Source of the DNA: an uncultured Alphaproteobacteria bacterium
GTDB lineage: Bacteria; Pseudomonadota; Alphaproteobacteria; HIMB59; GCA-002718135
DNA length: 64,000 nucleotides
NCBI GenBank assembly: GCA_902625365.1
Contig: CACOAX010000001.1
Span: 173,329-237,328 of the forward strand
Reading direction: 5' to 3'
This document shows, piece by piece, positions 1-64,000 of this stretch. Below the pieces are notes generated by a model. That model saw only the letters and a program-made list of their open reading frames with translations. It had not been told where the DNA came from and did not search any database. Each line of letters starts with the position of its first letter. Within the stretch, counting starts at the first letter, position 1. The position numbers and the translations under genes were made by a program.

Positions 1-508
1 AAATATGCCTTATTCTAGATTTAACTGTACCTAAAGGAATTTCAAGCTCATCTGCAATTTTTTTATGACTTTTATTTTCAAAAAAGTTCATTTTTATCAT
101 TATTTTTTGCTCTTCATCTAGCTCATTATTTATTATTTCTATTTGTTTTTTTGCTTCATTTTCTTCAATGAGGTCAACCTCTCTATCTTGGTATAAAAAC
201 TCTCTTATGTCCTCTTCTTTAAAATTTATTTTGGAATTTTTTCTGAAAAAGTCTACTTTTTTGTTTCTGGCAATAGTAAATATCCAAGTTGAAAGAGCTG
301 ATTTTTTTGAGTCATAAAGGTTTGATTTTAACCAAACAGTGCTTAAAACCTCCTGAGTTAATTCTTCAGAACTCTCACTTTTGATTCTATTTTGGATAAA
401 ATAAGCATTTATTTTTGGGGCAAAAAAATCGAAGATTTCCGAAAAAGCCATTTCGTCGCGGTCTTCTTGAATCATTTGCATTAAATTATTTAGGTTTGAT
501 TTTTCCAT
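1..508 (-). CDS. ECF-type RNA polymerase sigma-70 family factor (C-terminal end runs off the window)
   Basis: Absent from ORF track because it is open at the window edge. Manual translation from ATG 508-506 gives MEKSNLNNLMQMIQEDRDEMAFSEIFDFFAPKINAYF...STWIFTIARNKKVDFFRK...SHKKIADELEIPLGTVKSRIRH. These match sigma region 2 and the region 4 HTH. Confidence 0.8.
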   Translation of the reverse strand, partial: MEKSNLNNLMQMIQEDRDEMAFSEIFDFFAPKINAYFIQNRIKSESSEELTQEVLSTVWLKSNLYDSKKSALSTWIFTIARNKKVDFFRKNSKINFKEEDIREFLYQDREVDLIEENEAKKQIEIINNELDEEQKIMIKMNFFENKSHKKIADELEIPLGTVKSRIRHI

Positions 509-580
509 ATATCAAAAAGACTCTAACATTGATTAAACACTCTTAACTAATTGCCTAAGATATACTAAAAGAAGCAATTG

Positions 581-1051
581 ATGAAAATTTTTCTGAAATT
601 ATTACTTGTGCTATATGTAGCACTCCCTAGTACACTAATTGCTTTGGAAGTAGGTAAATGGTCTTTTGAGAAGGCTGATGAGTATTGCTATATTGGCAGT
701 TTAGCAACAGAAACAGATTTACCAAGTGATAAGAAAAGAGGAGATTTCTACGTTTTAGTTTACAAAAATATAGGAAACCCAGACATTGTAGTTCAAATAG
801 AGGCTGGTTATAGCTACAAGGTTCCTTCTGATATTATTATAAGTATAGATCAAGGAGAATACAAATTTTATACAACAGAAGATTTGCCAACTGCTGCTTG
901 GACAGAGGAAGATGCAAAAGTTATTTTTGCTATGAAAAAAGGATTAGAGCTTAAGGTTACAGGCGAGTCTTCAAGGGGCACTATTACTAATGACTCCTAT
1001 ACACTTAATGGATTTACTGCTGCTTATAATCAGTTAATTAACGATTGTTAA
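581..1051 (+). CDS. secreted/periplasmic hypothetical protein, possibly IalB-like
   Basis: N-terminal signal peptide (KIFLKLLLVLYVALPSTLIA). The C-terminal YTLNGFTAAYNQL...C resembles invasion-associated-locus-B family ends. ATG at 581 follows the TTG at 578. Family name is tentative. Confidence 0.6.
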   Translation: MKIFLKLLLVLYVALPSTLIALEVGKWSFEKADEYCYIGSLATETDLPSDKKRGDFYVLVYKNIGNPDIVVQIEAGYSYKVPSDIIISIDQGEYKFYTTEDLPTAAWTEEDAKVIFAMKKGLELKVTGESSRGTITNDSYTLNGFTAAYNQLINDC

Positions 1052-2242
1052 ATGCCTAAGAAAATTGTTTTAGCTTATTCAGGTGGATTAGACACAAGTG
1101 TAATTCTCAAGTGGCTCCAAAATAAATATGATTGCCCAGTAGTTACATTCACAGCTGATATAGGTCAAGGAGATGAGCTTTCACCAATTGAGGCTAAAGC
1201 AAAAAATTTAGGTGTAGAAGAAATATTCATTGAAGATTTACAAGAAGAATTCGTTAGGGATTATGTTTTTCCAATGTTTAGAGCAAATACTCTTTACGAA
1301 GGAACATATTTATTGGGTACAGCTATAGCAAGACCCTTGATAGCAAAAAGACAAATTGAAATTGCAAAAATCGTTGGAGCTGATGCTGTAGCTCATGGTG
1401 CTACTGGCAAAGGTAATGATCAAGTTAGATTTGAATTAGGTTATTATGCAAATAATCCTAAAATTGAAGTCATAGCACCTTGGAGGGATTGGGAATTCCA
1501 AAGCAGAAATGATCTAATTGAATATGCAGAAAAAAATCAGATTACAGTTCCTAAAGATAAGATGGGCGAACCTCCATTCAGTACAGATGCAAATCTTTTA
1601 CATACTTCCTCAGAAGGTAAGCTTCTTGAGGATCCTTGGATTGAGCCACCCGAGTATGTTTTTTCAAGAACAAGTAGTATTGAAGATTCTCCAGATAAAG
1701 CAGAAGAACTTATAATTGAATTTAAAAATGGCGATCCTGTATCAATAAATAATGATAATTTAAAGCCACACAAGCTTTTAGCACAATTAAATTCTTTAGC
1801 TGGCAAGCATGGTGTCGGAAGAGTGGACCTTGTGGAAAATAGATTTGTTGGAATGAAATCAAGGGGAATTTATGAAACTCCTGGAGGAACAATATTAATT
1901 AATGCAAGAAAAGCAATTGAGAGCATAACATTAGATAAAGGAGAGGCTCATCTTAAAGATGAGATAATGCCTAAATATGCAGAAACAATTTATAATGGAT
2001 TTTGGTTTTCCTCAGAAAGAATAGCAATGCAAAGCCTGATTGATACAACTCAAAAAAAAGTAAATGGGGAAGTTAAACTTAGGGTATTTAAGGGTAACGT
2101 GATTATTTTAGGAAGAAAATCTAATAACAGTTTGTATGATAATTCCCTTGTTTCATTTGATGAGGTTGGAGATTACAATCAGAAAGATGCAGAAGGATTT
2201 ATAAAAGTAAATTCAGTTAGACTTAAAAAAAACAATAGTTAG
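1052..2242 (+). CDS. argG: argininosuccinate synthase
   Basis: [12 protein letters not shown]-binding motif, full-length similarity pattern, 396 aa. Confidence 0.97.
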
Positions 2243-2245
2243 TAA

Positions 2246-3091
2246 ATGGGTTACGGAGATGATTTACTAATAACAAAATTAGCGTCAAAAATTAAAAAAC
2301 AATTTCCAGATAGACAAATTGTAATCGGTGAAGCAAAAAACCAAAGCGCGCATCATTCTATAGTATACGATAATAATCCAAATATATCTGATTGTAGAAA
2401 TCTTGAGAAAAGTAAACCAACACATATTATTGATTATCATCCATACAATAGACCTTATATTGATTATGAAAAAAGTACTTATACAAATTATGTTTGGAAA
2501 AAATTTAAACCTAATCCTGGAGAAATTTATTTTACAAAGAAAGAAAAAGTTGATGCAAAGAAAATAATTTTAGAAGCGATAAAATTTTGGAGAAAGTCAA
2601 ATAAAAAGAATTATAAAAAAATTATTTTTTTAGAAACTTCATCTACAAAAATTCATGATAGGCAATTTAGTATCAAGCATCAAAATAAAGATTGGGGAGA
2701 AAAAAATTGGCAAAAACTAATTGATGTACTAACAAAAGATTTTTTAGTAATTCAATCGGTTCACAAAGAAAGTAAAAAAAACTTATCAGTCTTTTCTCCG
2801 AATGAAATGGATTTTCGTCTAGCATGTGCTGTTTTAAATGAAGCAGATTTTTATGTTGGTCCTGAAGGAGGATTTGGGCACGTAGCAGCAGCTTTAAATA
2901 AAAAAGCAGTTTTATATTTTGGAGGTTGGATAACCCCTGAAGCAATTGGTTATGATTTCCATGAGAATATATATTATGATCATAATTTATCTCCATGTGG
3001 AGAGTATAAAAAATTATGTGGTCATTGTGAGGAAGCTAGAAAAGCAATCTCAGTAGATGTATTTTTGAAATATATTAATAAGATTAGTTAA
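2246..3091 (+). CDS. glycosyltransferase family 9 (heptosyltransferase-like) protein
   Basis: N-terminal GYGDDLLITKLASKIKKQFP and C-terminal GPEGGFGHVAAALNKKAVLYFGG resemble GT9 motifs. C-terminal Cys cluster CGEYKKLCGHC. Assignment by motif only. Confidence 0.5.
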   Translation: MGYGDDLLITKLASKIKKQFPDRQIVIGEAKNQSAHHSIVYDNNPNISDCRNLEKSKPTHIIDYHPYNRPYIDYEKSTYTNYVWKKFKPNPGEIYFTKKEKVDAKKIILEAIKFWRKSNKKNYKKIIFLETSSTKIHDRQFSIKHQNKDWGEKNWQKLIDVLTKDFLVIQSVHKESKKNLSVFSPNEMDFRLACAVLNEADFYVGPEGGFGHVAAALNKKAVLYFGGWITPEAIGYDFHENIYYDHNLSPCGEYKKLCGHCEEARKAISVDVFLKYINKIS

Positions 3092-3966
3092 TTAATTAAT
3101 CTATTTTTGCATGAAATAGTTGTATTTCTTAAAAGGCATGCAATTGTCATCGGTCCTACACCCCCAGGTACCGGAGATATTGCACTCACCCTATTTTGTA
3201 CGTCGCTAAATAAAACATCTCCAACTAGCTTTGATTTTTCGTCATTTATTTTGACTCTATTTATACCAACATCAATAATAATTGCCCCTTCCTTTACCCA
3301 ATCTTTGTTTACAAATTCAGGTTTTCCTATAGCAGCAATTAGAATGTCTGCTTTTTTGCAAATGTCTTCAATATTCTGAGTTTTAGAATGTACTGTTGTA
3401 ACAGTACAAGATTCTTTTAATAATAATTGAGCCATAGGTTTCCCTACAATATTAGATCTTCCTATTACAATGGCATTTTTACCAGCTAACTCTATATCAA
3501 GCTCTCTTAGAAGTAGCAGACAACCATAAGGGGTACAAGGTATCATTAAATTTTCATCATTCTTAAGGCTAATTGAGAGCTTTCCAACATTTAAAGGATG
3601 AAAACCATCAGCATCTTTTTCTGGTGCTATGCTGTTTAATACAATTTCCTCATTTATTTCTTTGGGCAAAGGTAGCTGAACAAGAATACCATCAACATCT
3701 TCATTATTATTTAAATGATTAATTAGATTAATTAAATCATCTTGTTTAGCTGTTTCCTCTAAATGATGATCATAAACGTTAATTCCTACCTCCTTTGCTG
3801 CTTTAGTTTTAGCTTTAACATAGACACTACTTGCAGCAACATTTCCTACTTGAACTACAGCCAATCCTGGAACACGATTAGATTTTATTTTTATATTTTC
3901 AATTTCAATTTTTAATTGATCTTTTAAGTTTTGTGCTATCTTTTTTCCATCTAATATATGGGGCAT
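3088..3966 (-). CDS. folD: bifunctional methylenetetrahydrofolate dehydrogenase/cyclohydrolase
   Basis: ILDGKKIA N-terminus, VGRSNIVGKPMA, PVPGGVGPMT motifs. Confidence 0.96.
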   Translation of the reverse strand: MPHILDGKKIAQNLKDQLKIEIENIKIKSNRVPGLAVVQVGNVAASSVYVKAKTKAAKEVGINVYDHHLEETAKQDDLINLINHLNNNEDVDGILVQLPLPKEINEEIVLNSIAPEKDADGFHPLNVGKLSISLKNDENLMIPCTPYGCLLLLRELDIELAGKNAIVIGRSNIVGKPMAQLLLKESCTVTTVHSKTQNIEDICKKADILIAAIGKPEFVNKDWVKEGAIIIDVGINRVKINDEKSKLVGDVLFSDVQNRVSAISPVPGGVGPMTIACLLRNTTISCKNRLIN

Positions 3967-3968
3967 AA

Positions 3969-4250
3969 TTATCTAGGCCAATACTCAATTAATAAACTTT
4001 TTATAAACCACAAACCAAGATAAACAACAATTGGAGATAAATCTATTGCACCAAAAGTAGGTAAGTATCTTCTTACAAAATTTAAACTTGGCTCACATAA
4101 TCTATACAAAGCATCAAGGATGCTGTAAACAAATCTATTACTTGTATTAATTATATTAAAGTTCACGAGCCAAGTTAGAATTATATAAATTATAAGAACA
4201 AATTGAAATAAATTTATAATTTGAATAATTAAATACAAAAGTGAGTTCAT
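3969..4250 (-). CDS. yggT: YggT family membrane protein
   Basis: 93 aa, two TM segments, IDLSPIVVYL motif typical of YggT. Confidence 0.8.
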   Translation of the reverse strand: MNSLLYLIIQIINLFQFVLIIYIILTWLVNFNIINTSNRFVYSILDALYRLCEPSLNFVRRYLPTFGAIDLSPIVVYLGLWFIKSLLIEYWPR

Positions 4251-4299
4251 TATTAGTTTTTATTTAATATCTATTATGCATTATGGTTGTAATTTAATC

Positions 4300-4330
4300 A
4301 AAAAAAAAGCGGTCTGAAGGACCGCTTTTA
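4300..4330 (-). terminator. intrinsic terminator downstream of the substrate-binding protein gene
   Basis: GCGGTC(4309-4314)/GACCGC(4320-4325) stem with a 5-nt loop, followed on the minus strand by a run of 8 T. Confidence 0.8.
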
Positions 4331-4347
4331 TTAAAATAAAATTTGAT

Positions 4348-5181
4348 TTACATTGAGATATCCCTACCAAACCACTCTTTAGTTATTTCAGCAGTAGTTC
4401 CATCTTTAGACATTTCTGCAATTGCAGCATTCCACATCTCTAAGATATCTGTATCTTCTTTTCTAACTGCTCCGCCAACACCATCACCGAAGACACCACC
4501 AGAAAAAGTTGGACCAGTAAATGCAACATCAACACCACCATCAGATTCCATAAAATCAATAATTGATCCTACATCAGCTAGAACAGCATCACATCTTCCA
4601 GCGGCTAAATCTAAGTTGTGATCGTCAACTGCTTGATACAGTTTAACATCAACAGCACCTGACATATGTTTTTCTAAGAAATTTTGGTGAATTGTTGAAG
4701 ATTGAACACAAACAGTTTTACCATCCATTGCAGCAATTAATTGACCTATTGCAGCTTGTTCTTTTCCACCTGCATTATTAAGATTAACTTTAGCCATACC
4801 TGCAATATTTAAATTTGCTAAACCACTATTTTTTAAAACAGCAAATCTTGCACCATCAGTCATATATCCAGTAGTAAAATTAACTTTTTCTTTTCTTTCT
4901 TCAGTAATAGACATTCCAGCAATAATAATGTCATATTTGCCTTGAAGAAGAGCAGGTATTATACCATCCCAATCCTGAGTTACCCATTCACAAGTAACTC
5001 CCATACGCTTACAAGCTTCATTACCAAAATCTATTTCAGCACCTTCCAGTTCACCAGCAGAATTAAGATTGTTCCATGGCGGGTAAGCACCTTCTGTACC
5101 AATTCTGATTGTTTGTGAATTTGCAATTGAAGCAACTCCAAAAGTACCAATTGATAACAAGTATATTAAAATTTTTTTCAC
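4348..5181 (-). CDS. amino acid ABC transporter substrate-binding protein (His/Lys/Arg/Orn/opine-binding family)
   Basis: Signal peptide, then IRIGTEGAYPPWN...GAEIDFGNEACKRMG...DIIIAGMSITEERK pattern of the HisJ/ArgT/OccT family. GTG start preceded by AAGGAGGAAA. Confidence 0.9.
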   Translation of the reverse strand: MKKILIYLLSIGTFGVASIANSQTIRIGTEGAYPPWNNLNSAGELEGAEIDFGNEACKRMGVTCEWVTQDWDGIIPALLQGKYDIIIAGMSITEERKEKVNFTTGYMTDGARFAVLKNSGLANLNIAGMAKVNLNNAGGKEQAAIGQLIAAMDGKTVCVQSSTIHQNFLEKHMSGAVDVKLYQAVDDHNLDLAAGRCDAVLADVGSIIDFMESDGGVDVAFTGPTFSGGVFGDGVGGAVRKEDTDILEMWNAAIAEMSKDGTTAEITKEWFGRDISM

Positions 5182-5258
5182 GTTTCCTCCTTGAAGAAGT
5201 ATTTCTAAATTATAGGTGAACCATATAAGCTAAATAAAAAAAAACAAAATAAATTGTT

Positions 5259-5645
5259 TCAGACCTTGTTTCCTTTACTCCTAATTAATACAAAAAATAA
5301 GCCAATTATTAGTAATATAAAAGGAAAACTCCAAAGAAAGATATTATTATAATTCATTAATGGTCTAAAAAGAATGTATTCACCATATCTTTCAACTAAA
5401 AATTTCTTAATATCTTGCTCACTTTCTCCAGCTTTCAACTTATTTTTAACTATTTTTTTAATATCATTTGAGAATTCTGCATCTGAGTCATAAATACTTT
5501 GATTTTGACACGTCATGCATCGCAGCTCTAATGTTAATTTTTTTACTCTTTCATCAATATTTTCAATTGCAAATATTTTAAAAGTAAAAAACACAAAACT
5601 AAAAATTATTATATATAAAAATTTATAGAAGTGGTTCAATTTCAT
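5259..5645 (-). CDS. ccmH: cytochrome c-type biogenesis protein CcmH
   Basis: LRCMTCQNQS CXXC motif, signal peptide plus C-terminal TM segment. Confidence 0.9.
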   Translation of the reverse strand: MKLNHFYKFLYIIIFSFVFFTFKIFAIENIDERVKKLTLELRCMTCQNQSIYDSDAEFSNDIKKIVKNKLKAGESEQDIKKFLVERYGEYILFRPLMNYNNIFLWSFPFILLIIGLFFVLIRSKGNKV

Positions 5646-6147
5646 TTTTTAAAATATCAATTGTTATCGGACCCATAAATTTATAGATAATTTTACCATC
5701 CTCATTAATTAAATATGTTTCTGGTAGACCAAAAACACCAAATTCTAATGCAATTAAACCATCAGAGTCTACACCAACAAAATCGTATGGGTTTCCATCA
5801 TCCTTCAAATATTTTTTTGCATCAGAAGGTGGATCTTTGTGGTTAAATCCCAACAAATATAGTTCAGGATATTTTTTACGTATTTCAAAAAAAAGTGGAT
5901 GCTCTATTTTACAAGGACTACACCAAGAAGCAAAAAAATTAATTAATGTCTTCTTATTTTTTATATCTTTTGTTTTGATTATATCCTTTGCATTGTACAA
6001 AGAACTACTTTCAAAAATAGGAACATCTTTATTTAAGAGTGCACTTGGTGGTTTATTAGGATCTTTACCACTTAATAAATAAACTAGTGAAAAAATACAT
6101 ATGACAAAAAGTACTATTAATGGTGTTAAAATAAATATCCTATTCAT
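5623..6147 (-). CDS. ccmG: thiol:disulfide interchange protein CcmG/DsbE
   Basis: Membrane anchor and thioredoxin fold with WCSPC active site. Confidence 0.93.
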   Translation of the reverse strand: MNRIFILTPLIVLFVICIFSLVYLLSGKDPNKPPSALLNKDVPIFESSSLYNAKDIIKTKDIKNKKTLINFFASWCSPCKIEHPLFFEIRKKYPELYLLGFNHKDPPSDAKKYLKDDGNPYDFVGVDSDGLIALEFGVFGLPETYLINEDGKIIYKFMGPITIDILKNEIEPLL

Positions 6148-8006
6148 CTTCTAGAAACTGCTATTAAACCTGAATACATCATTATTATCACCCCAAGCCA
6201 TATAAAGCTAACAAATGGATTAATTAAAACTTTTACAAACCACTCATTATTTTTTTGATCACCAAGGATAAAATATATATCCTTATTCCACTGATGTAAA
6301 ATACCAGCTTCAGATGTAATCATCTTTGATACTGGATAATAATTTTTTCCAGCCTCTATTTCTTTTGACCGATTTTTTTCAATATCAAACAAAAATTTTC
6401 CTCTTAAAGATTGAAAATTAATTTCATTTGTTGTTTCTATTTTTTCAAACAAAACTGTTTTTCCATTTACAATAAACTTATCTCCCTCATTAAGGTTAAA
6501 ATCTAGCTCATTTTGAAAAATACTAGAACAAGTTATACCGATTATAGCAATACCAACACCAATATGCGCTACATGAGGATTAATTATTTTGAAAAACTTA
6601 ATGTTAATTTTAATTTTATACGAAGAAAATATAGCAATAATTGAAGCCAATATTATCCAAAAACCTAAAAGTAACCCAACAAAACCCCATGTATTAAAAT
6701 CCAAAAAATATGATTGAATTAGAACTAAAACACTTAAGACAATAAAAGCTAGAACATATTTTTTTGAATTATTTATCTTATTTGTTTGCCATGATAAAAT
6801 TGGTGCAACACTCATTAATAAAAAACCAGGTATCATTATAGGAATTACTGTTGAATTAAAATAAGGACCTCCAACTGATATTCTCTTATTATACAAAACT
6901 TCAATTATAATTGGGTATATTGTTCCTAAAAGAATAGTTAACGTTGCTATAATCATTAAAATATTATTTATTACAAGTGCTGAAACCTTATTGATAAATA
7001 ACAAGTTTAAAGCATTTGATTTTTTTGGTTCTTTTAACAAGAAAACTAAAAAACCAAATCCAGTTACAATAAAAAAAATTAGTAATATAAATATGCCTCT
7101 GGATGCATCTGCTGCAAATGAATGTACACTTGTTAAGATTCCAGATCTTACTAAAAATGTTCCAAAAACACTTAATGAAAAGCAAAGAATTGATAAAAAA
7201 ACTATCCATTTTTTAATGGCTTGCTCACCTCTTACCATCATGAGTGAATGAACTAATGCTAGTCCAGCAATCCAAGGCATAAGTGAAATATTTTCGACTG
7301 GATCCCAAAACCACCATCCACCCCATCCTAATTCATAATATGCCCAATATGAACCTAGAGCTATTCCACCAGTTAAAAAAGTCCAACTAATCAATGACCA
7401 TTTTTTAGCAACATATAGCCATTCATCATCTGTATTTTGAAATAAACCAGCTATTGCAATACTGAAAACTATAGAATAGCCAACATAACCTGCATATAAA
7501 ATTGGAGGATGAACAGCCAAACCAGGATCTTGTAAAATAGGATTCAAACCCAAACCCTCGTTTACTAATATTGAATTAACAAGAAAAGGATTAGAGGTAA
7601 AAACTATAAATAGACCAAACAAAATATGAAGTAAAGATTGGATAATTAATGTTAATCTTTGAAAGCTTTCGTCTATATTTTTTGTAAAAGAAAAAAAGAA
7701 ACTAAAAATAGATAATATACTTAGCCACAAAAGCATTGAACCTTCATGATTCCCCCAAGTGCCTGAAATTTTATATATTAATGGTTTATTTGAGTGAGAG
7801 TTTTGAAATACATTATAATTTGAGAAATCAGATACTACGTAGGCATACATTAATGAAAAAAAAGATAACAAAGTCAATAATGATGATAGGCGGATAAATA
7901 AATTAAATTTCTGTTTTTTAAATTTAAATATGTATCTCGATAAAAATAAGTAAAAATTAATACCTATCGCAAAAACTAAGCTTAAAAAACCAACTAATGA
8001 ACTCAT
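6144..8006 (-). CDS. ccmF: cytochrome c heme lyase subunit CcmF
   Basis: 620 aa polytopic protein with WGGWWFWDPVEN tryptophan-rich motif. Confidence 0.96.
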   Translation of the reverse strand: MSSLVGFLSLVFAIGINFYLFLSRYIFKFKKQKFNLFIRLSSLLTLLSFFSLMYAYVVSDFSNYNVFQNSHSNKPLIYKISGTWGNHEGSMLLWLSILSIFSFFFSFTKNIDESFQRLTLIIQSLLHILFGLFIVFTSNPFLVNSILVNEGLGLNPILQDPGLAVHPPILYAGYVGYSIVFSIAIAGLFQNTDDEWLYVAKKWSLISWTFLTGGIALGSYWAYYELGWGGWWFWDPVENISLMPWIAGLALVHSLMMVRGEQAIKKWIVFLSILCFSLSVFGTFLVRSGILTSVHSFAADASRGIFILLIFFIVTGFGFLVFLLKEPKKSNALNLLFINKVSALVINNILMIIATLTILLGTIYPIIIEVLYNKRISVGGPYFNSTVIPIMIPGFLLMSVAPILSWQTNKINNSKKYVLAFIVLSVLVLIQSYFLDFNTWGFVGLLLGFWIILASIIAIFSSYKIKINIKFFKIINPHVAHIGVGIAIIGITCSSIFQNELDFNLNEGDKFIVNGKTVLFEKIETTNEINFQSLRGKFLFDIEKNRSKEIEAGKNYYPVSKMITSEAGILHQWNKDIYFILGDQKNNEWFVKVLINPFVSFIWLGVIIMMYSGLIAVSRR

Positions 8007-8443
8007 TTATATTTTTTATTCCAATTACCTGTATTTTGCAGATCTTCTTTTATTGATGCTGGCATATAATTTTCATCATGTTTTGCAAAAACATTAGTTG
8101 CATTAAAAATGTTTTTATCAACAAAAGCACCTTCTATCACTGCACCTTGCCCTTCTCTAAATAAATCAGGAAGAATACCTTCGAAAGTAACAAGTATAGA
8201 TGCTTTTTCATCAGTAATTTTAAATTTAAATGAACCAGAAGAAATTTTATTAAAGCTATCATTTTCTACAAAACCACCTATTCTTATTATTTTATTTACT
8301 ATGATATCTGATTTATCAATTTCAGATGGTGTATAAAAATACGACACATTTTCTCTCGTATTATATAAGATAAGTAACACTGCACTTAGTATAATTACCA
8401 AAGTAAGCAAAATTAATAGCAATCTTTGAAATCTTAGACTCAT
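8003..8443 (-). CDS. ccmE: heme chaperone CcmE
   Basis: N-terminal anchor, OB-fold region, AKHDENYMP heme-binding His motif. Confidence 0.95.
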   Translation of the reverse strand: MSLRFQRLLLILLTLVIILSAVLLILYNTRENVSYFYTPSEIDKSDIIVNKIIRIGGFVENDSFNKISSGSFKFKITDEKASILVTFEGILPDLFREGQGAVIEGAFVDKNIFNATNVFAKHDENYMPASIKEDLQNTGNWNKKYK

Positions 8444-8544
8444 TTATTTTTTATTCTTCTAAGTTTTAGGTAACTAAAAAATAATAACAAAAAAATTAAA
8501 AGAAAAGCAGTGATATAGGATCCTAAAATATACCAAAAATACAT
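8440..8544 (-). CDS. ccmD: heme exporter protein CcmD (34 aa, below ORF-track cutoff)
   Basis: Manual translation gives MYFWYILGSYITAFLLIFLLLFFSYLKLRRIKNK: a single TM segment with a basic tail. Its stop overlaps the ccmE start (ATGA). It sits exactly between ccmC and ccmE. Confidence 0.75.
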   Translation of the reverse strand: MYFWYILGSYITAFLLIFLLLFFSYLKLRRIKNK

Positions 8545-8605
8545 AATTTCTAATAACAAAAATACTTAGGAATGATACTTAATCTAATGGACTAAAAGTC
8601 ACAAA

Positions 8606-9304
8606 TTAACTTAAATAAGATTTTCTTGAAATTATCTCTGTTTTTATTCTTAAAATGGCTATTGCTATTCCCATCATTATAAATGCAAATGTCATAATAA
8701 TTAAAGGCGTCATCATTGAAGGATCAATACTGGGTTTTGACAATTTACTTATTGTTGCTGGTTGATGTAGTGTATTCCACCAATCCACAGAAAATTTGAC
8801 TATTGGTAGGTTTACTGACCCAACAAGAATAAATATAGCAACAACCTTTTCTCTTACAATCCTATTCTCAAAAGATAAATTTATAAAAATAATAATAACA
8901 TAAATAATAAAAAGAATTGCCACTGAGGTTAAACGTGCATCCCATACCCACCAAGTACCCCACATTGGTTTACCCCACAAAGATCCACTTATAATACATA
9001 TTAGAGTAAAGACTGCTCCAATGGGAGCTACTGCCGTGTTAATAATGAACCCAAACGGTATTCTAAAGGCTAATCCAGCAATACTATATAATGACATTAT
9101 AACATATGTAAGCAATGCTAACCAAGCACTAGGCACATGAACATACATTATACGTACAGTTGATCCTTGTTGATAGTCATCAGGAGATAAATAAAATGCA
9201 AATATTAATCCAATAGAAAATAATATAATTGATAAAATCAACACTGGTAGAAATACATAATCTGCAACCTTATTAAATTTACTAGGATTAACTAAAAATA
9301 TCAT
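8606..9304 (-). CDS. ccmC: heme exporter protein CcmC
   Basis: WGKPMWGTWWVWDARLTS WWD motif, 6 TM segments. Confidence 0.95.
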   Translation of the reverse strand: MIFLVNPSKFNKVADYVFLPVLILSIILFSIGLIFAFYLSPDDYQQGSTVRIMYVHVPSAWLALLTYVIMSLYSIAGLAFRIPFGFIINTAVAPIGAVFTLICIISGSLWGKPMWGTWWVWDARLTSVAILFIIYVIIIFINLSFENRIVREKVVAIFILVGSVNLPIVKFSVDWWNTLHQPATISKLSKPSIDPSMMTPLIIMTFAFIMMGIAIAILRIKTEIISRKSYLS

Positions 9305-9305
9305 A

Positions 9306-9977
9306 TCAATTATTCTCTAATGAAAGTTTAAGACACAAACCACTTGCCCAAGGATTTATAGCAAAAACTATTAATAGTATTCCAAATAATATACTTATAA
9401 GAGAATTAAAGTTTTCTTCAAGATTAACAATACTCACGGAAAAAATAATTACTGGAACACTAAATATCATAACTATAATACTTCCTAACAGGAAGTTTCG
9501 CTGGTTCATTAGGTTCATAGAAGATGAAATAGAACCTAGGCATGATAGAATGAATGATCCTAATGCAAAACTGTAAAACAGATAGATAAGTTTATCACTT
9601 TCAATATTTAACAATATGCATGCAATTGGTATAGATAATAAAAAAGGCATCTGAACAAAGATAAAATGTGAAAAAGTTTTTAAAATTGCGATAAAACCAA
9701 AGCTAAGTCCATTTAAATGCATAATTAATAAATTACCATTCTCAAAATCATCTTGATAAAATTTCCTTAACGATAATGTTGAACTCAACAATAATAATGT
9801 CCATACAATTCCAATTCCTATACTAGAAATTGTTTCCTTGTCTGGCCCAATAGAGAAAATAAATATAAAAATTGAAACAAAGAAAAAAATAATATTTGTC
9901 AAAATATCTTGAAAGCCACTTAGATTTAATTTGTACTCTCTATAATAAAAAGAAATTATTTTTTTTAAAATTATCAT
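9306..9977 (-). CDS. ccmB: heme exporter permease CcmB
   Basis: 223 aa polytopic protein between ccmA and ccmC. Confidence 0.9.
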   Translation of the reverse strand: MIILKKIISFYYREYKLNLSGFQDILTNIIFFFVSIFIFIFSIGPDKETISSIGIGIVWTLLLLSSTLSLRKFYQDDFENGNLLIMHLNGLSFGFIAILKTFSHFIFVQMPFLLSIPIACILLNIESDKLIYLFYSFALGSFILSCLGSISSSMNLMNQRNFLLGSIIVMIFSVPVIIFSVSIVNLEENFNSLISILFGILLIVFAINPWASGLCLKLSLENN

Positions 9978-9982
9978 TTTAT

Positions 9983-10588
9983 TTATAGCAGAACTTCCTC
10001 TGACACATTTATATCTGATATTTGATGCGAGCTAAATATTATTGATCCTTCCTTAGAACGATGATCTTCAAAAGTCTGCGCCATAACATCGATTGACTCA
10101 TTATCTAAATTGGACAAAGGTTCGTCTAAAATCCAAATTTTTTTGTTTTCTATAATTAATCGCAAAAACTCTAATTTTTTTGTTTCTCCAAATGATAACG
10201 AATTAACTTTTTGATCTAAATAAATATCTAATTTTAAAGTTTCTAAAATATTATCAACTTGAGAATTACTAATACTTGATAAAAAAAATTTTTTCCAAAT
10301 TTTAATATTTTCTTGAACTGATAAATTACTTAAACTTGATGTTCTGTCGGCTATATATGTAACATGATTAAAAAAATTATATAAATTTTTTTTTAATAAT
10401 TTTCCTTTCCAATATATAGCACCAGAAGAGGGTTCTATTAGGTTAAGTAATGCTTTTAATAATGTAGTTTTCCCTGAACCATTTTTCCCTTTTAATAATA
10501 TTATTTTTCCAGATCCAAGAGATAGATTAACATTTTCAAATATTTTTTTATTAGATCTTTCGATTGATAAATCTTTAACGAGTATCAT
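9983..10588 (-). CDS. ccmA: heme exporter ATP-binding protein CcmA
   Basis: Walker A GKNGSGKTTLLK, signature LSFGETKK, Walker B IWILDEP. Confidence 0.93.
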   Translation of the reverse strand: MILVKDLSIERSNKKIFENVNLSLGSGKIILLKGKNGSGKTTLLKALLNLIEPSSGAIYWKGKLLKKNLYNFFNHVTYIADRTSSLSNLSVQENIKIWKKFFLSSISNSQVDNILETLKLDIYLDQKVNSLSFGETKKLEFLRLIIENKKIWILDEPLSNLDNESIDVMAQTFEDHRSKEGSIIFSSHQISDINVSEEVLL

Positions 10589-10623
10589 TATTTAGATCTA
10601 ATTAATTTTTGATTTAAAACAAT

Positions 10624-10650
10624 AAAAAAAACGGGGCAGAACCCCGTTTT
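10624..10650 (-). terminator. intrinsic terminator (GC stem)
   Basis: ACGGGG(10631-10636)/CCCCGT(10642-10647) stem with a CAGA loop. A run of 8 T follows on the minus strand. Confidence 0.8.
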
Positions 10651-10675
10651 ATCTTTTTGAAAAAGATAAGAAAAA

Positions 10676-10698
10676 GAAAACTTTAAATTAAAGTTTTC
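10676..10698 (-). terminator. AU-rich perfect palindrome/hairpin just after the lysine-rich gene, followed by a T-run on the minus strand
   Basis: GAAAACTTTAA-A-TTAAAGTTTTC, an 11-bp perfect inverted repeat. On the minus strand it is followed by TTTTTC. Confidence 0.5.
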
Positions 10699-10717
10699 CT
10701 GAAAAATCGAAGTATTA

Positions 10718-10894
10718 CTATCTTCTCTTCTTCTTCTTTTTAGCAGCTTTCTTCTTCTTCTTTTTAGGAGCTGCTTTTTTCTTTTTCTTAGGAGCAGCTT
10801 TTTTCTTTTTCTTTTTAGGAGCTGCTTTTTTCTTTTTCTTAGGAGCTGCTTTTTTCTTTTTCTTTGGAGCAGCTTTCTTTTTCTTCTTAGCCAT
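10718..10894 (-). CDS. lysine/alanine-rich basic repeat protein, histone H1-like (58 aa)
   Basis: MAKKKKKAAPKKKKKAAPKKKKKAAPKKKKKKAAPKKKKKAAPKKKKKKAAKKKKKRR. Start chosen at ATG 10894 because AAGGAG lies 7 nt upstream. The ORF-track start at 10945 is probably an extension. Confidence 0.7.
   Translation of the reverse strand: MAKKKKKAAPKKKKKAAPKKKKKAAPKKKKKKAAPKKKKKAAPKKKKKKAAKKKKKRR
10741..10890 (-). repeat. in-frame tandem repeat, 24/27-nt unit, about 6 copies (encodes AAPKKKKK[K])
   Basis: Plus-strand units ggagc[t/a]gcttttttctttttctt(a/t/ttta) repeated head to tail. The tract is strongly pyrimidine-rich on the plus strand. Confidence 0.9.
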
Positions 10895-10960
10895 AAAATA
10901 CTCCTTGTATTTTGTTACCCCGGAGGAACCTCCCTCCATTATCACTTACATGATAATTAT
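10895..10960 (-). promoter_or_regulatory. structured 5' leader of the lysine-rich gene
   Basis: Read on the minus strand: ATTATCA/TGATAAT 7-bp hairpin (10938-10957), then GGAGGGAGG-UU-CCUCC (10922-10937), then AAGGAG SD (10901-10906). Confidence 0.3.
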
Positions 10961-11194
10961 AAAAGGCTAAGCTTTTATTCCCAAAACTTACGCTTAAAGT
11001 CAACAATATACCAATATTTAAAATTATATGAATTTTTATATAAAAAAAATTTTAAAAAAAATTCTTAATAAAAAAAAATTCACTAAGTTATTTTTATATT
11101 TTTTCGCAGAAATCTAATAATAAATTAACATTTTTCTATACAAAAAATGAACTACATATTAATGACACTTATTTAATTAAATCTTTTAAAAGTT

Positions 11195-13834
11195 ATGAAT
11201 AGCAAAAATTCTTTTAAGTCTGAAAAGGCTCTAGATATCGATAATAATACTTATAAGTATTTTGATATAAATGAAGTTGCTAAGCAGTTTAATCTTAACC
11301 TTTTACAAGTTCCTATTTCATTAAAAATTCTATTAGAAAACCTATTAAGAAACGAAGATGGGGAAAGTATTAACAAAGACATGATTTCCTCTGTTTTTAG
11401 ATCGCTGAATAATAATGATGATGAAAAAAAAGAGATTTCCTTTTTTCCAACAAGAGTATTAATGCAAGACTTCACAGGTGTGCCAGCTGTTGCAGATTTA
11501 GCGGCAATGAGAAATGCTCTAAAAAATAGAGGGTTGAAACCAACTATAATAAATCCTTTATCTAGAGTTGATTTAGTTATTGATCACTCGGTGATGGTAG
11601 ATAAATATAAAATTCATGATGCTTTAGAACAAAATGTTAAAAAAGAATTTGAAAGAAATAAAGAAAGATATGAATTTTTAAAATGGGGCCAAGAGTCATT
11701 CAACAACTTTTACTTAGTTCCACCAGGTGCAGGAATATGTCACCAAGTGAATTTAGAAAACATAGCTAAAACCATATGGATTAAAGAAATTAATAATCAA
11801 AAATATTTATTCCCAGATTCTGTAGTTGGAACAGATAGTCATACTACTATGGTCAACTCTCTTTCAGTTTTAGGTTGGGGTGTAGGTGGTATAGAAGCTG
11901 AAGCTGCAATGCTTGGGCAACCTATTTCTATGAACATCCCAGAGGTTGTAGGTTTTGAATTAACTGGCTCATTGAAAGATGGTATTACTGCAACCGATCT
12001 AGTTCTTACAATAACCCAAATTTTAAGAAAAAGTGGAGTAGTGGGTAAATTTGTAGAATTTTATGGGAAAGGTCTTCACAATTTATCACTTGCGGATAGA
12101 GCAACAATTTCAAACATGGCTCCAGAGTATGGTGCCACGTGTGGTTTTTTTCCAACTGATAATGAGACACTGAACTATTTAAAATTGACAGGAAAAAATG
12201 ATCATCATTTAAAAATAGTCAAAGAGTACGTAAAGAAACAATATATGTGGGCAGATGAAAGTTATAATCCTATCTACAGTAAAAAAATAGTTTTAGACTT
12301 AAGTATTATTGAACCATCTTTAGCAGGACCCAAACGCCCACAAGACAAGATATTATTAAAAGATGTTCCAAGTGAGTTTAAAAAAATAGAAACAAAATAT
12401 GAATATAGTAATAATCAAAAAATTAATAATGGAGATATAGTAATTGCTGCAATTACAAGTTGTACTAATACTTCAAACCCCAATGTTATGGTCGCAGCTG
12501 GTTTAGTTGCAAAAAAAGCAGTACAATGTAATTTAGAAGTTAAACCATGGGTTAAAACTAGTTTAGCTCCAGGTAGTAAAGTTGTAAGTGATTATCTAGA
12601 CAAGGCAGGCTTAACTTCTTACCTAGATAAAATAGGTTTCAAGACAGTAGGTTATGGTTGTACAACCTGTATAGGAAATTCAGGACCCTTAGATAGTTGG
12701 GTATCAGATGAAATTAAATCAAGAGATCTTACAGTTTGTTCAGTATTATCTGGCAATAGAAATTTTGAGGGAAGAGTTCATCAATATGTTAAGGCAAATT
12801 TTCTTGCATCTCCACCATTAGTTGTTGCATATGCTTTGGCAGGAAACATTAATATAAATCTTACTGATGAACCAATTGGCAAATCAAAAGATGGTAAAGA
12901 ATATTTTCTCAAAGATCTTTGGCCAACTAATGAGGAAATTAATAATCTATTAAATTCTTCATTAACTCCTGAAATGTTTAGAAAAAGATACGAAGAAATT
13001 TATGAAGGTGATGATAATTGGAAGTCTATTGAAAGTTCAAAAAACACAACCTTTAACTGGAATGAAACAAGCACTTATATAAAACATCCACCTTTTTTTG
13101 ATACTAAAAATAATATTGAATTAAAAGATATTGAGAATGCTAGAATTTTAGCATTGCTTGGAGATAGTGTAACAACAGATCATATATCACCAGCGGGTAG
13201 TATAAAAGAGGAAAGCCCAGCTGGTTCCTACTTACTCGATAGACAGATAAATTTTAATAATTTTAACTCATATGGTTCTAGAAGGGGAAATCATGAAATT
13301 ATGATGAGAGGTACTTTTGCCAATATAAGAATTAAGAATGAGATATTAGATAATGTAGAGGGTGGCTACACCAAATCTTTTGTTTCTAATAAACAAATGT
13401 CAATTTATGATGCTTCACAAGAATATATTAGTAATAAAATAGATACTATAATTATAGCTGGAAAAGAGTATGGAACAGGATCTTCGCGTGATTGGGCAGC
13501 TAAAGGAACAAAATTACTTGGAATAAAAGCTGTCATTGCAGAAAGCTTTGAAAGAATTCATAGATCTAATCTTATAGGTATGGGAGTTTTGCCACTAGAA
13601 TTTGTTGATAGTCAAAATAAAAAGAACCTTAAAATGACAGGTGAAGAAAAGATTTCAATTTTAGGCATAGAAGGTTTAGAGCCTGGCTGCATACTTAATT
13701 GTAATATTGTTTCCCAAGAAACAAAAAAAATCAAACTTAAATGCAGAATAGATACAAATAAGGAGTTAGCTTATTACAAAGCAGGAGGTATTTTAAACTA
13801 CGTATTAAATGATATTATTTCAAAAGCTGCTTAG
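11195..13834 (+). CDS. acnA: aconitate hydratase A
   Basis: 879 aa; Fe-S ligand motifs ITSCTNTSNP and GCTTCIGNSG; GSSRDWAAKG swivel domain. Confidence 0.97.
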   Translation: MNSKNSFKSEKALDIDNNTYKYFDINEVAKQFNLNLLQVPISLKILLENLLRNEDGESINKDMISSVFRSLNNNDDEKKEISFFPTRVLMQDFTGVPAVADLAAMRNALKNRGLKPTIINPLSRVDLVIDHSVMVDKYKIHDALEQNVKKEFERNKERYEFLKWGQESFNNFYLVPPGAGICHQVNLENIAKTIWIKEINNQKYLFPDSVVGTDSHTTMVNSLSVLGWGVGGIEAEAAMLGQPISMNIPEVVGFELTGSLKDGITATDLVLTITQILRKSGVVGKFVEFYGKGLHNLSLADRATISNMAPEYGATCGFFPTDNETLNYLKLTGKNDHHLKIVKEYVKKQYMWADESYNPIYSKKIVLDLSIIEPSLAGPKRPQDKILLKDVPSEFKKIETKYEYSNNQKINNGDIVIAAITSCTNTSNPNVMVAAGLVAKKAVQCNLEVKPWVKTSLAPGSKVVSDYLDKAGLTSYLDKIGFKTVGYGCTTCIGNSGPLDSWVSDEIKSRDLTVCSVLSGNRNFEGRVHQYVKANFLASPPLVVAYALAGNININLTDEPIGKSKDGKEYFLKDLWPTNEEINNLLNSSLTPEMFRKRYEEIYEGDDNWKSIESSKNTTFNWNETSTYIKHPPFFDTKNNIELKDIENARILALLGDSVTTDHISPAGSIKEESPAGSYLLDRQINFNNFNSYGSRRGNHEIMMRGTFANIRIKNEILDNVEGGYTKSFVSNKQMSIYDASQEYISNKIDTIIIAGKEYGTGSSRDWAAKGTKLLGIKAVIAESFERIHRSNLIGMGVLPLEFVDSQNKKNLKMTGEEKISILGIEGLEPGCILNCNIVSQETKKIKLKCRIDTNKELAYYKAGGILNYVLNDIISKAA

Positions 13835-13840
13835 TTTATA

Positions 13841-16390
13841 ATGTCAAACGAAGAAGGAAATTTATTAGCTATACTTGGGCCTACTAATACAGGTAAAACC
13901 TATGCAGCATTTGAAAAATTACTCTCTTACTCTTCTGGAATATTTGGTTTTCCGTTAAGACTACTTGCAAGGGAAAATTACGATAAAGCAGTAAAAAGAA
14001 TTGGGCTTAGTAAAGTAGCCTTAGTTACTGGTGAGGAAAAAATATTACCTAAAGAAGCAAAATACTTTTTCTGTACTGTTGAATCAATGCCAAATAATAT
14101 TTCCGTAGATTGTGTTATTATAGATGAAATTCAATTAGCTGCTGATTATGAAAGAGGGCATATTTTTACAGATAGGATTCTAAATTTAAAAGGTAATTTT
14201 CAAACTATTTTTTTAGGATCAATAAATGTTGAAAATATTTTAAAAAAAATCTACCCAAACATTACTATTGAAAAAAAAAATAGATTTTCTCAACTTACAT
14301 TTTTAAGGAAACAAAATTTTTCAAAACTTGAACCTAGATCTGCAATAATAGCATTTAATATTAACAAAGTTTATGAAATTGCTGAAAATATTAGAACCTA
14401 TAAGGGTGGAACTGCAGTTGTATTAGGATCACTTAGTCCAAGAACTAGAAATGCCCAAGTTGAGGTATATGAAAACAAAAATGTTGATTATCTTGTAGCT
14501 ACGGATGCTATTGGTATGGGTTTAAATTTAAATATTAATCATGTAAGTTTTTCTTCTCTAGAGAAATTTGACGGCAGATATAATCGAAATCTTTCTCCTA
14601 ATGAATTGGGTCAAATTGCTGGAAGAGCTGGTAGATATAAACAAGATGGCACATTTAGCCATACAAAAGATGCAGGTGATTTAGATCCTTTGATAATTCA
14701 ACAAATAGAAAAACATAATTTTGATAAAATTCAAAAATTTTATTGGCGAAATAGCGATTTAGATTTCAATTCTACGGAAACACTATTATCTTCATTAAAA
14801 AAATATCCTATTAATAATTATTTCATTCATAAAAAAAATGCTTTGGATGAGGTAAATTTTCGTAATTTAATTAATGACAATGATATACAAAAATTTCTTA
14901 AATCAAAAAAAAATTTAAAGCTATTATGGGATATTTGCCAAATTCCAGATTTTGAAAAACTATTTAATGATAATTACTTACTACTCTTAAAAGATATATA
15001 CTTAGTCTTAATCGAAAATAATTATTATATACCTGAAGAATGGATCAATACTAAAATAAGTAAGCTTGATAACTTTGGAGGGGGTATACCTGAACTCTCA
15101 ATCAAAATATCCCAAATTAGAACTTGGACATATATTTCAAATAATCATAATTGGTTAAAAAATACATATTATTGGAAAGAAAAAACTCAGCAAATTGAAA
15201 ATGAATTATCAGATCAATTACATAATAGTCTGACAAATAAATTTATAGATTATTCCTCTAAATTTTTTATGGGAGAAAAAAAATCTTTTAATACTGAAGA
15301 TATTTTCTTAAAAAATAACAATGAAATATTTCTAGACAAGGATAAATATGGAATTATCAAAGGTTTTGATCTAATTGAAGATAAAAAAATATTTTCACAA
15401 TCTCTTTTTTCGATTAGTAATATAAAAAAATCAATAAGAAATATGATTAATAAAAAAGTAGAAAATTTTCTTAACTCACCAACTGACTCTATAAATTTTG
15501 GTGATATTGGTAAATCCAAAATCAATGATGACACATTTATTTATTGGGGTGATGAACCAATTGGTAAATTAAAAAAAGGTAAATCGATATATAAGCCAAT
15601 TGCCGATGCCTTAAATTCTGAATATTTATCATCTGAAAATAAATTATTGGTTTCTGCAAAACTTCAAAAATGGTTAGATAATGAAATAAATGAAACACTT
15701 CATCCTCTTAATACAAGTTTAGATGATAATATTAATTCAGAAATTAGAGCAATTGCTTTTAACTGCCTTGAAAATTTTGGAAATTATCCAATTGAGAGAT
15801 TTAAAGACACCTTAAAGACAATTTCTCAAGAAAGTAGAAATCAACTTTCTAAGTTAGGGATTAGAGTTGGAGCAAAATATTTCTTTATACCAAGTTTATT
15901 AAAGAAAAAACCTTTGGAATTCTGTGCAATTTTATGGAAAACATTTTATCAAATTAGAATTAATGATTATTTACCATTACCACTAAATGGCAGGGTGTCT
16001 TTTATATCAGAGATCAAAATGCCTGATAATTATTGGCAATCCATTGGCTATATAAAAATAAATAATTTTCTATTCAGAATAGATGTTTTTGAAAAAATTT
16101 TTTTCATCGCAAGACAGAAGTTAAAGAATGGCCCTTTTTTAGAGTCATCTGATCTTATGAATCCAATAGGATGTAATAGCAATCAATTAAAAGATATAAT
16201 GACTTTCTGTGGTTATGAATATTTAATTATTTCTGACGAAAAGAAACTTTTCTTTCTTTCCAGCAATAAAAAAACAACAAAAAAAGAAGTGAAAAATAAA
16301 TCTATAAAAAAAATAAATAAAGCAAAACACAAAGATAAAATCAAAAAAGATCCGAATTCTCCTTTTGCAGTTTTAGAAAAACTTCTTTAA
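13841..16390 (+). CDS. SUV3-like ATP-dependent helicase with long C-terminal region of unknown function
   Basis: GPTNTGKTY Walker A, PLRLLARE, IIDEIQL, ATDAIGMGLNLNI, QIAGRAGR: the helicase motif pattern of the SUV3 family. About 500 further residues have no motif I recognise. Confidence 0.8.
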   Translation: MSNEEGNLLAILGPTNTGKTYAAFEKLLSYSSGIFGFPLRLLARENYDKAVKRIGLSKVALVTGEEKILPKEAKYFFCTVESMPNNISVDCVIIDEIQLAADYERGHIFTDRILNLKGNFQTIFLGSINVENILKKIYPNITIEKKNRFSQLTFLRKQNFSKLEPRSAIIAFNINKVYEIAENIRTYKGGTAVVLGSLSPRTRNAQVEVYENKNVDYLVATDAIGMGLNLNINHVSFSSLEKFDGRYNRNLSPNELGQIAGRAGRYKQDGTFSHTKDAGDLDPLIIQQIEKHNFDKIQKFYWRNSDLDFNSTETLLSSLKKYPINNYFIHKKNALDEVNFRNLINDNDIQKFLKSKKNLKLLWDICQIPDFEKLFNDNYLLLLKDIYLVLIENNYYIPEEWINTKISKLDNFGGGIPELSIKISQIRTWTYISNNHNWLKNTYYWKEKTQQIENELSDQLHNSLTNKFIDYSSKFFMGEKKSFNTEDIFLKNNNEIFLDKDKYGIIKGFDLIEDKKIFSQSLFSISNIKKSIRNMINKKVENFLNSPTDSINFGDIGKSKINDDTFIYWGDEPIGKLKKGKSIYKPIADALNSEYLSSENKLLVSAKLQKWLDNEINETLHPLNTSLDDNINSEIRAIAFNCLENFGNYPIERFKDTLKTISQESRNQLSKLGIRVGAKYFFIPSLLKKKPLEFCAILWKTFYQIRINDYLPLPLNGRVSFISEIKMPDNYWQSIGYIKINNFLFRIDVFEKIFFIARQKLKNGPFLESSDLMNPIGCNSNQLKDIMTFCGYEYLIISDEKKLFFLSSNKKTTKKEVKNKSIKKINKAKHKDKIKKDPNSPFAVLEKLL

Positions 16391-16410
16391 AGGTATATTA
16401 TAGGTATAAA

Positions 16411-16860
16411 TTGATAAACTTATTAAAAAATATATTAAAAAGTCAAAATTCTCAAGATGATAACAATAATAACAAAGACTTAGAATTACTCTGTGGATTG
16501 ATGATTGAGGCTGCGTATACAGATGGTAAAGTAGATGCAACCGAAATAAACAATATAAAATTAAGTTTAATCAATATATTTTCTGAGGATCCAAAAGAAG
16601 TTAATTTAGTTCTTGAAAAGGCAGAGATAAATAAAAATAATCCTAAATCTCTTCACCATTATACTTCATTAATAAATAAAAGTTTTGATGATAAAAAGAA
16701 AATTCTACTGATTGAGGCTTTATGGGAAATTGTATTATCTGATGGAGAAATACATGATTTTGAGTCAAATCTTATAAGAAGACTTTCTGGATTGCTCTAT
16801 ATTTCTGATGTAGACTCTGGAAATGCTAGAAAAAGAGCTCTAGATAAAAAACAAAAATAA
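16411..16860 (+). CDS. TerB-like (tellurite resistance TerB / DjlA N-terminal domain family) protein
   Basis: [16 protein letters not shown] and [22 protein letters not shown] paired-helix repeats. TTG start. Confidence 0.7.
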
Positions 16861-16861
16861 T

Positions 16862-17194
16862 ATGACATATGTTGTTGATGAAAAATGTATAAAATGCAAG
16901 CATATGGATTGTGTAGAAGTGTGTCCGGTGGATTGCTTTTATGAAGGTGAAAATATGTTGGTCATTCATCCAGATGAATGTATAGACTGTGGTGTGTGTG
17001 AACCAGAGTGTCCTGCTGAGGCAATTCTATCTGATACAGAAGATGGAATTGAAAAGTGGGCTGAATTAAATAGAAAATACTCTGAGATATGGCCCAATAT
17101 TAGTGAAAAAAAGGAACCGCCTGATGATGCAGAAAAATGGCAAAATGTTGAAGACAAATTCAATAAACACTTTAGTGAAAAACCCGGAAGATAA
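16862..17194 (+). CDS. fdxA: ferredoxin (7Fe, FdxA type)
   Basis: MTYVV...[18 protein letters not shown]...[16 protein letters not shown]. Confidence 0.95.
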
Positions 17195-17698
17195 ATGAAA
17201 ACAAAAAAAAACTCAGAATTTAAAATAGGTGAAACGGTAGTTTATCCAAAACATGGAGTTGGTGAAATTACAAAAATAGAAAATATGGAAATATCAAATA
17301 TTAAAACAATTTTTTATGTAGTCAAAATGGAACAATCTAAGCTAGTAATTAGAGTACCAATAGATAAAAAAGATGAAGTTGGTTTGAGAAGGATCTCCTC
17401 AAAAAAAACTATAGAAGAAGTTTATTCCACATTAAAGTTAAAACCAAAAATAAGAAGAATCATGTGGAGTAGAAGAGCACAAGAGTATGAAACAAAGATT
17501 TTTTCAGGTGATCCAATAAAAATTTCAGAAGTAGTAAGGGACTTATTTAGAAAAAGTAGTCAAGCAGAACAATCCTACAGTGAAAGACAAATGTTTCAAG
17601 TTGCAATCGAACGTTTAGCAAGAGAAGTTGCGGCTGTGGAAAAAACTGATTATTTCCAATCAACAGAAAAAATAGAACAAATTTTGAGTAAAAAATAA
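17195..17698 (+). CDS. carD: CarD/CdnL family transcriptional regulator
   Basis: FKIGETVVYPKHGVGEI N-terminal Tudor-like domain, 167 aa. Confidence 0.93.
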   Translation: MKTKKNSEFKIGETVVYPKHGVGEITKIENMEISNIKTIFYVVKMEQSKLVIRVPIDKKDEVGLRRISSKKTIEEVYSTLKLKPKIRRIMWSRRAQEYETKIFSGDPIKISEVVRDLFRKSSQAEQSYSERQMFQVAIERLAREVAAVEKTDYFQSTEKIEQILSKK

Positions 17699-17702
17699 TA
17701 TT

Positions 17703-18515
17703 TTGGAAAACATTAGTAATTTTGTAGAATTAAAAAAATCAGATAAAATATGGGCTATAGGCTCAATACATTCAAACTTAAAATCATTTACTTCTATAAA
17801 GGAATTTCTTCTAAAAAATTTTGAAGAAAATGACAAATTAATATTTCTTGGTAATGTTATAGGACTTGGAAACAATTCAAAAGAAACTCTAAGTAGTGTC
17901 ATAGACTTAAGGTTTAGCTTAATGTCAAAATTTACATTAAAACCAGACTCGATTGTCTTTTTAAGAGGAGCACAAGAAGAAATGTTTAGTAAATTGCTAC
18001 AACTACAACTTGCCCCTAATCCTAATGAGGTAATTGAATGGATGTTCGATCACGGTGTAAATGAAACAATCAAATCTTATGGATTTTTAGAAAAAGAAGT
18101 CAAAAACATAGCCTCTTCAGGAACAATAAATATTACAAAATGGACAACAACTTTAAATAAGGTTTTAAATAAAAATCCTGGTCATACACAATATTTTTTA
18201 AATTTGAAACACGCTGCATACTCAAATACAAAAAAAATATTATTTGTAAATAGAGGTGTTGATATAACTAGACCGCTTTCTGCACAAAATGATTGTTTTT
18301 GGTGGGGTTTTCAAAATTTTTCTTCAATAAATAGACCATACAAAACATTCTTAAGAATTGTTAGAGGCTATGAATCTGAGCACTTTAATAAAAAAGAAAT
18401 TTCAAAAAATAATGTTGTTTGTACTTTATTCAAACAACCTTTATCTAATAAAAGTGTATTATGTGGTATTTTCTCTGAAAATGGAGAAATTTTAGATTTA
18501 TTTGAAAATAAATGA
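17703..18515 (+). CDS. metallophosphoesterase (PPP/PrpA-ApaH-like) homolog with degenerate catalytic motifs
   Basis: IWAIGSIHSNL, LIFLGNVIGLG and VFLRGAQEEM align in order and spacing to the GDxHG, GDxxDRG and GNHE motifs, but with metal ligands replaced. TTG start. Confidence 0.65.
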   Translation: MENISNFVELKKSDKIWAIGSIHSNLKSFTSIKEFLLKNFEENDKLIFLGNVIGLGNNSKETLSSVIDLRFSLMSKFTLKPDSIVFLRGAQEEMFSKLLQLQLAPNPNEVIEWMFDHGVNETIKSYGFLEKEVKNIASSGTINITKWTTTLNKVLNKNPGHTQYFLNLKHAAYSNTKKILFVNRGVDITRPLSAQNDCFWWGFQNFSSINRPYKTFLRIVRGYESEHFNKKEISKNNVVCTLFKQPLSNKSVLCGIFSENGEILDLFENK

Positions 18516-18546
18516 TCCAATTCAAATATACTACGTATAATACAGT

Positions 18547-19413
18547 ATGGTCGCAAAAAACTTTTTCTTTTCTAATAATCTTATTGAGCTATCAAAAAAA
18601 GCAGCAATTCTTGAAAAAGATGAAGAATTCTATCTAATTAATGATTGGAGAGACAATAAAACGCCTAAATCACTTCAAAAAATTCTTAACTCTTATTTAC
18701 GATTAGCTGTTTCATATGCAAGAAAATACTCTAGTTACGGTTTACCTATTGATGATTTAATACACGAAGGTGTTTTGGGAATTATGCATGCTCTTGAAAA
18801 ATTTGATACATCCAAAGATTTTAGACTTTCAACTTATGCTTCATGGTGGATCAGGGCTTCTATTCAAGATTACATTTTAAAAAACTGGTCTGTTGTAAGA
18901 ACGGGCTCAACTGCATCTCAGAAAGCATTATTTTTTAACCTAAAGAAAATTAAACAACAAATTAATGATGTATCAAGAGAATTTATGGGTCAAGAAGAAC
19001 TCAACAAAGTATCAAATATGCTTAACGTTAAGTCTATTGAAGTACAAAACATGGAATCTAGGTTAACTGGAGGTGATTTACACCTTAATCAAAAAGTAGA
19101 TAATGAGACTGAAAATGACCTCATGAGTCTTCTCGCTGATGAGCGTCAAAATCCTGAAGAAGTATATGAAGATTTTAATGATAAAAATATAAAAAAAGAT
19201 TTCATTAACCTAGCAATCGATACTTTAAATGATAGAGAAAAAACGATTATTCGTCTTAGAAAATTTAAAGAGAAGAGCATAACCTTGGATGAATTGGGTC
19301 AAAAATTAAAAATAAGTAAAGAAAGAGTAAGGCAAATAGAAACTAAAGCATTAGAAAAACTAAAAAAAGCCTTACTAGATATTTCTCAACAAAATAAAGA
19401 ATTTTTCATTTGA
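18547..19413 (+). CDS. rpoH: RNA polymerase sigma-32 (heat shock sigma factor)
   Basis: Sigma regions 2-4 plus an RpoH-box-like QKALFFNLKKIK. Confidence 0.93.
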   Translation: MVAKNFFFSNNLIELSKKAAILEKDEEFYLINDWRDNKTPKSLQKILNSYLRLAVSYARKYSSYGLPIDDLIHEGVLGIMHALEKFDTSKDFRLSTYASWWIRASIQDYILKNWSVVRTGSTASQKALFFNLKKIKQQINDVSREFMGQEELNKVSNMLNVKSIEVQNMESRLTGGDLHLNQKVDNETENDLMSLLADERQNPEEVYEDFNDKNIKKDFINLAIDTLNDREKTIIRLRKFKEKSITLDELGQKLKISKERVRQIETKALEKLKKALLDISQQNKEFFI

Positions 19414-19444
19414 TAGCTTAATAAAATAATTATAAAATTGTACT

Positions 19445-19975
19445 ATGATCAGAATATCTATCTTCATTGTACTTATACTTTTTTCAAATTCATTAGCGAG
19501 TAAAGGAACAAATGTATTTGGATTAGGCATTTATGATATAAAATTTGATGGTTCTGAAAAAAATCAAGCTACAGATTTTAGATATGAATATAGAAGTGAT
19601 GAATCATTGCTTGATATTGGGCCAGAAGAAGACAATTTTTTTTTCTTGAAACCTTTCTTTGGCGTTGAATATACTAACGACTCTGCTTCATATTTTTTAA
19701 CTGGTATCTACTTTGAGGATAATCTAGGTGAATTATTTGAAGGAGAAAAAAGTAAATTTTTTTTTACACCAAGTTTTGGTGCAGGCATTTACAATGATGG
19801 TTCTGGAAAAAAATTAGGAAACGATCTCCAATTTAGAACTTCACTTGAAGTGAGTTATGAATTAAAGAATAAAAACAGAATTGGTATTTCGTTTAGTCAT
19901 ATTTCAAATGCAAATTTAGGTGACAAAAATCCAGGAGTTGAGATTCTTAGTTTTTCTTATCATTTACCTTACTAA
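19445..19975 (+). CDS. acyloxyacyl hydrolase / lipid A 3-O-deacylase (PagL-like) outer membrane protein
   Basis: Signal peptide, beta-barrel-like pattern, FSHISNANLG catalytic His-Ser motif, C-terminal aromatic residue. Confidence 0.7.
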   Translation: MIRISIFIVLILFSNSLASKGTNVFGLGIYDIKFDGSEKNQATDFRYEYRSDESLLDIGPEEDNFFFLKPFFGVEYTNDSASYFLTGIYFEDNLGELFEGEKSKFFFTPSFGAGIYNDGSGKKLGNDLQFRTSLEVSYELKNKNRIGISFSHISNANLGDKNPGVEILSFSYHLPY

Positions 19976-19979
19976 AAAT

Positions 19980-20954
19980 TTAACTAATATTACCCTCACT
20001 AACAAATTTTATTAATAAATCTTCGATTAAATTAATTTTTTGATCTTTCATATAATCATTGATTTTAGATTTATAAGTCTTGCTATGAGGAACTGAAAAA
20101 AAGATATTAAGTAGAGGGCTTAATAATCTAAATATTGATTCAAAATCTAATTTTGGTTTTATATACTCAAAATAATTACTAATTATTGATTCATCAATCA
20201 ATTTACATTCTTCTTTAAAAATTTTTTTATCAACCTCTTTTAATATAAAAGGATTATTTTTAATTAGTCGTCCAATCATTACTCCATCAAATTCCTTTAA
20301 TAGATTCTCTGCCTTATCAAGATTATTTATACCTCCGTTTAGGATAAATGTTATATTAGTATATTTATTTTTGATTTTTTTTACAAAATCATAACAAAGT
20401 GGAGGTATTGTCCTATTACCTTGTGGACTAATACCACTTAGAATTGCATTTCTTGCGTGCACATAAATAAATTTAATTCCAGTTTTTGAAATCTCATCAA
20501 TAAATTCCTCAAAGAATTCATAATTTAATTCTTTACCTAGTCCCAATCTACATTTTAATGAAGCTTCGATCTTATCATTTTGTAAAGCTTCTATACAATT
20601 TCTTACAAGAATCTTATCCCTCATAAGACACGCACCAAAACTTCCTTTTTGTACTGCTTTGCTTGGGCAACCAACATTTAAATTAATTTCATCATAATTA
20701 TAATTGATTGCTATTTTTGAAGCTTTTGTTAATTCGTTTATTTCAGAACCACCTACTTGAAGAGCAACAGGGTTATTTAAGTCATTATCAATAACATTAT
20801 CTTTACTCTTTGAATAAATCAGTGATTTTGTTGCTATCATTTCACTAAATAAAAAACTATTGTTTGATAAAATCCTATAAAGTTTCCTGGCATATGGTGT
20901 TGTATATCCCATCATCGGGGCTACACAGAATTTTCTACTAATTTCCTTTTTCAT
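19980..20954 (-). CDS. dusA: tRNA-dihydrouridine synthase A
   Basis: CVAPMMGYTTPYAR N-terminus, NVGCPS motif. Confidence 0.9.
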   Translation of the reverse strand: MKKEISRKFCVAPMMGYTTPYARKLYRILSNNSFLFSEMIATKSLIYSKSKDNVIDNDLNNPVALQVGGSEINELTKASKIAINYNYDEINLNVGCPSKAVQKGSFGACLMRDKILVRNCIEALQNDKIEASLKCRLGLGKELNYEFFEEFIDEISKTGIKFIYVHARNAILSGISPQGNRTIPPLCYDFVKKIKNKYTNITFILNGGINNLDKAENLLKEFDGVMIGRLIKNNPFILKEVDKKIFKEECKLIDESIISNYFEYIKPKLDFESIFRLLSPLLNIFFSVPHSKTYKSKINDYMKDQKINLIEDLLIKFVSEGNIS

Positions 20955-20994
20955 TTAATTTTGCTATATAAATGATTTCTAAAATAATAATATT

Positions 20995-21624
20995 ATGGAA
21001 ATACCAAAATTTTTAATTGAAAGATATCAATTCTGGAAAAAGAATACCTTTGAAGATTATAAAGATATATACCAGCAAGCTTCTAAATCTCCACAAAAAC
21101 CAATTGCTATGATTATTACCTGTTGTGATTCTAGAATTCTTGAAAATACAATATTTGGAGGAAGTGTTGGAGATTATTTTATACATAGAAATGTAGCTAA
21201 TATAGTACCTTCCAAAAATGATAAGCATCAAAATATACAAACATTATCTGCTATAGAATATGCAATTAAAGTTCTAAAAGTTCCAAACCTAATTATCTTA
21301 GGCCACTCAAATTGTGGTGGAGTTGAGTATTCTTACAAAACATTATTAGATAAAAAAAATATAAATGATTTTGAATACATAAATCATTGGGTAAGTTGTT
21401 TACAAAATTCTTACAACAACATTCCTAGTGATATTTCAGAAACTGAAAAAATAATTTTTTTTGAGCAGGAAAATATAAAACAATCAATTAAAAACTTACA
21501 TGAATATGATTTTATAAATAAATTAATTAATGAAAATAAATTGAATGTAATTGGCTTGTGGTATCAAATTAATTCTGGTTTAATAAAGTTTTTAGATAAT
21601 AATAGCTTTATAGATCTAGATTAA
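20995..21624 (+). CDS. beta-class carbonic anhydrase
   Basis: ITCCDSR and ILGHSNCGG zinc-ligand motifs. Confidence 0.9.
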   Translation: MEIPKFLIERYQFWKKNTFEDYKDIYQQASKSPQKPIAMIITCCDSRILENTIFGGSVGDYFIHRNVANIVPSKNDKHQNIQTLSAIEYAIKVLKVPNLIILGHSNCGGVEYSYKTLLDKKNINDFEYINHWVSCLQNSYNNIPSDISETEKIIFFEQENIKQSIKNLHEYDFINKLINENKLNVIGLWYQINSGLIKFLDNNSFIDLD

Positions 21625-22406
21625 TTGTAAGTAAATTTAGTACCAGGAAATTTTTTAAGCTTAACTTCTCGATTGTATTTCTTGACTACATTGCTGGCAA
21701 TTTTATTAAAATTAAAATAATTTTTTACAAATTTTGGTTTTTTATCATTTAAGCTTAAATTTATTAAATCATCAAAAACTAAAACTTGACCATCACAATA
21801 TCTTGAAGCACCTATCCCTATTGTAGGTATCGAAATATTTTCTGTAATTAGTTTAGCAGTATTGGCTGTTACACATTCTAATAATACAGCTTTAGCTCCA
21901 AGTCTTTCAGATTCTTTTGCTAACTTTAATAAATTTCTTTTTTCTTTATTAGTTCTTCCTAAAACTTTAATTTTATTAAAATTCTTATAACTTTGTGGTG
22001 TCACTCCTATATGAGAAATGACATTTATTTCTTTATCTACTAAGTGTTGTAAAACAACTAATTTTTTTTCACTAATTTCTATCTTTAATAAATCAGGCTT
22101 ACAGTGATTTAAAAGTATTTTAGCATTTCTGTATGCATCAATTTTATTATTATATGTCTTATAAGGCATATCTAAAACCTTTAAACTTTTCTTAATTTCT
22201 TTATTTACAGCTACTCCATGATGTTTCATCATATCCATAGTAACTCCTTGAGTATTCTTCATCCCATAGAGTGTTGAACCAAGAGAGTCTCCAACTAGTA
22301 TTAAATCAATTTTTCCGTCTAAAATGTTTGCAATTGATGGAGAGTATGCAGTTAAGCAGCTTATCGGTTGGGAAAAAGTTTTGTGTAAAATTTTAATTAT
22401 CTTCAT
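21621..22406 (-). CDS. panB: 3-methyl-2-oxobutanoate hydroxymethyltransferase
   Basis: LTAYS...LILVGDSLG motif, 261 aa. Confidence 0.92.
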   Translation of the reverse strand: MKIIKILHKTFSQPISCLTAYSPSIANILDGKIDLILVGDSLGSTLYGMKNTQGVTMDMMKHHGVAVNKEIKKSLKVLDMPYKTYNNKIDAYRNAKILLNHCKPDLLKIEISEKKLVVLQHLVDKEINVISHIGVTPQSYKNFNKIKVLGRTNKEKRNLLKLAKESERLGAKAVLLECVTANTAKLITENISIPTIGIGASRYCDGQVLVFDDLINLSLNDKKPKFVKNYFNFNKIASNVVKKYNREVKLKKFPGTKFTYN

Positions 22407-22437
22407 TTTTAAATTTCAATTAAACTTTAAATAAGAA

Positions 22438-24354
22438 TTAAACTTTTAATTTAAAATTCTTTATATCAATAATTTTATTCTCATAAAAATTATTAATTTT
22501 TCTGATTATTGATTCCGTATCCATTTTAATATCTTGATATTGTTCATCCGGCGTCATATGTTCAACAAAACGATCTGGAAAAATTAAGTTTTTTATTACA
22601 ACATTATCCTTTTTTGATCTTATATTATGGATATAATGTAAAACATGAGATGAAAATCCACCAATTGAACCTTCTTCTATAGTTAGGATATACTTATGGT
22701 TATTTAATAATTTATCTATTAATTGTATGTCCAATGGTTTTGCAAATCTTGCATCTGCAATAGTAGGATAAATATTATTTTGATTAAGAAACTTACTAGC
22801 CTCAATGCATTTTTCAAGTCTTGTTCCTAAATTTAAAATAGCAACATCATTACCTTCAATTAGAATATACCCCTTACCTATATTGATATCTGTAGGCTGA
22901 TTATTAAACAGTTCATCTGATCCTGTTCCTCTTGGAAATCTAAAAGCAGAAGGTGTGTCATTAATCTCACAAGATAACTCAATCATATTAGATAACTCTC
23001 TTTGATTGCTAGGTGCCATAACTATAAAATTTGGTAATGTGGCTAAATAAGTGATATCAAATGAACCAGCATGAGTAGGGCCGTCTGATCCTACTAACCC
23101 TGCTCTATCAATCGCAAATCTAACAGGTAGTTTTTGAATAGCTACATCATGGACTATTTGATCATAAGCTCTTTGTAAAAATGTTGAGTAAATTGCAACA
23201 TATGGCTTAAAACCTTCTGTAGCTAATCCGGCTGCCATTGTAACAGCATGTTGCTCAGCAATACCAACATCAAAAAATCTTTTTTCAAAGTTTTGTTGGA
23301 ATAATTTTAACCCTGTTCCAGACATCATAGCAGCTGTTATAGCAACAATTTTTTCGTCATTTTCAGCAAGTTTTGTTAATTTTTCTCCAAAAATATTTGA
23401 GTAAGATTTTAAATTTGTTTTTTTAACTGAGTTACCTGTATTAATATCAAACTTTTCTACACCATGAAATTTGTCCTCCGACTTTTCTGCAGGACTATAC
23501 CCTTTACCTTTTTTTGTTACACAATGAAGAAAAACTGGTTTATCAAATTTATTGTCTCTAATGTTTTCTAAAACTGACACAATATTGTCTATATTGTGAC
23601 CATCTATTGGGCCAAGATAATAAAAGCCTAACTCCTCAAATAATGTGCCTCCTGAGATAAGTCCTTTAGAATATTCTTCTGTTCTAGAAAGAGTCTTTGA
23701 AAGATTTGATGGTAAGGTTTTTGAAATTTTTTTAATAATATTTCTTAAGCTTGAATAAGATTTAGATGATAACAGTCTAGTCAAATATGTGCTCATGGCA
23801 CCAACTGGTTTGTCAATTGACATTTTGTTATCATTTAAAATGACAATCAAACCTTTTTTTTGAGCACCAGCATTATTTAATCCTTCAAATGCTAAACCGG
23901 CACTTAAAGCACCATCTCCAACAACACATATCACTTTTGACTTATCTTTATTTATATCTTTTGCCGCCTTAATTCCTAAACCTGCTGAAACAGCTGTTGA
24001 ACTATGGGCTGTGCCAAAGGGGTCATATTCACTTTCCGATCTTCTTACAAAACCATAAACACCATCTTTTTTTCTAAGTGTATCTATATTTTTTTTCCTT
24101 CCAGTAATGATTTTATGAGGATAGGCTTGATGTCCCACATCCCAGATTAATTTGTCATGTGGCGTATTAAAGACATAGTGTATTGCTACAGTTAATTCAA
24201 CAACACCTAATCCAGCACCTAGATGACCACCAGTTTTTGAAACAGTTTCAATTGTTTTAGCCCTTAATTCCTCTGAAATTTGCTTTAGATCTTTCTTTTT
24301 AAATTCTCTTAAGTCAGATGGAAAATTAATTTTATCTAAGAGCTCATAATCCAT
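22438..24354 (-). CDS. dxs: 1-deoxy-D-xylulose-5-phosphate synthase
   Basis: GGHLGAGLGVVELT, VVGDGALSAGLAFEGLN TPP motif, 638 aa. Confidence 0.97.
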   Translation of the reverse strand: MDYELLDKINFPSDLREFKKKDLKQISEELRAKTIETVSKTGGHLGAGLGVVELTVAIHYVFNTPHDKLIWDVGHQAYPHKIITGRKKNIDTLRKKDGVYGFVRRSESEYDPFGTAHSSTAVSAGLGIKAAKDINKDKSKVICVVGDGALSAGLAFEGLNNAGAQKKGLIVILNDNKMSIDKPVGAMSTYLTRLLSSKSYSSLRNIIKKISKTLPSNLSKTLSRTEEYSKGLISGGTLFEELGFYYLGPIDGHNIDNIVSVLENIRDNKFDKPVFLHCVTKKGKGYSPAEKSEDKFHGVEKFDINTGNSVKKTNLKSYSNIFGEKLTKLAENDEKIVAITAAMMSGTGLKLFQQNFEKRFFDVGIAEQHAVTMAAGLATEGFKPYVAIYSTFLQRAYDQIVHDVAIQKLPVRFAIDRAGLVGSDGPTHAGSFDITYLATLPNFIVMAPSNQRELSNMIELSCEINDTPSAFRFPRGTGSDELFNNQPTDINIGKGYILIEGNDVAILNLGTRLEKCIEASKFLNQNNIYPTIADARFAKPLDIQLIDKLLNNHKYILTIEEGSIGGFSSHVLHYIHNIRSKKDNVVIKNLIFPDRFVEHMTPDEQYQDIKMDTESIIRKINNFYENKIIDIKNFKLKV

Positions 24355-24535
24355 AATTTAGTTTACTATTTTTGCCTAGATTTGATATTTTTATATCTGT
24401 AAAAAAACAAGAGTTTGTGGAAAGATTTTATAAATGAATTTGAAATATTTAAGTTTTTTCCTAAAATTATTAAAGATAAATTTTAAATTTAAAACATCTA
24501 GACTTTTTAGAGTATAAAAACTAATTATATTGTAA

Positions 24536-25774
24536 ATGTTCTATGATATAGATACAAAAAATATTGATAAACTTGCACATCTATCTATTAAAAGAGGAGT
24601 TGCACTTCAAAAAGGTCAAAACCTTTTAATAACAGCACCGTTAGAGTCATTACCCTTGGTTAGAAAAATAGTTGAACATGCTTACAAAGAAGGGGCCGGA
24701 CTTGTAACACCACTTTTCAACGATTCTGATATTACATTGTCTCGATTTAAGTATGGAAATGATGAATCTTTCAATGTTGCAGCAAATTGGCTTTATAATG
24801 GGATGGGCGAAGCTTTTGATAACAACACAGCTAGAATGGCTATTGCTGGAGATGATCCTATGCTATTATCTGAAATTGATCCTGATAAAGTTTCGCGCGC
24901 TAATAAAGCTAATGCTGTTGCATACAAACCAGCAAGAGAAAGAATTACTGAATTTAAAATTAATTGGAATATAATTTCGTGGCCAGGAAAAGCATGGGCA
25001 AAAAGAGTCTTCCCAGATATTGATGATAGTGAAGCAATTAAAAAATTAGGAGATGCAATATTTCATGCTTCAAGAGTTAGTAATGATGACCCTGTAGCTG
25101 AATGGGATCAACATAATAAAAATTTAAGAGATAAAACAGATTGGTTAAATGCTAAAAATTTTCACTCTTTAAAATACTCTGGTCCTGGAACATCTTTAAC
25201 TGTAGGTCTTGCTGATGACCATGAATGGATGGGCGGAGCTTCAGAGGCCCAAAATGGTATTATATGTAATCCAAATATTCCATCTGAAGAAGTATTCACA
25301 ACTCCTCACGCTAGTCGTGTAAGTGGTGAAGTCTGTTCAACTAAACCTCTATCTTACCAAGGAACACTAATTGAGGATATTAACGTTCGCTTCGAAAATG
25401 GTAAAATTGTTGATGCTAAATCTTCTAAAGGACAAGATGTTTTATTAAAAGTTCTTGATTCAGATGAAGGCTCAAGAAGACTTGGTGAAGTAGCCTTAGT
25501 TCCTAATAGTTCACCGATTTCGCAATTAGGAATAACTTTTTATAACACTCTATTTGATGAAAATGCTGCTTCTCATATTGCTTTAGGACAGTGTTACTCA
25601 AAATGTTTCAAATCCAAAAAAGACTTATCGAAAGATGAAATTACTCAAAGAGGTGGTAATTCAAGCATGATACACATAGATTGGATGATTGGCTCAGGAA
25701 AAATTGATGTTGACGGTGTTGACAAGGATGGAGTTGTAACACCAATATTTAAACAAGGAGAATGGTGTAGTTAA
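24536..25774 (+). CDS. aminopeptidase, M29 (AmpS/PepS/aminopeptidase T) family
   Basis: 412 aa; LAHLSIKRGVALQKGQNLLI N-terminus, EVFTTP and HIALG motifs typical of M29. Confidence 0.85.
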   Translation: MFYDIDTKNIDKLAHLSIKRGVALQKGQNLLITAPLESLPLVRKIVEHAYKEGAGLVTPLFNDSDITLSRFKYGNDESFNVAANWLYNGMGEAFDNNTARMAIAGDDPMLLSEIDPDKVSRANKANAVAYKPARERITEFKINWNIISWPGKAWAKRVFPDIDDSEAIKKLGDAIFHASRVSNDDPVAEWDQHNKNLRDKTDWLNAKNFHSLKYSGPGTSLTVGLADDHEWMGGASEAQNGIICNPNIPSEEVFTTPHASRVSGEVCSTKPLSYQGTLIEDINVRFENGKIVDAKSSKGQDVLLKVLDSDEGSRRLGEVALVPNSSPISQLGITFYNTLFDENAASHIALGQCYSKCFKSKKDLSKDEITQRGGNSSMIHIDWMIGSGKIDVDGVDKDGVVTPIFKQGEWCS

Positions 25775-25779
25775 TTCTA

Positions 25780-25902
25780 CTATTCTTTTAAATAAGGCCC
25801 AAAGCTAAGATCTAAACCTACACCAACTCTTGCTAATGAATAAATAATTACTAAGAAAAAAATCACTATAATTAAGTTTCGTATAATTTTTTTTTCATCC
25901 AT
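25780..25902 (-). CDS. possible 40-aa membrane peptide (not in ORF track)
   Basis: Manual translation gives MDEKKIIRNLIIVIFFLVIIYSLARVGVGLDLSFGPYLKE. Its ATG lies 4 nt after the stop of the upstream MFS gene. It has one hydrophobic segment. No family recognised. Confidence 0.3.
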   Translation of the reverse strand: MDEKKIIRNLIIVIFFLVIIYSLARVGVGLDLSFGPYLKE

Positions 25903-25906
25903 AAAA

Positions 25907-27160
25907 TTACGCGGTTTGTATATTTGTATTAGATAACGGTTTTTCTCTAATTGGTAAATGGATTATTGCAGAAAATGCACCAACCCCTATTCCAACCCAC
26001 CATACAATATCATAACTTCCATACATATCGTAAAACAAACCACCTAACCAAACACCTACAAATGACCCAAGTTGATGAGAAAAAAATACAATGCCATATA
26101 ATGTACCCATAAATTTTAATCCGTAAATATGGCCTATAATTCCTGAAGTTAAAGGAACTGTTGCTAGCCATAAAGCACCCATAACTATTGAAAATATAGC
26201 AATAGAACTTGGTGTAATAGGGAGTAAGATAAATAAAATTGCCGCAACAGTCCTGCCAGTATAAATTAAAGATAAAAGATATTTCTTATAATATCCCTTT
26301 CCTAAAGCGCCAGCAATCAAACAACCAATTATATTAAACAATCCTATAAGAGCCATGGATAATGCCCCTAAACCTTCTACAGAATTACAAACCAAACTTA
26401 TTAAGCTTCCTTCTATAATTGGACTACTAGATTCAACAATAAATGCTGGAAAATGTGCAGTAATAAATGCTAACTGAAAGCCGCAAGAAAAAAAACCAAA
26501 GAACAACATTGAGTATGTTGGATCTCTTAATGCAACAAATACAGCATCAGTAATTTTTTCATTTTCATTATTAATATTTGTATTTGAAAATTCTGTTTTT
26601 AAAATTGGAACAAGCATCAGTGTTATTAATAATATAATTGAAAATATTTCAAACACTGACGACCAAGGCAAAAATGATAAAAGAATAGAAGCAAGTGGTG
26701 GGCCAACTACTTGTCCAGCTGATCCTGCAGCAGTTGTAATACCTAGTGCTAAAGATCTTTTTTCTGGAGATGTGGCTCTTCCAACTACTGCCAAAATTGG
26801 ACCAAAACCACTACCAGCTATTCCAAAACCAATTAGTAGGTTTAAGGTTTGATGCGCCTCTGGAGTTGTAGCAGTACTACTTATGAAAATTCCAATTGCA
26901 TAAAGAATTAAGCCTAGCGCTATTGCTTTTCTATCACCATATTTTTCGGCAAAAGCACTAAATAGTGGAGTGCCTACACCCCAAGCTAAATTTTGAATAG
27001 CAATAGCAAGAGAAAATTCTGAACGGTTCCATAAAAAATCAGACGCAATAGGAATTTGAAATAGGCCAAATGTTGAACGGATTGCAAAACTTATTAAAAG
27101 AATTAAACTCCCTCCAATTAGAATAGGAGTAAATACAGAATTAATTCTCTCATCTTTCAT
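25907..27160 (-). CDS. MFS transporter
   Basis: 417 aa, about 12 TM segments, FAEKYGDRK loop motif. Confidence 0.85.
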   Translation of the reverse strand: MKDERINSVFTPILIGGSLILLISFAIRSTFGLFQIPIASDFLWNRSEFSLAIAIQNLAWGVGTPLFSAFAEKYGDRKAIALGLILYAIGIFISSTATTPEAHQTLNLLIGFGIAGSGFGPILAVVGRATSPEKRSLALGITTAAGSAGQVVGPPLASILLSFLPWSSVFEIFSIILLITLMLVPILKTEFSNTNINNENEKITDAVFVALRDPTYSMLFFGFFSCGFQLAFITAHFPAFIVESSSPIIEGSLISLVCNSVEGLGALSMALIGLFNIIGCLIAGALGKGYYKKYLLSLIYTGRTVAAILFILLPITPSSIAIFSIVMGALWLATVPLTSGIIGHIYGLKFMGTLYGIVFFSHQLGSFVGVWLGGLFYDMYGSYDIVWWVGIGVGAFSAIIHLPIREKPLSNTNIQTA

Positions 27161-27209
27161 ATTTTATTAGATAACAGGAAGAATTTTTATTTCTAGAATT
27201 TTAATATTA

Positions 27210-27680
27210 TTAAATCGTTTTATTTAATTCTGTCTTTTCGTTTTCTTCTTTTTCAGGAACGACATACGCAACAGCACAATGATCTAAACAATAAGGCTTA
27301 TCTTCAAATCTATCTTTACCACAAAAACGAAAGTCAGCTTCATCAGGATGACCCTCAGGCCATTCACAACCTCTCTTTGGAGCTGTGTTGAATAAATTTT
27401 TAACTACCGGTTGGAAAACTGCAGGCTCTGTAGAGACATTCTCTGCGTCCTTAGTGCTTTCAAAATTTAATTTTGGCATTACTGGAGATCTAGCTTTCTT
27501 TCGATCAGGCTTAACAGATGTTCTTCTTATAGGGGATGGTCTTCTCTCAAGTCCAATTCTATGAGCTTTTCCGACAACTGCGTTTTTTGTGAAACCTAAT
27601 AATTTCCCAATTTGTGCTGTAGGCAGACCTTGGTCCCACAAATCTCTAAGTTTTGCTACATTATTATCATCCCAAGGCAT
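27210..27680 (-). CDS. gcrA: cell cycle regulator GcrA
   Basis: MPWDDNNVAKLRDLWDQGLPTAQIGKLLGFTKNAVVGKAHRIGL N-terminal domain; C-terminal CEWPEGHP...FCG...YCLDHC. Start moved to the MPW methionine. Confidence 0.92.
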   Translation of the reverse strand: MPWDDNNVAKLRDLWDQGLPTAQIGKLLGFTKNAVVGKAHRIGLERRPSPIRRTSVKPDRKKARSPVMPKLNFESTKDAENVSTEPAVFQPVVKNLFNTAPKRGCEWPEGHPDEADFRFCGKDRFEDKPYCLDHCAVAYVVPEKEENEKTELNKTI

Positions 27681-27818
27681 TATCAATCTCCATTACTACA
27701 TTTAGTAGCTTAAAAAAGGTTTAATATACTAAATATATGTATTAAAAAAGATAAATCTGCAAATTTTTAAAAAAAATCGATGATTTCCAGCATTTTTTTT
27801 ATATACATGTGAATAGAA

Positions 27819-29015
27819 ATGAAACAATTAAGAGATCTAGACTGTAAAAATAAAAAAATAATTGTTCGAGTTGATTTAAATGTACCAGTTTTGGAAGGGA
27901 CAATTACAGATCATTCAAGAATTCTTGCTATTTTACCAACACTAGAAAAACTAATTAACAATAAAAATAAGGTATTCTTAATTGCTCATTTTGGCCGACC
28001 TAAAGGTCAAGTTAATAAAACATATTCCATTGAGTTTTTATGTTCAGAATTAAAAAAATTTCTAAATTTAAATACAATTCATTTTTTAGCTAACTGTGAA
28101 AAAAAAATAATTGAGATAAAAATGGCTGAAATGGACATGGGGGAAATTTGTCTATTAGAAAATATTCGTTTTAATGCTGAAGAAGAAAAAAATGATCTTA
28201 ATTTTTCAAAATTACTAGCTTCTAGTTTTGACATATATATTAATGACGCGTTTTCTGCATCTCATCGTAATCATGCATCTATAGTAGGTATTACTAAATA
28301 CTTACCTTCATACGCTGGATTAACTTTCTCAAAAGAAATTGAAAATTTAGATAAATTTTTAGAAAATTCAGACAAACCAAATCTAGCCATTATAGGCGGT
28401 TCAAAGGTTTCAACAAAAATAAAAGTTTTAGAAAATATAGTTGAAATTTTTGACTCTTTAGTGATTGGTGGTGCAATGGCTAATACCTTTTTGCTATCAA
28501 ATAATTATAACGTTGGTTCCTCTCTAGTAGAAAACGATTTTATTGAACTATCAAAAAAGATACAAAAAAAAGCAGAATCAAAAAATTGCAAAATACTTTT
28601 ACCAATTGATGCAGTTTGCTCAAAAAAAATAGAAGATAGAGTAAATGTTAAGACTTATTCAATCAATAATATTCCAAATGACCAAATGATATTAGATGTT
28701 GGTGAACAAACAACAAAACTAATTTCAGATGAAATATTAAAATCTAAATCAATTTTATGGAATGGGCCTTTAGGCGCATTTGAGTATAGTCCATTTGATA
28801 AAAGTACAATTTCAGTTGCAAATATTATACAAAATTATTCAAGCAAATCTCAATTAGATGCTCTAGCAGGAGGAGGAGATACACTTGCAGCAATAAAAAA
28901 AGCTAAAGCCAATGATGCATTTAAATATTTATCTACAGCTGGGGGTGCATTTTTAGAGTGGCTTGAGGGAAATAAATCACCAGGATTTGTAGCATTAAGA
29001 GAAAACAATTTTTAA
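27819..29015 (+). CDS. pgk: phosphoglycerate kinase
   Basis: RVDLNVP, HFGRPKG, GGGDT motifs. Confidence 0.96.
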   Translation: MKQLRDLDCKNKKIIVRVDLNVPVLEGTITDHSRILAILPTLEKLINNKNKVFLIAHFGRPKGQVNKTYSIEFLCSELKKFLNLNTIHFLANCEKKIIEIKMAEMDMGEICLLENIRFNAEEEKNDLNFSKLLASSFDIYINDAFSASHRNHASIVGITKYLPSYAGLTFSKEIENLDKFLENSDKPNLAIIGGSKVSTKIKVLENIVEIFDSLVIGGAMANTFLLSNNYNVGSSLVENDFIELSKKIQKKAESKNCKILLPIDAVCSKKIEDRVNVKTYSINNIPNDQMILDVGEQTTKLISDEILKSKSILWNGPLGAFEYSPFDKSTISVANIIQNYSSKSQLDALAGGGDTLAAIKKAKANDAFKYLSTAGGAFLEWLEGNKSPGFVALRENNF

Positions 29016-29016
29016 C

Positions 29017-29556
29017 TTAATCTTCAATTTGATATTTTTTAATTAAAGGGAATTGTGTCATCGTAAAAATAAACGTAATTGGTAAGATACCAAAAACTTT
29101 AAAATTTACCCAAACATCAGTACTTTGTGTTCTCCAAACAATTTCATTTAAAACAGCAAGTGCAACAAAAAAAGCAATCCACCTTTGAGTTAATATTCTC
29201 CATCCATCTTCTTCTAGTTTAAGTGCAGCGCCTAAAAGATACTTTAAAAGAGGTTTTTTAACAATCACTCCTCCATATAAAATTAATGCGAAGACCATAT
29301 TTATTATTGTTGGTTTCATTTTAATAAAAATTTCATTGTCAAAATAAATTGTTAGACCTCCAAATATTAATACAATCGCAGCTCCAAGAGTTGGCATAAT
29401 TGGTATTTTTTTCTCAAGTATATATGAAATGATTACTGAAATTACGGTTGCAATCATAAGAGGAAGTATTGCTTCTTGAAGACCACTTCTTGTATAAAAA
29501 ATAAAGAATACTGCAAGCGGTCCTATATCAATTAATAATTTATAAACTGACTTCAT
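29017..29556 (-). CDS. yciB: septation protein A (YciB/IspZ)
   Basis: 179 aa, 5 TM segments, DIGPLAVFFIFY N-terminus. Confidence 0.85.
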   Translation of the reverse strand: MKSVYKLLIDIGPLAVFFIFYTRSGLQEAILPLMIATVISVIISYILEKKIPIMPTLGAAIVLIFGGLTIYFDNEIFIKMKPTIINMVFALILYGGVIVKKPLLKYLLGAALKLEEDGWRILTQRWIAFFVALAVLNEIVWRTQSTDVWVNFKVFGILPITFIFTMTQFPLIKKYQIED

Positions 29557-30473
29557 TTTTGTTCTTCTAGATTTAAAATAGACCTAGCAAAGTTTTGAGA
29601 ATTAAAGGTTACAAGGTCCTCAATACTTTCTCCAAGACCAACATAACTTATAGGGATTTCAAATTTATTTGCAATTGAAATTAATGCTCCGCCTTTTGCT
29701 GTTCCATCCAATTTAGTTATTATAAGACTTGATACATTAAGTTCATTTCCAAAGATTTCCACTTGCTTAATCATGTTCGAACCATTCGTTCCATCTAAAA
29801 CTAACACAGTTTCAATATTAAAAGAGGAATTAACTTTTGAGATAACATTCTTCAATTTAATTAGCTGATTAATGAGGTTGGTATTATTTGATAATCTTCC
29901 AGCAGTATCTATAAGTAAAAAATCATAATTTTCTTTTCCAAATTCTTCAGTTGCCTGATACGCTAAGCTTGCTGGATCTTGATTACTTTTTCCAGCGATA
30001 AAACCATTATTGTTTTTTTTCGCCCAATTTTCCAACTGCTCAACAGCTGCAGCCCTAAATGTATCACAGGCCGCAATCAGAATTTTTTTATTTGATAAAA
30101 TTTTATTTGCAATTTTGCCAATAGTGGTTGTCTTTCCACTTCCGTTTACTCCAACAAATATTAATATTTTTTTTTCATCATTTTTTTCATTTATCAGAAC
30201 ATGTTCTCTTGGAAGTAATATACTTTCTATATTTTGAGCTAAGATTTCTAGTACATTTTTTATTCCATCATTATTTGAAATTTTTATTTTTTTTATAGAA
30301 TCTATTAGCTGATTTACAACATCCAAACTAATATCAGATGAAATAAGAACATTTTCTAATTCTTCTAAAGTTAAATCGTCTATTTTTTTGTTTTTTAAAA
30401 TCTCTACAATATTAAAAGAAAGTATATTTGAAGTTTTACTTAACTTATCTTTAAATATTGAGAACAAACTCAT
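29553..30473 (-). CDS. ftsY: signal recognition particle receptor FtsY
   Basis: GVNGSGKTTTIGK, DTAGR, TKLDGTAKGG. Confidence 0.95.
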   Translation of the reverse strand: MSLFSIFKDKLSKTSNILSFNIVEILKNKKIDDLTLEELENVLISSDISLDVVNQLIDSIKKIKISNNDGIKNVLEILAQNIESILLPREHVLINEKNDEKKILIFVGVNGSGKTTTIGKIANKILSNKKILIAACDTFRAAAVEQLENWAKKNNNGFIAGKSNQDPASLAYQATEEFGKENYDFLLIDTAGRLSNNTNLINQLIKLKNVISKVNSSFNIETVLVLDGTNGSNMIKQVEIFGNELNVSSLIITKLDGTAKGGALISIANKFEIPISYVGLGESIEDLVTFNSQNFARSILNLEEQK

Positions 30474-31729
30474 GCTATTCTTGCTAATAACGTATCATTT
30501 TCTACGCCTGTGTATATACAGGAAATTATATTTCCCTCTTTAAACTCTTCTTCAAGTTTTACTTTTAAAAAATGCTGATCTTTTCCAAGTGAAAAATTTT
30601 CTTTTCTACTTTCAATTAAAATTTGTTCCTTCTTTCCAATATTTTTTTTTAAATGTTGTTTTAATTTTTCAATACCTTTTTCTCTAAGTCTCCTTGCTCT
30701 ATCTTTGATAATATTTTTTTGAACTTGAGGCATTCTAGATGCAGGAGTGTTTTCTCTTGGTGAATAAGGAAAAATATGAAGATGAGTTAAATTACACTCA
30801 TCAACTAGTTTAATTGAATCTTGAAACATTGTTTCTGTCTCTGTTGGAAAACCGGCAATTATATCAGCACCAAATGTTGCATCTTTCCTAATAGATAAAA
30901 CTTTCTTACAAAAATCAATTGCCATTTCCCTTGAATGTCTTCTTTTCATTCTTTTCAAAATTAAATTGTTTCCAGCTTGTAAACTTATATGAAAATGAGG
31001 CATCAATCTTTCGTCCTTTAAAACATCCCAAAAATCTTCGTCTATTTCAGCGCAGTCAATTGAAGACAAACGCAGCTGTTTTAATTCAGGTACTAATTTT
31101 AGAATTCTTTTAATTAAGTTAGAAAAAGTCGGTTTTGCTGGAAGATCTTTTCCATAATCAGTTATATCTACTCCTGTTAAGACTACTTCATTATATCCAT
31201 TGCTAACAATTTTTTTTATTTTATTTACTATCTCTCCAGCAGGTACACTTCTATTATTGCCCCTGCCAAATGGAATAATACAAAAAGTACAGCGATGGTT
31301 ACAACCTTGTTGAATTTCAATATAAGCTCTCGATTTTCCTTCAAATTTTTCAATTGAATTAGGTACTGTTTTACTCTCTTCTAATATATTTCCTACTTTA
31401 AGATTTTTAGACTGATTGATATTTTTCCATGTTAAAGTTTCTAATTTTTCTGTGTTCCCAATTACTGAGTCTACTTCTTTTAAATCTTTATATTTTAATG
31501 GATTGATTTGAGCCGCACATCCTGTAACTACTATTTTATTATTAGGAAAATTTTTTTTTGCCTTTCTAATTTCATAAGAAACTTTTTTCTCAGCTTCTTC
31601 AGTTACTGCACATGAATTTATGACTGTAACATTATTTAAATTATTTGTTTTAAGATGGTTTTTAATAATTTCACCTTCATAAATATTCAATCTGCAACCT
31701 AGATTGACTACGTAGTTTTTATTTTTCAT
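30470..31729 (-). CDS. mtaB: radical SAM methylthiotransferase, MtaB type
   Basis: N-terminal CRLN...C..T MTTase domain, CNHRCTFCIIP radical SAM motif, C-terminal TRAM domain. Confidence 0.88.
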   Translation of the reverse strand: MKNKNYVVNLGCRLNIYEGEIIKNHLKTNNLNNVTVINSCAVTEEAEKKVSYEIRKAKKNFPNNKIVVTGCAAQINPLKYKDLKEVDSVIGNTEKLETLTWKNINQSKNLKVGNILEESKTVPNSIEKFEGKSRAYIEIQQGCNHRCTFCIIPFGRGNNRSVPAGEIVNKIKKIVSNGYNEVVLTGVDITDYGKDLPAKPTFSNLIKRILKLVPELKQLRLSSIDCAEIDEDFWDVLKDERLMPHFHISLQAGNNLILKRMKRRHSREMAIDFCKKVLSIRKDATFGADIIAGFPTETETMFQDSIKLVDECNLTHLHIFPYSPRENTPASRMPQVQKNIIKDRARRLREKGIEKLKQHLKKNIGKKEQILIESRKENFSLGKDQHFLKVKLEEEFKEGNIISCIYTGVENDTLLARIA

Positions 31730-31732
31730 AAA

Positions 31733-32551
31733 TTATATTTCTAAACTACCTCGATAACTTATTTCTGCAGGTCCTGTCATAATAGATTCATTATTAACTA
31801 TATTTATGTGCAGTGATCCTTTTTCAAGTTTCACTTCAGCGTTATTTTCAATTAATCCTTTTTTCCACGCCGCATATACAGCCGCACAGGCACCACTACC
31901 ACAAGCTAACGTAATTCCAACTCCACGTTCCCAAACTCTCATTTCAATTAAATTTGAATTAATAACTTCAACTATTTCAACATTAGTTTTTTTTGGAAAG
32001 AGCTCATGATTTTCTATTTTAGGACCTATACTTTCAAGATCTGTATCTTTGATCGATTTCCCAAAAAAAACTACATGTGGATTACCTACATTAACAGCAA
32101 CCCCATTACTATATCCATCAATTGAAATTGGTATATTCATTGTATCGACTTCTTTACTTAAAGGAATTTTATCCCAAGTATTTTTTATTGAACCCATGTT
32201 GACACTTATATTGTTATCTATTTTTTTTGATTCTAATATACCTGCATCAGATTGAATTTTTAAAATCTCTTTATTTGAATCTTCATCAAATAGTATTTTT
32301 GCCACACAGCGTGTTCCATTACCACAAGCCTCGGCTCTATCACCACCAGGATTAAAAATTTCAATTTCAGCATCAGCACTTTGATTACTTGTATTATTAA
32401 TTGTGATTAATTGATCACATCCAGCTCCAGTTCTTCTGTCACTGAGTCTTTTAATAATATCTTCAGTAATTGCGATATTGTTAGACCTTTTATCTATGAT
32501 AACAAAATCGTTCCCAAGCCCATGCATCTTTATAAAGTCTACTTTTTGCAT
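31733..32551 (-). CDS. dapF: diaminopimelate epimerase
   Basis: KMHGLGNDFVII; catalytic Cys motifs CGNGTRC and ACGSGACA. Confidence 0.95.
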   Translation of the reverse strand: MQKVDFIKMHGLGNDFVIIDKRSNNIAITEDIIKRLSDRRTGAGCDQLITINNTSNQSADAEIEIFNPGGDRAEACGNGTRCVAKILFDEDSNKEILKIQSDAGILESKKIDNNISVNMGSIKNTWDKIPLSKEVDTMNIPISIDGYSNGVAVNVGNPHVVFFGKSIKDTDLESIGPKIENHELFPKKTNVEIVEVINSNLIEMRVWERGVGITLACGSGACAAVYAAWKKGLIENNAEVKLEKGSLHINIVNNESIMTGPAEISYRGSLEI

Positions 32552-32698
32552 ATTTGTTTTATAACCTAATTTATCGATAAATCTCAGTAAATATGGGAAA
32601 TTTAAGAATACTTGACTTTCAATTATTCAGCTAATAGAGGGTCAGGAACAAATCCTATATTTGTAAACGAATTGAGCTTGTTACAATTGTGATAGGTA

Positions 32699-32727
32699 CT
32701 CTAGCCCACGAGTTTCGTGCCCTGGAG
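32699..32727 (+). promoter_or_regulatory. GC-rich imperfect hairpin in the ffh leader
   Basis: CUCUAG(32699-32704)/CUGGAG(32722-32727, one U-G wobble that works only on the plus strand) enclosing CACGA-GUU-UCGUG. It ends 21 nt before the ffh ATG. Confidence 0.3.
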
Positions 32728-32748
32728 TTAAAAGGCTATTGGAGATTT

Positions 32749-34113
32749 ATGTTTGATACACTGAACACCAAATTTGAAAAAATTGTTCAAAGTATTCGGG
32801 GTAAGGCTGTTATATCAGAAACAGATCTAGAAATTACATTACGTGAAATTAGAATTGCTCTCTTAGAGGCAGATGTTTCCTTAGTTGTAGTAAAAGAATT
32901 TATAAATTCCATCAAGTCAAACATTTTAGGAAAAGAAATTCTCAAATCTGTCAAGCCAGATCAAATGATCATAAAGCTTGTGCAAGATGAGCTTGTAAAA
33001 ATTCTTGGATCAGAAAATAAATCTCTAAATTTATCTTCTTCTCAATTAACTAAAATACTATTTTGTGGATTACAAGGATCTGGTAAAACAACATCAATTG
33101 CCAAACTTTCCTATTTGTTAAAGAAGTCTTCAAAGAAAAAAATTTTATTAGCATCAGCAGACATTTATCGACCAGCAGCACAAGAACAATTAAAAGTATT
33201 AGCTGAAGAAACTGACTCAGATTTCTTTAGTCATAATCTATCATCAGTCAGTAATATTGTTGATGATTCTATAGACTATGCTCAAAAAAATTTATTTGAT
33301 ATTCTTATTTTAGATACTGCTGGACGACAAGTTGTAGATAAAAAGTTAATGAGTGAATTAGTTGAAATTGAAAATAAGTTTAAACCTGACGAAACATTAT
33401 TAGTAGCAGATGCTCTAACAGGACAAGACGCTGCAAATGTAGCTAAAAGTTTTAGTGATGCAATAAATATCACTGGATCAATTTTAACTCGAATAGATGG
33501 TGATAGCAGAGGTGGTGCAGCACTATCAATTAAATCAATAACAAACTCTCCTATAAAATTTATAGGACTAGGTGAAAAAGTAGAAAATTTTGAACCTTTC
33601 CATCCTGAAAGAATTGCACAAAGAATTTTAGGTATGGGAGATATTGTATCTCTTGTTGAAAAAGCTGCTGAAAATATTGATAAAGAAGAAATGGAAGATA
33701 TGGCAAAAAAGATCGCTAAAGGAAAATTTGATCTTGAAGATTTTGCCAATCAATTAAAGCAAATGGGTAAAATGGGTGGAGTCTCCGGTTTACTTTCTAT
33801 GATGCCAGGTGTTTCAAAGGCACAGAAGTTAATGGCAGAAAATAAAATTTCTAATTCAATGATTGATAAACAAATAGCTATAATCAGTTCAATGACAAAA
33901 AAAGAAAGAGCTGATCCAGATATTATAAAGGCTTCACGTAAAATTAGAATTTCAAAAGGATCTGGAACAAAAGTTCAAGACGTTAACAGGTTATTAAAAC
34001 AGTTTCTCCAATCACAAAAAATGATGAAGAGAATGAAATCAATGGGCAAAGGAGGAATTCCCAGTGATTTAATGCAAAAATTACAAGGAAATCTTCCTCC
34101 AAACATAAATTAG
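32749..34113 (+). CDS. ffh: signal recognition particle protein Ffh
   Basis: MFDTLNTKFEKIV N-terminus (ATG 32749, GGAG 5 nt upstream), GLQGSGKTTS, DTAGR, Met-rich M domain. Confidence 0.96.
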   Translation: MFDTLNTKFEKIVQSIRGKAVISETDLEITLREIRIALLEADVSLVVVKEFINSIKSNILGKEILKSVKPDQMIIKLVQDELVKILGSENKSLNLSSSQLTKILFCGLQGSGKTTSIAKLSYLLKKSSKKKILLASADIYRPAAQEQLKVLAEETDSDFFSHNLSSVSNIVDDSIDYAQKNLFDILILDTAGRQVVDKKLMSELVEIENKFKPDETLLVADALTGQDAANVAKSFSDAINITGSILTRIDGDSRGGAALSIKSITNSPIKFIGLGEKVENFEPFHPERIAQRILGMGDIVSLVEKAAENIDKEEMEDMAKKIAKGKFDLEDFANQLKQMGKMGGVSGLLSMMPGVSKAQKLMAENKISNSMIDKQIAIISSMTKKERADPDIIKASRKIRISKGSGTKVQDVNRLLKQFLQSQKMMKRMKSMGKGGIPSDLMQKLQGNLPPNIN

Positions 34114-34125
34114 AAAGGAAATAAA

Positions 34126-34524
34126 ATGCCAGTAAGAATAAGATTATCAAGAGGTGGTGCAAAGAAAAGACCATTTTATAGAATAGTAGTAGCTGATTCT
34201 AGAAGAGCTAGAGATGGAAAATTTATAGATCAAATTGGAACTTATAACCCAATGCTTCCAAAGGATAGCGCTGATAGAGTTAAAATGGATTTAGACAAAG
34301 CTAAGGAATGGATTGCAAAAGGAGCAAAACCATCAGATAGAATTTCTATTTTTCTTAGCAATCTTGGTGTGATGGAAAAACCAGTTATTACTGAAAAAAC
34401 AAAAAAACATTTACCTAAGAAAAAAGCACAGGAACGTTTAGCTGCTGCTAAAGAAAAAGAAGAAGCTGCGAAAGCTGCAGCAGAAGAACCTAAAGCAGAA
34501 GAAGCAGAAGCTAAAAAAGAATAA
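34126..34524 (+). CDS. rpsP: 30S ribosomal protein S16 with charged C-terminal extension
   Basis: [26 protein letters not shown] core, followed by a K/A/E-rich tail. Confidence 0.96.
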
Positions 34525-34538
34525 AATCAATTTTTGCT

Positions 34539-35045
34539 TTGAGTAATAAAGATATTATTCTTGTTGGTCAGTTTGGATCTCCTTTAGGATTAAAAGGTGA
34601 AATAAAAGTTAATATGATGACTACCTCGTTTGAAGTTTTTAAAAATTTAAAAAACTATTATAATTTTGATGGTTCAGTTACGTGGAATTTTAAAAATATT
34701 GTATTCAAAAATAATAAGTGTGTTGTTCAAGTTGAAAAATACTTTTCTAGAGAAGATGTTTTAGAACTTAAAGGTCAAAAAATTTTTTCAAATAAGAAAT
34801 TTTTTCCAAAAACAAAAGATAATGAGTTTTACATAAATGACCTAATAGAATGCATGATTTTCTTGAAAGACAATACTGGTATTGGAAAAGTTTTAAGTGT
34901 TCAAAATTTTGGGGCAGGTGATTTATTAGAAGTCAAATATAATACCAAACTTACTCTTATACCTTTTGATAAAACAAATATTTTATCAGTTAATATCAAT
35001 AAAAAAGAAATTATAGCTGATCCAATACCTGGTATTCTTGATTAA
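34539..35045 (+). CDS. rimM: 16S rRNA processing protein RimM
   Basis: VGQFGSPLGLKGEIKV N-terminus, PRC barrel at the C-terminus, TTG start, operon position. Confidence 0.9.
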   Translation: MSNKDIILVGQFGSPLGLKGEIKVNMMTTSFEVFKNLKNYYNFDGSVTWNFKNIVFKNNKCVVQVEKYFSREDVLELKGQKIFSNKKFFPKTKDNEFYINDLIECMIFLKDNTGIGKVLSVQNFGAGDLLEVKYNTKLTLIPFDKTNILSVNINKKEIIADPIPGILD

Positions 35046-35046
35046 A

Positions 35047-35751
35047 ATGAGAGTAGTAATTTTAACCTGTTATCCTGAGATGTTTCCTGGATCATTAGGA
35101 TATTCTGTAATTGGAAATGCATTAAACAATAAAAAATTTTCTCTCGAGATAGTCAATCTACATAATTTTGGAATTGATAAAAGAGGAAGTGTTGATGATG
35201 AACCCTTTGGGGGAGGCCCTGGAATGGTTATTCGTCCAGATGTGATAGAAAAAGCATTAAATTCAATCACGTTCAAAACTGATAATTACTGCAAAATTTT
35301 TCTTACACCATCGGGTCAGAAATTATCTCAAGCCAAACTTAATAATCTATCAAAACATGATGAAATGCTTATTTTATGCGGTAGATTTGAAGGAGTTGAT
35401 CAAAGAGCTATAGAAATTCTAGGTTTTCAGGAAATAAGTATTGGCGATTACATACTTTCTGGGGGCGAGATTGCTGCTCAGGTGTTAGTTGAAGGTTGTA
35501 TTCGTCTCATTCCTGGAGTATTAGGGCAGCCACAAAGTTTATTAGAAGAATCTTTTTCTAATAATCTACTTGAATATCCTCATTATACCAGACCACAAAT
35601 CTGGGAAGATATTCAGGGGAATAAACATGAAGTTCCAGATGTCTTAACATCAGGTCATCATGAAAAAATTGATAAATGGAGAAAAGAAAAATCGTTTGAA
35701 AAAACTAAAGAATTAAGACCGGATCTTTTTAAAAAAGGAAATATAAAATGA
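35047..35751 (+). CDS. trmD: tRNA (guanine37-N1)-methyltransferase
   Basis: [28 protein letters not shown] motifs. ATG at 35047 immediately follows the rimM stop. Confidence 0.95.
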
Positions 35752-36350
35752 GTAATTTATTAGAGACATTTGAAAAACAACAAATTGAAAAGTTAACTTC
35801 AAAAAAAAGAGTTCCAGCTTTTCGTCCAGGTGATACTCTAAAAGTTACTGTAAGAATTACAGAGGGAAGTAAGTCGAGACTTCAAGCATTTGAAGGTATA
35901 TGTATTGCAAGAAAAAATAATTCAGTAAACTCTAACTTTACTGTGAGAAAAATATCTCATGGAGAGGGGGTTGAAAGAGTATTCCCTTTATTCAGTCCAT
36001 TAGTAGAAAAAATTGAAGTTGTTAGAAAAGGTGATGTAAGAAGAGCTAAGCTATATTATCTAAGAGAATTATCTGGAAAGAAAGCAAGGATCGCAGATAA
36101 AGATAGGGGTGATGAAGCAGATCAATATGAATATATAGAGGAGGCTCCTCCGGTAGAAGAAACAAAAACTGCAGATACAGATACTAAAGCTGTAGAAGAA
36201 CCAAAAGCTCAAGATGTAGAAGTTAAAAAAGAAGAAACAAAAGTTGAAGAAGAAGTTAAGCCAGCAGAAGAATCTAAAGAAGAAGCTGCAGAGGAATCTA
36301 GTAAAGAAGAGGAAATAGCAGCCGAAAATAAATCGGATGAAAACAAATAA
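35748..36350 (+). CDS. rplS: 50S ribosomal protein L19 with long acidic C-terminal extension
   Basis: [18 protein letters not shown]...[13 protein letters not shown] core, followed by about 80 residues rich in E/K/A/V. Confidence 0.95.
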
Positions 36351-37740
36351 AAGTAAAACTCTTTTTGATAAAATTTGGGAACATCATCTTGTTGATAAAC
36401 AGGAAGACGGGACATGTCTTATATATATCGATAGACATCTTGTGCATGAAGTTACAAGTCCTCAAGCATTCGAAGGTTTAAGAAATAATAATCGTAAAGT
36501 AAGAAGACCAGAAAGCACCTTTGCGGTAGCAGATCATAATGTTCCAACTTCAGATAGATCCAAAGGTATAGAAAATAAAGAAAGTAGAATTCAAGTTGAA
36601 ACATTAGAAAAAAATTGTAAAGATTTTGATGTTACTCTCTTTCCATTATTAGATAGCAGACAAGGCATAGTTCACATAGTTGGTCCAGAACAGGGTATTA
36701 CCCAGCCAGGCATGACAATTGTTTGTGGTGATAGTCATACTGCAACACATGGAGCATTTGGTGCTTTAGCTTTTGGTATAGGAACAAGTGAAGTTGAACA
36801 TGTGTTAGCTACTCAAACTTTAATTCAAAAACCTGCCAAAAATATGAGAATTTCTGTTGAAGGTAAATTGAATTTAGGTGTAACAGCTAAAGATATTATT
36901 CTTCATATAATTGGAAAAATTGGAACAGCTGGAGGAACTGGCTATGTTATCGAATATGCTGGTGACGCTATTTCTTCTCTTTCTATGGAAGGAAGAATGA
37001 CAATATGCAATATGAGCATTGAAGCTGGTGCTAGAGCTGGATTAATAGCCCCTGATGAAAAAACTTTTGAATATATTAAAGGTAGACCATACGCACCATC
37101 AGGAGAAGATTGGGATAGGGCAGTAGAGTTCTGGAAATCTCTTCCTTCCGACGAAGGCGCAAAATATGATGAAGAAATTTTAATTAAAGCTGAAAATATT
37201 TCACCACAAATTACTTGGGGTACAAGCCCACAAGACGTTGTTGCCATAAATGGTAAGGTGCCTAATCCACAAGAGGAAAGTAATCCAAATAGAAAAAAAG
37301 CAATGGAACGTTCCCTTGAATATATGGGCTTAGAACCTCAACAAGAAATACAAACAATTAAAATCGATAAAGTCTTCATCGGATCATGTACCAATGGTAG
37401 AATTGAAGACTTAAGGGAAGTTGCAAAAATAGTTGAGGGCAAAAAAGTTACAGTTGAATCCATGATTGTACCGGGCTCTGGTTTAGTAAAAAAACAAGCA
37501 GAAAAAGAGGGTTTAGATAAGATATTCATTAAAGCCGGATTTGATTGGAGAGAACCAGGTTGCTCAATGTGTTTAGCAATGAATCCAGATCAATTAAAAC
37601 CTAAGGAGAGATGTGCTTCAACTTCAAATAGAAATTTTGAAGGAAGACAAGGTCGTGAAGGAAGAACTCACCTTGTGAGTCCTGCTATAGCTGCAGCTTC
37701 AGCTATAAAAGGTTCATTTGCTTTAGTAGAAGATATATAA
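36337..37740 (+). CDS. leuC: 3-isopropylmalate dehydratase large subunit
   Basis: [38 protein letters not shown]. Confidence 0.97.
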
Positions 37741-37741
37741 A

Positions 37742-38344
37742 ATGGAAAAATTCATAACCTTAAAAAGTATTCCCGCACCACTCCCTATGATTAACATAGA
37801 CACGGACATGATAATTCCAAAACAATTTTTAAAGACAATAAAGAGATCAGGTTTAGGTAAGAATTTATTTCATGAACTTAGATATGATATCCAAGGTAAT
37901 ATTAAAAATGATTTTGTTTTAAATTGGGATCCATACAAGACCTCTAAAATTTTAATAGCCGGTGCAAACTTTGGTTGTGGTTCAAGTAGAGAACATGCAC
38001 CTTGGTCACTTCTAGATTTTGGATTTAAATCAATCATTGCACCAAGCTTTGCAGATATTTTCTATAATAATTGTTTCAAAAATGGAATTTTGCCAATTAA
38101 ATTAGATCAACAAAATGTTGATATTTTAATGAATGAAGCAGAGAATAAAAAAGATATTTCTGTAGATTTGAAAAACCAAAAAATCATTTACCAGAGCGAA
38201 AAAATTATCGAATTTGAAATAGATCAATTTAGAAAAAAATGCCTTATCGAAGGGTTAGATGACATAGGTCTTACTCTGCAAAAAAACAAAAAAATTGATT
38301 CACATGAAGAAAAAATACACAGTGTCCAACCTTGGATTGTTTAG
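37742..38344 (+). CDS. leuD: 3-isopropylmalate dehydratase small subunit
   Basis: NIDTDMIIPKQFLK, GANFGCGSSREHA. Confidence 0.96.
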   Translation: MEKFITLKSIPAPLPMINIDTDMIIPKQFLKTIKRSGLGKNLFHELRYDIQGNIKNDFVLNWDPYKTSKILIAGANFGCGSSREHAPWSLLDFGFKSIIAPSFADIFYNNCFKNGILPIKLDQQNVDILMNEAENKKDISVDLKNQKIIYQSEKIIEFEIDQFRKKCLIEGLDDIGLTLQKNKKIDSHEEKIHSVQPWIV

Positions 38345-38350
38345 TTAGAT

Positions 38351-39463
38351 ATGAGTAATAAAAAAATTCTAATTTTACCTGGTGATGGAATTGGTAATGA
38401 AGTTATGGCCGAGGTATTAAAAATAATTGATTGGATGGAAAAAACCAAATCTTTATCTTTTGAAATTTCTGAAAGATTAGTTGGAGGTACGGCTTATGAT
38501 AAAGAAGGTAATTCTATAAGTGATGAAACAATGCAAGTAGCTATGGACTGTGATGCTGTATTATTTGGTGCGGTAGGAGGCGCTAAATGGGACAATGTAG
38601 AGAGAGATAAAAGACCTGAAGCAGCCCTGTTAAGATTAAGAAAAGATTTAGATCTTTTTGCCAACCTAAGACCAGCTGTAGTGTTAGATGCATTATCAGA
38701 TTCATCCTCATTAAAATCAGATCTTGTTAAAGGATTGGATATTTTGATAATTAGAGAATTAACAAGTGGTGTATATTTTGGACAACCAAGAGGTATATCA
38801 AAAATTAGTGAAACTGAAAGTAAGGCAGTTGATACTCAACTTTATACCACATCGGAAATAAACCGAGTTTCGCGAGTTGCCTTTGATTTAGCAAAGTTAA
38901 GAGGTAATAAAGTTACTTCTGTTGAAAAATCTAATGTTATGGAAACAGGTTTATTTTGGAAAAATACAGTCACTGATCTTCATAAAAATGAATACTCTAA
39001 TGTTAATTTAGAACACATGCTGGCTGATAACTGTGCGATGCAGTTAGTTCGCTATCCTAAACAATTTGATGTAATTCTTACTGATAATTTATTTGGAGAC
39101 CTATTAAGTGATACAGCAGCAATGTTAACAGGATCTTTAGGAATGCTACCTTCTGCCGCTCTTGGCCCAGTTAAAGAGAATGGAACAAGAGCAGCAATGT
39201 ACGAACCTGTTCATGGTAGTGCGCCGGATATTGCAGGCCAATCCAAAGCCAACCCACTTGCAATGATCATGAGCTTTGCCATGATGTTGAAATATAGTTT
39301 CGATATGCAAGAAGATAGTCAATCAATTGAGAAAGCAGTTCAAAATGTATTATTAAAAGGTTTAAGAACTGCTGATATCAAGGAAGGTGCTGATAAAGTT
39401 ATCTCAACTCAAGAAATGGGTGATGCAGTTATTGAAGAGTTAAAAATTTTAACTGGTAATTAA
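38351..39463 (+). CDS. leuB: 3-isopropylmalate dehydrogenase
   Basis: [28 protein letters not shown]. Confidence 0.97.
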
Positions 39464-40507
39464 ATGACTCAAAATTACAATGTAGCAATAGCTGGCGCAA
39501 CAGGGGCAGTAGGCACAGAAATAGTGCAAATATTAGAACAAAGAAATTTTCCAATCGATAAATTATTCTTATTGGCTTCATCAAAGTCTAAAGGAAAAAA
39601 AGTAGAATTTAGAGACCAAGAAATCGTCGTAGAGGATTTATCCGAATTTGACTTTTCAAAAGCACATATTGGCCTATTTTCTCCTGGAGGGAAAATTTCT
39701 GCAGAATATGCACCTAAAGCAGCTAAAGCTGGATGTATAGTAATAGACAATACTTCACATTTTCGGATGCAACAAAATATTCCTTTGGTAGTTCCCGAGG
39801 TAAATGCAAATGCTCTAGATGATTTTTTTGATGATGAAAACCGAACAAACATAATTTCTAATCCTAATTGCTCAACAATACAAATGGTTGTTGCATTAAA
39901 ACCTCTTCATGAAAAAGCGATAATAAACAGAGTAGTAGTTTCAACATATCAAGCAGTATCTGGTGCTGGGAAAACTGGTATGGATGAATTATTTAATCAA
40001 ACACAAAATGTTTATGCAAATCAAGAATTAAAAAAAGAAAAGTTTACAAAGCAAATTGCTTTTAATGCAATTCCTCATATCGGCGCTTTTTTAGAAAATG
40101 GTAACACTGAAGAAGAACAAAAAATGATTGATGAAACAAAAAAAATTCTAGACGAAGGAATTAATGTTTCAGCAACTTGTGTTAGAACGGCAGTTTTCAT
40201 AGGACACTCGGAAGCAATAAATATTGAATTTGATTCTCCTTTAGACGAAAAAGAAGCTAATGAAATTTTATCTAACACTGAAGGAATTTCAGTTATTGAT
40301 CACAGAAAAGATGAGGGTTACGTCACTCCAGTTGAGATAGCAGGAGAAGACAAAGTTTATGTAAGCAGAATCAGGAATGACCAATCAATAGATAATGGTT
40401 TAAACCTATGGGTCGTTTCAGATAATCTAAGAAAAGGAGCAGCTCTTAATGCTGTTCAAATTGCTGAGTTAGTAATTTCGAAGTATTCAGATAAAATATC
40501 AATCTAA
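39464..40507 (+). CDS. asd: aspartate-semialdehyde dehydrogenase
   Basis: IAGATGAVG, SNPNCSTIQMV active-site Cys motif. Confidence 0.96.
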   Translation: MTQNYNVAIAGATGAVGTEIVQILEQRNFPIDKLFLLASSKSKGKKVEFRDQEIVVEDLSEFDFSKAHIGLFSPGGKISAEYAPKAAKAGCIVIDNTSHFRMQQNIPLVVPEVNANALDDFFDDENRTNIISNPNCSTIQMVVALKPLHEKAIINRVVVSTYQAVSGAGKTGMDELFNQTQNVYANQELKKEKFTKQIAFNAIPHIGAFLENGNTEEEQKMIDETKKILDEGINVSATCVRTAVFIGHSEAINIEFDSPLDEKEANEILSNTEGISVIDHRKDEGYVTPVEIAGEDKVYVSRIRNDQSIDNGLNLWVVSDNLRKGAALNAVQIAELVISKYSDKISI

Positions 40508-40508
40508 T

Positions 40509-40583
40509 TGGCGGTCTCGTAGGGACTCGAACCCCAAATCCATGTTCCGAAGACACGTGTGATATCCATTTCACCACGAGACC
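40509..40583 (-). tRNA. tRNA-Arg (anticodon UCG), CCA encoded
   Basis: The reverse complement folds as a cloverleaf: GGTCTCG-TG-GTGA-AATGGATA-TCAC-A-CGTGT-CTTCGGA-ACATG-GATT-TGGGG-TTCGAGT-CCCTA-CGAGACC-G-CCA. The anticodon loop CT-TCG-GA gives TCG. Confidence 0.85.
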
Positions 40584-40658
40584 TATTATTTTGTTTATTC
40601 ATTATTGAAATTTTCTAATTTTTGAATGAAAATTTTTAAACAAAAGCATTTATTTTTT

Positions 40659-41258
40659 TTACCAAGAGCTATCAGGTTGTTTTAAAAATAATTCTTCCTT
40701 GTCGGTTGTATCTCTATTTAATATTTTATTTCTATGAGGGTATCTTCCAAATTTTTTTATAGCTATTGTGTGGTCATTCCATGCTTTTTTAATTTTTTCA
40801 TAGTCTAAATGATTTTTTAAAAATTTATCAACTAAATCATGACCAAATATATGATCTTTTATATCTTCACTATGAATAAGAGGTAGTAATAAAAAATGAA
40901 TTTTATCTTCATTTAATTTGAATAAATAATTTTTACTAACAGCCTCTTTAACAATATTTCTACATTTCTTATCTTGTTCATAGGCTTTAGTATTATCTCT
41001 AAAAAAGTTTCTTGAAAATTGATCTAGTAACATAATTAACGCAACACATTCCTCTGGATTATCTTTCCAATCATCGATTTCATTATTAGTTGCCTTAATG
41101 TAATCCTGCATAAAATTATTTTTTAAAGTAATATCAAAATCTTCATCTTTTTTAAACCATTGCTCCATCGGAGTTTCAACAAAACAAAATTCTAAGATTG
41201 CTTTAGCTCTTTCATTAATCACGTAGCTGTAATATAAATATATATTTCCAAATGGCAT
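40659..41258 (-). CDS. DUF924 family protein
   Basis: ILEFCF...WF N-terminal pattern and the LLDQFSRNFFR motif. The true start may be the GTG at 41222, since the longest ORF overlaps the divergent udg start. Confidence 0.75.
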   Translation of the reverse strand: MPFGNIYLYYSYVINERAKAILEFCFVETPMEQWFKKDEDFDITLKNNFMQDYIKATNNEIDDWKDNPEECVALIMLLDQFSRNFFRDNTKAYEQDKKCRNIVKEAVSKNYLFKLNEDKIHFLLLPLIHSEDIKDHIFGHDLVDKFLKNHLDYEKIKKAWNDHTIAIKKFGRYPHRNKILNRDTTDKEELFLKQPDSSW

Positions 41259-41923
41259 TAAGTAATTTAAATAAATCCATCATTCATTGCACAAAGTGTG
41301 AGCGCTTAGTTAACTTTCGAGAAAAAATAGCTAAAGAGAAAAGGAAACAATATTTTGATCAAGATTATTGGGGAAAACCTATAACAGGTTATGGAGATCA
41401 AAATGCAAAACTTTTAATGGTCGGTCTTGCCCCTGCAGCACACGGAGGCAATAGAACTGGACGTGTTTTTACAGGTGATAAATCTGCTGATTTCTTGTTC
41501 TCATGCTTGTATAAAACTGGATTTGCCAGCCAACCAGACTCGGTAAACAGAAATGATGGTTTAAAGTTATATAATATGTATTTAACTACCGCCCTTAAAT
41601 GTGTTCCTCCAGAAGATAAACCTACATCTAAAGAATTAAAAACATGTTTTAATTTTTTTAATCAAGAAATTAACCATTTAAAAAAAATCACAACAATTGT
41701 TGCATTAGGAAAAATTGGTCACGATGCATGTATAAATTATTATAAGCAATACTACGAAATAAAAAATAAAGACTTTATTTTTTCTCATGGTTCAACAAAA
41801 ATCTTACCTGATAAAAAAATTTTAATAGGTAGTTACCATCCAAGTCCTAGAAATGTTAATACCGGAAGAATTGATCAAAACAAAATGGTAAAATTATTAA
41901 ACAAAATCAAAAAAATACTTTAA
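41252..41923 (+). CDS. uracil-DNA glycosylase superfamily protein (family 4/5-like, Fe-S type)
   Basis: CTKCERL N-terminal Cys, GLAPAAHGGNRTGRVFTGD motif, SYHPSPRN motif B. Confidence 0.85.
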   Translation: MALSNLNKSIIHCTKCERLVNFREKIAKEKRKQYFDQDYWGKPITGYGDQNAKLLMVGLAPAAHGGNRTGRVFTGDKSADFLFSCLYKTGFASQPDSVNRNDGLKLYNMYLTTALKCVPPEDKPTSKELKTCFNFFNQEINHLKKITTIVALGKIGHDACINYYKQYYEIKNKDFIFSHGSTKILPDKKILIGSYHPSPRNVNTGRIDQNKMVKLLNKIKKIL

Positions 41924-41929
41924 ATTTTA

Positions 41930-43120
41930 ATGAAAAAATTTTTCTTATATGATCCAAATCTGTTGATTTATGGATTTATTATGGTCTTCTTTGCAAGTTT
42001 TGGACAGACTTTCTATATTGCATTATTTAATGAAGATATTCGTAATTTTTATAAAATTACTGATGGTGAGTTTGGATTAGTTTATGCCATCGCTACACTT
42101 GTAAGCTCATTATTATTTATTAACTTTGCTAAATTAATAGATAAAATAGATTTGAGATTTTATTCAATTGGTGTAATTTTTGGTTTAGCTTTCGCTTGTA
42201 TTGGTTTTTATTATATTTTTGACAACATTTTTCATCTTTTTCTCATTTTATTTTTATTACGTTTTTTTGGACAGGGAGCTATGACACATGCTGGCTCAAC
42301 TTCAATGGCAAGATATTTTTTAATTGACAGAGGTAAAGCGATATCAGTTGCAACTGTTGGAGGGATGTTAGCAATAATGATTTTACCAAAGATTGTCGTT
42401 AATTTAGACTTATACTTTAGTTTTAAAACTCTTTGGTTTTTAACAACCCTGACTCTTTTAATCTTAATTCCAATAATTTACTTTATTCTTTATAATCAAA
42501 AAAGCAGGGATGCTTTTCTTCAAAAAAATATTGATAATGAGAAAACACATAAAAGTTGGACCATTATAGAAATTTTAAAAGACCGAGTTTTTTTTATTTA
42601 TTTTCCATTAGCTGCATCCTTTCCATTTATTGGAACAGGGTTAATGTTTCATCAGATTTATATTTTTGATACTAAAGGATGGACAATGGAAATGCTTGGA
42701 AATGGCTATATATATTTTGGGTTATTTTCTATTTTAGGATTGTTAATAGGGGGGCCATTAATAGATAAAATAAATACAAAAAAAGCAATACCTTTTGTGC
42801 TATTACCTTTGTTAGTTTGTATTACCGTTCTTTTTTTCTTAAATAGTTTTTGGTCATTCGTACTTTACATGTCTTTATTTGGATTTAACCTTGGTTTATC
42901 AGCACCTTTTATGGGATCACTCTGGGCTGAAATTTATGGAGTAAAAAGTATTGGAACCGCTAAAGCATTACTACACGCAGTTACAGTATTTGCAAGTGCT
43001 TTATCGCCTGTTGTTTTTGGTTATATTATTGATTGGGGTTATGGAATATCAGTTATATTTTTAATTAGTTTCATTATGATTGTTGTATCGTCAATTTTAC
43101 CAATAATTTATAAAACATGA
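41930..43120 (+). CDS. MFS transporter
   Basis: 396 aa, about 12 TM segments. Confidence 0.8.
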   Translation: MKKFFLYDPNLLIYGFIMVFFASFGQTFYIALFNEDIRNFYKITDGEFGLVYAIATLVSSLLFINFAKLIDKIDLRFYSIGVIFGLAFACIGFYYIFDNIFHLFLILFLLRFFGQGAMTHAGSTSMARYFLIDRGKAISVATVGGMLAIMILPKIVVNLDLYFSFKTLWFLTTLTLLILIPIIYFILYNQKSRDAFLQKNIDNEKTHKSWTIIEILKDRVFFIYFPLAASFPFIGTGLMFHQIYIFDTKGWTMEMLGNGYIYFGLFSILGLLIGGPLIDKINTKKAIPFVLLPLLVCITVLFFLNSFWSFVLYMSLFGFNLGLSAPFMGSLWAEIYGVKSIGTAKALLHAVTVFASALSPVVFGYIIDWGYGISVIFLISFIMIVVSSILPIIYKT

Positions 43121-43257
43121 ATAAACAAATAATAGAGAGTCTTAATTTTCTAATTAATGAATACAAACGATTAAAAAAGAAAAAAGAGAATAACAGCATT
43201 AGCAGGGGTGAACTGGAAACTTTAAAAAAACTTCAACAGTATTTAGGTAAAAAATAA
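43117..43257 (+). CDS. small hypothetical protein (46 aa, not in ORF track)
   Basis: Manual translation gives MNKQIIESLNFLINEYKRLKKKKENNSISRGELETLKKLQQYLGKK. Its ATG overlaps the MFS stop (ATGA) and its stop overlaps the zapE ATG (TAATG). Confidence 0.45.
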   Translation: MNKQIIESLNFLINEYKRLKKKKENNSISRGELETLKKLQQYLGKK

Positions 43258-44291
43258 TGTTTAATGTTATTGATCAATACAATAGTTTTATTGAAAACAA
43301 TTTTATAAAAAAAAATGAAGATCAAATTGAATTTCTTAAACAAGCTAACAATATATGGTCATCCTTTAGTAAAACAAAACTATTTTTTAAGGATAAAATT
43401 TATGAGGGAATTTATCTCTACGGTCAAGTTGGAACGGGAAAGACATTTTTATTAAATTTATTTTATCAAAATACCAAGATTGGAAAAAAAATTCATTTTA
43501 ACAATTTGATGAACGAAATTCACAAACAAGTTAAAAATTCTGAAAATAAAGAATTTGCAATCGAAAACTATGTAAAGAATTTAAGTAGAGATTACAAAAT
43601 AATTTTCATTGATGAATTACATATTTTTAATATTGTCGACGCATTAATAATTAAAAAAATTTTTAATTATTTTTCAAAATATAAAATATTTATTTTACTC
43701 TCATCAAATTTTCATCCAGATAATTTATATAAAGATGGTTTACAGAGAAATGATTTTCTACCATTCATTGATTTAATTAAAAATAATTTTTTTCTTTATG
43801 ACATCAATATTAAAACTGATTTTAGAAGACAGACATTAAATCAATCAAAGACATATTTTACACCTATAACAACTGACACAACAAATGAATTTGAAAAATT
43901 ATTTAATCGCTTTGTTGATCCTTCTCACTTGACTACTATTAAAATTAAATCCAAAAGTCGTGAACTAGAGTTTGATAAATGTACTTCGAACCTCATGATG
44001 ATAGATTTTAAAAATCTTTGCGAGGTAAACTTGGGCAACGAAGACTATAAAAATATTGCAGATAAATTTAAGTTGCTATTTTTAAAAAATGTTCCTGAAT
44101 TTGATAATCAAAAAAAAGACTCTTGTAGAAGATTTATTGGATTAATAGATATGCTATATGAAAATAATTGTTCAATTGTAATTTTAGCTTCAAAACCTGT
44201 AAATTCTTTAAATAATATTACTACTCTTGCTGAAGAATTTAAAAGAACCGCTAGTAGATTATATGAAATGACTATAGTGAAACCAGATTGA
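43257..44291 (+). CDS. zapE: ZapE/AFG1-family ATPase
   Basis: YLYGQVGTGKTFLLN Walker A, IIFIDELH Walker B. Confidence 0.88.
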   Translation: MFNVIDQYNSFIENNFIKKNEDQIEFLKQANNIWSSFSKTKLFFKDKIYEGIYLYGQVGTGKTFLLNLFYQNTKIGKKIHFNNLMNEIHKQVKNSENKEFAIENYVKNLSRDYKIIFIDELHIFNIVDALIIKKIFNYFSKYKIFILLSSNFHPDNLYKDGLQRNDFLPFIDLIKNNFFLYDINIKTDFRRQTLNQSKTYFTPITTDTTNEFEKLFNRFVDPSHLTTIKIKSKSRELEFDKCTSNLMMIDFKNLCEVNLGNEDYKNIADKFKLLFLKNVPEFDNQKKDSCRRFIGLIDMLYENNCSIVILASKPVNSLNNITTLAEEFKRTASRLYEMTIVKPD

Positions 44292-45277
44292 TGAAATACA
44301 TAATTAGATTCTTAGTAAGTACATTAGTTTTATTAATAATAGTTTATTTTTCTGCAGGTTTTTATGTTGCTTATCAAATTTTAAAAATAGATCCAACTTG
44401 TGGTTTACATGAAGGATCACTTCCTAATTCATGGAGTACAAAAGTTGATTCACATGAATATTCAATCCTTGCTCGACAAAAAGTAAGAGAAAATTTTAAC
44501 TTTAAAGACTATTATTTAAATGAATGGCAAGATGTCTATTTTCAATCTCGTGACTCTGATATCAAGATTAACGGATGGCTATTTAATTACTTTCCAAATA
44601 GACCAATTATAATTGTTACGCATGGTATAAGTCCAAATGGTAAATGTAAGTCCGAGTCTAATGTTATAGCAGGTTTTTTAGTTAATAAAAAATTTAATGT
44701 TCTCACAATAGATTTAAGAAACTATGGTCAAAGTGATACTGTGAGTAACTATGATGATTTAGGTTTAAAGTCGTATAATGATATCCTTGGTGCTTTCGAC
44801 TTTTTAAAACAGATTGGTTTTAAGTCTAATAGTATAGGTTTACTTGGCATCTCCCTTGGAGCAAGTACATCTATCTTTGCAGCAAATGCGGAGCCAGATA
44901 TACTTGCAGTATGGGCCGATAGTTCACTGGCTGAATTTAATATGATTTTAAAAGATGAAATTGCAAGATATGGCCTAGCTATAGAATTTGGACCAGCAGT
45001 GAGTTTAGCTGGAAGAATTTTAACTGGAATAGATCCAAGAGAATTATCTCCAGCTAAAAAATTAACAGACAAACAATTCTATTTTTTTACTCACGGTGAC
45101 TCTGATACAAGAGTCTTAACAAGACATTTTAAATATTTTGAAGAATATACAAATAAAAATAAAATTAATGCTGAATTTTGGTTAGTTGAAAACTCTTATC
45201 ATGTTGATGCTATGTTTAAATATCCAGATGTATATTCTAAAAAGATGGAAGAGTTTTTTAATAAAAATTTAAATTAG
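44291..45277 (+). CDS. membrane-anchored alpha/beta hydrolase
   Basis: N-terminal TM segment, GISLGAS nucleophile elbow, HGDSD and SYHVD candidate Asp/His. ATG overlaps the zapE stop (TGATG). Confidence 0.8.
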   Translation: MKYIIRFLVSTLVLLIIVYFSAGFYVAYQILKIDPTCGLHEGSLPNSWSTKVDSHEYSILARQKVRENFNFKDYYLNEWQDVYFQSRDSDIKINGWLFNYFPNRPIIIVTHGISPNGKCKSESNVIAGFLVNKKFNVLTIDLRNYGQSDTVSNYDDLGLKSYNDILGAFDFLKQIGFKSNSIGLLGISLGASTSIFAANAEPDILAVWADSSLAEFNMILKDEIARYGLAIEFGPAVSLAGRILTGIDPRELSPAKKLTDKQFYFFTHGDSDTRVLTRHFKYFEEYTNKNKINAEFWLVENSYHVDAMFKYPDVYSKKMEEFFNKNLN

Positions 45278-45414
45278 GCCGGACTCTAAAACTAGTTTGT
45301 ACCTTGGCAGACACTTCTCTAGAATAAGAAACTCAACTAATTATCAAACGGCGGGTAAGATAATTAAAAAATTCTTGGCGTTCCTCCGAAGCTAAGAAAC
45401 GAGTATTATCCGGC
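45278..45414 (+). ncRNA. candidate structured RNA (leader of the sdh operon or an independent small RNA); family unknown
   Basis: Closing stem GCCGG/CCGGC, with three internal hairpins. About 40 percent G+C by hand count (55 of 137), in a much more AT-rich 332-nt spacer. The strand call rests on one G-U pair. Confidence 0.4.
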
Positions 45415-45609
45415 TAATCAAAATTAATATTTATATGTAAAAAATTCAAGATATTTAGTAAAATAAACTATAAAAATTTAGAGATTTTAAGCAATTTTTT
45501 CATTTTTTATCAACATTTTAGTAAACATACATGATAGTAAGTAAAAAATGTCTAAATTTTGAAATTAGTTACAAAAAATATAAATATATTACATATAAAT
45601 GTTAATAGA

Positions 45610-45981
45610 ATGATTGATAACAGGCCATTATCACCACACTTGTCTATCCATAAAAAGGTTTTGACCGCAGTTTTTTCAATAACTCATAGGATGACAGGTA
45701 TTGGACTTAGTATTGGGTCTATACTTATTTCAATCTGGTTTTTACTCATTAGTTTAGGGCCAAAATATTTCTTTTATTTTGAAATGATATCTCAAAATAT
45801 ACTTTTTAAACTTGTTCTTCTAATTTGGACAATAGGTATTTTTTATCATTTATTTAATGGTTGTAGAAAATTGTATTGGTCATTTGGAATAGGAATGGAT
45901 TTAAAAACTGTTTACACGTCAGGTTATATTGTAATTGTTTTAACTATATTATCTACTTTAGTGGTGTGGCTTTTACTATGA
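45610..45981 (+). CDS. sdhC: succinate dehydrogenase cytochrome b556 subunit
   Basis: NRPLSPHLSIHK...HRMTGIGL heme-ligand motif. ATG 45610 preferred over the upstream TTG at 45559. Confidence 0.88.
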   Translation: MIDNRPLSPHLSIHKKVLTAVFSITHRMTGIGLSIGSILISIWFLLISLGPKYFFYFEMISQNILFKLVLLIWTIGIFYHLFNGCRKLYWSFGIGMDLKTVYTSGYIVIVLTILSTLVVWLLL

Positions 45982-46307
45982 AAAACTATGCATTAAAATG
46001 GGTTCTGCAAAGGATTACAGCTACTATAATGATACCTTTAACTTTTTGGTTCATTTATTCAGCGATTTCTATATCAAAAATGGGATACGATGAAATTAAT
46101 ACATTCTTTAATTCATATATTAATTCAATACTTTTCTATGTGATGATGATTTCTATGCTTCTTCACTCTAAATTAGGATTACAAACAATAGTAGATGATT
46201 ATGTCACATCGAAAAAAATTTCAAAAAATATTAAACGCATTTTGAATATAAACGCATATATATTGATGATTTTAATAACTATATTTATAGTAAGAAATAT
46301 ACTTTAA
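45978..46307 (+). CDS. sdhD: succinate dehydrogenase membrane anchor subunit
   Basis: [15 protein letters not shown]...; three TM segments; ATG overlaps the sdhC stop (ATGA). The ORF-track start at 45876 is an extension inside sdhC. Confidence 0.88.
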
Positions 46308-48103
46308 TGCCTAAAAATTCTTACAATATAATTGACCATCACTACGATGTTGTCGTAGTGGGTGCTGGAGGTTCAGGCTTAAGAGCGACACTTGGATGTG
46401 CTGAATCTGGATTGAAAACCGCCTGTATTTCAAAAGTATTTCCAACAAGAAGTCATACAGTTGCTGCCCAAGGCGGTATTGGAGCAGCTTTAGGAAACAT
46501 GGGAGAAGATAATTGGAAATGGCACATGTATGATACTGTTAAAGGCTCTGATTGGTTAGGTGATCAAGATGCTATAGAGTATCTCTGCTCAAAAGCTCCT
46601 GAAGCAGTTATTGAGTTAGAAGAATATGGAATGCCGTTTAGTAGAACAGAAGATGGTAAAATTTATCAGAGACCTTTTGGTGGACATTTAACAAATAATG
46701 GAGAAGGCGCTCCTGCAATGAGAGCATGTGCAGCAGCTGATAGAACAGGTCATGCTCTTTTACACACTTTGTATCAACAATCCTTAAAGAATAACGTTGA
46801 ATTTTTTATTGAATACTTTGTTTTAGATTTGATAACAGATGAAAATGGTAATTGCATAGGTGTAGTTGCTTGGTGTTTAGAAGATGGTTCTATACATCGC
46901 TTTTTATCTCATCAAACTATCCTAGCTACTGGTGGATATGGTAGAGCATATTTTTCCTCAACTAGTGCTCATATTTGTACAGGTGATGGAAGCGCCATGG
47001 CATTAAGACAAGACCTCCCTCTTTCTGATATGGAATTTATACAGTTTCATCCAACAGGAGTATACGGGGCTGGAGTTTTAATTACCGAAGGTGCAAGAGG
47101 TGAGGGCGGTTACTTAACTAATAGTGATGGAGATAGATTTATGGAAAGATATGCTCCTAATGCTAAAGATCTTGCTTCCAGAGATGTTGTTAGTAGAGCT
47201 ATGACAATAGAAATTAATGAAAAAAGAGGTTGTGGTGAAAATGCAGATCATGTTCTACTTCATCTTGAACATATAGATGCAGACACTATACATAAAAGAC
47301 TGCCTGGTATTTCTGAAACTGCAAAAATTTTTGCAGGAGTTGATTTAACTAAGAAACCAATACCAGTTCTACCCACAGTACATTATAATATGGGCGGTAT
47401 TCCGACAAACTATAGAACAGAGGTTCTTAGGCCAACAAGTGACAATCCTGACAATGTATGTGAAGGTCTGATGGCAGTTGGAGAAGCAGCATGCGTTTCT
47501 GTTCATGGTGCTAATAGACTAGGAACAAATTCACTAATTGACCTTGTCGTTTTTGGAAAAGCATCAAGTGAAACATGCAAAGAAAAAGTAAAACCTAATT
47601 CAAAAAAAATTGAAATTAGCAAGTCTAGAACCGATGGAATTATTGATAGATTTGACAAGATTAGGCATAGCAAAGGAGATTCAACAACTGGAGAATTAAG
47701 AACTTCAATGCAACATATAATGCAAAAAAAATGTGCTGTATTTAGAACTCATGAATTAATTTCTGATGGTATAAATGAATTCCAAGAAGTTGAAAACTCT
47801 ATGGACTCAATAGATATAAAAGATAGGTCACTAATATTTAATACAGATCTTGTAGAGTCTTTAGAGTTACATAACTTAATGGCTCAATCAAAAGTTACAC
47901 TTCATTCTGCTTTAAACAGAACTGAGAGTAGAGGAGCACATGCTCGTGAGGATTATCAAGAAAGAGATGATAAAAATTGGCTTGTTCACTCGTTAGCTTG
48001 GCTTAAAGATAGCGGGGAAGTTAATATGGGAAAAAGAGCAGTGCATACAAACACATTAACGAATCATGTCCAACCTATTCCTCCGAAAAAACGAGTATAT
48101 TGA
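46307..48103 (+). CDS. sdhA: succinate dehydrogenase flavoprotein subunit
   Basis: [24 protein letters not shown]-linked His motif, 598 aa. Confidence 0.98.
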
Positions 48104-48897
48104 TGGTACAATTTACTTTACCCTCCAACTCTAAAATTACAGAGGGAATAAATCATAAAATTAAAGAGCCTAATGAGTCACCAAGAAAATTAGTAATTTA
48201 TAGATGGGACCCAGAAGATGATAAAAATCCTAGACTCGATACTTATGAGATAGATCAATCAAAATGTGGCCCAATGGTCTTAGATGCGTTAATGAAAATT
48301 AAAAATGAAATTGATCCATCATTAACATTTAGAAGATCTTGTCGTGAAGGCGTATGTGGCTCGTGTGCTATGAATATAGATGGTGTAAATACTCTTGCAT
48401 GTTTGAAAAGTATGTCTGATGTTAAAAAAGATATACGTATATATCCTTTACCACACATGAAAGTTGTTAAAGATTTAGTTCCTGATTTAAGTAAGGCATA
48501 TGAACAATTGGCTTCAATTAAACCTTGGCTTGAGAGAAAAAACACATCTAATGGAAATGCTAATAATAATGGTGAAGAAAAAAAACAATCACCAAAAGAT
48601 AGAGAAAAACTAGATGGTAAATGGGAGTGTGTATTATGTTTTTGTTGCACTACTTCTTGTCCAAGTTATTGGTGGAATGGAGATGAATATCTAGGACCTG
48701 CAGTCCTTTTACAAGCAGCAAGATGGGTAAGTGATTCTAGAGACTCAGAAAGGAAAGAGAGATTAAAAGCAATAAATGATTCATTAAAACTTTATAGATG
48801 TCATTCAATAATGAATTGTACTAGGTCTTGTCCTAAAGGACTAAATCCAGCCAAAGAAATTGCTGGACTTAAAAAGGCTATTGTTACAGAATTATAA
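48103..48897 (+). CDS. sdhB: succinate dehydrogenase iron-sulfur subunit
   Basis: [42 protein letters not shown] clusters. Confidence 0.97.
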
Positions 48898-48915
48898 TTA
48901 AAGTATAAAACTTAA

Positions 48916-49878
<963 letters not shown>

Positions 49879-49918
49879 TTGTATTTTTATCCAATCTAAC
49901 TATTACCTTTTTATCAAA

Positions 49919-51103
49919 ATGAATTTGCATGAATATCAAGCTAAAGATCTACTAAGAAAGTACAATCTACCTATACTTGAAGGCAAAAGTTACATTGAAA
50001 ATGTTAACGATTTAGAAAAAGATTTACAAAATATAAAAGGACCACCCTGGGTTATCAAATCACAGATACATGCTGGAGGAAGAGGAGCAGGGAAATTTTT
50101 AAAACCATTTAATACAAAAGGTGGAGTACAAATAACAGAATCAATTGATGATGCACAAAAAATTGCAAAAGGAATGATGGGTAACATATTGGTTACAAAA
50201 CAAACAGGTAATCAAGGAAAGTTAGTAAATAGAATTTACTTAGAAGCTGGATGTGAAATTGATAGAGAATATTATTTAAGTATTCTTCTTGATAGGAATC
50301 AATCAAAATTAATGATGATGATATCTGATGCTGGTGGTATAGACATAGAAGATGTAGCTGAGAAAACACCAGAAAGAATTCAATATGTTTATTTTGATAA
50401 CTTAGAAAATTTTACAATTAGTGATAGTCTTCAAAATAAATTAAACTTTTCTATTAATGAGTTTAATCAATTTAAAGAAATTGTTTCAAATTTATGTAAG
50501 GCCTATGTCGAAATAGATGCTTCTTTAATTGAAATTAATCCTCTTGTAGTGACAAAAGATGAAAAACTAATTCTTTTAGATGCTAAAATTAATATTGATG
50601 ATAATGCTCTGTATAGACAGGCTGACATTGAAAAATTAAAAGATACTTCAGAAGAAAATGATTTGGAACTTGAAGCTTCTGAAAACGATATGGTTTACAT
50701 TAAACTAGATGGAAAAATAGGCTGTATGGTTAACGGAGCTGGACTGGCTATGGCAACTATGGATATTATTAAACAATTTGGAATGGAACCAGCCAATTTT
50801 TTAGATTTAGGCGGTACAGCAAATAAAGAAAGAGCCATTAAAGCTTTCAAAATAATACAATCAGATAAAAATGTTAAATCAGTATTCATAAATATTTTTG
50901 GAGGAATTATCCATTGTGATATGATTGCTAATGGCATCATTGATGCAATTAAAGAATTAGATTTTAAACTGCCTGTTGTTATACGTTTTCAAGGAACAAA
51001 CTCAAAAGAAGGAAGAGATATAATTAATAGTTCATCTTTAGGATTAATTTCAATTGATGATTTTTCAAATGCAGCTCAAAAAGCTGTAGAGTTATCAGAA
51101 TAA
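49919..51103 (+). CDS. sucC: succinyl-CoA synthetase beta subunit
   Basis: [15 protein letters not shown]-grasp domain, [15 protein letters not shown]. Confidence 0.97.
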
Positions 51104-51987
51104 TGTCAATTTTAGTTAATAAAAATACAAGACTTATTTGCCAAGGCTTTACTGGATCGCAAGGAACATATCATTCTGAACAAGCTTTAGAGTATGGTAC
51201 AAATCTTGTTGGAGGTGTCACACCTGGTAAAGGAGGACAAACTCATTTAAATTTACCTGTGTTTAATACTGTTGCTGATGCTGTAAAACAAACTGAAGCG
51301 AACGCAACAGTTATATATGTACCTGCTAAGTTTGCCGCTAAAGCAATCCACGAAGCTTTAGATGCAAGCATTGAATTAATTGTTTGTATTACTGAAGGCA
51401 TTCCAGTTTTAGATATGATCGACATAAAAAAAAGAATTACTAAAAATAAAACATATTTGATAGGGCCTAACTGTCCGGGACTAATTACACCTTCTGAATG
51501 TAAAATTGGCATCATGCCTGGTTTCATTCACAAAAAAGGTAAAATTGGTATAGTAAGTAGATCGGGAACATTAACCTATGAAGCTGTTGCACAAACTACA
51601 GAAGTAGGATTAGGTCAGTCAACTTGTGTAGGTATTGGTGGAGATCCAATACATGGTATGGATTTTGTAGATTGTATAAAGTTATTTTTAGAAGACGATG
51701 AGACTGAGGGAATTTTAATGATTGGTGAAATTGGTGGTGAGGAAGAAGAAAATGCAGCAGAATTTATTTCAAACTCAAAAAGAAAAAAACCAGTTTCAGC
51801 ATTTATAGCTGGACAATCGGCACCAAAAGGAAAACGTATGGGTCATGCAGGTGCTATTGTTTCAGGATCAAAAGGAACAGCACATTCCAAAATTAAATCT
51901 TTAGAAAATGCAGGAGTTTTGGTGTCAAAATCCCCGGCATCGTTGGGAAAAACTATGAAATTAGCAATGCAAAATGGGAATAATTAG
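51103..51987 (+). CDS. sucD: succinyl-CoA synthetase alpha subunit
   Basis: [27 protein letters not shown] phospho-His motif. Confidence 0.97.
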
Positions 51988-52038
51988 TTTCCATTACTAT
52001 GATTGTTATGCGAAATGGTTTTAGTTTAATAGAAATCT

Positions 52039-54942
52039 ATGAATGACACTTTCTTAAATAGCGCTAATGCGCCATATGTAGCTGAACTGTATTCTAAATT
52101 TAGAAATGACCCTGAAAGTGTGGATACAACTTGGAAAGATTTTTTTAATAATTTAAATGAAGATGACTACTCTGTTCTTAAAGATTTTGGAGGACCAGAA
52201 TGGAAAGAACGTCCATCAAGTATAATAGATAAAAATTACATAACTAAGGTTATAAAATCAAATGCGAATTACAATTCTGAGGAATTTAGAATATCAACCT
52301 TAGATTCAATTAGAGCATTAAGATTAATTAGAGCTTTTAGAATTAATGGACATTTAATTGCAGATCTTGACCCATTAGGAATATCTGAAAGAGAATATCC
52401 TCAAGAATTAGATTATAAAAGCTACGGTTTTAATGAATTAGATTTAGAAAAAGAAATATTCATTGATGGAAGTTTGGGTTTAGAAAAGGGTAAATTAAAA
52501 AATATTATTAAAATATTAAAAGAAACCTATTCTGCTTCAATTGGTGTTGAATTTTTACATATACAACAAGCTGATCAAAAACAATGGGTGCAAGAAAGAA
52601 TTGAAGAAGTAAGAAATAAAACAAATTTTACAAACGAAGGAAAAAAAGCAATCTACAAAAGATTAGTTGAATCAGAACTATTTGAACAGTTTTTAGATAA
52701 AAAGTTTTTAGGTACAAAGAGATACGGTATCGAAGGTGGTGAAGCGATGATACCTGGGATAGAGCAAATTGTTAAACAGGCATGTTTGTCTGGAATTGAA
52801 GATATTATTATTGGAACAGCTCATCGAGGGAGACTAACACTTCTATCAAGTGTTTTAGAAATGCCTTACAAAAAAATATTATCAAAATTCCAAGGTTCTT
52901 TAAATGACCCAAATGAGGTACTTGGTTCGGGTGATGTAAAATATCATTTAGGTGTTTCTGCTGATCGTGAATTTGAAAAAAAGAAAATTCATTTATCGCT
53001 CACTTCTAACCCTTCTCATTTAGAAGCAGTTAACCCAGTCGTAGCAGGAAAAGTAAGAGCTAAACAAACTTTAGCTAAAGATAAAACAACTGATAAAGTT
53101 ATCGGTTTATTAATTCATGGAGATGCAGCAATAGCTGGACAAGGAGTAGTAGCGGAAACATTTGCTATGTCACAATTAAGAGGGTTTAAAACTGGCGGCA
53201 CTATTCACTTTGTAATTAACAATCAGATAGGTTTTACTACAATGCCACAGTATGGACGATCAGCCCCTTATTGTACTGAAATTGCAAAAATGGTTCAGGC
53301 ACCGATATTTCATGTTAATGGTGATGACCCAGAAGCAGTAGTTCATGTTTGTAGACTTGCAACAGAATTTAGAAATAAATTTAAAGTAGATGTTGTTGTA
53401 GATATGTTTTGTTACAGGAGATCAGGACATAACGAAGCTGATGAACCTTCTTTCACTCAGCCACTTATGTATAAGGCTATCAAGAAACAAATCACAACAA
53501 GAAAAAAATATGAAAAAAAATTAATTGAGAATAATACTCTTTCAGAAGAAGAATCCAAAAACATTGTAGATTCTTTTAAAAATTTTTTGGATAAAGAATT
53601 TGAATCAACTAAAAATTATAAGCCAAATAAAGTAGATTGGTTAGAGGGAACTTGGACAGGTTTATCTACTGCAACATTTGATGCGAGAAGGGGTAAAACT
53701 TCCGTAAAAGAAAAAACATTAATTAATGTAGCGAAAAAAATTCATGAAATACCAGCAGATTTCAATGCTCATAGAAGAATAAAAAAAATTTATGGAGACA
53801 GATTAGCAAGTGTCATCAACGGAAAAGGTATTGATTGGGCAACTTCTGAAAGTTTAGCTTTAGCAACACTTTTAGATGAGGGATACGGTGTTCGAATATC
53901 CGGACAAGATGTTGGAAGAGGAACATTTAGTCATAGACATGGTGTACTATACGATCAAGAAAACGAAAATCGTTTTGTTCCATTAAGACATTTTCAAAAC
54001 AAGCAAGGTTACTTTGAAATTATAGATAGTTTTTTATCTGAGTTTGGTGTTCTTGGTTTTGAATATGGATATTCACAAGTTGATCCTAAGACACTTGTTA
54101 TATGGGAAGCACAGTTTGGCGATTTTGCAAATGGTGCACAAATTATGATTGATCAATTCATTAGTTCTGGAGAAAGAAAATGGTTGAGAATGTCTGGTTT
54201 AACGATGTTACTTCCCCACGGACATGAGGGTCAAGGTCCTGAGCATACAAGTGGAAGATTAGAAAGATTTTTACAGATGTGTGCGGAAGACAATATGCAA
54301 ATTGTTAATTGCACAAGTCCTGCTAATTATTTTCATGTTTTAAGAAGGCAACTACTTAGAAACTTTAGGAAACCTCTAATTATATTTACACCAAAATCTA
54401 CACTTAGACATAAATCTAACGTTTCTAATATTGAGGATTATATAAATGGATCAACTTTCCATAGAATTCTAACTGACAAATTATCTGTTAAAGAAAAGAG
54501 GAAAAACAAAAGATTAATAATTTGCTCTGGTAAAATATATTTTGAACTTGCAGACCACATAGCAAAAAATAAAATTAAAAATCTATCCATAATAAGATTG
54601 GAGCAGATTTATCCATTTCCTTATGAAAACTTTAGAGATGAATTAAAACATTATACCGATGCTGAAATTATCTGGGCACAAGAAGAGCCAAAAAATATGG
54701 GTGCCTGGGGTTTTGTGAAAGGTAGATTGGAAAGTGTTATGCAGGAAGCCAAAGTTAAACAAGAAAAAATATTCTATGTTGGTAGAAGTCCGGCTGCATC
54801 TCCTGCCGCTGGTTCTTTAGAAAGACACTTAAGTAACCAAGAAACTATTATAAAAATGGCAACTGAAGATTCTATTAGCAAAATTATCAAATCTTGGGCA
54901 GGTATTTCAACAAAATTAAAGACTAATCTGCCAATTGAATAA
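52039..54942 (+). CDS. sucA: 2-oxoglutarate dehydrogenase E1 component
   Basis: 967 aa; HGDAAIAGQG and LLPHGHEGQGPEH motifs. Confidence 0.97.
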   Translation: MNDTFLNSANAPYVAELYSKFRNDPESVDTTWKDFFNNLNEDDYSVLKDFGGPEWKERPSSIIDKNYITKVIKSNANYNSEEFRISTLDSIRALRLIRAFRINGHLIADLDPLGISEREYPQELDYKSYGFNELDLEKEIFIDGSLGLEKGKLKNIIKILKETYSASIGVEFLHIQQADQKQWVQERIEEVRNKTNFTNEGKKAIYKRLVESELFEQFLDKKFLGTKRYGIEGGEAMIPGIEQIVKQACLSGIEDIIIGTAHRGRLTLLSSVLEMPYKKILSKFQGSLNDPNEVLGSGDVKYHLGVSADREFEKKKIHLSLTSNPSHLEAVNPVVAGKVRAKQTLAKDKTTDKVIGLLIHGDAAIAGQGVVAETFAMSQLRGFKTGGTIHFVINNQIGFTTMPQYGRSAPYCTEIAKMVQAPIFHVNGDDPEAVVHVCRLATEFRNKFKVDVVVDMFCYRRSGHNEADEPSFTQPLMYKAIKKQITTRKKYEKKLIENNTLSEEESKNIVDSFKNFLDKEFESTKNYKPNKVDWLEGTWTGLSTATFDARRGKTSVKEKTLINVAKKIHEIPADFNAHRRIKKIYGDRLASVINGKGIDWATSESLALATLLDEGYGVRISGQDVGRGTFSHRHGVLYDQENENRFVPLRHFQNKQGYFEIIDSFLSEFGVLGFEYGYSQVDPKTLVIWEAQFGDFANGAQIMIDQFISSGERKWLRMSGLTMLLPHGHEGQGPEHTSGRLERFLQMCAEDNMQIVNCTSPANYFHVLRRQLLRNFRKPLIIFTPKSTLRHKSNVSNIEDYINGSTFHRILTDKLSVKEKRKNKRLIICSGKIYFELADHIAKNKIKNLSIIRLEQIYPFPYENFRDELKHYTDAEIIWAQEEPKNMGAWGFVKGRLESVMQEAKVKQEKIFYVGRSPAASPAAGSLERHLSNQETIIKMATEDSISKIIKSWAGISTKLKTNLPIE

Positions 54943-54973
54943 ATTGACGTAAATGTTATTAAGCATTTAATTA

Positions 54974-56155
54974 ATGAGCACTGAATTAATAGTTCCAACA
55001 CTTGGAGAGTCAATTACGGAGGCAACTGTTTCAAAATGGCTTAAGAATATAGGCGATAATTTTGAAGCTGATGAACCTTTAGTTGAAATTGAAACTGACA
55101 AAATTACAGTTGAAGTACCAGCTCCTCATGCAGGATCTCTAAAAGAAATAAAAGTTTCTGAAGGAACTGATATTGAAATTGGAGGTATTTTAGGAATCTT
55201 AGATGAAGCTAAAGGTAAAAAACCAACTCCTAAAAAAACTGAAACTAAAGAAGAAAAAGTAAAAGAAGAAGTAAAAGAAGTAAAGGTTGAAACAAAATCT
55301 TTACCTACTAAATCTTCACCATCTGCAAGAAAAATTGCTGAAGAAAATAATATTAAACTTAAAGATGTTATCTCATCCCGTTCTGATGGAAGAATTAATA
55401 AAGAAGATGTAGTTTCTCATCTCTCTTCTTCAAATAAAACAACCACTAACAAAGGTGAAAGAGAAGAAGTTGTTAAAATGTCAAAAATCAGACAGACAAT
55501 ATCTAAACGCTTAAAGGAAGCTCAAAATACAGCAGCCATACTTACAACTTTCAATGAAATTGATATGTCGAAAGTTATGGAAATTAGAAAATCAAAAAAC
55601 CAAGAATTTCAAAGTCGGTATGAGGTCAAATTAGGTTTCATGTCATTTTTTGTAAAAGCTGTAGTAAAAAGTTTGCAAGAGTATCCCGCTGTTAATGCTG
55701 AAATTAAAGATGAAAATATAATTTATAAAAACCATTTTGATATAGGTATAGCTGTTGGAACTGAAAAAGGATTAGTTGTACCAATACTTAAAGACGCTGA
55801 TCAATTGAGTTTTGGAGAAATAGAAACTAAAATTATTGATTTTAGTACAAAAGCCAAAGATGGAACTTTGACCATGGACGATTTGACTGGTGGAACCTTT
55901 ACAATTTCAAATGGGGGCGTTTATGGATCAATGCTCAGCACCCCAATAATCAACAGACCTCAATCTGGGATTTTAGGGATGCATAATATTCAAAAAAGAG
56001 CAGTAGTTGTAAATGATGAAATAGTAATTAGGCCAATGATGTATGTTGCATTAAGTTATGATCATAGAATTATTGATGGAAAAGAAAGTGTTGGATTTTT
56101 AGTGAGAGTGAAAGAACTTCTAGAAGATCCATCCGAATTAGTATTAGGAATATAA
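54974..56155 (+). CDS. sucB: dihydrolipoyllysine succinyltransferase (E2)
   Basis: Lipoyl domain [16 protein letters not shown]3-binding domain, catalytic DHRIIDG. Confidence 0.96.
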
Positions 56156-57553
56156 ATGGAAGATTTTGATTTAATAGTAATTGGTGCGGGACCTGGCGGA
56201 TATGTAGCTGCAATCAGAGCAGCTCAACTTGGAATGAAGGTTGCTTGTATAGAAAAAGAGCCATCACTTGGTGGAACCTGTTTGAACATTGGATGCATAC
56301 CTTCTAAAGCATTATTAAATTCATCTGAAAAATTTGTTGAAATTTCAAATCATGCTGCAGAGCATGGCATAAAAACATCAAAGATAGATTTAGATTTAAA
56401 TGTTTTGATGGATCGAAAAACAAAGATTGTAAAAAAGCTCACAACAGGGATTGGTTTTTTATTTAAGAAAAATAAAATAACTCATATTTCTGGCATGGCT
56501 TCATTTGTAGATAAAAATACTATTTCTATTACAAATGGAAAAAACGAAATTACTGCTAGTGCTAAAAATTTTATTATAGCAACAGGATCATCTTCGATTG
56601 AGATATCAAATATTCCTGTCGATGAAAAAAAAATAGTATCTTCAACAGGTGCTCTTTCTCTATCTAAAATACCAAAATCACTCCTAGTTATTGGTGGTGG
56701 ATACATTGGATTAGAGATGGGATCAGTATGGAGCAGATTAGGTTCAAAGGTAACAGTTGTTGAAGCTCTTGACAGAATTGTTCCAACTATGGATGGTGAA
56801 ATTGCAAAAGAGTTTATGAAAATGTTAACTAAACAAGGGTTGGAATTTAAATTATCTCATAAAGTGAGTTCTGCAAAATCTGGTAAGTCCGGTGTAGATG
56901 TTGAAATGGAAACATTAGATAAAAAGATAATAAAAGAAAACTACGAAATAGTTTTAATGTCAGTAGGAAGAAAACCAAACACAGAAGGACTGGGTCTCGA
57001 AAAAATTGGTATTAAATTAACTACAAAAAAATCCATTGAAATTAAAGATAATTTTCAAACTTCTGTTGAAGGAATCTACGCCATTGGTGATGTAGCACCG
57101 GGACCAATGCTAGCACACAAAGCTGAAGAAGAAGGAGTGGCTTGTGTTGAATTTATAAACGGTCAAAAACCTCATATAAACTACGACGCTATACCAGCGA
57201 TTGTTTATACCAATCCAGAGATAGCATCAGTTGGAAAAACAGAGGAACAACTCAAGCAAGAAAAGAAAGACTTCAAGGTTGGAAAATTTCCTTTTATGGC
57301 AAATGGCCGTGCCTTAACTACCTCCGCATCAGAAGGATTTGTTAAAATTTTGGTTGATAAAAAAACAGATGAAATTTTAGGTGCTCATATAATCGGTCAT
57401 GATGCTGGACAGTTGATCGCTGAAATTGTTACGACAATAGAATTTGGTGGTAGTGCAGAAGATATTGCTAGAGTATGTCATGCTCATCCGACAACCAGTG
57501 AAGCAGTAAAAGAAGCAGCTCTTAGTGTTGATGGCAGAGCCATACATATTTAA
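56156..57553 (+). CDS. lpdA: dihydrolipoyl dehydrogenase (E3)
   Basis: GAGPGGY, GGTCLNIGCIPSK redox disulfide, HAHPT. Confidence 0.97.
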   Translation: MEDFDLIVIGAGPGGYVAAIRAAQLGMKVACIEKEPSLGGTCLNIGCIPSKALLNSSEKFVEISNHAAEHGIKTSKIDLDLNVLMDRKTKIVKKLTTGIGFLFKKNKITHISGMASFVDKNTISITNGKNEITASAKNFIIATGSSSIEISNIPVDEKKIVSSTGALSLSKIPKSLLVIGGGYIGLEMGSVWSRLGSKVTVVEALDRIVPTMDGEIAKEFMKMLTKQGLEFKLSHKVSSAKSGKSGVDVEMETLDKKIIKENYEIVLMSVGRKPNTEGLGLEKIGIKLTTKKSIEIKDNFQTSVEGIYAIGDVAPGPMLAHKAEEEGVACVEFINGQKPHINYDAIPAIVYTNPEIASVGKTEEQLKQEKKDFKVGKFPFMANGRALTTSASEGFVKILVDKKTDEILGAHIIGHDAGQLIAEIVTTIEFGGSAEDIARVCHAHPTTSEAVKEAALSVDGRAIHI

Positions 57554-57753
57554 ATTTTAGCTAGATCCATTCCTTTTTTATATTTTTTTGATGACTGTTT
57601 TACAACTGCTTGACCACACCTCATAACTTTTCTTTTATGATCAAATGTCATTTTTGGCTCTCCATGTAATTTCCAACCATTAGATAATGCCTCTGTTACT
57701 CTTTGACAAAAATCAACAGTATCATCATCAGTAATAAATCTATAACCTTTCAT
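57550..57753 (-). CDS. DUF1737 domain protein
   Basis: YRFITDDDTVDFCQRVTEALSNGWKLHGEPKMTFD...CGQAVV matches my memory of the DUF1737 pattern. 67 aa. Confidence 0.7.
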   Translation of the reverse strand: MKGYRFITDDDTVDFCQRVTEALSNGWKLHGEPKMTFDHKRKVMRCGQAVVKQSSKKYKKGMDLAKI

Positions 57754-57770
57754 GTATGCTCCTTTTTGTA

Positions 57771-59093
57771 TTAATTTATTTGATCTAGAATTTTTAATTG
57801 TTCCTTTGATTTTAAACCAATAAATGTTTCAAACTCTATGAGAAAATCATCGTAACTCATATTAAAATTTCTCCTAAAAGATTCTCTCCATCCTTGGTGG
57901 ATTTCTCCTTGTTCCCTTTTTTCTAATTCAAGTTCGGCAATATCTTCATAAAAATCAAAGAATACTTTTTGATTAGATCCACTTAAAGAAGCAAGGTACG
58001 CTGTTGCCCACATACCACCATCATACTCGAAGCCTTGATCACATTTACTGCGCAGTTTTATGGCATCTTCTTCTCTTTCTACATCTTTGAGTTTAATTCC
58101 TTTTTTTGCACATTTGCGAAAGGATTTGAGTGTTTGTTTCATGATTTTTTTATAATCAGCTAAATTATTTTTTCCAATAATATAATAACCAAAATATTCT
58201 GCCCCACCTTCTTCAATCCACATTGGCATATCATCATTAAATTTATACTGGGCAACACCAAAACGTTTTTCATCTTCAAAAAAAATTTTTTTCATATTTT
58301 GATGAACATGAAAATATTCATGTGCTACTATTTTTGCAACACTCCACGCTTCATTCTTATAACCCCTCCACCAACATTTATTACCCTCAATACTTCCTTT
58401 TAATGTTTCAGGTGAAAAATAGGCAGACGCTACACATTCTTTGAACCATTTTTTGTTATCACCACCACCTACTTTTAAACATTCTTCATTGAAATTTTCC
58501 CCACGATTTACTTCACACCAATTTTGAGCAACTTTTTTTAGATTAGATTTTTTTTCATTCCAGATAATAACATGAGTTTCCGCAATGGGTTTTTCGCCAA
58601 GCTCAAGGTAGGAATATTCTAGGGTTTCCATGAATAAACTGTGAAGATCATCAGGGACTCCTTTATATTTTGGAAATATGATTTTTTCCTGCCCATACCA
58701 GTCAGGCATTCTATATTCATATTCAACCATATTGGCTGAATCATCATATTCTTTTTCTACTTCATCATTTGTGACAAAGGCAACATTTTCCCAAATAATT
58801 TCGTCGTTAACAGCAAACGGTTCACACTTACCTGAAATATTATTTTCTTTTCTCCATTTTTCACAATCTTTAAAAGCTACTTTTTTTGCTTTCTCTTCTG
58901 ACTTTTCACCAATAGTCATTCCGTATTCACATTCACCATCGCTGACTACAACATAAAACGCAGCATGTTGATCTTTTGCCTCTTCTTGATATTCTTTAAA
59001 TGGTTCGTCCATTATCCAACTACATATTTGAGGATTGGCAAATAAATTATGGGAATTAATTAATAAAAATAAAATTATTAGTAAAATTTTCAT
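57771..59093 (-). CDS. secreted Cys-rich protein with putative gluzincin-like HExxH metallopeptidase domain
   Basis: Signal peptide; N-terminal DUF4189-like module (AAFYVVVSDGECEYGMTIG...AFKDCEKW...GKCEPFAV); IVAHEYFHVHQ followed by WIEEGGAEYFGY. Confidence 0.6.
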   Translation of the reverse strand: MKILLIILFLLINSHNLFANPQICSWIMDEPFKEYQEEAKDQHAAFYVVVSDGECEYGMTIGEKSEEKAKKVAFKDCEKWRKENNISGKCEPFAVNDEIIWENVAFVTNDEVEKEYDDSANMVEYEYRMPDWYGQEKIIFPKYKGVPDDLHSLFMETLEYSYLELGEKPIAETHVIIWNEKKSNLKKVAQNWCEVNRGENFNEECLKVGGGDNKKWFKECVASAYFSPETLKGSIEGNKCWWRGYKNEAWSVAKIVAHEYFHVHQNMKKIFFEDEKRFGVAQYKFNDDMPMWIEEGGAEYFGYYIIGKNNLADYKKIMKQTLKSFRKCAKKGIKLKDVEREEDAIKLRSKCDQGFEYDGGMWATAYLASLSGSNQKVFFDFYEDIAELELEKREQGEIHQGWRESFRRNFNMSYDDFLIEFETFIGLKSKEQLKILDQIN

Positions 59094-59752
59094 TTTATGT
59101 TTAGCAAATTTACTTCTATAATTTTAATTAAGTACTCAACAAGATCAGTTTGCATATCAACTGTGAATTTATTTTTATCTTTTGATCCCATAGCCAATAT
59201 TAAACTATCTTCACGAAATTTAACTTTTAATAAAATATATGATTTTATCGATGCTGATTTATTAGGAAAAAATAAAAGTAAACCTTTAGGATTTTGATTT
59301 AAATTTGTAACCATTTTGTTTTTAAAATAACTATTTGCAATTTTATTATCTAGTTGTGATAAGTTTTCTGATCTGATATTTTCGTTTGTAACAAAACAAT
59401 TCATTTCATCACAACCTAAAATTGTTTTAAGATCATTTTTAATTAAACTTATTAATTTTGGTAAACTTTTTATATTTAAAATTCTAATTGTAGACTTAAG
59501 AATTCTTTTCTGTGCGTTTAAATGACTTTTCCCTGCAAGTAGTACTTTTGTCATTTGATTTTGTAAGTCTATATTTTGTTGAGATATTTTTTTATATCTA
59601 TAAGCTTCCAAATCAACAACCTTATCTGAACTATTATCTATGGTTGGAAAATTTAGTTCATTTACTAATTCTGAATTTTTAATAAAAAAATTTTTATTTT
59701 TTTTTAAAAAATTTATTATTTCTTTTTCTTTAATTTCATCTTCATTTGCCAT
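59090..59752 (-). CDS. DUF484 family protein
   Basis: MANEDEIKEKEIINFLKKNKNFFIKNSELVNEL resembles the DUF484 N-terminus; C-terminal GAF-like region. Start moved to avoid overlap with tal. Confidence 0.65.
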   Translation of the reverse strand: MANEDEIKEKEIINFLKKNKNFFIKNSELVNELNFPTIDNSSDKVVDLEAYRYKKISQQNIDLQNQMTKVLLAGKSHLNAQKRILKSTIRILNIKSLPKLISLIKNDLKTILGCDEMNCFVTNENIRSENLSQLDNKIANSYFKNKMVTNLNQNPKGLLLFFPNKSASIKSYILLKVKFREDSLILAMGSKDKNKFTVDMQTDLVEYLIKIIEVNLLNIK

Positions 59753-59757
59753 GATGA

Positions 59758-60417
59758 TTATTTTGGCAAAATTTGTTGTCCTGTTTTTGCCCAATCATCA
59801 AGAAATGCTTTAAGCCCTTTATCTGTGAGAGGATGTTTATATAATTCATGAATAACTTTAGGCGGTAGAGTTGAAACATGGGCGCCAATCACAGCTGCAT
59901 CAATCAAATGTTGTGTGTTTCTTACTGAAGCAACTAATACTTCAGTATCAAATCCATAATTCTCATACATTATTACTATATCTGAAATTAGATCCATACC
60001 TTTTTCACCAATATCATCGAGTCTTCCCACAAATGGAGAAATAAATGTTGCACCAACCTTAGCTGCTAGTAATGCTTGAGCAGCACTAAAACACAACGTT
60101 ACATTTACCATGATATCTTTTTCTCTAAGAGCTTTGCATGTCTGAAGACCAGCAGGTGTAAGAGGAACTTTTACAGCAACATTCTTAGCTAATGATGCTA
60201 AGTATTCACCTTCTTCAAGCATCTTGTTATATTCCGTTGCTGTCACTTCTGCACTTACTGGACCAGATACTATAGAACAAATTGTTTTAATTGTTTCACC
60301 CATATCTCTACCACTTTTTGCAATTAGAGATGGGTTTGTCGTCACACCGTCTATTAATCCACTAGGCATTAACTCTTCGATCTGAAGTATATCGGCAGTG
60401 TCTATAAAAAATTTCAT
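59758..60417 (-). CDS. tal: transaldolase (short, fructose-6-phosphate aldolase-like type)
   Basis: [16 protein letters not shown]...DGVTTNPSL...KVP active-site Lys motif, 219 aa. Confidence 0.95.
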
Positions 60418-60480
60418 TGTTTGTTGTATACCATATACAAGTTATTTAGAAAGTTAACATATAAAAAATACATAAATATA

Positions 60481-62436
60481 ATGTTGTACGATGTAGTAGT
60501 AACAAGACCTTTCGACAAAGTTTTCACTTATTCTTCAACAAATGAGCAACTTGAAATCGGTCAAGTAGTCTTAGTTCCATTTGGAAAAAAAATAGAAGCT
60601 GGAATTATTTGGAAGAAGAATGTTAAAAATCCTGGATACGAAATTAAAGAGGTTACAAAAATTTGTAATGATCTTATCCTTCAGAATTCTTCAATCGATT
60701 TTATAAATTGGATCGCAAGTTATACTTTAGCTCCACTAGGAGCAGTTTTAAAATTATTTCTTATTAATAATGATATAGTTGAATTTGATAAAGAAAAATT
60801 AGATAGTTTCAATAACACCAAACCCTCTTTAGTGACCTTGAGTGAAGAGCAGGCAAATTCATTCAAAGAAATTACCCAATCATTTAATAAATCAAATAAA
60901 CCTGTTTTATTAGAAGGTGTAACAGGCTCTGGTAAAACTGAAGTATATTTTGAAATAATAGATAAATTTTTAAAAGAAAAAAAACAAATATTAATAATGG
61001 TTCCAGAAATTAGCTTAACACCGCAATTAGAGACAAGAGTAAAGAAGCGTTTTGGAATGGAAGTGTGTTTGTGGCATTCTAAAATTACAAAAAAAAATAG
61101 GCAAAAAATTTGGCATAAATGTTTTGCTGGAGATCCAGTCATTGTTATTGGAGCTCGTTCAAGTTTGTTTCTTCCTTTTACAAACTTAAGATTAATTGTT
61201 GTCGATGAAGAACATGATTCTAGTTATAAACAAGAGGACAATATACGTTACCAAGCAAGAGATCTTGCAGTTGTAAGAGCTAAAATTGAAAAAAATTTTA
61301 TATTATTAGCTTCAGCAACGCCGTCTTTAGAAACAATAAATAATGTTAAAATTAAAAAATATGATCAAGTCTATTTATCAAAACAATTTTCTGGAACTCC
61401 ATTACCTGAAATTTCTATAATTGATTTAAATAAAAATAAACTTGATAAAGATAAATGGATATCACAATCGATTATAGATTCTATTTCTCAGTGCTTAGAA
61501 AATAAGGAACAAACTCTTATTTTTTTAAATCGTAGAGGATATTCTCCATTAACCTTATGTAACAGTTGTGGATTTAGATATGAATGTGATCAATGTTCAT
61601 CATGGATGGTTATGCATCAACACAAAAAAGTTTTCTTATGCCATCAATGTGGAACTATAAAAAAATTAAATTTAGATTGTCCTCAATGTAATGAAAAAGA
61701 TAGTATAAAATTTGTTGGTCCTGGAGTTGAGAGAGTTGCAGAGGAACTAAAAGAATTCTTTCCTGGAAAAAATATTTCCATAATGTCTAGCGACAACGTT
61801 AACACACCAAACAAAATTAAAAAATTTATTACTGATATAAACAACAAAGATATAGATATAATTGTAGCTACACAAATTATGGCAAAAGGATATGATTTTC
61901 CAAATTTGTCATTAGTAGGAATAGTTGATGCGGACGCAGGTTTATTTGGTGGTGATCCTAGAGCTATAGAAAAAACTTTTAACCTACTTCAGCAAGTTGG
62001 AGGAAGAGCTGGTAGAGGAAAAAAAATTGGTAAAGTTTTTCTTCAAACATATTTCCCAGATCAACAAATAATTAAGTCGATTCAACTTCGAGAAAGAGAA
62101 GCTTTTATTGAAAGAGCTTTAGAAGAGAGAAAGAATTTTAATATTCCTCCTTTTGGTTTTATGACTTCAATAATTCTTTCAAGTCATACAAAGGCTTTAG
62201 TTCTTAAACAAGCTATAAGACTGGCTCAACAAGATCAAAATAGTGAAAATATTAAAATTCTAGGTCCAGTTGAAGCTCCAATTTTTTTGCTTAGAGGACA
62301 ATATCGATACAGAATATTATTGAAGAGCAATAGTAGAAAAAATTTGAATAAATTCACAAAAAAAATTGTCGAAAAGACCAAATTACCTTCTTCTGTAAAG
62401 TTAATTATTGATGTTGATCCCTACTCATTTATGTAA
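60481..62436 (+). CDS. priA: primosomal replication protein N' (PriA helicase)
   Basis: GVTGSGKTEVY, VVDEEHD, Cys-rich zinc-binding insertion CNSCG...CDQC...CHQCG...CPQC. ATG 60481 preferred over the TTG at 60421. Confidence 0.95.
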   Translation: MLYDVVVTRPFDKVFTYSSTNEQLEIGQVVLVPFGKKIEAGIIWKKNVKNPGYEIKEVTKICNDLILQNSSIDFINWIASYTLAPLGAVLKLFLINNDIVEFDKEKLDSFNNTKPSLVTLSEEQANSFKEITQSFNKSNKPVLLEGVTGSGKTEVYFEIIDKFLKEKKQILIMVPEISLTPQLETRVKKRFGMEVCLWHSKITKKNRQKIWHKCFAGDPVIVIGARSSLFLPFTNLRLIVVDEEHDSSYKQEDNIRYQARDLAVVRAKIEKNFILLASATPSLETINNVKIKKYDQVYLSKQFSGTPLPEISIIDLNKNKLDKDKWISQSIIDSISQCLENKEQTLIFLNRRGYSPLTLCNSCGFRYECDQCSSWMVMHQHKKVFLCHQCGTIKKLNLDCPQCNEKDSIKFVGPGVERVAEELKEFFPGKNISIMSSDNVNTPNKIKKFITDINNKDIDIIVATQIMAKGYDFPNLSLVGIVDADAGLFGGDPRAIEKTFNLLQQVGGRAGRGKKIGKVFLQTYFPDQQIIKSIQLREREAFIERALEERKNFNIPPFGFMTSIILSSHTKALVLKQAIRLAQQDQNSENIKILGPVEAPIFLLRGQYRYRILLKSNSRKNLNKFTKKIVEKTKLPSSVKLIIDVDPYSFM

Positions 62437-62554
62437 TTTACCCACAATTTTAAAAATATCTTCGATTTAACTCATTTGACGCACAAACTGACAGTTTACC
62501 TACTTTTTCTGATGTGTTAATAGCCTATTTCTAAACTTCATATGAACTTAATTT

Positions 62555-63112
62555 ATGACATCTAATACATTATCTGGAGATCTTATATCGGAAAGGTACG
62601 GAGCAGCTCTCTATGATCTTGCTTCTGAAAAAAATTGCATTGATGATATTTTAAAAGATTTTGAATTAGTGAATAAAGCATTGAAAGAAAGTTCAGAATT
62701 GAGACAAGTAATTAAAAGCCCATTAGTAAATTCAGATGAGAAACTTAATATTTTATTAAAATTATTTTCTGAAGCAAATTTACATAATCTTACGACAACT
62801 TTTTTAAAAGTTCTTGATAACAATAAAAGAATTTCAAATATCGCTTCTATTATTTTACAATTTAAAAAAATAAACTCTGAAAAAAGAGGTGATATTACTG
62901 CTGACGTAACATCAGCAAACATATTATCTGATGATGAAAAAAATAATATTACAAATCAACTTAAAAAATCTTTAGGTGAAAAATTATCTTTAAATTTTGA
63001 TGTTGATGAAGAAATTATTGGTGGTTTAATTGTTAAGGTTGGTTCCAAAATGATTGATACATCTATAGCGAATAAAATTAATAAACTTAAAATTGCAATG
63101 AAGGGGGCATAA
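62555..63112 (+). CDS. atpH: ATP synthase F1 delta (OSCP) subunit
   Basis: 185 aa; [14 protein letters not shown]-terminus; immediately upstream of atpA. Confidence 0.92.
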
Positions 63113-64000
63113 TGGAAATTAAAGCTGCAGAAATATCGTCTGTAATTAAAGACCAAATAGCTAATTTTGAAACTAAAGCAGATGTTGCTGAGGTTGGAAC
63201 AGTATTAAGCGTTGGAGATGGAATTGCACGTGTATATGGTCTTGATCAAGTACAAGCTGGAGAGATGGTAGAATTCCCAGGTGGCATTAAAGGTATGGCC
63301 CTCAACCTTGAAATGGATAACGTTGGTGTTTCAATCTTCGGTGATGATACTGGAATTAAAGAAGGTGACACAGTTAAACGTACAGGAGAAATTGTTGACG
63401 TTCCTGTTGGAAAAGAATTGTTAGGACGTGTTGTTGATGGTTTAGGAAATCCGATTGATGGTAAAGGTCCTATTCAATCTTCTGAAAAGAGAAGAATTGA
63501 ATTAAAAGCCCCAGGTATTATTCCTCGTCAAAGTGTATCTGAACCTATGCAAACAGGTATTAAAGCACTTGATGCTCTTGTTCCAGTTGGAAGAGGACAG
63601 CGTGAATTAATAATTGGTGACAGACAAACAGGTAAAACTGCTGTTGCTATTGATACAATCTTAAATCAAAAATCTGTAAATCAATCAGACAATGAAAAAG
63701 AAAAGTTATATTGTATCTATGTTGCAATTGGTCAGAAAAGATCAACAGTAGCCCAAATTGTAAAAACGCTAGAAGATAATGGTGCAATGGAATATACAAT
63801 TGTTGTATCTGCAACTGCATCAGAGCCTGCACCGTTGCAATTTTTATCTGCTTATACTGGCTGTACAATGGGTGAGTATTTTAGAGATAATGGTATGCAT
63901 GCATTAATTGTTTATGATGATTTATCAAAGCAAGCTGTTGCTTACAGACAGATGTCTCTTTTATTAAGAAGACCTCCTGGACGCGAAGCATATCCCGGAG
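63112..64000 (+). CDS. atpA: ATP synthase F1 alpha subunit (N-terminal part; continues past window end)
   Basis: Open-ended, so absent from the ORF track. Manual translation gives [19 protein letters not shown]...[15 protein letters not shown]...[14 protein letters not shown]. Its ATG overlaps the atpH stop (TAATG). Confidence 0.97.

Follow-up and report, generated by a model that had tools for sequence, protein, structure and literature searches.

A conserved structured RNA beside sdhC in SAR11-type bacteria, probably a stand-alone small RNA gene pointing away from sdhCDAB

SAR11 bacteria are among the most abundant organisms on Earth, and their genomes have been streamlined to an extreme: regulators are very few and hardly any intergenic DNA is to spare. 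The locus studied here raises the question of what a long spacer with a relatively G+C-rich block is doing in such a genome. Within the stretch of alphaproteobacterial DNA that we analysed (64,000 nt, called the window below), 332 nt separate the stop of a hydrolase gene from the ATG of sdhC (45610), and both flanking genes lie on the plus strand. The block at 45278–45414 has a G+C content of 0.40 and the spacer outside it 15–18%, with about 195 nt of AT-rich sequence between the block and the sdhC ATG. The coordinates of the block and its composition agree with a preliminary description made from the sequence. That description proposed a candidate uncharacterised structured RNA on the plus strand. 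The element is indeed conserved, structured and without a match in Rfam, but the strand has to be reversed: 45414 to 45278 on the minus strand is very likely an independent gene encoding a structured small RNA of some 140–145 nt.

Conservation and fold of the element

The element is present in all 68 of the related genomes that have upstream DNA and also on 108 metagenome contigs, and it is single-copy, with one match per locus in each of the 100 loci searched. Our covariance model, R1, matches 45278–45414 at 155.7 bits and finds no other copy in the window. Downstream of the element lies sdhC in 96 of 96 metagenome contigs, with SdhC identity falling to about 40%, and even then the distance between the two stays at about 200–270 nt, as in all relatives. 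In genomes with an SdhC identity of only about 75%, the elements are still 97–99% identical. The convergent neighbour on the other side differs by lineage, being mostly a hydrolase gene and in three loci a UDG-like gene. There is no conserved open reading frame in the element, the lengths of which fall in all three residues modulo 3. A pattern scan of viral contigs gave no matches, and a search for distant lineages by SdhC protein returned only relatives of at least 79% identity. Judged from these comparisons, the element is a real and very strongly conserved structured RNA gene in every SAR11-type bacterium examined.

The predicted fold, with RNA positions m counted as 45415 minus the window coordinate, is made up of the following parts.

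45278–45414, minus strand: structured small RNA gene, with the RNA 5′ end at about G45414 and the last paired base at C45278
45408–45414, minus strand: 5′ strand of P1, GCCGGAU, pairing with 45278–45284 (GUCCGGC); 99–100% of cells paired
45400–45404, minus strand: 5′ strand of P2, ACUCG, pairing with 45331–45335
45372–45398, minus strand: P3 hairpin, with a lower stem UUCU/AGAA, a 2x2 internal loop and an upper part GCUUC-GGAG-GAA(C)GC
45338–45366, minus strand: P4 hairpin, whose 8-bp stem covaries and is followed by a UU/UU internal loop and an inner stem of 2 bp, capped by the invariant loop CCGCC (CCCGCC)
45331–45335, minus strand: 3′ strand of P2, UGAGU, in which GAGU is nearly invariant
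45292–45322, minus strand: P5 hairpin, CUAG-AGAA-GUGUCU-GCCA-AGGUAC-AAA-CUAG, essentially invariant; 100% of cells paired on this strand
45278–45284, minus strand: 3′ strand of P1, with a U-rich tail directly after it

By comparative analysis, the fold is one in which P1 encloses two domains, P2 carrying P3 and P4, and P5, with P1, P2 and P4 supported by covariation. P1 is a closing stem of 7 bp whose ends are the exact borders of the conserved unit; the stem GCCGG/CCGGC of the preliminary description is thus real, and its second pair changes from C-G to U-A in 41 of 100 sequences. In P2 all four core pairs vary on both sides (C-G to A-U or G·U, U-A to C-G in 13 sequences, C-G to U-A in 12), giving for instance AACCUU/GAGGUU in lineage L114 and ACUUU/AAAGU in L133. 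These double compensatory changes dispose of the earlier suggestion that the closing stem is extended by ACUC 45283–45286 and GAGU 45401–45404, as this GAGU pairs instead with the invariant ACUC at 45331–45334. A related extension of P1, CUC 45284–45286 with GAG 45401–45403 (‘P2b’), shows some covariation in a few lineages but fails to track the P2 variants of L133, L159 and L114, and was rejected. P4, already proposed from 45338–45345 and 45359–45366, covaries heavily, with 8 of its 10 pairs varying on both sides.

The picture is different for the two remaining hairpins. P3, drawn earlier from 45372–45379 and 45391–45398, is also real, though an internal loop interrupts it and the top closes on a loop of 4 nt rather than 11. 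All sequences agree in its upper 16 nt, and its lower stem shows only changes from U-A to U·G and two from C-G to U-A. The sole changes in P5 are from U-A to U·G, with none compensatory. For these two, P5 and the top of P3, pairing is therefore predicted rather than proven, and part of their invariance among the metagenome contigs comes from the search pattern with which these were collected; the 68 genome loci form the unbiased set for judging it. The nucleotides of the junctions and linkers are variable and whole hairpins, including their stems, are invariant.

In a MAFFT alignment of 41 sequences 96.9% of the cells are paired, a value reached by none of 500 shuffles, and slid controls of the same alignment give 30–42%. 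A larger alignment of 100 sequences, fitted to the structure of the covariance model, has 95.1% of cells paired, with double changes in 16 pairs (208 cells) and a covariation score of 0.188 compared to 0.105; the top pairs by APC-corrected mutual information are those of P1, P2 and P4. Single sequences fold only modestly better than shuffled ones (z = -2.9 on the plus strand, -2.1 on the minus), so the case for more than chance is comparative and not thermodynamic. The internal duplication that had been noted (CUUGGC...UAAGAAAC) is confined to this lineage, the 3′ half of its first copy, AAUAAGAAAC, being variable elsewhere.

Strand and ends of the RNA

The same pairs are better kept when the alignments are read on the minus strand. 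With the MAFFT alignment 96.9% of cells are canonical on minus versus 86.1% on plus, and with the covariance model alignment 95.1% versus 85.7%; in the latter the minus reading contains 416 G·U cells versus 34 A·C cells. The RNAalifold energy is -23.6 on minus versus -14.5 on plus. Individual pairs behave in the same way. Pair 7 of P1 is U·G or U-A on minus and would read C·A on plus, P4 in lineages L027, L010, L029 and L001 has A·C on plus where minus has G·U, and the two invariant G·U pairs of P5 become C·A mismatches if read on plus. The wobble G45377-U45393, which had been offered as an argument for the plus strand, is not conserved as a pair: other lineages have G·A there. The hairpin of the plus-strand minimum free energy structure at plus 18–35 was discarded, with uncompensated variation at 19–22 and a weak RNAalifold structure on that strand.

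Signals outside the fold, both of them conserved, also sit on the minus strand:

45444–45449, minus strand: putative -35 hexamer TTGAAT, exactly 17 nt from the -10
45421–45426, minus strand: putative -10 hexamer TAATTT, 6 nt before G45414, with T1, A2 and T6 conserved
45260–45277, minus strand: U-rich tail CUAAUUUAAAUUUUUAUU, the likely 3′ end region after P1, overlapping the final codons of the hydrolase gene that converges on it

The pattern TTGA[AC]N-17-TAnnnT-6..8-(+1) fits 119 of 142 unique upstream regions, where shuffled sequences lead one to expect 0.6, and the sequence between and around the two hexamers is unconserved. Across the relatives the promoter ends 6–7 nt ahead of the G with which P1 begins. 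A consensus promoter scan did not call it, owing to the fact that the -10 agrees with TATAAT in only 3 of the 6 bases. Conservation nevertheless points to a sigma-70-type promoter belonging to the element itself, with a start at or beside G45414. At the other end, at least 5 U are found in the first 8 nt of 73 of 94 unique downstream regions, and in most lineages UUUUUUAUUUU comes directly after the GGC or GAC at the 3′ end of P1. The 3′ end would then lie in the U-tract after the GC-rich 3′ strand of P1, formed by either termination or processing. P1 would be atypical as a terminator stem, being a long-range helix that encloses 123 nt, and a terminator scan called none at the element, either for this 3′ end or on plus. 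Every comparative signal agrees, and by these signals the transcribed strand is the minus strand. The small RNA gene thus points away from sdhC, towards the hydrolase gene upstream, with which it is convergent.

With an apparent promoter of its own, retention in every lineage examined and a conservation exceeding that of the adjacent respiratory protein, the RNA is very probably important.

Comparison with known RNA families

An Rfam 15 search of the window at gathering thresholds gave a single match, the tRNA at 40512–40583, and relaxing E up to 10 for 45150–45700 on both strands gave nothing overlapping 45278–45414, in keeping with the preliminary failure to place the element in any known family. 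ARAGORN found no tRNA or tmRNA over 44800–46000. The element is likewise absent from Table 1 and the supplements of one SAR11 ncRNA survey (Meyer 2009, PMC2704228) and from the HIMB5 table of another (Stav 2019, PMC6429828), and no occurrence of its invariant strings was found in a literature search. It is therefore new to Rfam and to two dedicated surveys of SAR11 ncRNAs, the likely reason for its omission from the surveys being that the AT-rich rest of the spacer dilutes intergenic G+C below their cut-offs.

The closest general resemblance is to 6S RNA (ssrS) and other housekeeping small RNAs, which are likewise independent genes with 5′ and 3′ ends paired in a closing stem, conserved synteny, near-universal presence in a clade and very high constraint. 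However, 6S is a long rod with a central bubble whereas the element is a multi-branched RNA of 137 nt; there is no match to RF00013, and covariation supports the branched fold. Bacterial SRP (4.5S) RNA was also rejected: RF00169 does not match, and the 4.5S RNA of SAR11 is located between pheA and dnaX (PMC2704228).

Another family considered was that of Cuckoo, RSs0680 and alpha-r14, in which 2–4 adjacent hairpins each present a CCUCCUCCC loop (PMC4615179). The element shares with it an alphaproteobacterial host and a CCUCC string in its DNA. This string occurs once and on plus, the strand that is not transcribed, and the RNA has GGAGG instead, which leads us to reject an anti-Shine-Dalgarno RNA of the Cuckoo type. 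The exposed UUCCUCC loop that had suggested one reads GGAGGAA on the transcribed strand, where GGAG forms the tetraloop of P3.

Possible roles of the RNA

Taken as a whole, the observations are probably best explained by a stand-alone minus-strand small RNA gene beside sdhC, whose product may work as a scaffold in trans. The mode of action is more tentative. One possibility, which we rate below even chances, is that the RNA acts in trans by offering three invariant hairpins to some conserved partner, for which a protein is the likeliest candidate and rRNA a possible one. These would be the top of P3, with its GGAG loop within a Shine-Dalgarno-like GGAGGAA, the P4 loop CCCGCC, and all of P5. 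The combination of variable junctions with hairpins that are invariant stems and all was counted in favour of such a partner-binding scaffold. Additionally, the loops of P3 and P4, both invariant, complement each other (CGGAGG/CCGCCG) and may kiss.

The alternative that survives best, though we think it unlikely, keeps the minus-strand RNA and makes it an Hfq-type regulator that base-pairs with mRNAs, possibly including the sdhCDAB transcript. Several E. coli small RNAs (RyhB, Spot 42 and RybB) control sdhCDAB in this manner, acting by short seeds on the ribosome-binding sites of sdhC or sdhD, and they are encoded elsewhere in the genome. Like these, the element may be tied to succinate dehydrogenase expression, and its 3′ stem with U-tail, its internal U-rich linker and its invariable linkage to sdhC would all suit such a regulator. 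Unlike them it is physically linked to sdh, and we found no conserved complementarity to sdh mRNA. Duplex energies with sdhC from -70 to +30 are no better than with shuffled sequence (duplexfold also gave unrealistic long-loop duplexes in this region), and invariant whole hairpins joined by variable single-stranded linkers are the reverse of a seed-type pattern. A search for complementary targets across the 64-kb window returned 10+10 nt matching 48078–48098, the ribosome-binding region of sdhB. This match is unconserved elsewhere: the PPKKRVY codons vary freely at synonymous sites while the RNA segment is invariant, and we read it as a coincidence of those codons. The sequence GGCGGGTAAG at 5078, which complements the P4 loop, was also set aside as a target, as it is antisense to a minus-strand gene and hence not within an mRNA.

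A minus-strand ligand sensor, in which a riboswitch-like aptamer would use P1 as a terminator stem and a ligand would decide between termination and read-through, seems improbable. It would be in keeping with the unusual dependence of SAR11 on riboswitches (PMC2704228) and with a U-tract immediately after P1, and the P2-P3-P4 three-way junction with its complementary invariant loops resembles kissing-loop aptamers such as the purine riboswitch, where P2 would be the helix that closes the junction of two hairpins. However, the junction strands are variable, so that no conserved pocket is apparent there. Neither an expression platform nor a downstream gene on the same strand, both part of the comparison with the purine riboswitch, is seen; the next gene is convergent and lineage-dependent.

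Still harder to sustain is the plus-strand RNA with an anti-Shine-Dalgarno CCUCC loop first proposed for this locus, which would be a leader of sdhCDAB or else the 3′ UTR of the hydrolase gene. The element does lie between two plus-strand genes, folds on plus with the better z and has one G·U pair there in this particular sequence. Against this, about 10% more of the pair cells are mismatched on plus, the energies and the P5 pairs given above favour minus, and the opposite strand is the one with the conserved promoter and the U-tract. The idea of a cis leader for the TCA gene array meets the further difficulty that transcription of the RNA would lead away from sdhC and towards the convergent upstream gene. 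A leader or riboswitch of sdhCDAB was rejected for the same reason, with the promoter of the element aimed away from sdhC, no expression platform found by the ATG and no plus-strand terminator called. In addition, the spacer from the element to the sdhC ATG holds a conserved TTGAA..TATA motif with the look of an sdhC promoter, leaving the element upstream of it. The least credible alternative is a DNA-level element with no RNA function (a piece of a replication origin, for instance, or clustered protein-binding sites), which could account for P5 and P3 being invariant on both strands, for the palindromes CTAG, GTAC and CCGG and for the adjoining AT-rich 200–270 bp with DnaA-box-like sites, but not for compensatory changes that keep pairing or for a G·U versus A·C asymmetry that indicates selection on a single-stranded minus-strand molecule, and an origin is further opposed by co-oriented flanking genes and the lack of a GC-skew switch here.

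Returning to a small RNA gene divergent from sdhC, its fixed place beside sdhCDAB and a conserved pair of DnaA-box-like sites between the two promoters suggest, by synteny, co-regulation with respiratory or TCA-cycle genes or a role in their expression. Going further, we can only speculate that the RNA is a subunit or regulator of an unrecognised ribonucleoprotein, or a ligand-sensing small RNA, specific to SAR11 and HIMB59, with a core function of housekeeping rank in controlling the respiratory chain or TCA cycle, and possibly in DnaA-dependent cell-cycle control by way of the shared regulatory region, and that it could be a rare genomic change marking a link between HIMB59-type bacteria and the Pelagibacterales. 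The divergent arrangement with sdhCDAB and the paired boxes at least provide a hypothesis for how central metabolism might be controlled with almost no transcription factors. The presence of the RNA in HIMB59-type genomes is an independent character for their debated phylogenetic placement, and with the covariance model the RNA can be annotated across thousands of marine genomes and metatranscriptomes.

The spacer on the sdhC side has conserved features of its own. In the window one of them is:

45507–45515, plus strand: DnaA-box-like site TTATCAACA, within the region that the small RNA gene shares with sdhC

Such a box, with at most one mismatch to TTATCCACA, occurs in 155 of 160 unique spacers, about 10 being expected. 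Two DnaA-like boxes, all in one orientation, are found in 101 spacers, forming a conserved pair, yTATCCACA-N3-TTATnCACA, between the small RNA promoter and sdhC.

A single-copy structured RNA beside sdhC

The spacer between an alpha/beta-hydrolase gene and sdhC, 332 nt long, houses a structured element with a G+C content of 40%, compared to 15-18% for the remaining spacer. The sdhC gene is followed by sdhD and sdhA, both confirmed by Pfam, and the sdhA stop (TGA, 48101-48103) overlaps the sdhB ATG (48103).

44288-45277, plus strand: alpha/beta-hydrolase gene (Pfam)
45278-45414, minus strand: structured RNA element
45610, plus strand: ATG of sdhC (Pfam)

Further upstream, a 46-residue ORF (MNKQIIESLNF..., 43117-43257) sits exactly between genes for an MFS transporter and an AFG1/ZapE-like ATPase, overlapping by a few bases the stop of the former (end 43120) and the start of the latter (43257).

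A scan with the SdhC protein, keeping one genome per species, gave 70 loci from Pelagibacterales single-cell genomes and MAGs, HIMB59-type genomes and MarineAlpha5. BLASTN places the element at a constant position in all 68 loci that have upstream DNA, with an identity of 97-99% where that of the SdhC protein is only about 75%, and still 74-86% where SdhC falls to 61-70%, and entire blocks of its sequence are invariant. An exact-pattern scan of metagenome contigs, anchored on two of these blocks and deliberately leaving out the most abundant type, added 108 loci, among which SdhC identity falls to about 40%; the same pattern had no matches in viral contigs. One contig (L080), whose left part is high in GC, looks chimeric. 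In the metagenome loci a plus-strand sdhC lies downstream in 96 of the 96 with room for it, and a hydrolase homologue upstream in 87 of 91. A uracil-DNA-glycosylase-like (UDG-like) gene replaces the hydrolase in three (L120, L127 and L138) and the RNA still adjoins sdhC, so it is with sdhC, rather than with the upstream gene, that the RNA travels. We built a covariance model from the alignment; it detects a single copy in the 64-kb window and one in each of the 100 loci searched (74-158 bits). The element is a single-copy, clade-wide and strongly constrained structure at the RNA level, on the minus strand.

Comparative structure and strand

The comparative structure consists of five stems, numbered here from the putative RNA 5′ end (m = 45415 minus the window coordinate; m1 is G45414).

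m1-7 with m131-137, minus strand: P1, closing stem
m11-15 with m80-84, minus strand: P2, ACUCG/UGAGU
m17-43, minus strand: P3, lower stem UUCU/AGAA, 2x2 internal loop, invariant top GCUUC-GGAG-GAA(C)GC
m49-77, minus strand: P4, 8-bp stem, UU/UU internal loop, 2-bp inner stem, invariant loop CCGCC
m93-123, minus strand: P5, CUAG / AGAA / GUGUCU-GCCA-AGGUAC / AAA / CUAG

Folding of the single sequence is only modestly above shuffles (z = -2.9 for the plus strand, -2.1 for the minus strand), and on the window sequence the comparative structure has an energy of -29.4 kcal/mol (-33.4 with extra pairs), compared to an MFE of -35.4. In the MAFFT alignment none of 500 column shuffles equals the structure on any measure, save one that 2 of them reach, and controls with a slid register pair at 30-42% compared to 96.9% for the proposed structure. 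Across 100 sequences, 16 pairs show two-sided changes (208 cells), and the top APC-corrected mutual-information pairs belong to P1, P2 and P4. The clearest covariation is in P2, where core pairs change from C-G to A-U, U-A to C-G and C-G to U-A, with raw-sequence variants such as AACCUU/GAGGUU (L114), ACUUU/AAAGU (L133) and AAUCUA/UAGGUU (L167). Three divergent lineages carry an additional hairpin of about 25-30 nt at the P1-P2 junction, which therefore tolerates insertions; their RNAs (L050:2586-2753, L116:6576-6743 and L152:1015-1183) are 168-169 nt long, compared to about 137. P5 and the top of P3 lack compensatory changes and vary only from U-A to U·G. Pairing there is nevertheless plausible, because two G·U pairs, both invariant, would mismatch if read on the plus strand. 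In the metagenome set the search pattern itself accounts for part of the invariance of these segments, which is equal in the 68 unbiased genome loci.

The preliminary description had the sequence, the boundaries and two hairpins right; its stem extension, internal duplication and loop reading did not stand, and its plus-strand assignment is contradicted by several results. In the covarying stems, many substitutions would leave an A·C or C·A mismatch if the RNA were read from the plus strand, whereas the minus strand reads them as G·U; P4 of a single locus (L027) holds three such cases. We scored an identical set of 41 pairs on both strands:

Canonical pairs on each strand
MAFFT alignment, 41 sequences: 96.9% minus, 86.1% plus
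Model-based alignment, 100 sequences: 95.1% minus, 85.7% plus

The 100-sequence alignment has 416 G·U cells compared to 34 A·C cells, and we judge most of the latter to belong to the doubtful fifth P2 pair, which forms no standard pair in 46 of the 100 sequences. RNAalifold likewise favours the minus strand (-23.6 kcal/mol, compared to -14.5 for the plus), and both the promoter footprint and the U-tract described below are on the minus strand.

Gene boundaries and the shared control region

When every locus is aligned at the first base of the RNA, a minus-strand footprint of classic promoter form appears upstream of it: TTGAAT, exactly 17 unconserved nucleotides, TAnnnT, 6-7 nt and the G that opens P1. 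This geometry fits 119 of 142 unique upstream regions, where shuffles predict 0.6. Directly 3′ of the P1 3′ strand is a U-tract, typically UUUUUUAUUUU, with at least five U in the first 8 nt in 73 of 94 unique sequences. A generic promoter and terminator scan called neither end, so both are inferred from conservation; only three of the six -10 bases agree with TATAAT, and the helix that would serve as the "terminator" stem is long-range. The RNA thus appears, with good support, to be encoded by a stand-alone gene that has its own promoter and ends at P1 and the U-tract, and which would be transcribed divergently from sdhCDAB and convergently on the upstream gene. It is not coding, since element lengths fill all residues modulo 3 and there is no conserved ORF.

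45449-45444, minus strand: putative -35 hexamer TTGAAT (conserved footprint)
45426-45421, minus strand: putative -10 hexamer TAnnnT (conserved footprint)
45507-45515, between the RNA promoter and sdhC: DnaA-box-like site, window copy TTATCAACA
45556-45590, about 50 nt before the sdhC ATG: conserved motif TTTTGAA(A/T)TT...TATA(A/C)(A/T), with a -35-like TTGAAA at 45559-45564

A DnaA-box-like site (at most one mismatch to TTATCCACA) is present in 155 of 160 unique spacers, with about 10 expected by chance, and 101 spacers have a tandem pair, typically yTATCCACA-N3-TTATnCACA. These pairs keep a single orientation throughout and lie about 115-127 nt upstream of sdhC. The window has no switch in GC skew here, and the flanking genes are co-oriented, which tentatively favours a DnaA-type regulatory site over an origin. 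The motif at 45556-45590 is probably the sdhC promoter, in which case the sdhC mRNA would not contain the element even if that were read on the plus strand.

A MarineAlpha5 genome (L051, MarineAlpha5_Bin5) and two HIMB59-type MAGs (L056 and L059) have the RNA gene, the promoter geometry and the hydrolase-RNA-sdhC synteny in common with Pelagibacterales. These shared features might be used as a rare-genomic-change character in the debate over how the groups are related.

Known RNAs and possible mode of action

Over the element, every Rfam 15 family stays below its gathering score, and a search at E up to 10 of both strands of 45150-45700, which takes in the 45250-45620 span singled out earlier, found no match overlapping it. 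ARAGORN reports no tRNA or tmRNA there, the fold is not 6S-like, and the SAR11 4.5S RNA maps elsewhere (PMC2704228) and is thus not its identity. Meyer et al. 2009 (PMC2704228) do not list the element in their ranked table of intergenic regions or in the supplements, nor does it appear among the HIMB5 motifs tabulated by Stav et al. 2019 (PMC6429828), likely owing to a whole-spacer G+C below the cut-offs of these surveys, and its invariant strings do not occur in the searchable literature. The original label of uncharacterised structured RNA holds, with no Rfam 15 match, presence in 68 of 68 genome loci, and covarying P1, P2 and P4 pairs. As far as these tools reach, the family is undescribed and belongs to a known kind, that of stand-alone structured bacterial sRNAs. 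What gives it weight is the organism, how strongly the sequence is constrained, the invariant sdhCDAB linkage and the DnaA-box-like site in the shared region.

Sequence and length both vary at the junctions and linkers, while three hairpins are invariant, stems included, a pattern that fits hairpins displayed to a partner; we tentatively suggest that the RNA may present sequence-specific hairpins to a conserved macromolecular partner. A seed-type base-pairing sRNA would have the opposite pattern, and a junction-pocket riboswitch an unlike one. The anti-Shine-Dalgarno reading put forward earlier does not hold; the element lacks the several CCUCCUCCC loops that define cuckoo/anti-SD sRNAs (PMC4615179), and a leader or riboswitch of sdhCDAB or the TCA array is contradicted by the opposite strand and the lack of an expression platform.

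In the window, two RNA segments (m25-34 and m9-18, 10+10 nt) are complementary to the sdhB ribosome-binding region (48078-48098), but synonymous sites of the PPKKRVY codons there vary freely across lineages while the RNA segment is invariant, so this is not a conserved target and the match is probably a coincidence of those codons. Against the sdhC initiation region, the RNA is predicted to pair no more favourably than against shuffled sequence. The GC-rich GGCGGGTAAG (5078-5087), a perfect 10-nt complement of the P4 loop region, is antisense to a minus-strand substrate-binding-protein gene (start near 5181) and outside its mRNA, and we judge it a chance match.

Within the RNA itself, the P3 loop with its flanks spells CGGAGGAAC, which resembles a Shine-Dalgarno sequence, and is complementary to the P4 loop (CGGAGG/CCGCCG), both loops being invariant. 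A kissing contact between the two within the P2-P3-P4 junction is possible, and RNAalifold recovered the same loop pairing on the plus strand.
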